Program-made: the position numbers and the translations under genes
NCBI RefSeq assembly: GCF_018350175.1
Contig: NC_058368.1
Location: 88,414,001 to 88,478,000 of the forward strand
Length of the DNA: 64,000 nt
Source: Felis catus
Lineage: Eukaryota
Direction: 5' to 3'
The notes under the pieces: generated by a model
Database searches by the model: none
What the model was told of the DNA's origin: nothing
Seen by the model: the letters and a program-made list of their open reading frames with translations, nothing else
Part shown: in pieces, positions 1 through 64,000 of the stretch
How the letters are laid out: each line of letters begins with the position of its first letter
Position numbering within the stretch: position 1 is the stretch's first letter

Positions 1-93
1 TCTTCCAAACCAAGAAGTGCCACATGTGACAATTCTGGACCATCCAAACCAAGAGATGCCACATGTGAGCAGCTTCTTGCTCCATGTTGTTCT

Positions 94-263
94 TTTTTTA
101 AAGTTTATTTATTTTGAGAGTGTGAAAGAGAGGGAGAGAGAATCCCAAGCAGCCTCCACACTGTCAGCACAGAGCCCAACATGGGGTTCAGTCTAATGAA
201 CCTTGAGATTATGACCTGAGCCAAAAACAATCAGATGCTTAACCAACTGGGCCACCTGGGTGG
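94..263 (-). mobile_element. Can-SINE (tRNA-derived carnivore SINE)
   Basis: Poly-T, then (GA)n, then gaatcccaagcag...gcacagagccc...gagattatgacctgagcc...ttaaccaactgggccacc, the reverse complement of the Can-SINE body. Confidence 0.9.
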
Positions 264-2289
264 CTTATGTTGGATGATCTGCACACTCCTTGGGCCTGGC
301 AGACGTGAGCCCTGCTGTGTGTGTAGGTGACACTTGCAGCCACTGGGGAGGAAGGGATAACTCAGAATTGACCCCTAATTCACCTAGCTCTTGCTTCTGT
401 AGGCTGTCTGTTGGGATGCTACTGGAAGTCTGTGACGGGACACACAGGAAGTTATGTAGGGCCTTGGAGGCTTTCTGGCATGTCTGGTGTAGCCCTTCAG
501 CCTCTGGTCTTGGGGAAGGATATGGGAGGGCACTCCAGTAAGCTCAGGGCAGTGTGTGTTTCCTACGGATTGGAGGCATTCTGGTATTGGTAAGGGAGCG
601 ACTGTGGTGCCCATGGATGGTCATTTCTGGTGACACCCCTCACCTGTCAGGCTACATCTTTCAGCCTCCTCATGGGAAATTTTGGCACTCCTGTCACATA
701 ACCAAGGCACAGGCCTTGACCAGAGTGACCATAGTGTCCCCGTCTAGGGCATTTCTGGAGTAAGCTATTGTGCAAGGCATTGTGGGGATGCTTATGGGAT
801 GAGGCCCAGCTGTAGCTCTAAATTCTGCATCACAAACCTTTCCCCTGGACAAGAAGCCAGCAGGAAAAGGAATTCTGAGGTCAGAGACCACCTCCCAGGA
901 GGTGTTAAGTGTAGGTAGAGTGGACCATGGGAGGTCCTTGGGGAGGCTTGCAGAGGCTAAGTCCTGCCTGCTCTCAGTACATTTACTAATAACCTTTCTC
1001 TGGCCTCATCCTTTCCATATGTGTTCTCCCTTGCTTCTGGCTTTTGTTTTGTTTTTACGATTTTTCCCACTATGGGCTGATGGAGTTCCAGAGTATGACC
1101 TTGAAAACTGTTAATTTTTCAATCCTTGTCAGAAGAAATCTCAGCAAGAGAAGCAGAAGTTTCCCTCTTCCTCCAAATTGTAATAATACAGCTACTGTCC
1201 TGGGAGAGGCAACAGTCCTGGCAAGGGCTGTATAAAGACTCCCAAATTTGAGTGGTTGTTCCCATACCTGAGAACGTACCTCTGACCGCTAAATGCCAGG
1301 AATTCTGAGGGGCTGCCTCTGCTCCTGTCCAGGGTCACAATACTGATGTGACCATGTCCTCCGAGGGAAGAGTGGACCTGTCTCGCAGTGGCTGGAGAGT
1401 TGTGGCTGGCCCTTCTCACATCCCACACCTAAAATAAACTGATAACCCTGTAAGACTTCTTACTGCATGAGGAGTGAGTCTGTTTCATTTAAACACAGGA
1501 AATGAAAGGACGAAATCACAACTCCCAGCTGTCGTAGAAAGAGGATTTTAATATGGTATTCACCTGTAGCTTCTACATTTATGTTCAATATTGTCCAAAT
1601 CAGTAAGCCCTTTTTTGTTTTTTTACCTGTTGTGCAAAAATTCAGTTACTCTCTCACCTCCTCTGAAATGGTCCCCTCCCACTGACCCCATCTCCTGTGG
1701 TCTCAGAGCCCTTCAGTGGCACTCATCTGCCTTTCCTCACCTGGTTAAGAGCAAAGTATGTGAAGGGGCCTTTCCTCCTGGGGGAGGATGGGGTGGAGAT
1801 GGGGCTTGGCAGGACTCTCACTCTCCGTCGGCCTTGATGGTGGAATCTGAGAGTCCATCTATCCGACAAAGGCTGGAGCACTGGCAAGCAGAGCCAGGCC
1901 TCTTGGCAGGGTCCTGGGGAGATGTAGACAAGAAGAGATAACTGCTGTCATCAGACCCAGTAGGTGCTTCATTCACCACGAGTGAGTGCTTCATGGTGCC
2001 TGTGGGCACAGGTGGCAGTGACCTGTACTGTGCTCATTGGCAGTGCTCCTTAGGGTCAGCAGGTCCTCAGGTTCCTGGAAAGCAGAAGGTACTGAAGGCA
2101 GCAGGTGGTCCACAGAAGGCCAGGTCGACCTATCAACTGTCCGGCATCATGCCCAGCCATGGGAGAGATTCAGTGATGAGACCAGAGTCTGGTGGTGGCC
2201 TGGGCTGACATGTTGGGAGGGAAGTGGTGCTGGCTGCCCGGGTCAGCCACAACCTAGAGAAGGTGGTCAGAAGATGCCCTTCATGAACT

Positions 2290-3246
2290 AGAAACAAAGA
2301 AAACTAAACTGAAAGAATAAATGTTAGAGGAGAGATTAATGAAGAACAGAGCAGTAGAGAAAATCAGCAAAACTTTTTTTCTGGGGAAAAATGCAAAAAT
2401 TGTCAAGCCTTACCTAGGTTGACTAAGAGAAATCTAGACGGGGATTAGAAACAGAGTTTGAAAAACACTGCCAACCCTACAGAAATAAAAGGGTTTATTA
2501 AAAGAGACTGCGAACAATTGAACAGCAACAAATTGGATAATCTTGATGAAATGTAAAAATTCCTAGAAGCACAGGAACTACAAAACATTCTACTGGTGAA
2601 TCCTACCAAACATTTAAAGAAGAATTAATACCAGTTCTTCCCATCTGACAAATCCAAGAGGAGGGAACATTTCTGATTTCTACAAGGCTAAATTACCCTA
2701 ATACCAAACAAAGCTAAAGACCCCACAGGAAAACTATAGATCAATATCCTCTATGATACAGGTGCAAAAATGCCCCAATAAATCATAGCAAACAGAATCC
2801 AGCAGTAAATTAAAAGATTATACACTATGGCCAACGGATTTACCCCAGGGATTGAAAGGTTGTTCCATATATGAAAATCTATTATATTAGAATGGAGGAG
2901 AAAAAATTTACACAATCATCTCCACTGCTGCAGAAGGAGTATTTGACAAAATCCAACATGCTTTCACAATAGGAGTACTCAGTAAAGGAGAAATAATGGG
3001 AAATGTCCTCAACGTGATAAGGGCATGTATGAAAAATCCACAAGTACCATCATGCACAGCTTACTGACAGCTTTCTCCCTAAGGTCGGGAACAGAGACAC
3101 CCACTCCCACCACCCCTACTCAACATTTCACCGAAGGTCTGGATGGAGCAATTAGGCAAAAAAAACTAAAACATCCAAATTGGAAAATAGGAGGTAAGAC
3201 TGTCCATTAACAGATGACAAGATCTTGTATGTAGAAAATCCTAAAG

Positions 3247-3289
<43 letters not shown>

Positions 3290-4790
3290 CTGTTAGAGCT
3301 AATAAATTCAGTCAGGCTGCAAGATACAAGGTAAATGGAATAGAATTGAGACCCAAGAATTAAACCCATACATGTGTGGTCAGTGGATTTTTCAACAAAG
3401 GCACCAAGACCATCCAATGAAGGAAAACAAACTTCAAACAGTAGTGTTGGGGAAAGTGAATATCCATATGCAAAAGAGTAAAGCTGAAGCCTTACCTCAC
3501 ACCATATATAAAGATTAACTCAGAATAGATCCAACACCTAAATTTAAGAGCTAAAATTCTAAAACTGTTAGACAAAAAACACGGGCCAACCTTCATGTCA
3601 TTTGATTTACACTGGTTTCTTGAATATGACACCAAAAGCACAGGCAATAAAATATAAAACAAATTGGACAGCATCAAAACTTAAAACTTGTGTGTGTCAG
3701 TGCTGCCTGGGTGGCTCAGTTGGTTAAGCGTCCAACTTCAGCCCAGGTCACGATCTCATGGTTTGTGAGTTTGAGCCCCACATCAAGCTCTGTGGTGACT
3801 GCTCAGAGTCTGGAGCCTGCTTCAGATTCTATGTCTCCCTCTCTCTTTGCCCCTCCCTAGCTCACGCTCGCACTCTCTCTGTCAAAAATAAAAAAAATTT
3901 GTGTGTCAAAGGACACAAGAGGTAAGGAAACAACCCACATGATGGTAGAAAATACTTGCAAATAATAAATATGATAAGAGTCTTTTATCGATAAAACACA
4001 GACATTGCAGTGATACCATTTCACACCTGCAAAGGTGACTATAATTTAAAAAACAAGGAACAACAAGTGTTGGTGAGGTTGGAGGCCTCATACATCCCTG
4101 GAGTCGGGGTGGGAGATGTACAATGGTGCAGCCTTTGTGCAAAACACTGGCAGTTTCTGAAGAAGTTAGACACAGACTTGCCATTTGACTCAGCAATTCT
4201 TCCCACACAGTTGAAGACAGACACTCAAACACACGTCTGTACACGAACATTCATAGTAACGTTATTTGCAATAGCCAAAAAGTGGAAACAACCCAAATGT
4301 TCATCAGCAACAGATAAGTAAATTTGTGGATATGGATATGGGATGAATAAAGGCCATTTCTTTACATGTACACTGAAATATTTGGCCACAATACGGATCA
4401 TATACTGGGACATGACACAGCATGGATGGGACTTCAAAAATACTATACTTGGTGACAGAAGCCACACACAAAACCACAGATTGGTTCCACTTAAATGTGC
4501 AAAATAGGTAAAACTATAGAAACAGAAAAAAGATGATTGGTTTCCAGGGCCCAGGGGTAATGAAGAGGGACCACTTCATGAGGGGGGATAGGGTTTCTGT
4601 TTGAGGTGATGAAATGTTCTGAAACTAGACAGTGGTGGTGGTTTCAGAGCATTGCAAATGTACTTAATGCTGGTGAATTGTACAATTTAAAATACTTTAA
4701 AAGAAAATTTTTATTTTATATAAATGTTATAACAAAACACTTAATTGTAAAGTATAAAAAGAAAAAGCGACAAAAGAAAAAATAGGAAAG
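2290..4790 (+). mobile_element. Old L1 fragment (ORF2 pieces plus 3' UTR), with an internal (CA)n and a SINE
   Basis: ORF2-like peptides AFSLRSG and FIVTLFAIAKKWKQPKCSS, many stops, L1M-type 3' UTR ending in an A-rich tail near 4790. Confidence 0.85.
3701..3897 (+). mobile_element. Can-SINE inserted in L1
   Basis: gcctgggtggctcagttggttaagcgtcc...(CT)n...A tail, flanked by a ttgtgtgt(gt)ca duplication. Confidence 0.9.
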
Positions 4791-4799
4791 AAGAGAGCA

Positions 4800-5950
4800 A
4801 GCCAGGCTCTGGTTATGGAGTTGGCACTGGAGGTGAGCTGACTCTTGCTCTGGAGCCGGTGCAGGTGTGGATCTGCTCTCAGAGATGGAGCTAGAGCCTG
4901 TACTTCAGCTGGCCTGGAAGTGGGTGTTTGAGCTGCCTCTAGCTCTGGAGCTGGTGGTAGTGATGGTACTTGAGCTCTTTCTAACTCTGATGGAGCTAGC
5001 ACTGTTGCTGTACTGGTTCTAGCTGTGGAGCTGGTGCTATAGCTGCTCTTCCTCTAAACCTGGCACTGGCTCTGATGCCATAGCTCATGCCAGAGCTGGC
5101 TCTCGCCCTTATGCTGGTGCAAAATCTGGCACTGGTGTGGGCTCTGGCTCTGGAACTAGTTCTAGACTTGGTGGTGGAGCTAGCTCTTGCTCAGAACTTG
5201 GTGCTGTTTCTAACTCTGAGATTATTTTTGGATCCAGAGCTCATGCTAGAGCTATTGCTGGAACTGGCATAGGAGTGGGTGACATAGTCTCTATCTCTGG
5301 GGTTGGTGCCAGACCTGATGATGGAGCTGACTGTAGCTCAGAGGATGGTGAATACCCTCACTCTGGAACTAGCACTGGAGCCAGTGCCAGAGCTGGCTCA
5401 AACTTGGGAGCTGATGTAAGAGCTCGTGCTGTAGTTGACCCCATCTCTCTATCTGGTGCCAGAGATGGTGCTAGAGTTGGTTCTGAACCTGGCTTTGAAT
5501 CTTTTCTTTTTCTTTCTCCCTTCCTTCCTTCCCTCCCTCCTTCCTTCCTTCCCTTCCTTTCCCTCCTTCCCTTCCCTCCCCTCCCTCCCTCCTCCTCCTC
5601 CTCCTCCTCCTCCTCCTCCTCCTCCTCCTCCCCCCTCCCTCCCTCCCTTCCTTCCTTCTTTCCTTACTTCCTTCATTCCTTCCTTCCTTCCTTCCAGAGC
5701 TGGCAACAGAGCTGACTTTACCACTGGAGCTGGTGCTAGAAATGGCTCTCACTGTAATAATTTTGCAGATGCTGGGGCTAGCTCTGGAGCTGTGGTGGAG
5801 TTGGAAATGGACCTTGTGCCAGAACTCATGCTCAAGCTATCTCTGGAATTGACTTCAACTCTGGAGATGGTAGACTGATGCTCACAGAGCAGTTGCTAAA
5901 GCTGGCAACACAGCTGTCATTAGCTCTGGATCTGGCTTCAGAGCTGACAT
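4800..5950. repeat. Degenerate ~6-bp-period (GCTGGA/GAGCTG-like) array, interrupted by a (CCTT)n/(CCT)n tract at ~5501-5695
   Basis: Recurrent ggagctgg/tagctctgg/gagctggtgct. Translations give LELALEL and GAGA-type low-complexity peptides with stops. Confidence 0.75.
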
Positions 5951-7949
5951 GAACTGCAGGCAGAGGAATGTTCAACCAACATGATTACCTTTCCATGTGA
6001 CTTTCCAAAAACAGAAAACACCCTATTGCCTTTAAGAGAAACCCAAGCCAACCCAAGAGCCATGTCCCAGGAAGGGTTCCCAGACTAGAGTTCACCAAAG
6101 GAGTGGGCTGAGGCCACTCTCTGCTCCTGTGTTTGTGGCCCAGCCCCCTCTTCCATCATCATAGCAGCCACCCTAATTCTTCTGACCCTCTGGCTCTGCC
6201 TCAGTTGGCTTCCACTGGGTGAGGAACATCTGGGCAGAGCAGCAGGTCCAGACCAGGCACGTTAAGTTGTGCTGGTCCACTAGCATTTTGGGGAGAAAGG
6301 TATGGAAACTGACAGAGATCCTCTGGGGACTGGTCCAGCCAGGCACCCAGGATTGGAGAGAAGGTGCTGGGGGAAGGCAGGCAGACAGCAGAGTCAGAGG
6401 ACACCCAGGAAGACACTCCCATAACAGTACCCATACGCTTCAAACCCCAAAGGCCCACACTTGGAGGTGTAGCCCCTCCATCAAGGAGGGGACAGTCCCC
6501 CTGAAGCAGGGAACTGAAACAGATGTCTACTATCCCTCTTCTGCCTAGAAATTCACCTTTAGGGAGCAGCCAAGGTAGGGCCTAGAGGGTTGCTATCTAC
6601 CAGTTGGATGAGGGCTAACCCCCAGTATCTTCCAGGGAGTGGAGCTTCCCTCGGCCAAGGCCATCAGCTCAGCTGGAAGGGTCTTCCCTCTCCGGAAGCC
6701 TACTCCTTTCCCCTTGTTCCATTTAGGGGTTAGGGTCCCCGAGGACCTCCTCGGACACTGCCAGCTTCTGGCAGTGGCAACAGGAAGGCTGACCTTTGAG
6801 AGGAGAATCTCTCAAACACCCCTCACTGGAAAGTTAGGCAAGAGCATGGACCAGGGCCCGATTGTGGTGAGAACAGTCGTGAGGGTGGGGCCTGGGTGAG
6901 CCCTCAGTAGGTACAGCTGGCCATCAGCTGGCCATCTTGGACCTGCACTCCTAATGTCAGGTCATATGACCCCTCATCTCTCTCTCCCCAGACAAACAGG
7001 GCCTCATCCTGACAACCTCCTGCTTTCTCTGCTCCACCCTAATTTTCTCCTCGTCACCAACAATGGGACACCATGGAGGCAAGAAGTGATGTGGCCAGGG
7101 GGTTAGGGTAACTGAAGTCACAGTGGTGGCTTGGGCTCTCCTGTGTTATTCTTGGGTCCCTCTTGCCAAATGGCCACAGGCACTGGGGTGAGGGCTGAGC
7201 CAATGTCTATAGCAACAGAAAAGGCTGTCATTTGGGTTTTCTGAGCCCAGAGCTTCAGGAAGTCAGTACACATCAGGAGGACACTTTGCTCGGGGCAGTA
7301 TCTCTGTGCAAGTGAGCTGGTAAGGGCTGTCTCTAGAATGTGGGTGCCCAAGGTATCTTGGGGACCTATCACCAAGGAACTGAGGTCTCTTCTTAGGGTC
7401 CCCCTCCCTGGGCCCCTCCTCAGATAGGATAGGGGCCCCCCAAAAGGCCCCTCTGGGCTTCTGACTGCTCACCCTGCTTCCCCAACCCACGTCCATACAC
7501 AGTTACACCAACACGGCCCCCAAGATGGCCTGGGTGCAGCCAGGACCCCAGCTCTGAGGACACAGAGGACACAGACCTGACTGTTCTGTAACCCTGGATG
7601 AATCACTGCCTGTCAGGCATCTCCACTGCACAGTGGGAATTATCCAGCATTTACTTCCCAGGGATGTGATCAGGTACATGTGAGATGCCCCTTCCAGGCA
7701 GAGAAGTGGTGTCTGTCCCATGTAGCTCAGACACTGAGATGTAGCCTGGGGCCTGGGTGCCGGTGGCCTGACCTCCCCCTCCTGCCCTCATGCCCCAGTC
7801 TGCACCGTGAGGGGCCTGAAATAGCAGAAAGGCAGATAGCTTTCCATTCTGGCATCACAAGTTCAATGGCCTGTTGCCATGTTTAGGATCAGACCAGAGT
7901 GCCTTGTCTTGGCCATGTGGTGGCATCCTGGCAACCCCCACTTCCTGGA

Positions 7950-8440
7950 GCCTACATCCTTCTGTAATGTGCCCCCGCCCCTGCCCTGAGCAGGGAGGCC
8001 TGGTCACTCCTGTCTAACTGTGAAGGATGCAAAGTGCGAGGCTGTCACCTTCCAGATGCCACTGCAAGAAGCCCAAGGCTCTGTCTTGTTCATTGTCTCC
8101 TGTATTCCCTCCTGTGTTTTTCTCTATCTGCATCTGCCCCTCTCTATGCCTCTCTCCCTCTCTGTGTCTCTGTCCCTCTATCTAAATGACTCCCCCTGAC
8201 CCCTGGCTATGGGAGAACAAGCTGCCTTTTTATGTGCTGCCTTGTGGAGAACCCCACGTGGCAACGAACTGAAGGAGGGCCCTGGCACCCTCTGTCAAGG
8301 ACTCAGGAGTGAGGGGTAGGAGGACTCAGGTAGAGGGGCATCCCCAGTTGAGCCTCAGTGGAGAGCACAGCCCAGCCTCCTGGGAGACCCTGAGGCCAAG
8401 GCTCCTGCTAAGCCTGTGAGGCACTGCAGGCTGTGAGCCA
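7950..8440. mobile_element. MaLR (MLT1-like) LTR remnant
   Basis: gtggagaaccccacgtggcaacgaactgaagg and ccccagttgagcctcag...agcacagcccagcc resemble MLT1 motifs as recalled. Confidence 0.5.
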
Positions 8441-8539
8441 GGAAGCTTTGGGCAGGGTGACCGAAGGCCATAGATGGATAGATTGATAGGTAGCTGATGC
8501 CCTCTGCCAGGCTCTGCCTGCCTCCCATGACTGCCTTGC

Positions 8540-8905
8540 TCCTTCTCCTCCACTCTCTTCCCTCCCCTTCTCCTTCCTCCTTCCTCTCTGCTCTCTCCCC
8601 CCCCTCCCCTTCTTCTCTTTCCTCCCTCCCCCTCCCCCTACCACCTCCCCTCTCTCCACCGTCCTCCCACCTCTCTTCTCCCTCTGTCTTCCTCCTTCCT
8701 CCTCCTCTACATTCCTCCCCCTCCCCTTCGCCTTCCTCCCTTCCCTCCTCCCCTCCCCCTTCTTCTTCCTCCCTCTTCTCTTCTCCTTCCCCCCTCCTCC
8801 ACCTCCTCCTCCTCCTTCCTGGTCCTCCTCCCCATCCTCCCCTCCCCTTCTTCTCTCTCCTCATCTCATCTCTTTCACTCCCTCTTCTTTCCTTCTCTCC
8901 CCTCC
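8540..8905. repeat. Polypyrimidine/polypurine low-complexity tract
   Basis: ~360 nt almost entirely C/T on the + strand; the source of the Ser/Pro- and Glu/Gly-rich spurious ORFs. Confidence 0.95.
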
Positions 8906-9135
8906 GCCCTGTACTGGCTTTTCTCCTTGCACATGCGTTTGCTTTTGCCCCTCTACCCTCCAGACCGTGAGCTCCTGGAGGGCAGGGGCCACCCAGAACT
9001 GTGGCATCGGGGCCGAGTGCTTGGTGTCAGTAGGTGAAGGAGGAGGTGAGGGGATGCGGAGTCTCTCGCACCCGTGAGCAGCTAGCATTTGGGACCCGGA
9101 ATTATCGTCTGGCCCGCTCTGGCGGTGGGAGCGGC

Positions 9136-9166
9136 CCTCCCCCTGGTGGACGGCGCTGGAACTGCA
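9136..9166 (-). promoter_or_regulatory. Candidate CTCF site (core plus upstream U motif) in a CpG-rich patch (~9050-9430)
   Basis: Minus strand reads TGCAGTTCC-AGCGC-CGTCCACCAGGGGGAGG. Core matches CCACCAGGGGGCGC at 12/14, with the TGCAGTNCC motif at a 5-nt spacer. Confidence 0.7.
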
Positions 9167-10179
9167 TCCCAGGCGGGACACCTGGAGCCAAACCCGCCTG
9201 TGCCTGTGAGCAGGTGGGGGCTCCCCAGTGTCCAGTGGGCGGAGGAGCCGGCGGCAGGCTCCCCTGTTCCCTCACAAGGTCGCCTCAATAGGCGGCCACA
9301 TCCCCACTGCCAAACTAAGACCCGAGGCTCTAGTGAGGATGGTCACCTCTCTAAATCATGCTGGAGTCAGAATCCAGTGCTCGGCATGTGCCGAACCACA
9401 CCAGCTCCTGGCCCCCGAGTCCCCACGCGACCCTACTAAAAGGACCACCAGGGTTCCCAAACACAGTGGGCCATCCCTAGAGGACCAAGTCCAACCCACG
9501 CTTCTCTGATCATGTGGAACCCTTTGGGTCACCCACTTCACACACCCGACTTGTAAGGGAAGAAACTGAGGCCTTCTCTCCTGTAGTCCTCTCACCAGGG
9601 AAGGCTGCTCATCCTAGTTCCAGGTGTCTGCCATGGTGGACACAGAACCCCAAGCCCTGTCCTTTCCAGAGTGTTTCACCGGTGGCCCCAACCCAGGCGG
9701 GCCCCACAAACCATCAGCCCAGCACCTGTACCCTCCTCTTTCTCTGGGCCTGGGCATGCTGCTAGGGGACTGGATGCATGGCAGTCCTGGCCCATGGCAG
9801 AGCTGTCTTCAACCTCTTCAAGTCTTCTTTCCCCTTGCCACCTCCAGTGCCTGCTTCTCCTCTGGGTCCCCATCCATGCTCCCTACCTGGACGTCCCTGT
9901 GGGGGTGGGACTTGGAGGGTGTGCAGAGGAACAGACCCTACATGGGTAGTGGTAGACAGAGTCTCTCATGTCCCTGGAAGATCTTATTCCCAAAACATGC
10001 CCCATGGGAGGGGCTGAGTGAGGGGAGCAGGTCGAGTGTCTGAGACAGGGGTCCAGTGCCAACAACACCGGCCATCAGGGAGTTAGCTTCTGGGTCGGCG
10101 TAAGGCTGGGGTTTCTGATTGGGTTTGAGGTCAGGTTTGAATTTGGGTTTATTGTTTAGAGTTCAGATTCCAAATGGAA

Positions 10180-11950
10180 TTGCAAGATCACATCTTAAAT
10201 GTACGTTCTGCTTTTTTGAAAAACTGCCAGACCCTTTTCCACAGTGGCTGAGACATTTTACATTCTCATTCATAACATGCTAGGATGCCAATTTCTCCAT
10301 GTCTGCACCAACTCGTGTTCATGTCCACTGTTTCTGTAATAGCCGTTCTAATAGATGTGAAGTGCACCTCTCTGTGGTCTTGATTTGCATTTCCCTGACG
10401 GGCTTCATGGGAGTCCACTCCAACCCGGCCCCTCAGTGCCTTCCATCACCCTATTCTCTTAATCTCCCCTGTCTCTTTACCCTCTGTAATGTTTCCTTTC
10501 CCCTCACATCATAGAAACCGGAGCGCACAGCGTGTAGTCTACTTGGGTGAGTTTTTTTGTGTGTGTGTCGTCATATCCATTAAGATCCATCCATTTCTTT
10601 GCGTGGCTTGAGACCATTCTTTCATATTGTTGAACAGTATTCCATTCATGGATGCTTACATGTCCCTCATGCGGCTATTGATACACCTTTTGAAGGATAC
10701 CCTGATTTTTACAAGTATTTGGCCATCACGAAGAGATGATGTGCATAATTGCACACAGGATTTTGCGTGACATGAATTTCAAAGCGGTTGTCCAAATACC
10801 CAAGAATGCAATCATTTACCTTTGGGAAGAGCTGCCCAACTGTCTTCCAAAGTGGCTGTGCCATTGTGCATCTTACCTACAGTGAATGAAACTTCCTGTT
10901 GCTATTTTTTCCCTTTAACATCTTAGCTATTGTGGTAGGCATACAGTGCTATGTTGCTGTTTTCATTTGCTTTTCCTTACTGACAAATTGTTGACCATTA
11001 TTTTGTATGCTTGTCATTGGTATATCTCATCTGGTTCACTGTGTTTGCACATATTTACCAATTTTATTTGGATTGTTTGTCTCGATTTCTTTTGGGGTTT
11101 CTTTGTATGTATTTTTTCTTTGTACATTTTCCATAGAAGTCCTCTTTCAGATGTGTTTTCCAAATATTTTCTCCCAATCTGGCTTATCTTTTTGCTCTCT
11201 TAACAAAACATTCACAGAGAGGCATTTTAAATTTTAATAAGGTAAACGCCAGCAAAATTTTTTAATGGGCTGGCTTTTGGTGTTTTATTTAAAAAATGAA
11301 TCAACCATCCCAAGGTCATGTAGATTTTGCCTGTGTAATCTTTATAGTTTTGCATTTGAAAATTTATGTCTATTTTGTTTACTTATGTTTATTTTGAGTG
11401 AATGCTTACATGTGTATTCATATTTCCCCCATCTCCCAATTGTTCTATCACCGTTTGTGGGACAGACTTTCCTCAGCATTGATTTACCTTTGTCCCTTTG
11501 ACAAATCAATGACTACATTCACATGGCTCTATGTTGTGCTTTGCTGTTTTCTTTATTCCTTCACCAATATCACACTCTCCTCACTGCTGTAGCTTTATGA
11601 CAAGAACCCACATGTGTGGGTTCTTCAACTGTGTTCCTCAGTCTTACATCATCTAGTCTCAGTGTGGACCATTTGTCAGTATCTGTGATGGTAATTTGAT
11701 GAGGGCCATGGAATCTGTAGATCAAGGTAGAAGGAATCGCCATGGCAACAATTTTGAGTGTATTGCTCCTGAACAAGTAATATTTCTGCATTTATTTCTA
11801 TTTCAATTTATCTCCCAACCCATGTCTCAGTTTTCTCTGAATGCATATTATATATATACTTGGTTAGATTTATATTATGAACTTTAATTTTTTGCCCTGG
11901 TACTGTAGCTTGTTTTCATTTCAAATTTCAATTTGTTTTATGCATCATTG
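10180..11950 (-). mobile_element. Old antisense L1 fragments
   Basis: aaactgccagacccttttccacagtggctg, ttgatttgcatttccctga and ccaactgtcttccaaagtggctgtgccatt are reverse L1 ORF2/3' end motifs. Confidence 0.8.
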
Positions 11951-12022
11951 CTGATTGTCTTAGTCTATCTGGGCCTCTATAACAGAACACCACAGACAGG
12001 GGCTTACAAACAGTAGACATTT

Positions 12023-12222
12023 GGGGGTGCCCGAGTGACTCAGTCAGTTAAGCATCTGACTTTGGACTGTGGTGCAGGTCATGATCTCAGGGTTCATGGG
12101 ATTGAGCCCCTGAGTCAGACTCTGTGCTGACAGCATGGAGCCTGCTTGGGATTCTCTCTCTCTCCCTCTACCTGCCCTCTCTCTCTCTCTCTCTATCTCA
12201 AAATAAACAAAAAAACTTAAAA
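12023..12222 (+). mobile_element. Can-SINE
   Basis: gggggtgcccgagtgactcagtcagttaagc...A tail; target-site duplication aacagtagacattt on both sides. Confidence 0.92.
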
Positions 12223-12371
12223 AGAACAGTAGACATTTATTTATCATACTTTTGGATGCTGAAAGTCTGAGACCAGGGTGGCAGGATGATAGGGCGAGGG
12301 CTCACTCTCTGGTGACAAACTTCTTGTTGTGTCCTCACATGGAGAGAAGGGGCTAGGGGTTCTTTTATAAG

Positions 12372-12697
12372 GGGAACAATGTGGGGGTTAGGACTACCAA
12401 CCCCCCATGCAGTGAAACATTCATGTATAACTTTAGATTCCACAAACTTCTCTACTAACAGCCTACTGTTGAGCAGAAGCATTACTGATAATGTAAACAG
12501 TTCACTAACATATATTTTTATATGTGTTTCATATACAGTAGCCTTACAATAAAGTAACCTAGCAAAGATAAGACTTTATTAAGAATATCATAAGGAAGAG
12601 AAAATACATTTACAGTGCTGTTCTGGATTTATTTTTAAAAATTCACATATGAGTGGACCCATGCATTTTAAGGACCCTTGTTCAAGGGTCCACTGTA
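12372..12697. mobile_element. Tigger2a-like Tc1/mariner DNA transposon fragment
   Basis: Ends with ttgttcaagggtccactgta, a Tigger2-type TIR plus TA; internal agcctactgttgagcagaagc. A related reverse-oriented fragment lies at ~19630-19890. Confidence 0.7.
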
Positions 12698-12915
12698 ATC
12701 CCAGTCACCAGAATGCCACCCCAATGATCTAATCACCTAGAGGTCCCTCATTCTAGCACCATCACATTGGGGGTTTGGATTGAATATGTGAACTTTGGGG
12801 AAGCTCAAACATTCATACCATAGCACTGATATGTCAATTATTTCATTTTAGACATCTGCATTAATAAAGAAATAATATCACTGCTGATTCATGTTAACTT
12901 TCTTTGCAACATTTT

Positions 12916-13126
12916 ATTTTTTATTTTTTTAAGCTTATGTATTTATTTTTGAGAGAGTGAGGGCACAGGTGGCAGGGGGCAGAGAGAGAGAGAGAGAGGG
13001 AGAGAAAGAGAATCCCAAGCAGGCTCTGCACTGTCAGCGCAGAGCCCGATACAGGGCTCCATCCCACGCACTGCCAAAACCAGAGCCAAAGTCAGATGCT
13101 TAACCCACTGAGCCACCCAGGTGCCC
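12916..13126 (-). mobile_element. Can-SINE
   Basis: Reverse SINE ending ccacccaggtgcccc; TSD tgcaacatttta. Confidence 0.92.
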
Positions 13127-13678
13127 CTCTCTGCAACATTTTAATCCTTTCTAACTTCAAGCCACATAGCTTACCATACTGCCATTCCACTGTATTTTCT
13201 TCTGGTTGACACAGAGATGAGTCTCCTCTCAATTCCAACATGGAAATACTTATGCATTCAGTGAATCACACTTGACTCTGGATGAATATTCTCTTAGGAA
13301 TGTTCTAACATCAGGACATTTATAATCCATCTAGGGCTCTGATTCATTATTGGTGATATTTGCCTATAAATAACAATTGGACACAAATGAAAAGTGACAC
13401 CATCACAATCCGAAAGGAGAATGCACACATTATTTGGAAATTGACCAAATGTGGAAACACGTACACACGTGTGCAGTACGTTGAGGCAGCGTGTCGATCG
13501 AGCACATTAATAACTTGTGCCATAGTGGCAGAAAGCACCCCAGCCTGTCTGTCGACCACACGGTGTGCTCTGCAGGACAACACAGACCTAGGGCTGTTGC
13601 AATATTACTGACCAAGACAGGTCACATACCCATGGAGCAGTCATCCCCATAGCCAGTAGGTGGGGCTATGGATGAGGG

Positions 13679-14520
13679 CATAGGGTTCAGGTTCAGCTCC
13701 GGTTAGATTCCAGTTCAGGTTTAAGGGCTCAGGTTTGCTTTGGGGTTCAAGATTCAGGTCTGGAGGTAGGTTTGGGTTTAAGGGTCGGGTTCAGGTTGTG
13801 TCTGGTATAGAGTTAGAGCTCAGGTTAGGGTCAGTGTTTGGGTTCAAGGTTAGGGTTTGGGTTTGAGTTTGGTAATGGGTTAAGGTTTAGGGTTAGTGTT
13901 AGTGTTCAGGTTAGGGTTCGGGTTCACGTATGGGTTTATGTTAAGGTTGGGGGTTCTGGTGTGGGTTAAGGATCAGGTTAGGGTTCAGGTTTGGATTCTG
14001 GTTAGGGATCAGATTCGGGTTGGGCACAGGTTCAGGATCAGTTTTGGGGTTGGGTTGGAGTATGGGTTCACGTTCAGGTTAGCTTTAGTGTTTGGACTGA
14101 GGTTCAAATTGGGCCAGGTTCAGGTTGGTGTTTGGATTAAGGTTTGGAATTTAAGGTTCAGATCTGGGTTAAGGAGTGGCTTTAAAATTACGGTTCAGGT
14201 TCACCTTGAGGATTGGGTTTGAATTTGGGATTGGATTGAGTTTGGTTTTGGGTTAGTGTTAGGTTTTGAGTTAGGATTACAATATGGGTTCTGGTTCAGG
14301 ATCAGGAATGGTTTCGGGTTAGGGTTTGGGCTCAGGTTCGGGCTCTGGTTCTGGTTTGGGTTAGGGCCAGTGTGAAAGTATGTGCCCATTATCCGGTAGT
14401 TCAGTAACCTCTCTAGAGAGAGAAGTTTAGGGCTAAGGTTATGGTTAGGGTCATGGTTAGGTTTATGGCTCTGAGGCTAGGGGTTTGGTACCAGGCTTAG
14501 GGTTTGGTTTAGAATGAAGT
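13679..14520 (+). repeat. Degenerate telomere-like hexamer array (GGGTTA/GGGTTT/AGGTTC)
   Basis: ~840 nt of 6-bp period with scattered perfect ttaggg units; G/T-rich + strand. Confidence 0.85.
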
Positions 14521-15919
14521 TTGCACTCAGAATATTACTCTCTAGCTCCTTCCATGTAGTTGCAAAGTGCATGATTTCAATGAAATCATTTAATGAAAGT
14601 AAGTCAGATCATGGAGGCTGAGTTTCAGCAGCCATTGGAGAAGGGAGATTCACTCAGAGAGCTGTGCAGTAAGCAATTCCATAAATGTTCCAAAGGCAGA
14701 AGCACATGAGGTGGGGACAGCAGTTAGGAATCGCTGGGCAAGGTCTGTCCTCTGTTCCCCAATTTCCTCCCCTCATCGGCTGTGGGATTTTTTCATTGAA
14801 ACAAAGCTGCTGTTCCTGGCTGGCCAGCTATGTGTTGTGGAAACCCCAGTCTGCTGCTGGGGTGCCACCATCAGAGGTCAAGCTGGCACCAGGGCTGTGA
14901 ATCCTTCCTTCCCCCACCATCCAGGCACCAAGTACACACACCTGCTGAAGTGGGACCAACCTTGAGCATCTTATCAGGTATCTGAGGTATCACCACTAGG
15001 TTGCCTGTCACCATAGCAACTGGAAAGTTCTAGGGGAACACGAAGGGGAGAGTTTCCCTTGGGATCTTTCTTGATTCAGATCCTACATTGCTGGTGGTTT
15101 ATCTCAGGGGAAAACCCACGAGTGGAACTTCTGCCTTGTGGTCCCACAATGTCCTTCCTGGAGGAAAAGTCTGCCTGTGTGACAAGATGATTCTTCTACC
15201 TGTGTGTGGGCGACTATGGGGCCCCAGGTGGGCGCTGCCCTGGGGTGGTGTCCCTGCTTTGCTTCCATCTTCCCTTCTTCTGGTGTCCGTGAAACAAGCA
15301 GAGAAATGGAAGAGCCAGTGTAACTTGGAAGAGGCCTCATCCCTTGACATGCTCGGGACTATCACACCTGATGCTACTGTAAGTATGGTCAGAGGAAATG
15401 CCCATGGACACTAAAAGGCTGTTGTGTCATGAATCATTACTAACAATCACAGTGTCTGCAGTTTCAGGGACTATATCAGTTGCTCCCAAGACACACTAAC
15501 ATGTCTAGGGGCCCCACTGCCCATAAAGGTTCACAGTGGCTGGGAAGTCACTGTTTCCACTTGACAGATGGTGACAGCACCTCTCGGACCTGCCTGCTCT
15601 AAGCAGCCTGGGCAGCAGGGACCCGTTTGCAGCTTGGCCTTCCTGTTCCACACAGCACCTGCTCTCCAGCATCTTCCCTGTGTCTTGTGTCTCTCATCTC
15701 TTTCCCTCTGCCTTTCTGTTCCCTGTCTCTAACTTCCTGCCAAGTATTCCTACAAGCCAGCCGTTCAGCCCTAGGGAAAGTGGATGTCCAGGAGAGGCTC
15801 ACCATACTCAATGAATTTCAGGACATTCTTGCTATTACTTCCAAGGCCAAAAGACTTCCCAGCTCCCTGGGCGCATCCTGGCTCTTTGCTGGCAATGAAG
15901 GCACTGTTTAAACCTTCAT

Positions 15920-16600
15920 TATTTTAAAATAACAAGTAGTGGTGAGGATGCGGAGAAAAAGGAACCCTCCTGGTGGGAATGCAAACTGGTGCTACCACTG
16001 TGGAGAACAGAATGCAGGTTCCTCAAAAAGTTAAAAATAGAACCACCTGATGATCCAGGAATTCCACTCCTGGGGATTTACACAAAGGAAAGGAAATCAC
16101 TGTCTGGAAGAGATCTCTGCACATCTACATTCGTGGCAGCATTGTTCACAATGGCCAGTCATGGAAACAGGTCAAGTGTCCATCCAATGAGTGATGCATA
16201 TACAAAAGAATATTGCTCAGCTGTAAAAAAGAATGGGCAGATCTGGAGGATGTTATGCTGAGTGAAATAAACCAGACACACAAGAAAAGGCTGCGCGGTC
16301 TCACTTACATGTGGAATCTGAAGAACAGGCAGAAGCTGAGCACAGAATGGCGTGGGGTGGGGGCATGTTGATCCCAGGGCACATGGTGGCAGTGATGCAG
16401 GAGGAAGTTGGAGACCTGGTGCCCGGCACAGTGACCAGCTGACAGCCCTGTACTGAGTGTGCATGACCTCAGGTGCTGTGATCACACACAGAGGGTAACT
16501 GAGTGGGGAGAAGGCAGGTCCAGAACTTGGCTCCAGCCATCATGTCACTGGTATGCGTGCCTCACATCACTGTGCTGAACACCCTAAATAGATGCCGTTC
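15920..16600 (+). mobile_element. L1 3' end fragment
   Basis: Peptide FLKKLKIEPPDDPGIPLLGIYTKE (ORF2 C-terminus) followed by 3' UTR. Confidence 0.85.
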
Positions 16601-16620
16601 TTACTAAAATGTCTAAAGTA

Positions 16621-16834
16621 TTTTTTTTTTCGTTTTATTATTTATTTTTGGGACAGACAGAGACAGAGCATGAACGGGGGAGGGGCAGAGAGAGAGGGAG
16701 ACACAGAATCGGAAACAGGCTCCAGGCTCCGAGCCATCAGCCCAGAGCCCGACGCGGGGCTCGAACTCACGGACCGCGAGATCGTGACCTGGCTGAAGTT
16801 GGATGCTTAACCGACTGCGCCACCCAGGCGCCCC
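16621..16834 (-). mobile_element. Young felid Can-SINE
   Basis: CpG-rich, near-consensus body; 18-bp TSD actaaaatgt(c/t)taaagta. Confidence 0.95.
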
Positions 16835-18671
16835 ACTAAAATGTTTAAAGTAAAATAAAACAACCAGCCTGTGTGGAGATTTTGGGGGTACAGGTGCAAA
16901 GTCCAAACATCAGGCCCACGAGAATCTGTCTCCAGTGCTCACTTTGATACCTAAAATGTCCCAAACCAATGGTGACATTGCCTACCCTCCAGGGACTCCA
17001 GGTAGATGGATACAGGTGGGTCAACAGAAAGGGCAGGGCCCTCACCTGCTAGGACTGAAGCCACCTGTGAGCCTCTGTCTGTTGAGCTGGGGTGACAGGA
17101 GGGAGCGGGCACCCCCATCCCATCCATCCTGGACATCCACCTGCAGTGGACCAGATATGGACCAGATGTACCTCAGATTCTGCCTCAGCAGGTGGTCTCT
17201 ACACTGTGAGACTGTGCTGGTCTCTACAATGGCCTCCTCAGATGGGAGGTGGCCCTGTGGAACCTGCTTGGACCCCTGTGTGTGGGAAAGCTTGGAATTA
17301 GAGACCCCTTATGGGGAGAGCCTGGGGACTTCCTGACATGTGTGGAGGCCCTGGCACCCCACTCAGGCCTGCCGAGGCCCAGAAGAAATCAGTGGGGACC
17401 TACTTGCCACGCACACAGTCATGCAAAATAATACATGCCTGTTGCTTCCATAAGGGCATTTCTGTGGTTTGCATGCCATGGTGGGTGACCCCGGCAAAGT
17501 CCACTGGGTGGTTCGAGCTCAGCTGCCCTTGGCAGCATACATCCCTCTGGCTCTCTCACTAGCCCTGCCCTCCCCAGAGAAGCTTCTAGATGCTGGGAGA
17601 GCAGACTGATGGTGGAGGGCCTGGTGATGGGTCTGCTCTCTTTGCTCTACCAGGGCCCCTGGACCTCCAACAGTCTGAAATGATTCTCTGTAGCAGCCTC
17701 AGCAGCCCCCTGAGATACAACACAATGTCCCTAGTCAGCAGGGGCAGCCACCCTACTCCACAGCGATCCAGCCTAGGGCCCCTTGGCATGGTGGCCAAGA
17801 TGTGGGCTGCAAGAGGCTGGAAAATGGCCTCTGAATGACCTGCTGCACACAGGTCAGGCCCTGTCTGTGTATCTCTCTCTCAGTCTGTCTCTGTCTCTTT
17901 CTCTGCATGTGGCCTCCCTGCTAGGTGCCCTCAGAATCCAGCTTGTTGCATGGACACTACCCACACAGATGTCCCAAGGGAAGCAGGCACAGCTGTATGG
18001 CCTGCTTGATGGGAGCCTCAGGAGTACTATGGGCTACAGAGCCCACCTGGGGAGCTGTGGGGGACCCAGGAAGAGGCTGACTGTCCCAAAGCCCCATACC
18101 CACTCCAGGAGACAGCTGCCTGGCCAGTTCCTCCCCCCCACCCTGCCTACAGGTGGCCTCCACAATCTGCAGGGCACAGGCAGTTTCCTACCTCTCTTTC
18201 ATCTGAAGGTGACACCCTCCAGCTCCACTGCACTTGCCCTGTCTGCTGACCAACACTGTTTACAGGACAAAGGATGAAAAACACAACAATTCAGTCTGGT
18301 TGTAAAAAAATGAATATGTTTGGGTAAAGTAACATCTACTCGGGCTGAAATTTGGTAAAGCTATTTCTGAACAAGAAGTTTGGGCTGCAAATATGAGAAA
18401 ACCCATCTCAGAGGGGCTATTACAGTAATGGCATTTGGTGGGGTTACCAAAGAAATAGTCAGAACTGGGGCCAGAGCTGAATGATGTCCCCTGAGCCAGG
18501 CAAGTCCTGATCTTCTGTTTCCATTCCCAACATGAGGACTTTTAACCCTCATGCTGGCTGCCTCTTAGTTACAAAATAGCTACCAGAGCTCCAGGCTTGA
18601 CACCTACATCCCACACTTGAAGGAAGGGCGGGGCGGGGGGGAAGCTGATGGAGTTTCCAGCTGATTGAAAA

Positions 18672-18876
18672 TTTTTTTTAATGTTTATTTATCAGAGAGA
18701 GAGGGAGAGAGAGAGCAGGGGAGGGGCAGAGAGAGAGGGAGACACAGAATGTGAAGTAGGCTCCAGGCTCTGAGCTGTCAACACAGAGCCTGATGTGGGG
18801 CTGGAACCCAGGAGCCATGAAATCATGACCTGAGCTGAAGTCAAATGCTTAACTCACTGAGTCACCCAGGCATCTC
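18672..18876 (-). mobile_element. Can-SINE
   Basis: tttaatgtttattt...(GA)n...ggctccaggctctgagctgtca...ctgagtcacccaggc. Confidence 0.9.
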
Positions 18877-19629
18877 ACTGATTTTTTTTTCTTTTTGCCT
18901 TGCAAGGTGCCAGTCACCCCCTGGAATAATCGGTGGCAAAAGAAAGGGACATTATTGTTGTGACTAGTTTAGACCAAAGGGATGTAGGAACCTCCTTTTC
19001 TCTGAGTCAAGGGCTCTCTGCCTGCTACATAAACGCAGAATTGGGTTCTTCTGGTGGGTAAAGAAGTGAGGAGCCAGTGAGTAGGAAGAGGGCAGTGTCT
19101 TCCATGAGAGTGTGGCTAGGTGGGGAAGGTGAACAACGTGAGCAACGAAGCCAACAGTAGCCCATCATTTGTTTCCAGAATCCCACATTTTTCTTTGAAA
19201 CAAAAGTGATCCAAGGAGTTCGTGCCCAGTCTCTCCCCACCAGAATCCTGCTGAGGCATCGATGGCCTCCCAGACCCTCTCCAGAGGGTAAGATGAGGCC
19301 AGGTGGATGCAGGCAGGGCCAGCTGCAAGGACAGCTTCTCTGGGAGCTCCCCAAAATGGGGATCAGCCTGCACTTGGGACTTCCAGCTAATCTGGATCAG
19401 AACCCTGTGTGCAGATGTGTCTGACACTCAGCTGCACCTGTCAGCAGGGCTGATATGTTTCTGCACCAGAATTGTGAAATCTTCTGTCACCATATACATT
19501 TGGGAAATGCCAGGAGCATCTCGGGGTTCAGCCCCAGGACGATGGACCTGGAGCAGCCAACAACACACGCACTGTCCAGGACCCAGCAGCAGGAGCCGAG
19601 TGCGGATGTGAGTGTAAGTGGTGTTAAAA

Positions 19630-19890
19630 TCATACCGTACAGTCTTGTAAATATACTTTCTCTTAGGATTTCCTCAACGACATTTTCTTTTCTCTGGCTT
19701 ACGTTGTTGTAAGAATTCAGCATATTATACTTACAACATGCATAATGCGTACAAATCAACTGTTGATGTGATTGGTGAGGCTTCTGCTCAACAGTAGCTA
19801 TTAGTGGTTAGGTTTTGGGGAAGTCAGAAGTTACTTATCGATTTTTGACTGCATGGGGGGTCGGTGCCCTAACCCTTGCATTGCTTAAGA
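19630..19890. mobile_element. Tigger2a-like fragment
   Basis: gcttctgctcaacagtag is the reverse complement of the motif at ~12463-12480. Confidence 0.65.
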
Positions 19891-20439
19891 ACCTATCAAC
19901 ATTGGTACATAACAGATCATTTTTGGAAGGAATAAAATTAAATGAGAAACAATATTTAGCAGAAAAGCCTCCAAACCCACCAAACCAGTGAGTCTGCAGG
20001 ACATCTAAACCTCACTGTGATGTGGGGGGACATGCACCAGCAATTTGCTCGTGTCCATGTGGTTTCGTGTATGCACAGTCCTACTCCTGTTTATTCATTT
20101 ACTAGTGGATGGGCACTGGGTGGTTTCCATGTTTGTGATGGTTGTAAATAAATGCCTTCAACAGTGGATAGTATGAGTTTAGAAAAAAATGGATGTTTAT
20201 TATTTTCTGAAAAAAGTAAACTATGCTTGTACAACACATAGAAATTAGAATGAAGGATAGAGAAGCAGTATTTCTTAAGAGTCCCACCACTCAGTTTTAA
20301 CCCTCAGGGTATTTTGCTGTGTTTCTTCCCAAACTGTGTCATGTGTGTGTATGTAGGTATTTATATACATAAAATTATGAAAATTGGGAAAGCGATGCAA
20401 ATGTAATTTTGGTTCTTGTCTTTTATAATGAACATGAGT

Positions 20440-21040
20440 GTCTTAGTGTGGGTTTTCCAGGGAAGCATAACATTATTACAAGGGATTGGCTCACAAAGTT
20501 ATGGAGGCTGGGAGCCCCCTGACCTGCGGCTGGCCTGCTGAGAACCTGGGAGCTGGTGATGTGTGTTGTGTGCATGTATGTATGTGTGTGCGTGGTGTGT
20601 GTGTTTTTGTGTGTGTGTGTGTGTGGTATGATTCTGTATGTGTGTGTACCTGCATGTGTGTGGTGTGCATGTGTGTATGTGGTATGTATGTGTGTGTGTA
20701 TACCTGTGTGTGTACTATAAGGAATTGGCTCACATAGTTATGGAGGCTGGGAACCCCCTGACCTACACCCAGACCCGTTGCAGACCTGGGAGCTGGTGGT
20801 TGGGGTCAGAGCCCGAGCCGGGAGGTCTGAGAGCACAAGCACAGCAGGTGCACATTCTGGTCCAGGGGCAGAGAAGACCAGGTCCCGCTCAGCAGCCAGG
20901 CAGAGAGGGGGTTACTCCCCTTTCTGCTGTATTCAGGCCTCAGTGCACTGGACAAGGCCCACCCTCACTGACAAGGGCAGGTTCTGGTGTGAACCTCACC
21001 CAGAAGCACCTTACAGTCTCACCCAGAATGCTGTTTGGCA
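20440..21040. mobile_element. ERVL (MLT2-like) LTR with internal (GT)n and a duplicated segment
   Basis: attggctcaca...gttatggaggctggg...ccccctgacct occurs twice (~20485 and ~20724), on either side of a GT-rich microsatellite. Confidence 0.65.
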
Positions 21041-22089
21041 CACAGAGAGATTGACTTCAGGACAAACCATTTACACAGATAGCGATGTGGAAGGTATTCC
21101 ATTGCTAATCTTCCTTCTCAAAGACAGGGATTTTGTTTGTAAACTTCAGACCCAGAACATTGACTGTTCTGCCAACATGAGATAATTATCTGTCTTCCCT
21201 GAAGCAGAATGCTGTTTCTCTGGAGCCCCACCTAGCCATGTGCCTATGCTGGACGCCATGTGCATAGTGAAGCTAGAGACCCCCAGAGGAGACCGCCAGG
21301 AGCCTCTCATGGATGCACAGGACCAGAGGCAGGGCAGTGTGGCACTGTGTCCAGAAGGGGCTGGTGGGGCCTGTCCAGAGAAACCTCCCGGCCTCCCTCC
21401 CCTCTGCTGTGGTGCAGGGGGCAGGGCTCTTGCAGAGCATGGGACGACGGCATGCAGCATGAGAGAGGGAAGCTAGTTCTGAAAGCCTCAGTCTCCTCCC
21501 TGTGCCTTCACAGTGGGAGAATGAACATTCACTCAGTGTTGTGCCCACTGGGAAGAAACATCACCACGGAGAGCCCCTTCCACTTCTGCACAGGGCACAC
21601 ACTGTCTGTTGTTCCTCTGTTTCTCAAGGGTGTCCAGGCCTCTGGAGAATCCCTCAGGACTGCACTGTGGGATCACCTTGCTAAGCTCAGAGTCCTCAGG
21701 CAGTGGCACCTGCCCTTCCACACATGCTGTGCTGCCCTTGATACTTGAGCCCTGCATGCTGTCCACATCCAGGAAGTTTGAGAATTATGCTAAGACCAGG
21801 TTGGGGAGGGGAGCAGCACCACCATGCCATTTGGCCTGGGCCCTGGAGACACCCCCTTACCCTGCCTCATCATCGGCATGTTCTGTGGGATGTTGGTGTA
21901 GGGGGAATTCTGGCTCAGGGTGACACATCCCAGGACAGTAGAGAGCAGGGTCTGGCTTAGGCTGGGGGCCTCACCATGATTCCAGGCAATGCAAAACCTT
22001 GCCCAAGGGGCTGCATGAACCCCTCAATCTTCTCCCCATGGGGACAGGAGGCATTTATTTGTGCACCCCCTCTGCCCTCAGTGAGTGGT

Positions 22090-22355
22090 GAGCCCAAGAT
22101 CAAGATGCCCACAGATCAGGTGTTTGTGAGAGCATGTTTCCTGGTTCACAGACAGCACCTGTTTGCCATGTCCTCACTTGGTGGAGGGGTGAGCGAGCTT
22201 TGTGGGGTCTTTTGTAAGGGCCCCACTCCCATCCATGGAGGATCCATCCTCCTGAACTAACCACCTCCCACAGGCCCCACCTCCTAACACCATCATCTTG
22301 GGTGCTGGGGTTCTAACACGAGCTTGGGGGGCACATGACCATCCAGACCATAGAG
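22090..22355. mobile_element. MaLR LTR fragment
   Basis: ccaagatcaagatgcc...tcctggttcacagac...aggccccacctcctaacaccatcatcttggg...atccagaccatag. Confidence 0.7.
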
Positions 22356-22841
22356 GTATTACATCTCCAGCCTCATTGCCAGCTGTCTCCTGAAGGGGTC
22401 TCCACCTTTCATAGACACTGCCTTTGGAAGTCCCAGATGACCCTGTCCTCTGTTCCCTGCAGTCATGTCTTTAAAGCCACAACCTTCCTCGTAGCCTCTC
22501 TGTTGGTGGTCAAGCTGCTGCACTGGTATATATTTCAGGTACAGTGTAGGCCAGGTGATCATCTGAACACTGAGGGCTGGCAGGTATGCTGCGATAAGGC
22601 ATGCTTATCCCCATGACTGTCTGATGGAGCCACTGTGTGTCATTTGCTCTGGGCCCTTCCAGGTGTGGGTCTCCTGCTTTGACTTGAGCTCTGGACCCCA
22701 CAATCAGGAAAGGCTAATGTGACAGAGTGAGACTGGGCATGTTAATGTTTGCACCCCTGGATTCAGGTAATGGGCTCCTCTGTCTCATCCCCTCTGCTTC
22801 TCACTGTGCCATTCAAATTTATTCAAAGAACTTTGTGATTC

Positions 22842-23137
22842 TGTTGGAGAAGTGAATAAAGTACGCCAAAGATGGCCGACAGGGCTAAAACAGACTCTGG
22901 TCTCTAGCTGAGACCCCTCCTCCGGGTTCTTCTTCCTTTGTTTGCTGTGCATGCAAAAACCTCCACAGATATGGAAGCTGAAGGCTATAAATTACCCTTC
23001 CCTCTTGCATAAAGTGCTCAGATCTTTGGAGAAACGGTCTCCTCTAAGCCCATCAGTGTTAAATAAATCTCCAATCCACCAAGATCTCCAAGTGCCGCTT
23101 GGTTTTTCCGCCAGCGTTCCAGCCTGTTTCCGTAACA
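22842..23137 (+). mobile_element. Solo LTR of the same ERV1 family as the provirus at 29562
   Basis: TG...CA ends, TATA (ggctataaat), aataaa; about 88% identical to 29562-29859 by manual count; no PBS downstream. Confidence 0.9.
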
Positions 23138-23699
23138 TATCCAGCATACTGATGTGGTCGATGAGCCTGTGTGGTCCATGACCTCTGGAATAGGTTGCCC
23201 AGGAATGCACCTGGAGGGGATGAAGTGGTGTCTTCACCACCTCCTTCAGCTGCAGCTCCTCCCAGTGCTCCAGAGGTGGAAGGAGAATTCCTGCCTGACT
23301 TCGAGGGACTGTGCAATTATGGAGGCAACTGGCCCCAGCAAATAAACCCTGTGTTCTCCTTCTGTGAGTCAGACACAAGGTCTGGACTGGCCCAGAAACA
23401 ACTGTTCCTCAGGGTCATCAACCTCAGGAGATTAAATATCACCTGGGTTGTAGGGCTGTAGCCTCTGTAAGATCAAACATTTTGGGTAAGAAGAGTTAGA
23501 CACAGTCAATTGCTCACATATGTGCATGTGACCATGTGACATGTGCGTGGACAACCCAGACATCCAGGAGGCCCTAAGTAGTCACATGATGTCCACGTGA
23601 TGGCATGACTTTGCATGCAGGTGCAGCCCTCAGGCACCACCTCCTGACTGCTTGCTCTCTTCTCTGCTGTGTTCTAAAAAGTGAAGCTGCAGGATGCCT

Positions 23700-24740
23700 G
23701 GAACATAGACCATGAAAGATAGGAGGTGGTTGCTCTTGCAGGAGAGGCATGCTGGCAGCAGTGACATGAACAAGAGATGTGGAAACTGTGAGCAGCAGAT
23801 CCAAGAAATGAAAAAGCCAGTAGATGGGGCAGGCATGTCAGGGCTGCTTCTTTGGGAACATCATTGCTTTATGGTTAAATGAACCATGGCCTGGTCTTGC
23901 AGACATGTGTGCCAAAGCCCCAGTGGGACCTGGGATCACCCAGGCATGTCTACCATGTGGTCGTCAGCCATAACTCAAGCTTGTATCCTTTTCATCTTCT
24001 GAGAATCAAGGGTATCAGTGGTCCTTACAAAGTACATCCTATGTCTTCACAAGTTTGCAAACATCACAGTTTGCAAAAGGATGACACTGGGGACCTGGAT
24101 TCCTGATGCAGTACTTTCTGACTTCAAGGTGTCTATTCATTGGCAACCTGGTGAATTTTGTAAATAGGATCCATGTTTGTTAATTCAATTGCATCAAAGT
24201 TAAGAAGATCAAATAAGGTCCTTTCATAATACATTAATTGACATCAAATCCATGAGCTACTTCTGAAAATCTCAGTTGACCAAGAAGGTTTTTCCAGAAA
24301 ATGAGCCCTGACTCATGGAGCAGCAACTCAAAGATTTGTCTTGTAAATGAGACCCTCCTGTAAGCTCCCCTCCCATGGCTTGTGTCAGGTCTCCTGCTGT
24401 TGCCAAGTGGGGATCAGGCCCAGGGTTGGCCTCCTGCCCATGATATTGTACTCAGCCTCAGCACAAGTGGATGGACAGCTGACATGGAGGCTGGAGCCAG
24501 GAACTAACAGACTCTGATTCCAGATGTAATTTATGAGGGGATCCAGTATGCAAAGCAGAGCCACCAGGTACACAGGGCTGGCGTAGAGAGATGTCCATAG
24601 TTTTGGAACAACCCCTGGACATCCTGATCCCACCTCCTCCTGCCACCAGCAGATACTGAGAAATTCCATTACCAGGTCAGTGAGGGACATCAGCCCAGGG
24701 ACGTGGAGGGCAGCAAGTTGTCCCCAGCTATGACTGCTCC
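23700..24740 (-). pseudogene. Possible highly decayed intronless PTK6/SRMS-like (SH3-SH2-tyrosine kinase) relic
   Basis: Collinear minus-strand peptides across frames: GAVIA..LPS, LDPLINYIWNQSL, EGLIYKTNL*VA, MKG/TLFDLL..HQVANE, HLEVRKY, CKL..LVK..DV..DH, LSYG*RP, MPAP. Judged by eye against a recalled PTK6 sequence; several deletions must be assumed. Confidence 0.4.
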
Positions 24741-26379
24741 CCACTGTGCACCTATCCATGGCAGCATCAAAACATCTTTGGCCTCAACCACTGTTTCAGG
24801 AAAATGCTTGAAAAGTCAATCTCAGCATTTATTTCCAAGGTTCCAAGCCACATCTGAGGAAGGAAAGATCAGCAACAATGCAAAGAGAGCCTCTCAGCCC
24901 AGCCCTGCTCACCAGCCCTGAGGTCCAGGGGTCCAAGGGTCCAGAGGGAAGGACTCATAGGGTTGAGTAAGACAGTCTCCTCAGCATTGACTCCATAAGG
25001 ATGTCACTTTCTTGGCTTATCCTTGTGCAGCCTGCAGATATCCAACAGAATATGTGGGATTTCTGGAAACTTGGGGGCTATAGTGGGTGGTGGGGGCATT
25101 CTAGGCCCATGTTTTTGAGGAAAGATGCCACATGGTTAAGACCCCAGGCCTGGGTGCTCTGGGGATGGGCCGGCTGTAGATGTGTTCAGAGGTCATGGCA
25201 ATGCTCAGGGCTGTGTGGTCAGTGGTGGGCTTGGGGTCAGTGGGCCCCCTGCAATGCCCTTCCTGCACAGAGTGGGGCTTTTCTGTCTCTGTAACCCCAG
25301 TGACTGGCTGGGGTGCCAAGGTAGGCACTTAGAAGATGTTAAAAATAGAATATTAGAACTAGTCCAGCCCACTACGCTGCTCCCGCCTACCCACGCCGCT
25401 CTGGTATCTCCCTTGATGCCTGCTTGGCACGACGTATCTGGAGGACCAGTGCCTGGGCAAAAGCCATGCCCATCAGTGGTGAATAAGAATTACTTGAATT
25501 CCTGATGTGTTAAGTAACTTGTCTGATCCCAGTGTGAAGGCTGAAGAGACAGTTGCTGGGGTTGGGGGGTCAGAGTGAGTAGGGGAAGAGATTGGATTCA
25601 ATGGCTGGAATCCCCCAAGACTCTGATACTTGGAGGGGCCCAGAGATGGTGTTCGTGGGTAAGGCATGCACCTTCCCTCCCAGTGCATTTTATCCCTCTC
25701 TGCCCCACCTCTCAGAAGTCTTCATGGGAGGGCCCCCTTGTAGGTATCCTCTGATGTGTCTGATGACCAAAGTATCACCTGGATCACATACTTGGGCAAA
25801 GGGTTCCCAATCAGGATTCTGACCCTAAACCATGAGATGCATGTGCAAACTTGGAACACCCCTCTTCAGGACATCATCCTCAGTTGGGACTCAGAGAAGG
25901 AGCCCCCCAGCATGGAAGTGGGTGCTTGGTCCTCGTGCCCTCAGAACAGGGCCTTTCTCATGTGTGAGGGAGGCATTTGGTGTGCTGTTGTCCATCACTT
26001 CCCCACTGTATGGTCCTTGCCTCTTCCCACAGGATCCCTTGCAGGAAAAGCTTCTTAGGGTTCATCTCTTTCAATTTCCCTCTTCCTTCCCTCATTGAGG
26101 AAAGTTCTGAAGCACATTGTCTTGTTCCTTTGTAAAACCATTGTTTCAGAGTTGGAAACATCACCAGGAGACAGCTGAGCCCAGAGTTGTCTTTGCTGAT
26201 ACTTAATAAGCGGAGCTTAGGAGGAAATCAGAACCACTGCAGGTCCCACCAATGTCCCCACTGGGAATTAATCCCATCAGGACACCAGGCCTCATTAACT
26301 TCAGGGCATCCCTGCCCTCCGTACTGGTGCTCCTCCTTCCTCTTAGCTGTTGTGGGTTTTTAGTTAGTTGTTGTGCAGT

Positions 26380-27797
26380 GTGTAAGATAGGGGTCTGGTG
26401 TTACGCTTGGGGCTGTCCAGTTTTCCCAGCACCATTAATTGAAGAGACTGTCTTTTCACCATTGCGTATTATTGGCTCCTTTGTTGCGAATTAATTGTCC
26501 ATGTATGTGTGGATTTGCTTCTGGGCTCTCCATTCTGTTCCATTGGTCTTTCTATCTCTTGGCCCATATCATACTGTTGGTTACTGTAGCTTTGTAATAT
26601 AGTTTCAAATCAGGGAATGTGATGCCTCCTGGTTTGTTCTTCTTATACAGGCACTTTGGCTATTCATGGTCCTCTGTGGTTTCATACACGTTTTAGGATT
26701 TTTCTAGTTCTGTGCAAAATGGTACTAGAATGTTGATCAGGAGGGATTACATTGCATCTGTACATCACTTTGGGTAAAATGACAATTCCATAATATTCAT
26801 TTTTATAATCCAGGAACACATAATATCTTTCCATTTCTTCATCAATGTCTTATTTCCATGATACAAGTTTTTCATGTCTGTAGTAAAATTTTTTTCTAAT
26901 TGTTTTCATAACTTCTTTTGATGGTTCATTATGAGCTTGTCAAATGTAATGATTTTTGTATCTTGAATTTGTATCCTACAATTTCACTGAGTTTATTTGT
27001 TTTAACTTTTTTTTGTATTTGTGTGGAGTGAGTGGTGAAAGATGGGAACTCAAAATGGCATGTTTCTACCATATCCTAGGTCATCCACAACATCCACAGC
27101 AGAGTGGCCACTAATATAATTCTACCACAGTGTCCTTTAGTAATATGTTGCATCTTGTGAACTGTGTCCAGGTAGGGTTTGGCCTCCATCATAAGGTTTG
27201 ATATGTTCTGCACTTTTCTGGTATGTTACTAATATAGTTGTTCTGAGAAGTCATGTAGTTTCCATAAATTTCCAACATATAGAAAACCTGCAATAGCAGT
27301 AGAAATACTCTTTATCTCTGCACTCAGCTTCACCAGCTGTCATTTTACACAGTTGCCACTTCTTATGACATACTTCTTTGTTTTTTACTCAAAACAGGAC
27401 ACCTTCCCCAGGAATTGTTATAGAACTCCCAAACAGGGAAATCATTATGGTTTCCTCATGATAATCTAATCCAGAGGCCACTTCAACTGTAATCACCTGC
27501 CTGAACTCTGTGACAATGACTCCTCCTGTTGTGACCCACTTTTCTGTTCTTGAGACTTTCACTCACTTCACAACCATGATTGATTTAAAGATCACAGAGG
27601 GCTCCAATCTGGGCAGCCTTTTCTGTGTGGCTTCTGTAATTTAGTATTTTCAATCTTTGTTCATGTTGTGATATGTTTTAGTACTTTAGTCATGATTTTA
27701 ATTGTGGTTCAATTTACAAAATATAATAGTGACCATTTAAAAGATTTTTAAAAAGTTTTTAAAAAATGTTTATGTACTTTTGAGAGGGAGAAGGAGA

Positions 27798-27833
<36 letters not shown>

Positions 27834-28400
27834 ATCTGAAGCAGACTCCAGGCTTTGAGCTGTCGGCACAGAGCCCAACGCAGGGCTCGAATCTACAAAC
27901 TGTGAGATCATGACCCAAGTTGAAGTTGGACCCTTAACTGACTGAGCTACTCAGGCAACCCTAAAAGATTTTAAGTCTACAGTTGTATGCCACTAAATAT
28001 ATTACCATTGTGCACAAATCACCACCTTCCACCTTGAGAATGTTTAAATTTTGACCAAGTGAAAGTCTGTGTATATTAAACATTAACTCCCCATTCCCAT
28101 TTCTCCTCTGCCTGTCAACCATATGTTACTTTTTGTAGGTGAATTTGATTATTATGGATACCCCAAACAAGTAGAATCTTATAATATTCTTTTCTGTGAT
28201 TAGATTATTACCCTTAAGATTTTGAGGAACTCCCACTCAGTTTTCCTCAGTAGCTGCTCAAATTTATTTCATTTGTTGATATATTGGAAGAACATTTCTG
28301 TGTATGGATCTACCCCATGTTGTATATTCTTTTACCCTTTGTGGCATGTTTGCATATTTTGTACCATTTTCCAATTGTGAATAGTATTGCTATGAATATT
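26380..28400 (-). mobile_element. Antisense L1 fragments, with a Can-SINE at ~27760-27962
   Basis: tccagttttcccagcaccatt...gaagagactgtc and gtagctttgtaatatagtttc are reverse ORF2 motifs; older 3' UTR-like pieces follow. Confidence 0.75.
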
Positions 28401-28404
28401 TATG

Positions 28405-29320
28405 TTGGCTTTAGTTATGATTACGGTTCTGGTTCATGATGTGTGGATCATGGTGTATGATTTATAGATTATGGTTTTAGGATTCTATTATTTAATGGTG
28501 TATGGTTTTGGGTTGATGGCATATGGCTTTTTGGTCACACACCCTTATGATTTAGGTGTTTTGTGTGAGGAGGTGGGAAGAAGAATGTTATTGGGTTTGA
28601 GATGAAATATTTCTTGTGGGTGAGTGGATGAGGGGGTAAGCTGGTGGATGTTTGTGGGGGGAGGGCTTAGGAGGTTTAGTGGGTGGTGTGTGGGGGAGCT
28701 AGTGGGTTCAGAATTTGGAAGCGATGGTTTAAGGGTGAGTGAGTGAAGGTCTGAGAGGGTAATTGTTTAAGTGGTAAGGGGGTGACAGTATTGGCTGTGG
28801 GTTTAGAAGGTTTTGGGAATAGGGGCGCCTGGGTGGCGCAGTCAGTTAAGCGTCCGACTTCAGCCAGGTCACGATCTCGCGGTCCGTGAGTTCGAGCCCC
28901 GCGTCGGGCTCTGGGCTGATGGCTCAGAGCCTGGAGCCTGTTTCCGATTCTGTGTCTCCCCCTCTCTCTGCCCCTCCCCCGTTCATGCTCTGTTTCTCTC
29001 TGTCCGAAAAATAAATAGACATTGAAAAAAAATTTTTAGAAGGTTTTGGGAATGAATGCTTATTAGTTGAGAGATTAGAGAGATCAGGTGGTAATGGTTT
29101 AGGGCATGAGGGTTTAGGAAATGAGGATAGGAGTAGGGTGGGCCTTGAGTCATTGGAGATAATGGTTAATGTGTTTAGGCTGGAGAAGTGGAAGATGCAA
29201 GGAGAACCCGGTTGTCCAGAGGACTCATTAGGGACAGCACTAGACTGATTAACTGGAATTTGTGGGTTCCAACCTAGAGGTAGAAGACCCTGAGAGAGTT
29301 AGGGTTTAGGATCAGGGTAC
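28405..29320 (+). repeat. G/T-skewed degenerate low-complexity tract, partly hexameric
   Basis: tatggt/ttaggg/gggttt-like units with very few C on the + strand; ends gagttagggtttagg. Confidence 0.6.
28822..29035 (+). mobile_element. Young felid Can-SINE
   Basis: ggggcgcctgggtggcgcagtcagttaagcgtccgac with CpGs intact; perfect TSD agaaggttttgggaat. Confidence 0.95.
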
Positions 29321-29477
29321 ATTCTGAATTCAGATATGTGGTTTGCAAATATTTTCTCCCAGTTTGTGGCTTGTCTTTGGTTTTGTGAACAAGGTTTATC
29401 AAGGGTAGAAGTTTTATTTTATAAAGTCGATGTTATCAATTTTTCTCTTTTCTGGATTGGTCTTTTTGTCTGTGTTT

Positions 29478-29561
29478 TATTTTTTAAATGTTTATTTATT
29501 TTGAGAGATAGGCACTGTCTACACAGAGCCCATGTAGGGCCGATCTCACCAATCATGAGAT
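29478..29561 (-). mobile_element. Partial Can-SINE interrupted by the ERV 5' LTR
   Basis: tttaaatgtttatttattttgagaga...cacagagccc...catgagat stops at the LTR, where the consensus would continue catgacctgagc. Confidence 0.8.
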
Positions 29562-29859
29562 TCTTGGAGAAGTAAATAAAGTATGCCAAAGATGGCTGAC
29601 AGGGCTAAAACAGACTCTGGTCTCTATCTTAGAGACCTTTCCTCTGGTTTCTTCTTCCTTTGTTTGCTGTGCCTATGAAAACCCCCACAGATATGGAGGC
29701 TGTAGGCTATAAATTACCCTCCCCACTTGCATTCCGGGCTCAGACCTTTGGAGAAACAGTCTCCTCTGAGCCCACCTGTGTTAAATAAATCTCCAATCCA
29801 CCAAGATCTCTGAGTGCTGCCTGGTTTTTCTGCCAGCATTCCAGCCTAGTTCTGTAACA
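29562..29859 (+). mobile_element. ERV 5' LTR
   Basis: Homologous to 22842-23137; TATA and poly-A signal; ends taaCA; PBS follows. Confidence 0.92.
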
Positions 29860-29863
29860 TACT

Positions 29864-29881
29864 TGGTTCCATGACCGGGAA
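29864..29881 (+). promoter_or_regulatory. Primer-binding site, tRNA-Glu
   Basis: TGGTTCCATGACCGGGAA matches TGGTTCCCTGACCGGGAA (complement of the tRNA-Glu 3' end, as recalled) at 17/18. Confidence 0.85.
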
Positions 29882-30221
29882 ACCCAACCGCGCTGGTCTA
29901 GTGTTGCCACCAGTTTGGGAGAACAGCGAGGTGGTGACGTGGTGACGGAGGAGCGAGGGATCGCAAGGGAGAAGGCACGCCCTGCCTGAATTTTGGGAGT
30001 CACCTTCTCAGTTGCCTCAGGCCGGCCCGCTCCTTTGTTCCCACCGGACTCAAAGAAACCTGGTAGGTGAAGACCTGGACCCAATGTTGGAACCAGTAAG
30101 GCCAGGGCCCCAAAGAAGTCAGGCCCACCCAAAAGGGTGGAAGGGGGACCTGATCAATCCCCAGAGGCCTTAACAGTTCTCACAGGTAGAGAATTTTGCA
30201 GGAGAGAATGTAATAGACTCT

Positions 30222-30263
<42 letters not shown>

Positions 30264-30571
30264 TGAAGCTCAGCCAGGCTTGCCAGTCGAGTTCGTGTTT
30301 GTGGATCAACGGACGGGCACCCTTAAGGCCCCCAAAAGTCTACGGAGTCTGAATGGGCTTTCCTGTGTTGTGGTGAGCGTATAAGGTCTAGCTAGGGCAG
30401 CATTGGATCAGATTCCAATCACAGGTCACAAAGCTGAGTCCGCTATGGCCAAACCTCACCTAAAGTTTCCCTCAGGAACACGAGCAGACGAATATCTCAT
30501 TGGTCCTCTCATCTGAGGGGATGCCCTCCCTTTGTCTCTTTGCAACACCGAACATGAGAAAGAGATTAATA

Positions 30572-32155
30572 ATGGGATCAAAACAGAGTAAGCCTACGAT
30601 TTTAGAGGTCATGCTTAAAAATTTTAAAAAGGGATTTTCAGGTGATTATGGGGTGAAAATGACACCCAGGAAGTTAAGGACCTTTTGTGAACTAGAATGG
30701 CCCATATTCAATGTATGATGGCCCCCAGAAGGGACATTCGATGCTCAAATAGTGCAGTGGGTCTAGCTAATAGTCACTGGGAACCCAGGCCACCCTGACC
30801 AATTTCCATACATTGACTCGGATTGAAATTGCCTGAAATCCCCCGCCTTGGGTGCAATTCATCATTAGCAAACAGAGACAGGCAAAGGTTTTAGCCACTT
30901 TATCTGGAGGCTCACCCAGGGAGCCAAAGAAGCGACTCACTGCTCCTCTAATATTTAAAGGAGACATGGAGGAAGATATTGTCTTTCTACCTCCTTATGA
31001 CTTGCCAAGCTCCCTCCCCGCTCTCCTGAGCTTGGAACTCCTCCCCCATCTGTCTCTCTGCCACCCCCGCTCATCTTCCCGCCCTTCTCAGACTGAAGAA
31101 CCCTCCCCCACAAGGGCCAGCAGACAGGCTGTGCCCCAGACCCAGACCTAACGCTCTCCAAATGCCTGTAAGGGAGATGAGAGAGCCTGAAAGACAGAAT
31201 GAGGATGGAACAGTCCAGCCCAGCCGTTCCATGATGCATTATCAACCTTTCTCTACAACCGACCTCCTCAATTGGAGACACAACACTTCATCATACTCTG
31301 AAAAGCCAGAAGCAACGGTCAACTTGATGGAGTCCCTCTTCCAGACACACCAACCGACTTGGGAAGATTGTCAACAGTTACTCCCTACTCTGTTTAATAC
31401 AGAAGAAAGAAAAAGAAGAATGAGAGAAACACAACAGTACCTAGAAGATCACGCACCCCCGGGGATTAATGACCCTGCTGTCTGTGCTCAAGCTGCCACA
31501 CCTGAAGAATGCCCAACATGGGATTTCAGAACAGAAGAAGGACAGGCCCACATCCAATGATAGCACGAAGCCCTCTTCTGGGGAGTCCTAGCTGGATCCA
31601 GAAAGCCCGTGAACATGACTAAAATATCATCAGTCATGCAGCACCCTGGGGAGTCTCTCAGAGACTACTATGATAGATTATGTGAAGCATACTGTGTATA
31701 TACCCCGTTTGACCCCGAGGCACCAGAAAGTCAACAGATGGTAAATACCTCTTTTGTGGCACAGGCTGCCCCAGATATCAGAAGAAAACTCCAGAAGTTG
31801 GAGGGCTTTGCTGGGGTGAATATCACTCAGCTGATAGAGGTCGCCAACAAAGTTATCATGAACCGAGAATTTGCAGCCAAAAGAGAAGCGGAGAGAAGAC
31901 TAAAAAAGAAAGCCATCCTTCTTACAGCGGCACTAAAAGAAACAGATGCTGCGAAGATGGAAAGACCCTAACCACCAAATAGGGGGAAGCCCAGAGCCCC
32001 CTTAGCAAGGGACCAATGTGCATACTGCAAAGAGAAAGGACACTGGAAGAATGAATGTCTGAATTGGAAGGGGCCCTCAAAACCCAGCCAGGAGGGTTCA
32101 GGAGGAACCTTGAGGCAAGAACCTCGTTGGTCTGGCTGGGGTAGAATCGGACTGA
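30572..32155 (+). pseudogene. gag: Gamma-like ERV gag, disrupted
   Basis: MGSKQSK (myristoylation Gly), YQPFSTTDLLNW, HQPTWEDCQQLL, QAAPDIRRKLQKLEG, zinc knuckle CAYCKEKGHWKNEC (~32017-32058); multiple stops; ends GAC TGA GGG. Confidence 0.93.
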
Positions 32156-35100
32156 GGGGGACCGGGCTCTTTCTCTCTTGGCCTCCACAAGCCCATGGTC
32201 AAAATGAAGGTAGGGGGGCAGAACAATAACTTTCATAGTTGACACTGGGGCTGAATACTCCATTGTTACTTCCCCAGTGGCGCCCTTCAGCCAAAAGACT
32301 GAAACCATACTTGGGGCTACTGGGACACAGGTGATGCAGCAGCCCTTCTGTCAAGCTCGACAATGTTCTCAAAAGAGAACAAGGTCCAGAATGAGTTCCT
32401 TTACTTACCTGACTGCCCGATTCCTCTCCTGGGCTGGGATCTGATCTCTAAACTTGGGGCCCAGACAACTTTTGATCCCACTGGACACACTAGCCTCCAA
32501 TTATACCCAAGGCAGAAATAAACCCTGGTCTTGGCGATTACCCTGCCAAGGGAAGAAAAATGGAGACTATTCTGTGCCCAAGCCCTACCCTGTAGCCCCT
32601 CAGAATTCAGGCTTACATTCCCCTCTGTATGGGCTGAAGATAACCCACTTGGACTAGCTTGGAGTTGGGGCCCCACCATTGTTGACCTGATCCCTGGAGC
32701 CCAACCTCAGAGACAAAGGCAGTACCCCCTTCCACTCGAGGCTACAATGGGTATACAAGAGCACCTGACCAAGCTGAGAAGTAGGTATTCTAATTGAGTG
32801 CCATTTGGCTTGGAATACCCCACTCTTGCCAGTCAAGAAGCCAGGAGGAGAATACCTACCAGTACAGGATTTGAGGGACATTAACAAAGTGACTGTTTCC
32901 TTACACCCAGTGGTTCTGAACCTGTATACTCTCCTCAGGCAAATTCCGGGGTCAGCCAGATGGTTTACATGCCTTGACCTAAAGGACACTTTCTTCTGCC
33001 TCCACCTGGCTCCTCAAAGTCAACCATTGTGTGCCTTTGAATGGACTGAGCCCGTTACAGGGTGCCAGATGAAGCTGACCTGGACACGACTTCCCCAAGG
33101 TTTCAAGAACTTGCCCACTTTTTGGGGGAAGTGCTAGCTGCAGACCTCGCTGACTTTCCGAGGGAAACCACAGGGTGTGTCCTCCTCCAATATGTAAATG
33201 ACCTCTTCCTTGCCAGCGACACCCAAGAAGACTGTATGAAAGGTACCAAGGTCCTCCTGCAGCTCCTGTCCTATTCAGGGTACCGGGCCTCTTGGAAGAA
33301 GGCACAGGTTTGCCAGCAGCAGGTCCGATATTTAGGCTTCCTCCTCACAAAAGGAAAAAGAGAACTAGGACCGGAAAAGAAGAAAGTTATCACCACACTG
33401 CCACAACCCCAAACAAAATGAGGCTTTCATGAATTTTTAGGGGTCACAAGGTTCTGTCGCATTTGGATTCCTGGATTCTCAACCATAGTGAGACCCCTCT
33501 ATGACCTGTTGGGAGGGCAAGACCAGGAGCCCCTTGCATGGACTGAGGAGGCAAGGGCCGCTTTCACAGAAATAAAGTCAGCTCTGGGACGAGCCCCAGT
33601 CCTGGGTTTGCCTGACATAGAAAGGCCCTTTAACCTCTTTGTACATGAAAAGGACAAAATAGCCCTTGGAGTGCTCACTCAGAGCATGGGGTCTTGGCAA
33701 TGGACAGTGGCCTACCTGTCAAAAAAACTTGATCCTGTGGCTGCAGGATGGCCACCATGCCTCAGAGCACTGGCAGCCACAGTCCTGCTCATCAAGGAGG
33801 CAAACTCATACTGGTACAAACATTTAATGTTAAGGTCTCACAAGCGGTCATGTCCCTCATAAGCACCCCAGGATATCATTTCCTCTCCAATTCTCAGCTG
33901 ACACAATATCAAGGCCTTCTCTACGAAAACACAAGGGTCACTCTTGAAACAGTAAGAACACTAAACCCGGCCACCTTCCTTTCCAAGGAGGAGGGATAAC
34001 CTGACCATGACAGTTCCAAAGTAGTGGATGACGTCTACACCAGCCACCCGGGCCTCCAAGACCAGCTTATAACAATCCCAGAGATCACCCCGTTCAGCAG
34101 TGGGAGCAACTATTTACAAGAAGGCAGCCAAAGAGCAGGATATGCGGTAACCACCGAAATTCTGGAAGCCAAGGCCTTGCCGGAAGGATGGTTGGCACTA
34201 TGGGCTGAACTGCACGCCTTAAACCGAGCCCGCATCCTTAGCAAAGGTAAACAAGTCAACATCTACACTGATTCCTGGTATGCCTTCGCTACTGTGCATG
34301 TACACGGGACCATCTATAAAGAAAGAGGCCTCCTTACTGCTGCAGGGAAAACTATCAAAAACAAGGAAGAAATACTAAAGCTTCTTGAGGCCGTATGGCT
34401 GCCAGACAAAGTAGCTATCCTACACTTTAAGGGACATCAGAAAAAAGACAACCCCATAACTCAAGGAAATCGCCTGGCTGACAAAACAGCCAGAGCAGCC
34501 ACCTGTGGTGACCCAGGTGAAGCTCCTACCTATGACTCTTGCACCCCAGAGGGAAGCCTCCCTGCCCCAATGAAGAAAGAAGTTGGGCCTCAACAGAAGG
34601 GGACACAGTAAGCAAAGAGGAATGGGGGGTCATGCCAAATGGGCACATCTTTGTCCCGACATCTATGGGAAAACACCTAGTGAAGGAATATCACCAACTC
34701 ACACACCTAGGGAAAACTGCACTGGAGGCCCTCCTCAAAAAGGACTACTATATCAGCCAGCTGCCGGCATTATGCCAAGCTGTCAGTGAGCAATGTGTAA
34801 CGTGTGCCAAAAACAATGCTTGGTCTGCCCCATGGCCCCTGCCTGGCACGCAAAGGATGGGGGGCCACCCCTTTTGAAGACTTAGAGGTGGACTTTACTG
34901 ACATACAACCAAATAAAAGGTTCAGGTACCTTTTTGTAATAATCTGCACACATTGGGGGTGGGGTGAAGCATTCCCAACCAGAACGGAATGAAGTCGCAA
35001 GGTGGCTAAAGCCCTTCTATGGGAGATTGTGCCTTGATTTGGTCTACCCGTAACCATACACAGTGATAACGGAACTGCATTTGTGGCAGATGTTATACAA

Positions 35101-35730
35101 ACCCTGACAACGTCCCTCAACACTACCTGGAAACTGCACACTGCTTACCGACCCCAGAGCTCAGGGAAAGTAGAGCGGATGAATCGCACCCTCAAGGAAA
35201 CCCTGGCTAAGTTCCACCAAGAGACTAATCTCCCATGGCCAGATTTACTACTGCTGGCCCTCCTTCATGCCCAATGCATGCCTGGGGCACTGGGTTTCTC
35301 CCCTTTTTAGTTATTATATGGGCAACCGCCTCCCCCCATGTTTAGGAAAACTCCCAGGAGAGCTACACTAGATTGGAGACAAGGGAATAAGAGAACAGCT
35401 CCAGACCTTGGGGGCAGTCCTAAATAAGTTACAGAGATACACCATAGAGAGGGCCCCAATTTCCTTAGGGACCCCCATTCACCCCTTTCAGCCAGGAGAC
35501 TCTGTGTGGGTCAAAGATAGGAAGAGGGAACCTTAGACCACGGTGGACTGGGCCACATACTGTTTGTTATTCTAACAACTCCTGCAGCCCTTAAAGTTTC
35601 AGGTATCACCCCATGGGTCCATCAACCAGAGTTAAGAAGGCCCACTCAGAAGAACCCACAAAGTGGTGAAGTGATCCAGATCCAGTCAACCCACTTAAAC
35701 TGACCCTCAAAAGGGAACCTGGCCCTTGAG
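32156..35730 (+). pseudogene. pol: Gamma-like ERV pro-pol (PR, RT, RNase H, IN), disrupted
   Basis: VDTGAEYS, WNTPLLPVKKP, LPQGFKN, YVND (catalytic YVDD altered), NIYTDS, HQLTH...CVTC, EVDFT/SDNG/VERMNRTLK; many frameshifts and stops. Confidence 0.95.
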
Positions 35731-36199
35731 AACTCCAGCTCTGCTCCAACCACACCCTGGAAGCTCGTATCTGAGTCACATGGCTTTTCTGGTAATACAA
35801 GGATTTAGATGTTAGGCCTCCATGGTGGAGGCAGGCAAGGGAGAAAGGGGTTTAGACCAGCTGAACGTCGGAGTTTTCTACACAGGCCTACCTGCCCAGA
35901 TCTCCCAGAGACAATGGTCAGAGATTTATAAAACTGATGGACATGTTACTGGGTAGAATAAGGAGTGGGAGGGATGGAAACAGGGTTCTTTCTTGAGCCT
36001 GATTGCACATAAAATACGAATAGATTTCCTTGCTCCCTTTGCCCTCACGCACACTTTGCAGATTAGTCTTGAGTCAAGCACCTTCTCAGGAGCCCATGAA
36101 ATTTGTTCCTCATCCCTGGCGGAGCACCACCACCTCCTAGAGGAGCCTCACTTTTAATCCTTACAACATCATACAAGGTCTTTTCTCCTCTCTTTCTCA

Positions 36200-37240
36200 C
36201 CCATCCTTACCTGAATCTGTGGCCTTGCCACCTTCATATCCAGTCACTTGTCAGGTCCTGTGAGTCCTACCACTGAAGTCTCTCAACCCCTCCCCTCTCT
36301 CTACATAACTCTCAGGGAGGCTTGTGTAGACTCTTCTCTCAACCTGTTTGTAGATTCTACATGAATAGTGCACAGGACTCATTTGAATATTCATATATAT
36401 GCCTTAGCAAGACTCAATGTAAGTAATTCCATAGTCTTTAATGTCTCTTTCTCATGTATTCCTCGTGTAAAACTGAGATGACATTCCGAATGCCTTGTGT
36501 TCTCCTACAATGTTTCTAGTGTCTTTTAAGACCCTTGTCCTATGTCTCTTGCTTCCAAATTCTCCCTGGTCCACAAAAGTCCAGAAATAGTGTTATAAAT
36601 CCCAAAGCTGTTCAAGGCCCCATTTCTCTTCCCTAACATCTTTAATTAACAAATTCTCCACAATTAGGTCCCAACCTAACTCACACCACCCTTCCCCCAG
36701 GACTATGTTTCCTACTGTCTGTGATGCTGTGTCCCCCAACATGGATCCTTCTTTCAGTCCTCACACACATCCTACCCTCCATCTGCCATTGTTCATGCTA
36801 TTCCTGCTGCCTGGGATGTCCTTTCTCACTCTTGACAGTGATAGACTCCTATATATCCTTCATTGCCCATAAATCTTCCCTCAACTCCCTTGGGCAGAGT
36901 TTATTGATGTAAATTCTTTGTAATAGTACATATCTCATAGCACCTGTTCTTAGGATTAAGGGAGTTAACACTGCAAAATACTCAGGTACATGCCTGGCAT
37001 GACACTGAGCAAACACACCATTAACGGCAATGTTATCATTTTTGTTATCACCTTTGTCTGCTGACTGTTGCTGTGATTATAAACATGCATCTGCCTCCTT
37101 CATAAGATGACAGCTCCTTGGGGCAGGGGCCATATTTTATTCCTTTACTGTCTTTCTCTCACTCTGTCCCTCCCACTTACCTCTTCAAGCCTATCATGGT
37201 GCCTAGGGATTAACAGTTTTCCTATAAATATCTGTTAGCC
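36200..37240. mobile_element. Ancient L2/MIR fragments
   Basis: MIR-like aatagtac...ctcatag...aggattaa...gttaa...tgcctggcat (~36920-37030); L2-like ctccttggggcagggg and ttcctgctgcctgggatgtcctt. Confidence 0.55.
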
Positions 37241-37449
37241 ACATCCCAGTTTCCTTTATGTTATTGGTCTTGTTCCTCCCAAAGCCTAGAGCAGGAAGCC
37301 AGTATGTATAGTTAGTAGTCTGTGATTATTTTGTTATTAATCATCATTGCAACTAAGGCTTTACAATTATTAGCACCTTCTAGCTGCTCTTGTACCATTG
37401 TGTTGGCATAAATTTTAAATATTGTTCCTTTTCTATACCAACTACATTT

Positions 37450-40400
37450 TAAGTTTTTATTTAAGTTTCATTTATTTAACATACAGGGTAAAATATACTC
37501 AAGGGTACAACATAGTGATTCAATACTTACATATAGCCAATCTCTTTCCCCACCTCCCTTGGGGTAAGTATTAGTTTGTTCTCTATAGTTAACGAGACTG
37601 TTTTTTAGTTTGTCTCTCCTTTATTTTCTCCCTGTGATCCTTTGTTTTGTTTCTTAAATAACACATATGACTGAAATCATATGGTATTTTACTTTCTCTG
37701 ACTGACTTACTTCTCTTAGCATATGCTCTCTAGCTTCATACACATTATTGCATATAACAAGTTTTATTCTTTTTGATGCCTGAGTTATATTCCATTGTGC
37801 ATAAAACAGCATCTTCTTTATCCATTCATCAGTTAAAGGATATTTGGGCTCGTTCCACAATTGGGCTATTGTTGATAATGGTGCTTTAAACATCTGGTAA
37901 ATGTTTCCCATCAAATCAGTATTGTTGTATCCTTTGGATAAATGTCTAGTATAGCAATCACTGGATTATAGGGTAACTCCTTTTTTGACTTTTTGAGGAA
38001 GCTTCATACTTTGTTCTTGAGTGCTTGTGCCCATTTGCATTCCTCCCAACACTGTAAGCGGGTTCCACTTTTTCCACATCCTTGTCAATACCTGTTGTTT
38101 CCAGTGTTGTTAATTTTAGCTATTGTGATTGTTGTAAGGTACCATCTTATTGTAGTTTTGATTTGTATTTCCCTGATGACGAGTGAGTTCAGCATGTTTT
38201 CATGTGTCTTTTAGCCATTTGGATGACTTCTTTAGAAGAATGTCTATTCATGTCTTCTGCCCATTAAAAATTTTTAAAAATGTTTATTCATTTTTGAAAG
38301 ACAGAGAGAGAGCACAAGCAGGGGTGGGGTGGAGAGAGACGGGGACACAGAATCCGAAGCAGGCTCCAGCTTCTGAGCTGTCAGCACAGAACCAGCCGTG
38401 GGGCTTGAACTCATGAACTACGGGACCATAACCTGAGCCGAAGTTGGACGCTCAATCAACTGAGCCACCCAGACGCCCCTTTTCTGCCCAGTTTTTAACT
38501 GGATTATTTGTTTTCTGGGGTGTTGAGATTAATAAGTTTTTTTATATGTTTAGGATAATAACCCTTTACTAAATATGTTATTTGCAAATATTTCTCCTGT
38601 TTCATAGGTTGCCTTTTAATTTCTTTGTTTCCTTCACTGTGCATAAGTTTTTCTTTTGATGAAGTCCCAGTAGTTTATTTTTGCTTTTATTTCCCATACC
38701 TCAGGAGTCATGTCTAGTAAAAGTTGCTATGGCTGATGTCAAAAAGATTACTTCCTGTGTTCTCTTCTCTAATTTAAAATTTTTTAAATGTTTATTTTTG
38801 AGAGAGTGAAAGAGAAGTTGAGTGGGGGAGGTGCATTTTAACTTTGTAACATTTAGACATTTTAACAATATTTGGTCTTGCAGTCCATGAGCATGGTATG
38901 TTTTTCCATTTGTTTTTGTCATCTTAAATCTCTCTCATATGTATTGTATAATTTTCTGAATACAGATATTTTATCAATGTGGTTAGTTTTATTCCTAGGT
39001 ATCTTATGGTTTTGCATTTTTAACAATGGGATTGATTCCTTGATTTCTCTTTCTGGTGCTTCATTATTGATGTACAGACATACAATAGATCTGTACATTG
39101 ATTTTGTATCACACAAATTTACTGAATTTATATACCAGTTGTAGCAATTTTGGGGGAGGAGTCTTTCATGTTTTCTACATTATGGATCATATCAGCTGAA
39201 AATAGTGAAAGTTTCACTTCTTCCTTGTTGATTTGGAAGCCTTTTATTTTTTTGTGTTGTCTGCTGTGGCTAAGACTTCCAGTACTATGTTAAATAACAG
39301 TGATGAGAATGAGAGGACATCCCTCTCTGGTACCTGACCATAGAGGAAATTTCTAAGTTCTTCCCCTTTGAAAATATTATTAGGTATGGGTTTTATATAC
39401 ATGGGCTGTGTATGTCAAGGTATGTTTCCTCTATCCCTACTTTGTGGAGGCTTTTTAAATCATGAAGAGATGATGTACTTTGTCAAATCCTTTTTCTGCA
39501 TCTATTGAAATGATCATATGGGTTTTATACTTTCTTTTACTATTTTGGTGTATCATGTATGGATTTGTGAATATTTGAACCACCTTTGAATCCCAGGAAT
39601 AAATCCCACTTGATCGTGGTGAATTATTCATTTAATGTAAGGTTGGATTCTGATTGCTGGTAAGTCTTCTTTGGAAAAGTGTCTATTTATGTCTTCTGCC
39701 CATTTCCTCACTGTATTACTTATTTTTTAGGTGTTGAGTTTGGTAAGCTTTTTATAGATTTTGGATACTAACCCTTTATCTGATATGTCATTTGCAAATA
39801 GCTTCTCCCATTCAGTTGGTTGCCTTTTAGTTTTGATGATTGTTTCCTTTGGAGTGCAGAAGCTTTTATCTTGATTAGGTCCCAATAGTTCATTTTTGTT
39901 TTTGTTTCTCTTGCCTCCTAAGACATGTCAAGTAAGAAGTTCCGAAGACAAATAGAGTTGTTGCCTGTGTTCTCATTTTGGATTTTGATGGTTTTCTGTC
40001 TCATGTTTAGGTCTTTCATCCATTTTGAGTTTATTTTTGATTATGGTGTAAGAAAGAGGTCCAGTTTCATTCTTCTGCATCTTGCTATCCAGGTCTCCCA
40101 GAACCATTTTCTAAAGGGACTTCTTTTTTCCATTGGATATTGGGTCCAATTCTGGGTTCTCTATTCTATTCCTTTGGTCTAGGTGTCTGTTTTTGTGCCA
40201 ATAAGATACTGTCTTGATGATTACAGCTTTGGTAATAGAGGCTAAAGTACAGATTGTGATGCTTCCCGCTTTGGTTTTCTTTTTCAACATTACTTTGGCT
40301 ATACGGGATCTTTTGTGGTTCCATATAAATTTTGGGATTGTTTGTCCTAGCTTTGAGAATTACAGTGCAGTTTTGATTGGGATTGCAATGAATGTGTAGA

Positions 40401-40570
40401 TTTCTTTGTGTAGTACTGACATTTTAACAATATTCTTCCAATTCATGAGCATGGAATGTTTTTCCATTTCTTCATGTCTTCTTCAATTTCTTTCATGAGT
40501 TTTCTATATTTTTCAACATACAGACATTTTACATCTTTGTTCAGGTTTACTCAGGAATTTTATGGTTCTT
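37450..40570 (-). mobile_element. Mosaic of antisense carnivore L1 pieces, with a Can-SINE at ~38270-38480
   Basis: Minus-strand peptides LSTIAQLWNEPKYPLTDEWIKK and LYINNEAPEREIKESIP; a discontinuity near 39660 where a second copy begins. Confidence 0.88.
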
Positions 40571-41199
40571 GAAGTGTATGTATAATTTCAACACACTTAA
40601 TTCTGAGCAATACCATTTGGAAGAAAATATCACTACATATGTGGTAGTCAGGAAAAACTAGAGGGGTTTATCTTATATATCCATTCTTTATGTTTTGGGA
40701 AAATCCCAAAATCTTGTTGGTAGTGAGTTTTCTATCATAAACAAGATACCAGGAAATTATATCAATATTCTTCCACAAGTATGACAGATCTTTTATAATC
40801 TTGTCTCAAGGCATCAGAGTAAAAAAAATGGGAGTCACACCAAATGTGTAAACATTGAATTTGGAAGAATTCTTGGAAATTAAAATTTTGAAGAATATGT
40901 TCCCTCTTCTTTATGTATGTTGACTAGGATCAGTTGAGCTTTATCCTAACATTTTTCTCCCTAAAGGATGGAATGTAGAATTTTAATATGAGTTTTTAAG
41001 GCAAAAACGTACTACTGTTCCAAAATATAAAGGCTCACTGATGATAGGAATTTTGAGGGCTTGATGACCTCACATATCATAAATGGAAAAAACCTTTCTT
41101 CTCATTGTATATTTATTCTCTCTTGATTTAATTTCTCTCACATTCTTAATTAAATAAATCTGGACATTAAACGTCACTGCCACTGTGTTGAGAACTAGT

Positions 41200-41900
41200 T
41201 AACAATGCAGGAATCAATGTATGTAAAGGGGAAACCACTTAAATTGTTAATTTGGTTCAAACTGGTACAGCCACTCTGGAAAACAGTATGGAAGTTCTTC
41301 AAAAACTTAAAAATTGAACTAACCTACAAACTGGCACTACTAGGTATTTACCCAAAGGATACAAAATACCTATTGGAAGGGGAACATGAATGCTGATATT
41401 CATAGCATCATTGTCAACAATAGCCAAGTTATGGAAAGACCCCATGTGTCCATTGACTGATGAACAGATAAAAGAGATGTGGTATATACATGCAATGGAA
41501 TATTGCTCAGTCATAAAAAGAATGAAATCTACCACTTGCAACAACGTGTATGGAGCTAGAGAATATTATGCTAAATGAAGCAAGTCAGAAAAAGACAAAC
41601 ACGATGTGATTTCCCTCAGATGTGGTATTTAAGAGACAGAGCAAATGAACATAGAGGGAAGAATGAGAGGCAAGTGGAAAAAAAAAACAGACTCTTAACT
41701 GTAGAGACAAACTGATTGTTAGTAAAAGGGAGGTGGGTGAGGGGTTGAGTTAAATAGGTGATAGGGATTAAGGAGTACACTTGTGATGAATACTGGGTGT
41801 TGTATGTGAGTGCTGATTCAATAAATTCTACACCTAAAACAAATATTACACTGCATGTTAACTAATGGGAATTTACATAAAAAATGATTTTAAAAAAAGT
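41200..41900 (+). mobile_element. L1 3' end
   Basis: [31 protein letters not shown]; 3' UTR and A tail. Confidence 0.88.
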
Positions 41901-42291
41901 CGCTCTTCCTAATGAATTCATACAGTAGAATTTGTAAAATTTAAATTTCAACATCTAAATTGAAATATACTTGTCACATATGTAAATAAACATTTTTGTA
42001 TAAAAGTTACAAATGGAAACTATCAGAGAGTGAAGAGATAGGAGATTAAGAGTATAGCTTTGATAATAAGGGATACTATCACTTTCAAATTTGAAAATTA
42101 CTATTATCTCATAACAAATTTACTCTAATGAACATTTTTTATTCCATATAAAAAATTATTAAAATTAATTGATTTAACATAGTATTTGAAATCATGATGG
42201 ATATTGCAAACTCCCATTAATGAAGGTAGTCATTAACTTTAGAAAAGATATGATGAATATTAAAAGTTGATAATTACAGACAGTATACTTT

Positions 42292-42705
42292 TTTAAAAAT
42301 TTTATTTTAATTCAAGTTAGTTAACATACACTGTAATATTATTTTTTTCAGGAGTGGAAACCAGTGATTCATCACATACATAAAATACCCAGTACTCATC
42401 CCAAAAAGCTGCCCTCCTTAATGACCATCACCAATTTAGTCTGTCCTCCCCACCTACCTCCCCTCCAGCAACCCTGCTTCTTCTCCGTATTTAAGAATCT
42501 CTTATGATTTACCTCTCTCTCTCTCTGTTTTTATCTTACTTTTCCATGCCTCCCCTATGTTCATCTATTTTGGTTCTTAAATTCCACATATGAGTGCGAT
42601 AATATATTTCTCTTTCTCTTACTTATTTCACTTAGCATAATACACTATAATTCCATCCACATCATTTCAAATGGCAAGATTTCATTTTTATCACTAATAT
42701 TCCAT

Positions 42706-42744
<39 letters not shown>

Positions 42745-43260
42745 ATACACACACACACACCACATCCTCTTTAATCATTTGTCAGTCGATGGACTTTTGG
42801 CTCTTTCCATAATTTGGCTATTGTTGACAACACTGCTATAAACATGGGGTGCATGTACCTTTTCAAATTGACACTTTTTATCCTTTGGATAAATGCCTAG
42901 CTAGTAGTACAATTGCTGGGTCATAAGATAACCCTTATTTTAATTTTTTGAGGAACTTCCATACTGTTTTCCAGAGTGGTTGCACCAGTTTGCCTTCTTA
43001 CCAACAGTGCAAAAGGATTCCCCTTTCACCACATCCTTGCCAACATGTGTTGTTTCCTGAATTGTTCATTTTAGCCATTCTGACAGGTGTGAGGAGGTAT
43101 CTCATTGTGGTTCTGACTTATGTTACCCTGATGGTGAGTGGTGTTGAACATAATTTCATGTGTCTATTAGCCATCTGGATGTCTTCATTGAAAAAAGTGT
43201 CTATTCATGTCTTCTTCCCATTTCTTTACTGAATTATTTGTTTTTTGTGTGTTGAGAGAG
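42292..43260 (-). mobile_element. Antisense L1 3' end with (CA)n
   Basis: T-rich start, reverse 3' UTR, gaggaacttccatactgttttccagagtgg. Confidence 0.88.
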
Positions 43261-43579
43261 ATGCATATATCTTTTTGAATTATTGATGTAATATTCTTTG
43301 GGTAAGTATCCAGTATTGGAATTACTTGATCATGTGGTAATTGTATTTTTAATTTTATAAAATTCTACATAATGTATAATTATGTTTATATATAATCATT
43401 TTGTGTATAATTGGATAAAATTCATATTGTTTAATTATTGAGCCTATGAATAGAGAAATATACATTTTCCAATATGTGCAAAAATGGCTGAATGTGAGTA
43501 ATCTCATATTGCATTCAGTATGTGGCTCCAGACAATAGCTTGAGTGTACAGAAACAAAAAAGAAAAATTATGGAGAAAA

Positions 43580-46500
43580 GCTAGGAAAATGGCAAAGTAG
43601 GAGAACCCTAAGTTTGTCTCATTCCATTGATACAACTAGATACTCACATCAGTGTAAATAACCCAGAAAAGGACCCAAAGACTGGCAGAACAAACTTAAC
43701 AACTAAAGATAGAGAGGAAGTGATATCAAAGAGGGTAGGAAGGGCAGTTATGTGGTAGGGAGCAGACATTTGCCTCATTTCCTGCCCTACAGTGAACCTC
43801 CCCCAGAAAAAATAAGCAAATGTTACCAACTCATATCTCTACCCACATGATTTGCAAGGCCTCGGTACTTCTGGGGGCTGTGACTGTGCTGGCATAGAGG
43901 TGGCTGCTATGCAAGTTGAGGTGAATCTTGGCAAAATTGCATATACCCCATACCCACTTCCCAGAAACACTTAGGTCTTTCAGGTGCCAGAAGCAGTGGT
44001 TTCAGACCTCATTTAACAAGCAGACCAGCACGTCAATTGTTAAAATGCACTTCACCTAAGGCTGGGAATAAAACACCCCACCACAGGCAAGGAGAGCCAC
44101 TGCAGACAACTGGACTTAAGGAAAAAAGTAACCCACAACAGGGCACAGAGTACACACATAAGAGACAATCCTTAAGTGCCAGGTCACAATGCACAGGGGG
44201 CACTGTACTGCAGGGACTACAGGAACTTTTCTCAATGAGAACATCACCTTCCAGAGCAAGAGATGTAGCTGACTTTCTTAACAGACAGAAACAGACACAG
44301 AGAGTTAAACAAAATGAGACAGAGGAATATGTCCTAAATAAAAGAACAGGACTAATCAGCAGGAGACCTAACTGCAACAAATGTAAGTAATGTTCCTGAT
44401 AGAGAAATTAAAATAATGATCATAAAGATACCGACAGGACCTGAGAAAAGAGTGTATGACCTCAGTGAGACACTAAAGGAAGAGACAAAAGAGAACCAAT
44501 TGGAGATAAAGAACATGATAAATAAAAATGAAATTGGTATAATAAGTAGCATACTAGAGGAAGCAGAGAAATGAATTTATGATCTAGAAAACAGAATAAT
44601 GGAAGCAGATGAGAGAAGAAAATTTCACAAAATTAGAATAGACTTTAATTCAACAAATCCATCAAGACTAATAACATTCACCTTACAGAAATCCCAAAAA
44701 GAGAAAAGAAATAAAGTGGGGGCAGAAAATATATTTGAAGAAACAATAATGGAAATCATTCATAATTTGGGGAAAGAAACAGATATCCAGATCTATGAGA
44801 CACAGAGATACCCCCAACATATTTAACCCAAGGAAGTCCACACCAACACACAGAGTAATCAAAATAGAAAACAGTAGTGATAAAGAAAAAAAATAGCAGC
44901 AAGAGGAAAGACTAAAGTAATATCCAAGGGAAATCCATGGGCTATCAAAAGATTTTTCAGCAGAAACTTTGCAGGCAAGGAAGGACTGGCATGACATATT
45001 CAAAATGCTGAAACAGAAAACTCTGTCACTTAGAATGTTCTACTTGTCAAGGATATCATTCAGCATAGGAGAGATAAAGAGTTTCTCAGATAAACAAAAA
45101 CTAAAGGAGTTCATGACCATTAACCAGTCCTGCAAGACTTGTTGAAGGGGACTTGGGGTGAAAAGAAAAGACCATGAATAAGAATTTGAAAAATAGGAAA
45201 CACAAAATCAGTAAAAATAAGTATTTCTGTAAAAAGAAGCCTGGCATTCACAAAATACAGGATGTAAAATATGACGCCATATATGTAAATCATGGTAAGG
45301 AGAGGAGTATGAACTGGCTCAAATGTAAGCAGCCATCAACTTGATAGACAGTGCTATAATATATGTTATAAACAAACAAAATGTTAACCCCAAATGAAAA
45401 CCTGTAGCAGATACGCTAAGAAAAAGAAAAGGTATGCAAATATATTACTGAAAAAAAAATAAAAAGAAAACCATGAAAGAGACAGAAACAAACAAAAAGA
45501 CCAAAATCCAAGAGTTAGAGAAAAACTATAAAACAACCACACAACAAGTAACAAAATAGCAATGACTACATATCTATGAATAATTACTTTGAATGTAAGT
45601 GGACAAAATAGTCCAATCAAAAGACATAGGTGATAGAGGGAATAAAACATAAGTAAAAACCTATATGGTCTCCATAAGTAACTCACTTCAGACCTAGACA
45701 CCTTCAGACTGAAAGTGATGGGATGGAGAAACATTTATCAAGCAAATGGATCTCTAAAGGAAAGCCAGGGTAGCAATATTAATATAAGAAAAAAACACTT
45801 TATTTTTAATAGAAATTTCTCCTTTTGATGTTTATTTATTTTCGAGAGACAGAGAGAAACAGAGCATGAGTGGGGGAGGGGCAGAGAGGGAGCGAGACAC
45901 AGAATCTAAAGCAGACTCCAGGCTCTGAGCTGTCAGCACAGAGCCCAACACGGGCTCAAACTCACCTGAGCCAAAGTTGGATGCTCAACCAACTGAGCCA
46001 CCCAGATGCCCCAGAAAAAATACACTTTAAATCAAGGACTGTAACAAGAGACAAAGGAGGGCGCTATATAATAATAAAGGGGACAATTCACCAAGAAGAT
46101 GTGACAACTGTAAATATTTATGTTCTTCACATGGGAGCAAATAATACATAAAACAGTCAATAAGAAACATAAAGTAATCCATAGTAATAAAATTATAGTA
46201 AGGCACTTTAATACCCCACTTATTTGGAGGAACAGATAATCTGAATAGAAAACCAACAAAGAGACAGTGGCTTTGAAGGACACATTGGACCAGATGGATT
46301 TAACAGATATATACAGAACATTCCATCCTAAAACAGCAGAATACACATTCTTTTCAAGTGCACATGGAACACTCTCCAGAATAGATCGCATAATAGATCA
46401 CAAAACAAGTCTCAACAAATTCACAAAGATCAACATCATATGATACATATTTCCTTTCCACAACACTGTAAAACTAGAAATCAACCACGATAATAATTCT

Positions 46501-47030
46501 GGAAAGACCACATATACATGGAAGTTAAATAACATTCTATGAAATAATGGATGGGTCAACGAAGAAATCAAAAAAATAAAAAATTGTATGTAAAGTGAAA
46601 ATAAAACCAAATGGTCCAAACCCTTTGGGATGCAGCAACAGCAGTTCTAAGAGGGAAGTTTATGGCAATATAGGCTAATTCAAGAAGCAAGAAAATCCTC
46701 AAGTAAATAACCTAACCTTACATGTAAAGGAGCTAGAAAAAGAGCAAACAAAACCCCAAACCAGCAGAAGAAAGGAAATAATAAAGATTAGAACAGAAAT
46801 CAATGATATGGAAACTAAATGATATGGAAACCAAAGATCAATGAAACCAAAAGATTGTTTCTAGGAAGATTAGTGAAATTTATAAACCTCTAGCCAGAGT
46901 CATAAAAAGAGAAATAGAGATAGATACGATTCAAATTAACAAAATCACAAAGGATAGAGGAGAAATAACAACGATAGATACTGATATGAGTATCTATCTA
47001 ACAATGATAGAGGAGAAATAATAACATGTA
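43580..47030 (+). mobile_element. Older carnivore L1, 5' half only (5' UTR, ORF1, endonuclease), with a Can-SINE at ~45825-46012
   Basis: AENIFEETIMEIIHNLGKETDIQ (ORF1), TRDKGGRYIIIKGTIHQED and ttcttttcaagtgcacatggaac (EN); stops before the RT domain. Confidence 0.88.
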
Positions 47031-47095
47031 TGTATTGAAATGATAATTTTTTCTTCTATACTTTGAATATGGTGCATTACATTAATTATTTGATA

Positions 47096-48447
47096 TTTTT
47101 TTTCAATATATGAAATTTATTGTCAAATTGGTTTCCATACAACACCCAGTGCTCATCCCAAAAGGTGCCCTCCTCAATACCCATCACCCACCCTCCCCTC
47201 CCTCCCACCCCCCATCAACCCTCAGTTTGTTCTCAGTTTTTAAGAGTCTCTTATGCTTTGGCTTTCTCCCACTCTAACCTCTTTTTTTTTTCCTTCCCCT
47301 CCTCCATGGGTTTCTGTTAAGTTTCTCAGGATCCACGTAAGAGTGAAAACATGGTATCTGTCTTTTTCTGTATGGCTTATTTCACTTAGCATCACACTCT
47401 CCAGTTCCATCCACATTGCTACAAAGGGCCATATTTCGTTCTTTCTCATTGCCACGTAGTACTCCATTGTGTATATAAACCACAATTTCTTTATCCATTC
47501 ATCAGTTGATGGACATTTAGCCTCTTTCCATAATTTTGCTATTGTTGAGAGTGCTGCTATAAACATTGGGGTACAAGTGCCCCTATGTATCAATACTCCT
47601 GTATCCCTTGGGTAAATTCCTAGCAGTGCTATTGCTGGGTCATAGGGTAGGTCTATTTTTAATTTTCTGAGGAACCTCCACACTGCTTTCCAGAGCGGCT
47701 GCACCAATTTGCATTCCCACCAACAATGCAAGAGGGTTCCTGTTTCTCCACATCCTCGCCAGCATCTATAGTCTCCTGATTTGTTCATTTTGGCCACTCT
47801 GACTGGCGTGAAGTGATATCTGAGTGTGGTTTTGATTTGTATTTCCCTGATGAGGAGCGACGTTGAGCATCTTTTCATGTGCCTGTTGGCCATCCGGATG
47901 TCTTCTTTAGAGAACTGTCTATTCATGTTTTCTGCCCATTTCTTCACTGGGTTATTTGTTTCTCGGGTGTGGAGTTTGATGAGATCTTTATAGATTTTGG
48001 ATACTAGCCCTTTGTCCGATATGTCATTTGCAAATATCTTTTCCCATTCCGTTGGTTGCCTTTTAGTTTTGTTGGTTGTTTCCTTTGCTGTGCAGAAGCT
48101 TTTTATCTTCATAAGGTCCCAGCAATTCATTTTTGCTTTTAATTCCCTTGCCTTTGGGGATGTATCAAGTAAGAGATTGCTATGGCTGAGGTCAGAGAGG
48201 TCTTTTCCTGTATTCTCCTCTAGGGTTTTGATGGTTTCCTGTCTCACATTCAGGTCCTTTATCCATTTTGAGTTTATTTTTGTGAATGGTGTGAGAAAGT
48301 GGTCTAGTTTCAACCTTCTGCATGTTGCTGTCCAGTTCTCCCAGCACCATTTGTTAAAGAGACTGTCTTTTTTCCATTGGATGTTCTTTCCTGCTTTGTC
48401 AAAGATTAGTTGGCCATACGTTTGTGGGTCTAGTCCTGGGGTTTCTA
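47096..48447 (-). mobile_element. Young 5'-truncated felid L1
   Basis: Uninterrupted 357-codon ORF2 C-terminal frame (47240-48313, [20 protein letters not shown]), 3' UTR, poly-T at ~47096; no TSD seen. Confidence 0.95.
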
Positions 48448-48493
48448 CAAATTCTGGAGATTAAGTTATTTGGATATAGTTGGATATGGTTGG

Positions 48494-48532
<39 letters not shown>

Positions 48533-49186
48533 CACATATACATATACATATATATATACATATACATATATATATATGTAGAGAGACAGAGACAGAGACA
48601 GAGAGACATAGAGAGAGAGATAGAAAGATACAAACAACATTTTCACAGTCATGGCAGGATAATGTGCTCAGTATTCATACACTATGGTGCATAAATTTCC
48701 TCTTTAGAAAGAATTGCTTTACTGTTCCGCATTACACTGTTTAATATTCAGCACTGAGAATGGTGATGTACATACAGAGGACTCATAAGCATTTGTATAG
48801 TTCAACTGAAATAATTTTATATTAATGGGGAAATTTATCAAAATAAACAATTGGGAGAAAATACTTTCCAGATCAGATATTCTAACACTTTCTATTTTTC
48901 CACCTGACAGGATCTTTCTGAGTGCTGTAAATTCAACATAATCTCCTCACCTTAAAGACATATGATTATCAAATTTCCTTCTATCTATAGCCTTAATTCT
49001 CACTGTTGCATAACCTTGTGTGTTCACATTACAGTACTAGAAATTGGATGTGGACATCCTCGAGGAGTGTACATAAACAGTTATTTTTGACATAAATTCT
49101 GTTAACATGTTTATTCAACATGAACCTGTATCAATCTCTTTTTTTAAGTTAATTTATTTTTGAGAGAGAGAGAGAGAGAAGGGAAG

Positions 49187-49217
<31 letters not shown>

Positions 49218-49570
49218 ATCTCAAACAGCCTCCAAGCTGTCAAAGCAGAGCCCAAGGCAGGGCTCAAAGTCAGGAAATGTGAGATCATGACCTGAACTAA
49301 AATCAAAAGTCAGGCACTTAAGCACCTAAGCTACCCAGGCACCACCACCATTCCCCTATTTTTTTTAAGTTGGCTCACTCTCTTTTATTTTCCATTGCAG
49401 AAATCTCTTCTATAACCTTAGGAGGGAATTACTGAAGAACAAGCTCTCAATTTTCAAGAGGAAAAACACACATTTCTCTATGTCATATGTGAATTTCCAT
49501 CCAAATGTGCAAATCTTTTTCATACAACTTCATTTAATAGAAGCACATCATCCCTGCATTTAAAAATATT
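48448..49570 (-). other. Paralogous copy of the V1R 5' flank (cf. 61120-62110), with a Can-SINE at ~49140-49345
   Basis: Collinear shared blocks: atagtt(c/g)aactg..taatgggg, aattca(a/g)cataatctc..accttaaa, agggaatt(a/g)ctgaaga..ctcaattttcaag, ttcatttaata. Confidence 0.8.
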
Positions 49571-50179
49571 TAAGTCTCCTGTTGATATCAAGAGTGGGTC
49601 CAACGTCAACTGTTGGGAACTATTGTGGAAGTTTGCCTTTGCTGTTTACTCCCTCTTCTTTCTTCCTCAGTAGTGTTACAGCTCTTGCTTCAGAATCTTG
49701 CTACAATAAGATAATATAGGTTCAGATGCAAACAACACATCAAAGAGCTACGTTTCTTGAATTTGCTAGTGATGTGCCCCTTAATGAGAAATATAAATAG
49801 AAATTTCCAAACATAGTAAACTGCCAGAAACATCTGGAATCCATGTGAAAAATACACATTCCCAAGCCTTCTCCTGAAGATTCTGATTCATTAGAACTCA
49901 GGTGGGGTTGAGTAAAGCAAAATTAGCCAAAGCTTGAAAACAGTGACCTAGAGAATGACTCTTTAATTGTAGATTTTGGGCATCACTAAGTAAAAGGTTT
50001 TGTTTGTTTGTTTTTGTTTGTTTTTATTTTTTATTTTATTTTTTCTGACAAGGCTGTCATCAGGTTGTGGTGATGATTTTAAAATTGTTTCCTCCTGGGA
50101 ATCAGGGAGTTAAAGTAGCATGTTTTGCGATTTTACTACAAAATACTTACAACTGATCATCTGGCTTTCAAAAGATCTG

Positions 50180-52080
50180 GCTTTACCCAAAGGATACGAA
50201 AATACAGATTCAAAGGGACACATGCACCCTGATGTTTATAGCAGCATTATCAACAATAGTTAAATTATGAAAAGAGCCAAAATATCCATGGGCTGATGAG
50301 TGTATAAAGGAGAAGTGGTGTATATATATAATAGTTATTACTCAGCCATCAAAAAGAATGAAATCTTGCCATTTGCAATGATGTGGATGGAACTAGAGAG
50401 TTTTATGCTAAGTGACATAAGTCAGAGAAAGACAAATATCATATGATTATGCTCATACATGGAATTTAAGAACAAAACAGATGAATATGGGAAAGGAAAA
50501 AAGGAGAGGGAAATGAACTATACATATATATATATATATACATATGTGTGTGTGTGTGTGTGCATGCGCACACACACATTCAGTGCATATGGTGTGCTCT
50601 TCGCGTCAGAAGTAGATTCCCATGACTCATCACTTACATAAAACACCTAATGCTCATCCCAACAAGTGCCCTCCTCAATGGCCATCATCTATTTTCCCTG
50701 CCCTCTGCTCCCCCCCGCCACTCAATGGAATGGGAGAAGATATTTGCAAATGACATATCAAAAAAAGGGTTCGAATCCAAAATATATAAAGAACTTAACA
50801 AACTCAGCACTTGAAAAACAAATAATTTGGTGAAGAAATGGGCAGAAGTCATGAGTAAACATTTTCCCAAAGAAGATATCCAACTGGCTAATAGACACAT
50901 GAAAAGATGCTCAAAATCACTCATCATCATTAGGGAAATACATATCAAAACTACACCGAGATACATCATCACACTGGTCAGAGTGGCTAAAATTAACAAC
51001 TCAGGAAACAAAATATAGAGAAAGTGGAACTTTTTGCATTGTTGGTGGGAATGCATACTGGTGCAGACACTCGGGGAAACAGTGTGGAAGTTCCTCAAAA
51101 ACGTATAGATTGAATATCCTTACAATCCCTCCATAGCACTACTTGGAATTTATCCAGAGGATACAAGAGTGTTGATTCATAGGGACACATGTATCCCAAT
51201 GTTGATAGCATAGCTGCCAACAATAGCCAAATTATGGAAAGAGCCAAATCCATCAACTGATGGGTGGATAAAGAAGATGTGGTATATAGACACAGTGGAA
51301 TTGTACTTGGCAACGAAAAAGAATGAAATCTTACTATTTACAATAGCATGAATGGAACTTGAGGATATTATGCTAAGTGAAATTAGTCACTTAGAGAAAG
51401 ACAAACATCATATGTTTTCACTCATATGTGGAAGTTGAGAAACTTAGCAGAAAACCATCGGGGAAGGGAAAGAAAAAAATCTATACATGGAGGCAAGCCA
51501 TAAGAGACTTTTAAATACAGAGAACAAACTTAGGGTGAAAGAGAGTAGAAAGGCGGGGGGTGACAGTCTCTTTAGCAAATGGTGCTGGGCAAACTGGAGA
51601 GCAACATGCAGAAGAATGAACTTGGACCATTTTCTTATAATTCAAAATGACTCAATTTTAACTCAATAATTCAAATTCAAAATGAATGAAAGTTCTAAAT
51701 GTGAGACTGTAAATCATCAAAATCCTGGAAGAGAAAATAGGCAACAACCTCTTTGACCTTAGCTGCAGCGACTTCTTGACACATCTCCAAAGGCAAGGGA
51801 AATAAAAGCAAAAATGAACTGTTGGGACCTCATCAAGATAAAAACTTCTGCACAGCAAAGGACACAATCAACAAAAATAAAAGAGACTCTTAAATATAGA
51901 AAACAAACTGAGAGTTGTTGGAGGGGAGGTAGGTAGGGGATGGGTAATGTGTATTAAGGAAGGCACTTGTTAGGATGTGCACTGGGTTTATATGTAAGTG
52001 ATGAATCACTGGATTTTACTGCTGAAACCAATGCTAAATTTTATGTTAACTAACTAGAAATCAAATAAAAATGTGAAAAA
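50180..52080 (+). mobile_element. L1 3' end interrupted by a rearranged second L1
   Basis: Host 3' end at 50180-50520 resumes at ~51882; insert has a minus 3' UTR piece and two plus pieces. Confidence 0.8.
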
Positions 52081-52654
52081 GAAAAGAAATATGTCTTTCA
52101 TTTTCTTACTTTAAAATTAACAAATAAGAGGTGGTGGATCTCTCACAGAAAGCTAGTATCCCCTTAAAATTGAATATAGCTATGTGCATTGAAAGAACTA
52201 TTTAAGATCATTTTATGTAACAGTTAGAAGTTGGTCCCTGGTGTTTAATAAGACATTTAAAAAGGAACCTATGCTAGATTTCAGTATCTTAATTTCCAAA
52301 ATGGAGAATAAGGATAGAAATACAAATGATGATTATGGAAGGAAATTGAGTGTGACTGGCAAACAATATGCACTCTTAGGAAATCACAATCAGAAGGATT
52401 ATTACTAGAGAATTTTGGCATTTTTTCCTGTTCTGAAAATCGAGGTGCTGGAATAACCTTATTTCATGAACTGTATAGGTGACAGAGTTAGTTACCCTTC
52501 AACATTCATCAAATATTAAACGAGTTTGACTTGTGTGAGATCCAGGATGATGTTGCAGGAAGAATATTCCATTTTTCATTCATTATTTCAATAACTTTAA
52601 ACAAATAAGTGGTAAAGAGATTTCAAAAGAGGCATGCCATGATTTCTTAAAAAA

Positions 52655-52856
52655 TTTTTTTAATGTTTATTTTTCATACAGAGAAGACAAAGCATAAGCA
52701 CGGAAGGGGCAGAAAGAGAGGGAAACACAGAATCTGAAGCAGGATCCAGGATCTGAGCTGTCAGCACAGAGCTTGATGTGGAGCTCAAACTCAAACCACC
52801 AGATCATGACCTGAGCCAAAGTCAGATGCTTAACCAACTTAGGTACCCAGACACCC
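52655..52856 (-). mobile_element. Can-SINE
   Basis: Reverse SINE; flanking catgatttctt repeat. Confidence 0.9.
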
Positions 52857-53023
52857 ATGTCATGATTTCTTTTGCTTACATATAAGGAGAAATTTAAAAT
52901 TAGAAAATATGGCACATTCAAGTATCCCACAAGAGAAATGGCCTAGTAAGATTGGGTGGCTTTATTATTCATTAGTATTGTTTTGTGAGCATAAACTTCA
53001 CTGTGGGAATAAAATAAAATTAA

Positions 53024-56000
53024 GGGGGGGGGTGCTTGGAAGATGGTGGCATAGGAGGACACTGGGCTCACCACATCCGGCTGATCGCTTAGATTCCACC
53101 CACATCTGCCTAAATAACCCAGAAAACCGCCAGAAGACTAGCAGAATGGACTCTCCAGAGCCAAGCGTAGACAAGAGGCCCATGAAAGAGGGTAGGAAGG
53201 GCAGAGAGGCAGTGTGCACTATACAGACTGGTGGGAGGGAGCCAGGGCAGTGGAGGGGCAACCAGCCCTGCAAGGCAGAGCCCCTGAAGTCTGGCTTGCA
53301 AAAGCGGAGGGGCTGGACTCTGAGTTCTGACAGCCAGTGGGACTTAACAACTGGAATGTTATAAGTCAACAACTCTGCTCAGAGAGCAGGAGGGAGAGAG
53401 GACACCAGGAGGGAGAGTTTTTGAGCCCTGGAAAACAGAGCTCAGCTAAGTGGGGAACAAAGGCACTGGTCAGCACCATCTGCCTCTCCCATCCCCCAGC
53501 CGAAATCCCAAAGGGAACCAGTTCCTGTCAACGAACTTGCTTGCACCATGCAAACACCCAACGTGGTGCTCTGTGGATCCATCCCTCCAACAGGTCTGCC
53601 TCCCTCCTGGTGCTGCAGGGCCCCTCCTGCAGGGGACCACCGGTGGCAAAGCGAGCTATGCCTGCCCCTCCCGCCCCTGTGCACCTCGTGGATCCACCCC
53701 AGCTAATACGCCAGATCCCATTGAAGCACACCACAAGCCTGGCGGTGTGCAAGTAGCCCAGACAGGGGCCACACCACTCCACAGTGAGTCCTGTCCCTGG
53801 GAGAGGGGAAGATAAGGTACACAACAGTCTGACTGTGGCCCCAACAGTGGGCTGGGGGCAGACATCGGATCTGACTGCCGCCCCGCCCACCAACACAAGT
53901 TACTCCAGACAGCATATGGGAAGTGCCCTGCAGTTTGGAGCCACCACAGGGACTATCCATAATGACAAAATGGAAGAATTCTCCCCAAAAGAAACTCCAG
54001 GAAGTAGCAACAACTAACGAATTGATCAAAACCAATTTAAGCAATACAATGGAACAAGAATTTAGAATAATCATCATAAAATTGATTGCTGGGCTTGAAA
54101 AAGCATAGAGGAGAGCAGAGAATTTATTGCTACAGATCAAGGGCCTAAGAAATAGTCATAAGGGCTAAAAAATGCTATAAGTGAGGTGCAAAATAAAATG
54201 GAGGCAGCCATAGCACGGATTGAAGAGGCAGAGGGGAGAATAGGTGAATTAGAAGATAAAATTATGGAAAAAGAGGAAGCTGAGAAAAAGACAGACTAAA
54301 AAAATCCAGGAGTATGAGGGGAGAATTAGAGAACTAAGTGATGCAATCAAACGGAACAATATCTGCATCATAGGAATTACAGAAGAAGAAGAAGCAAGAG
54401 AAAGGGGCTGAAGGTGTACTTGAACAAATCATAGCTGAGAACTTCCCTGATCTGGGAAGGAAAAAGGCATTGGAATCCAAGAGGCACAGAGAACTCCTTT
54501 CGGACGTAACTTGAATGGATCTTCTGCACGACATATCATAGTGAAACTGGCAAAATACAAGGATAAACAGAAAAATCTGAAAGCAGCTAGGGATAAACAG
54601 GCCCTAACTTACAAAGGTAGACCCATAAGAGTAGTGGCAGACCTATCTACTGAAACTTGGCAGGCCTGAAAGGAATGCTGAGAATCCTTCATCCAGCAAG
54701 TCTGTCATTCAGAATAGGAGAGATAAAGGTTTTCCCAAACAAAGAAAACCTGAAGGAATTCATCAACACTAAACCAGCCCTACAAAAGATCCTAAGGGGG
54801 ATTCTGTGAGGGAAATGTTGCAAGGACCACAAAGTACCACAGACATCACTACAAGCATGAAACCTACAGACATCACAATGACTCTAAACCTATATCTTTC
54901 AATAATAACATTGAATGTAAATGGACTAAATGCTCCAACCAAAAGACATAGGGTATCAGAATGGATAAAAAATAAGACCCATCTATTTCTGTCTACAAGA
55001 GACTCATTTTAGACCTGAGGACACCTTCAGATTGAAAGTGAGGGGATGGAGAACTATCATGCTACTGGAAGTCAAAAGAAAGCTGGAGTAGCCATACTTA
55101 TATCAGACAAACTAGACTTTAAATTAAAGGTTGTAATAAGAGATGAAGAAGGACATTATAGAATAATTACAGGGTCTATCCATCAGGAAGAGCTAACAAT
55201 TATAAATGTCTATGCGCCAAATATGGGAGCCCTCAAATATATAAAATAATTAATCACAAACATAAGCAATCTTATTAATAAGAATGAGGTAACTTCAGGG
55301 GACTTTAATGCTCCACTTACAACAATGGATAGGTCATCTAGACACAGGATCAATAAAGAAACAAGGGCTCTGAATGATGCATTGGATCAGATGGACTTGA
55401 CAGATATATTTAGAACTCTGCATCCCAAAGCAACAGAATATACTTTCTTCTCGAGTGCACATGGAACATTCTCCAAGATAGATCACATACTGGGTAACAA
55501 AACAGCTCTTCATAAGTATTAAAGAATTGCGATCATACCATGCACACTTTCAGACCACAATGCTATGAAGCTTGAAATCAACCACAGGAAAAAGTCTGGA
55601 AAACTTCCAAAAGCATGGAGGTTAAAGTACACCCTACTAAAGAATGAATGGGTCAACCAGGCAATTAGAGAAGAAATTTAAAAACATATATGGAAACAAA
55701 TGAAAATGAAAATACAACAATCCAAATGCTTTGGGATGCAGCGAAGTCACTGCTGAGAGGGAATACATTGCAAGAAACAAGAAAAATCCCCAATACAAAA
55801 TCTAACAACACACCTAAAGGAAATAGAAGAAGAACAGCAAAGATACCCTAAACCCAGCAGAAGAAGAGAAATAATAAAGATCAGAGCATAAATAAACAAT
55901 ATAGAATCTAAAAAATCTGTAGAGCAGATCAATGAAACCAAGAGTTGTTTTTTTGAAAAAATAAACAAAATTGATAAACCTCTAACCACCCTTCTCAAAA

Positions 56001-59000
56001 AGAAAAGGGAAATGACCCAAATAGATAAAATCATGAATGAAAATGGAATTATTACAACCAATCCCTCAGAAATACAAGCAATTATCAGGGAACACTATGA
56101 AAAACTATATGCCAACAAACTGGACAACCTGGAAGAAATGGACAAATTCCTAAACACCCACACACTTCCAAAACTCAATCAGGGGGAAATAGAAAACTTG
56201 AACGGACCCATAACCAGCGAAGAAATTTAATCAGTTCATCAAAAATCTCCCAATTGTGGCACCTGGGTGGCTCAGTCGGTTAAGTGTCCAACTCCGGCTC
56301 AGGTCATGATCTTGCAGATTGTGAGTTGAAGCCCCACGTGAGGCTCTGTGCTGACAGCTCAGAGCCTGGAGCCTGCTTCTGATTCTGTGTCTCCCTCTAT
56401 CTCTGTCCCTCCTCTGCTCATGCTCTATCTCTCTCTCTCTCAAAAATAAATAAACATTAAAAATATTTTTAAAAATCCCCCAACAAATAAGAGTCCAGGA
56501 CCAGATGGCTTCCCTGGGAAATTCTACCAGACATTTAAAGAAGGCATAATACCTATCCTTCTCAAGCTGTTCCAAAAAATAGAAAGAGAAGGAAAACTTC
56601 CAGACTCATTCTAGCATTACTTTGAATCCTAAACCAGACAGAGACTCATTCCAGCATTACTTTGAATCCTAAACCAGACAGAGACCCAGCCAAAAAAGAG
56701 AACTACAGGCCAATATCCCTGATGGATATGGATGCAAAAATTCTCAATAAGATACTAGCAAATCGAATTCAACAGCATATAAAAAGGATTATTCACCATG
56801 ATCAAGTGGGTTCATTCCTGGGCTGCAGACTTGTTCAACATTGGCAACTCAATCAATGTGATACATCACATTAACAAAAGAAAAGAAAAGAACTATATGA
56901 TCCTGTCAAACGATGCAGAAAAAGCATTTGAAAAAATTCAGCCTCTTTTCTTAATAAAAACCCTCAAGAAAGTCAGGATAGAAGGAACATACTTAATCAT
57001 CATCAAAGCCATTTATGAAAAGCCCACAGCTAATATCATCCTCAATAGGGAAAATTGAGAGCTTTCCCCCTGAGATCAGGAACATGACAGGGATGTCCAC
57101 TCTTACCATTGTTGTTTAACATACTGTTGGAAGATCTAGCATCAGCAATAAGACAACAAAAGGAAATCAAAGGCATCAAAATTGGCAATGATGAAGTCAA
57201 GCTTTCACTTTTTCAGATGACATGGTATTATACATGGAAAACCCGATAGACTCCACCAAAGTCTACTAGAACTACTACATGAATTCAGCAAAATTGCAGG
57301 ATACAAAATCAATGTACAGAAATCAGTTTCATTCATATACACTAATAATGAAGCAACAGAAAGACAAATAAAGAAACTGATCCCCTTCACAAATGCACCA
57401 AGAATCATAAAATGCCTAGGAATAAACCCTAACCAAAGATGTAAAATATCTGTGTGCTGAAAACTATAGAAAGCTTATGAAGGAAATTGAAGAAGATATA
57501 AAGAAATGGAAAAACCTTCCATGCTCATGGATTGGAAAAATAAATATTGTCAAAATGTCAATACTACCCAAAGCATTCTACACATTCAATGCAATCCCAA
57601 TCAAAATTGCTCCAGCATTCTTCTCGAAGCTAGAACAAAGAATCCTAAAATTTGTATGAACCACAAAAGACCCTGAATAGCCAAAGTAATATTGAAGAAG
57701 AAGACCAAAGTGGGAAGCATCACAATCCCAGACTTTAGCCTCTACTACAAAGCTGTCATCATCAAGACAGCATGGTATTGGCACAAAAGCAGGCACATAG
57801 ACCAATGGAATAGAATAGAGACTCCAGAATTGGACCCACAAAAGGATGGCCAACTAATATTTGACAAAGCAGGAAAGAATATCCAATGCAACAAAGACAG
57901 TGTATTTAAGAAATGGTGCTAGAAGAACTGGACAGCAACATGCAGAAGAATGAACCTGGACCACTTTCTTACACTGTGCACAAAAATAAACTCAAAAAGG
58001 ACACAGGACCTGAATATGAGACAGGAAACCATCAAAACCCTAGAGGAGAAAGCAGGAAAAAAACCTCTGAGACCTCAGTCATAGCAATTTCTTACTTGAC
58101 ACATCCCCAAAGGCAAGGGAATTAAAAGCAAAATGAACTATTGGGACCCCATGAAGACAAAAAGCTTCTGCATTGCAAAGGAAACAATCAACAAAACTAA
58201 AAGGCAACTGATGGAAAGGGAAAAGATATTTGCAAATGACATATCGGACAAAGGGCTAGTATCCAAAATCTATAAAGAACTCACCTAACTCCACACCCAA
58301 AAAACAAGTAATTCAGTGAAGAAATGGGCAGAAAACATGAATAGACACTCCTCTAAAGAAGACATCCAGATGGCCAACAGGCACATAAAAAGATGCTCAA
58401 TGTCATTCCTCATCAGGGAAATACAAACCAAAACCACACTGAGCTACCCCCTCACACCAGTAAGAGTGGCTAAATGAACAAATCAGGAGACTATAGATGC
58501 TGGAGAGGATGTGGAGAAACGGGAGCCTTCTTGCACTGCTGGTAGGAATGCAAACTGGTGAAGCCGCTCTGGAAAACAGTGTGGAGGTTCCTCAAAAAAA
58601 TTAAAAATGGGTCTATCCTATGACCCAGCAATAGCGCCGCTAGGAATTTACCCAAGGGATACAGGCGTGCTGATACATAGGGACATTGTACCCCAATGTT
58701 TATAGCAGCACTTTCAACAATGGCCAAATTATGGAAAGAGACTAAATATCCATCAACTGATGAATGGATAAAGAAATTGTGGTTTATATACACAATGTAA
58801 TACTACTTGGCAATGAGAAAGAATGAAATATGGCCTTTTGTAGCAACATGGATGGAACTGGATAGTGTCATGCTAAGTGAAATAAGCCATACAGAGAAAG
58901 ACAGATACCATATGTTTTCACTCTTATGTGGATCCTGAGAAACTTAACAGAAGACCATGGGGGAGGGGAAGGAAAAAAAAGTTAGAGAGGGAGGGAGCCA

Positions 59001-59170
59001 AACCATAAGTGACTTTTAAAAACTGAGAATAAACTGAGGGTTGATGGGGGTTGGGAGGGAGGGGAAAGTGAGTTATGGGCATTGAGGAGGGCACCTGTTG
59101 GGATGAGCACTGGGTGTTGTATGGAAATCAATTTGACAATAAAATTCATATTAAAAAATACAAAAAAAGA
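53024..59170 (+). mobile_element. Full-length (~6.1 kb) felid L1, inactive
   Basis: G-run/aagatgg 5' start, ORF1 ATG at 53962 (MTKWKNSPQKK), ORF2 from 54878 (ITLNVNGLNAP) to ~58938, poly-A, flanking aaaa(t/g)aaaattaa. Both ORFs have stops and frameshifts; SINE insertion; ~40-bp tandem duplication at ~56603-56685. Confidence 0.96.
56257..56470 (+). mobile_element. Can-SINE inserted into L1 ORF2
   Basis: ggcacctgggtggctcagtcggttaag...A tail; TSD aaaaatc(t/c)cccaa. Confidence 0.93.
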
Positions 59171-60069
59171 AAATTAAATAATTCAATTTAGTACACAATA
59201 TATTAATTATATTAGTCTGAGTTGATGAGAGAAATAATATACTAGATATTGAACAAAAATATTGAAGCTAAAGACATAAATAGAGAACATTTATGGAGAA
59301 TAGAGTTGTCACGATGAAATATGAAGATCAGAATGGGAAGAAATAAGAATCATTTAATTGTTTCACTAGTCTATACAAAATAATAAAGCAAAATTAAAGA
59401 AATGATGATTATAAATTTCTAATTTAAAAACTAGGCATGATGTTATAAAAAAGAAATGCATTGCAACAAAAGCAGATAAAGATACTCACCAGAAATCTTA
59501 ATCAAATTGTGTAAACAAAAGAAATTACAACAAAAACATTAAAAAGCACAGCGTTTTAAAGCAGAGAAAAATAAATTAGAAAACCTACAGAGGTGAGAGT
59601 ACACTCTGCAGCCTTAATAGATGCCAGAACACACATAAATAAATATAGTGTTAGAAAAGTCTTGCTTAATTAAAATTAAATGCACAGCTAAATATCTTGA
59701 ACTAAAAAGAGTAAATAGAATTTTCAAAGTTGCATTACCAATAGGTAATTACTAGCATTGTACTAAAGTACAATAGTCATGCTTTAGAGTGTATTTCTCT
59801 TGTATACAGAAAAATTTTCCTTAAGGGTGTTTGAGAAATAAAACGAAAGATAAAGGAACTGTCAACACATGGGAATATCAAATCCTCCTTGATACTATAC
59901 TAAGAAACTCGAGGGTACTTGGTAACAGAGGTTTGAAAAATATTTAGATACAGTAAAACTTTCAATTACATATAAATTAAAATCACATTTAAATATTATA
60001 TATAAACACTCCATAATTTGAATAAAATCAAAATAATCAATTATAGATAACGATTTTCAGAATGTGTAC

Positions 60070-60982
60070 TTATAACTTGATTGTAATTTTCCCACACTTT
60101 TGAAACACATTTTTTATTATTTTATTAGAACTTGTTAGCACCAATGCACTGACAGTGGCATAGACATTGGCACAAGCTTCTGGACATCCAGAATGAACGT
60201 GTCCTGTGCCCATAACAGAGTGGAGGAGAAGGAGATAATGACGCCCACCTAGTACATGACCACAAAGAAACTCGCCAATAGCAGGATGGTTTGGGTGGCC
60301 CTTCTCTAGGGGGAGACTCTTGAGGAGAGGTGATGGCACTGCCTCTGATGACTGCACAAGAGAATCATAATGTATGCACTTGAGAGCAGCATGCCTCCAA
60401 CAAACAACCATCCCTGGATATTGAAAAAGTGAAAACCGGTTCCCTGATGATGGAGTTTAGGTGAGAAAGTGAGAAGTATTTACTGACACACAGTAGACTG
60501 CTCTGGGTCACTTTAGAAGGAGCAGCAGTATACAAGATGCAGTTACTAATGAGAGACAAACTGAGAAACCATAAGATGATAAAAGAATGGAAGATGTACT
60601 TTTTGCATGTATGTTTAAAGCTGGCCAACCAGGAGGTGCTAGGGCTGATGATGATGGCCTTGAACATGCCGAGGCGGCAGGTGGTGCTCAAGGAGAGACC
60701 CCGTGTCTCCCTGATCATGCAGAATAAAGCCTTGAATTTGAAATCACTTAGAATGTTCAGTACTTCAAATATGTCTGTAGACATTAAAAACAGTGCAGGG
60801 AAGAGTTTTATTATGTGGACAAGAGCCAAGGGATAGATGGTCATTTCAGAAGGCTTAGGCCTGTAATCCAGAAGGAGCATGAAGATGTGGAAGAGAAGCA
60901 GGAAGGTGTTGGCAAAAATTACAATACTAACGTGTAAAATTTGGCCTATCTTAATAGTAATATAAATGGAATATGTCATCAT
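60070..60982 (-). pseudogene. Vomeronasal type-1 receptor (V1R/VN1R family) pseudogene
   Basis: ANTFLLLFHI, RPKP, RGLSLSTTC, AIIISPSTSWLASFK, then third-frame MLLSSAY..HQRQ..SP*RRATQTILLL..VVMY*V, then NVYATVSALVL. Two frameshifts (~60410, ~60170), stops at 60306-60308 and 60249-60251. Confidence 0.93.
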
Positions 60983-61169
60983 CACAGTGGCCAAAAAAAT
61001 AGATCCTTTTGTGTATCTGAAAAAAATTACACTTTACATCATCAATGTGATTCATTTTCTTGTCAAAATCATCACCACAATTTTTATTTTACTCGTTTAA
61101 TCAGTAAACCTATGTTGTATAAAATCTTAGAAATACAGTCTCAACATTATTTGTACACCAATTTTACTA

Positions 61170-61290
61170 TGTGTATATTATATACATACCTACCTATCTG
61201 TCATCTTCCTATATCTATCATTCTATCTATCTATCTATCTGTCTATCTATCTATCTATCTATCTATCCATCATCTATCTATCTATATTCT
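61170..61290. repeat. (TCTA)n-type microsatellite
   Basis: tctatctatctatct tract. Confidence 0.9.
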
Positions 61291-62115
61291 ATAATATATG
61301 CATCATCTAACTTGGGAGAGAGAGAAGAAAAGAGAGGGAGGTGGGGTGGGGGACAAAGAGAAAGAACTCATATCCATATTCATGCCAGGATGATGTACCC
61401 ATTCCCCATACTCCTACAGTACATTCATTTCTTTTTTAGAAAGTTGTTCTTACCTTTCCTCCATTGCCCGTCTCATATTCAGCACCAAGAATACTAATAG
61501 CCATATAAAGTATGCATAGGTGTTCATATAGTTGAACTGTTATAAATTTTATGCTAATGGGGAAAGAATTACCAAACAAATAATTGGGAAAAAATTATGC
61601 CCAGGCGAGTCTTCCATCACATTCTGTGACACTTTTTCTTCTTCCTCCTTCCACATTTAGAGATCATCATGATTACATTTGTTCTATTTTGATAATTCAG
61701 CATAATCTCACCTTAAAATCAGATTATTATTAATCATCTTTTTACCAGTAATCTTAATTCTCATTGACATACAACCTAATGTATTCATATCAGGGATATG
61801 GGGATTTGCATATAGACATACCAGAGGATAAGAATAACTACTTTATTCCAAATCTTATTAAAAATTTTATTCAGGTTGAACCTGCCACATTCCCCTTTAT
61901 TTTCATCACAGTGATTCATTTTGTAATCTCTTTTTATATCAGTAGGGAATTGCTGAAGACCATTTCTCAATTTTCAAGTGGACAAGAAGACAAACACATG
62001 ATTATACAGTTTATGATGTCCACAAAGTTGTTTTAAAATGTTTGTATGGAGATATTTTCAGAGCATTTCATTTAATATGAGGATATCCTCCCACACCATT
62101 AAAAATCCTCCAATA

Positions 62116-62322
62116 GGGGTGCCTGGGTGGCTCAGTCAGTTAACGGTCTGACTCTTGATTGATTTCAGCTCTGGTCATGATCTCAGGGTTGTGAGTGATT
62201 CCTGTGTAAGCCTCTGCACTGACAGCTCAGAGCGTGCTTGGGATTCTCTCTCTCCCTCTCTCTCCCCTCACCAACTGTCACACACTCACTCTCTCTGAAG
62301 ATAAATAAATGAACATATGTAA
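62116..62322 (+). mobile_element. Can-SINE
   Basis: ggggtgcctgggtggctcagtcagttaac...(CT)n...ataaataaa. Confidence 0.9.
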
Positions 62323-64000
62323 AAATGTCCCAATTAAAAAATATGCTGATATTTCCAGCATCAGAATACTTTGTAAAATGTCACTGAATAATTTTGCAAT
62401 TATTTATTATGGTATTTGCCCTACATGTAGGCATAATTATTTTACCCAAATAATGTGATACAGGGATTAAAATATTTAGCTGTACTACTTATTCTATTTA
62501 TTCTTCTATTGAAAGGAGTACTCACCTTTGTTCTCAATGAAGATATTTTGAGAGTGAGTGTTCTTGGGTGAAACTCAGAATGTCATTGCTGAGGTAAAAA
62601 AAAATGTTCTATAATCACATGATATATGGGATTTTATAAAGCAGTAATTGCACATTCGGTTAAATGGCTGTTTCCAAATGTTTATTATGTGACAAATTTA
62701 TCTTCAAAGTCAGAAACAAAAAACTAATAGTTGCCACAAATATATATCTATACCGCAGAACACTTGGGTTATGCTGTCATATTAGGCCCTAGAGACTAGG
62801 CCTGATCTATTAGGCTATATTGCCTTAAAGGCACATTGATATCCAAATTGTAGGGATCATAGTCCAGTGTCAGTAAAGGAACATTTGGCTGTTGGCCACT
62901 AGTATGTATGTATAATTACTTACTTAATGTATATGAATTTTAAAGATATAAGACATGTATCCCCCCAAAAGAGATAACAAATTATATTCAATAAAATTAT
63001 ATATATATAACTTTTAATATTTTACCAGCTTATGGAATATATGGCTGACCACCTCTAAGTCATGCCTGCTTTCTGTAAATGGCTATCACATACTGAAAAG
63101 GTGTATTTCTGCTGAGTAGATACATAATGTTCTCTGCCATCCCCCCACCGTGACACTCTCGATGGTTTTGGTGTTGAGCCTAGACAAGAAATTACCATGT
63201 TTGCCATAGGTTTGAGTTGGAGAATCAAGTGTAAGACATTCAGTTAAATTTAATTATCAGAAAAATGATGAATAATTATTTTAGTAGATGTATGTACCAA
63301 CTATTGCATACACACATTAAATGCATGTATGCAAGTAATATATAGTGGTCCAAAAAAGTCACTGCCACTTTTCTGAATTTCAGTTCCTGCATCCTGTGAT
63401 TATATTCAATAAATCTGAAAAACTTACCAAGGAAAAATAATGGGATTTGGAAGACATGGATTCTATCTGTAGAAATGAAATATTTAAAAAATATGTATAT
63501 TTGATTGGTGAGTACATAAAAAGGAACTTGGTCTTAGCACAAATATTGAAAACCTCTAAATCTAAATGCACATCTCAGTACTCAGTCTGAAGAGAGATAA
63601 TTAGTTCTTCCTGGGGTTGAGGGTGCAAACACTAAACAGTCCTGGAAGACGGATAAGGCAGATGAAGTTCACTCTAATGTGTATGCTCTTACTTGAGGGT
63701 ATTTTGAATATTTTAAGCCAAAATCATGTACATAATCATAGATAATGGTGAGTAAATATCACCCTTAAATAAACCTGGCACAAACACCCATCATAAGTTC
63801 TTTGGACTGACATCAAATGTCTGAAATAATAAGGGGAAATGAAAGGAAGAAATCATTTGCAACAACCCAAGTGATATTTCTCAGTAGATTATGTTATATA
63901 GGAGAAAATAAAGTTTTATAAAATGTATTTCCTTACCATTATAAAAAATCTTTCATTCGAAGTTCTATTATCCAATAAATTATATAATATTTATACAGTG

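Follow-up and report, generated by a model that had tools for sequence, protein, structure and literature searches.

A faint tyrosine-kinase likeness in non-coding mammalian DNA, possibly a very old retrocopied C-lobe fragment

Some 460 bases of non-coding DNA (24240-23780, minus strand) bear a faint likeness to the latter half of a tyrosine kinase of the Src/Brk type. They lie in the stretch of 64 kb that was analysed, called the window below. From the sequence comparisons we favour, at a probability of roughly 0.45, the reading that they derive from the C-lobe half of a Src/Frk/Brk-type kinase, as an intronless copy that is dead and of great age. That reading stands narrowly ahead of chance likeness; both estimates are judgement, the tests being many and partly post hoc and the family having been picked in advance. 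The stretch encodes no protein, and nothing seen suggests a function for it. Whether a dead kinase copy or chance, the outcome is an ordinary one.

Setting and the motif chain

The window is mammalian DNA populated by SINE and L1 copies. The composition around the flagged stretch is that of an AT-richer patch (38% GC, CpG = 0) embedded in DNA of 50% GC. The interval 23546-26356 has no self-match within the 64-kb window, and Rfam finds nothing in 20000-30000, so that "apparently unique DNA", the wording of the first-pass annotation, holds within the window only. The neighbouring features are as follows.

22834-23139, plus strand: partial-LTR candidate, 306 bases with 87-88% identity to 29556-29861, the start of the retrovirus
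29556 to ~35100, plus strand: broken gamma-type endogenous retrovirus, with Pfam Gag_p30, RVT_1 and RNase H pieces in separate frames
60365-61033, minus strand: V1R-like open reading frame, 222 aa from stop to stop, Pfam E 2.4e-30, model positions 2-186 of 292

The 306-base retrovirus-like piece, about 560 bases from the flagged stretch, is perhaps a solo or partial LTR; no match to a 3' terminal repeat of the retrovirus was found within 34500-38500. The idea that the flagged stretch itself is a tandem array or a portion of the neighbouring retrovirus was rejected for want of any significant DNA self-match. The V1R-like frame is probably a truncated vomeronasal receptor gene, judged by its Pfam alignment. 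A degenerate GGGTTA-like tandem array, like an old interstitial telomeric repeat, occupies 13700-14470. A short stretch at 25480-25530 (minus strand) we take to be MIR-core-like, and a 406-aa open frame at 47240-48460 (minus strand), presumably the C-terminus of L1 ORF2, is without a Pfam match.

The first-pass annotation had read the minus strand across frames as a chain of PTK6-like motifs. All of the strings it quoted are present, in the order it gave and with coordinates off by a few bases at most.

From 24740, minus strand: GAVIAG
24546-24508, minus strand: LDPLINYIWNQSL
From 24384, minus strand: HKPWEG
24357, minus strand: EGL
24276-24268, minus strand: TEI
24227, minus strand: MKG
24219-24136, minus strand: TLFDLL..QVANE
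From 24131, minus strand: HLEVRKY
24059, minus strand: CKL
23978, minus strand: LSYG
23836, minus strand: MPAP

It was right, too, that no long open reading frame covers these motifs; all six frames carry stops. Six RNA runs contain a fraction of 0.07-0.50 of the sequence words, which does not count as evidence of expression. Standard tools are silent on a kinase here. Pfam, which the annotation had proposed as a check, finds no kinase, SH2 or SH3 domain in 18 pieces of the window. Seven PDB searches with window pieces return zero kinases at E<=10, plasmid tblastn with single-frame read-throughs finds no kinase, and two short stop-free pieces give nothing, or clusters without names, in the ESM Atlas. 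When tyrosine-kinase ORFs from 123 loci are used as tblastn queries, the best E in the region is 0.25, on the wrong strand.

Frameshift-aware alignment to PTK6, the other check that had been proposed, comes out at noise level against control tiles under strict BLOSUM62 scoring. For 120 PTK6 proteins, mostly from tetrapods, the region has a mean score of 36.6, and the median of 52 control tiles is 37.5; with macaque PTK6, 109 of the 147 tiles equal or exceed it. Very cheap gaps recover the annotated chain, and macaque and opossum PTK6 then score above all 147 tiles. Measured against shuffled proteins with lenient gaps, PTK6 of macaque, horse and opossum has z of 2.6-4.2 and that of cat 1.2-2.2; no coelacanth or fish z exceeds 1.2. 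The 2.6 of macaque PTK6 is matched by the top-ranking tile among 148 controls (z 2.72).

Such figures speak for the main rival reading, that the likeness arose by chance in old, neutrally evolving DNA or in an ancient repeat not recognised as such. We hold this to be a serious contender, with a probability close to that of the kinase copy. The route to chance would be that an AT-richer patch gives protein-like frames, and that picking motifs over three frames with free gaps chains many families. By eye, chains can also be drawn on this same DNA for piggyBac transposase, ZAK, MYLK4, TSSK1 and MMP-8, of which at most one family can be correct. What speaks against chance is the behaviour of the C-lobe segment under a model of decay.

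The C-lobe signal

A codon-decay pair-HMM was used, which compares DNA with a protein profile while allowing for neutral decay through small indels and the loss of CpG; column-shuffled profiles and other window tiles served as controls, under several backgrounds. A fish PTK6 reference came from a motif scan, and its best single-domain PDB match is human PTK6; the other references were further PTK6 proteins of fish, a Galemys model in which SRMS and PTK6 are fused, the 120 best-hit PTK6 proteins (mostly tetrapod) and 150 distant kinases. Together these references yielded 572 kinase domains; no vertebrate FRK was identified among the proteins compared.

In early runs of the pair-HMM the region was not outstanding. 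In local mode the outcome varies with the choice of background: with real dinucleotide odds the region scores 17.3 bits and 48 of 60 tiles are higher, and with simulation-derived odds it scores 24.7 bits and none of 72 tiles is higher. By excess over column shuffles the region ranks first against 194 other tiles, with 7.2-8.6 bits for PTK6, 4.0-7.2 for other tyrosine kinases and 4.0-5.0 for TKL. The glocal score is reached by 0/300 shuffles for other tyrosine kinases, 0/300 for TKL and 3/300 for PTK6, compared with 54/300 for a mixed MMP profile and 158/300 for piggyBac, the two control families.

If only short indels are allowed, PTK6 columns 262-424 of an amniote profile stand 14.3-21.0 bits over shuffles, a score reached by 0/600 shuffles and 0/501 tiles under each of four backgrounds; this column range was picked post hoc, from about a dozen scoring set-ups. 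In the same test the score is reached by 2-13/600 shuffles for other tyrosine kinases and 8-20/200 for TKL, and by 74-163/200 for piggyBac and 115-140/200 for MMP. The stability of the excess over four backgrounds, its lack in the two control families and the response of kinase profiles other than PTK6 all weigh against chance. The aligned part has 30 identities in 151 codons, about 20-25%, and divides as follows.

24050..24242, minus strand: core, kinase helix D, helix E, catalytic loop and strand 8 (cat PTK6 262-328), by pair-HMM
23925..24049, minus strand: stretch of activation-loop length, by length fit
23893..23931, minus strand: R-S-H-W-G-F-G-T-H-V-C-K-T, like K-S-D-V-W-S-F-G-I-L-L-x-E-I, by single-sequence pair-HMM and other-TK alignment
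23779..23894, minus strand: helix G to helix H likeness (PTK6/SRMS), with P..G..NH.A, a stop, CP and L.LT

The core has 14 identities in 57 codons with few indels of 1-3 nt, and reads I-R-N at the position of the HRD motif. Its banded excess over column shuffles is 20.1-22.5 bits for PTK6, with 0/500 shuffles reaching the score under each of three backgrounds. A profile of 77 Src/Frk-like domains other than PTK6 gives 21.7-24.3 bits (0/400 shuffles), so that PTK6 is no more than a candidate parent. Among 17,664 block-by-tile tests that scanned the whole window and included the controls, the core comes first with 17.1 bits and the runner-up has 15.2; it is thus the best signal of the window, yet by a small margin, and these 2 bits or so among so many tests keep chance in play, as the first-pass annotation had itself allowed.

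Downstream of the core, the activation loop contributes nothing (excess -0.5 to 0.1 bits; 228-271/500 shuffles reach the score), and by eye a stop codon and VMADDH stand at 23977-23957 where W-x-A-P-E-A-L is expected. The W at 23922 then falls at most 2 nt from the diagonal of the core. QVA, the HRD arginine, CK and the W of W-G-F-G all have 25029-25031 as the sum of position and three times column, and hence helix D to helix F requires indels of 1-3 bases only. This placement on the predicted diagonal is a further point against chance, and it makes unneeded the deletion of the APE/DVWSFG segment that had been assumed. The columns around it are less striking: 14-25/500 shuffles reach the score for columns 366-402 and 43-65/500 for columns 345-402. 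The helix G to helix H segment is displaced about 18-20 nt from the upstream diagonal, has a stop where the GYR-equivalent region has its arginine, and shows 12 identities in 64 on an ungapped diagonal to Galemys PTK6; for columns 366-424 the shuffles reaching the score are 3, 3 and 33 of 500 under three backgrounds.

Outside the C-lobe, three further sites are of interest.

24215..24420, minus strand: N-lobe motifs of the first-pass annotation, no excess over shuffles
24440..24900, minus strand: SH3-end and SH2-end motifs, in bands picked by the first-pass annotation
25042..25275, minus strand: site B, a second, out-of-order likeness to the PTK6 C-lobe end (NH, CP, CW), by alignment scores

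The N-lobe part of the chain (HKPWEG, EGL, TEI) falls away, with an excess of -0.2 to -2.2 bits and 253-484/500 shuffles reaching the score. The SH2-end and SH3-end motifs are borderline, in bands that were themselves picked beforehand: 22-30/500 shuffles reach the score for SH2, and 12, 34 and 287/500 for SH3 under three backgrounds. Taken jointly, columns 45-261 are reached by 41-213/300. What survives of the proposed kinase identity is therefore the modest signal of 24240-23780, above its pair-HMM controls and invisible to standard tools.

Site B is the top match of the window for Galemys PTK6 (59) and for a eutherian profile (51.2), ranks 2 of 53 tiles by mean across 120 proteins, and in a banded test is reached by 0-2/300 shuffles, the site having been selected from the whole window. 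Its DNA has a weak likeness to 23819-23895 (HOXD70 1914, controls 1601 and 1067). Lying about 1 kb off, it is either a coincidence or a duplicated fragment. A minus-strand frame at 24439-24499, PSTCAEAEYNIM, is a recurring out-of-order match to the helix-H region of reptile and amphibian PTK6, and is also, we presume, FRK-like. The same PTK6 segment is thus resembled at three places within 1.4 kb, two of which (ending at 25042 and 24439) are out of order.

Parent gene, age and the other rivals

If the core descends from a kinase, a kinase mRNA would have been reverse-transcribed and inserted, presumably by a LINE enzyme. The copy would then have gone out of frame, and neutral decay through point changes, small indels and the loss of CpG would have taken it to roughly 0.6-0.7 substitutions/site. 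The collinear alignment contains no intron-sized gap. Two fish PTK6/SRMS-like loci in genomic DNA, L025 and L040, end abruptly after DFGLAR-x-IK, as at an intron, and the diagonal in the window, if the alignment is real, passes this point gap-free with a drift of at most 2 nt. On plain reading, neither a poly-A tail nor a target-site duplication was noticed, and survival of either is not expected at such divergence.

As to the parent, the mean C-lobe excess is highest for 45 eutherian-range PTK6 domains (11.0 bits), followed by 107 fish (8.1), 77 Src/Frk-like (6.3) and 31 TKL domains (0.3). To this extent the proposal of a PTK6-like parent finds support, against which stands the equal or better fit of the Src/Frk profile to the core. 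Among single domains on the C-lobe, the best Src/Frk scores 18.9 and the best Eph 17.1 bits. Past the DVW motif the Src/Frk profile is weaker (11, 20 and 125/400 shuffles). PTK6 would be the likeliest single parent by these comparisons, while being in itself unlikely.

Simulated fossils bear on the age. For opossum, platypus and alligator PTK6 the median C-lobe scores are 49-58 bits at d=0.45 (10th percentiles 22-28), 17-30 at 0.6 and 6-9 at 0.75. The C-lobe excess of the region, 18.7 bits, is within the d=0.6 medians, and a divergence of roughly 0.6-0.7 substitutions/site fits the simulations. A copy of placental or therian age has d up to about 0.45. At d<=0.45 no simulated local score is below 38 bits, and the region has 24.7; simulated scores usually being so far above that of the region, a retrocopy of PTK6 as recent as the placentals or therians is disfavoured. 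The age then required exceeds the usual survival of unselected DNA, which counts against the kinase-copy reading.

A weaker rival, which we consider improbable, is that the fossil stems from a different group of kinases, its generic kinase likeness leaking into the PTK6 profiles; candidates by eye are MYLK4, TSSK1/2, ZAK/MAP3K20 and FRK. The TSSK1/2 genes are naturally intronless. In simulation, more distant (TKL) parents about 33% identical to PTK6 give, at d near 0.35, cross-scores similarly weak to those seen (at d=0.35, other-TK median 6.7 and PTK6 3.1 bits). Compared by eye with the excerpted part of supplement 2 of Modi and Dunbrack 2019 (PMC6930252), MYLK4 matches helix D-E ungapped with 8 of ~27 identities, TSSK1B has FLEK, KYC and EGS in common, and ZAK shares 7 of 19 in one block. 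Against this, the alignments of ZAK and TSSK1, again by eye, demand many in-frame gaps, and ZAK in the same excerpt has YSYG for the W-x-F-G of the window. The low TKL average in the C-lobe test and the PDB searches free of kinases speak against another group as well. A true parent would be expected to exceed about 65 bits at d<=0.45 in simulated fossils; motif scans for ZAK, MYLK4 and TSSK1B gave no such gene.

Slightly less probable again is that the region is what remains of an intronless kinase gene of Src/Frk/Brk type, once working and now lost, that dates from early mammals or before, with a piece of its C-lobe duplicated at 25042-25275. If so, an intact copy might be found in marsupials, monotremes or reptiles. 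Such a paralogue was not recognised among the 120 best protein hits, which are PTK6-labelled or without name.

The least probable of the rivals retained is a decayed intronless MMP-8-like matrix metalloproteinase catalytic domain at about 24113-23765. It came up in an unbiased PDB search topped by MMP-8 (E 0.078) and then MMP-3 (E 1), the outcome of one of the 7 PDB searches. PLILRR and AAH-x-F can be seen by eye in neighbouring frames near their expected places, and the HExxHxxGxxH zinc motif is partial by eye, the protein L178 being the zinc motif reference. The glocal test with L178 is reached by 2/300 shuffles, and a viral-MMP profile has an excess of 2.0-5.6 bits. These are countered by the lack of a match to Pfam Peptidase_M10, by local scores of -1.3 to 2.2 bits for animal-like bacterial MMPs and a mixed profile, by the frequency with which shuffles reach the mixed profile (54/300 glocal and 115-140/200 with short indels, as above), and by the place of the region outside the top 8 of 3,396 tiles under hmmsearch --max. 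The reference L178 and a second protein, L211, are from prokaryote genomes and have a strikingly animal-like MMP architecture, with a PRCG cysteine-switch propeptide and Peptidase_M10 scores of 174-178 bits.

A piggyBac transposase (DDE_Tnp_1_7, PGBD core) was rejected, a 120-protein profile giving noise and 158/300 shuffles reaching the score. A complete piggyBac/PGBD-like transposase is encoded at L128:638-2482 (plus strand), on a contig assigned to an Aquifex MAG that is probably eukaryotic contamination.

Comparison with known kinases and protein fossils

If the reading as a dead kinase copy is true, the stretch would add modestly to the numerous known protein fossils, as one more kinase pseudogene of great age that is barely detectable, and germ-line retrocopying of BRK/Src-type mRNA would predate the therian radiation. 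Greater weight would attach to it only if orthologues showed a once-functional lost paralogue. A lesson for annotation is that cross-frame motif chains readily fit several unrelated families. Judged from titles and abstract openings, no pseudogene of PTK6, MAP3K20 or MMP8 is evident among the papers listed in literature searches.

A functional kinase gene has intact HRD, DFG and APE in an open frame, which is not the case here. Compared with the BRK/FRK family (PTK6, SRMS, FRK), helix D, QVA, LE..Y, CK, W.FG, NH and CP agree with PTK6 orthologues in spacing and partly in sequence; unlike those SH3-SH2-kinase proteins, the stretch has neither an open frame nor a recognisable HRD, DFG or VAIK lysine, and the N-lobe is unsupported. 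The Src family and invertebrate Src42A/FRK-like kinases, in the form of the 77-domain profile, match the core as well as PTK6 does, with a fit that drops after the DVW motif, where the NH pair of the window is PTK6/SRMS-like. The closest parallel as a class is with host-gene protein fossils and processed pseudogenes, described in the excerpted text of Frith 2022 (PMC9004415) as non-coding, with frameshifts and stops, aligning to a host protein and intron-depleted if derived from mRNA. The words "kinase" and "PTK6" do not occur in the excerpted main text of that paper, which counts 27,240 human protein fossils, 4,303 of them previously unannotated, and in which those derived from host genes are a large known class.
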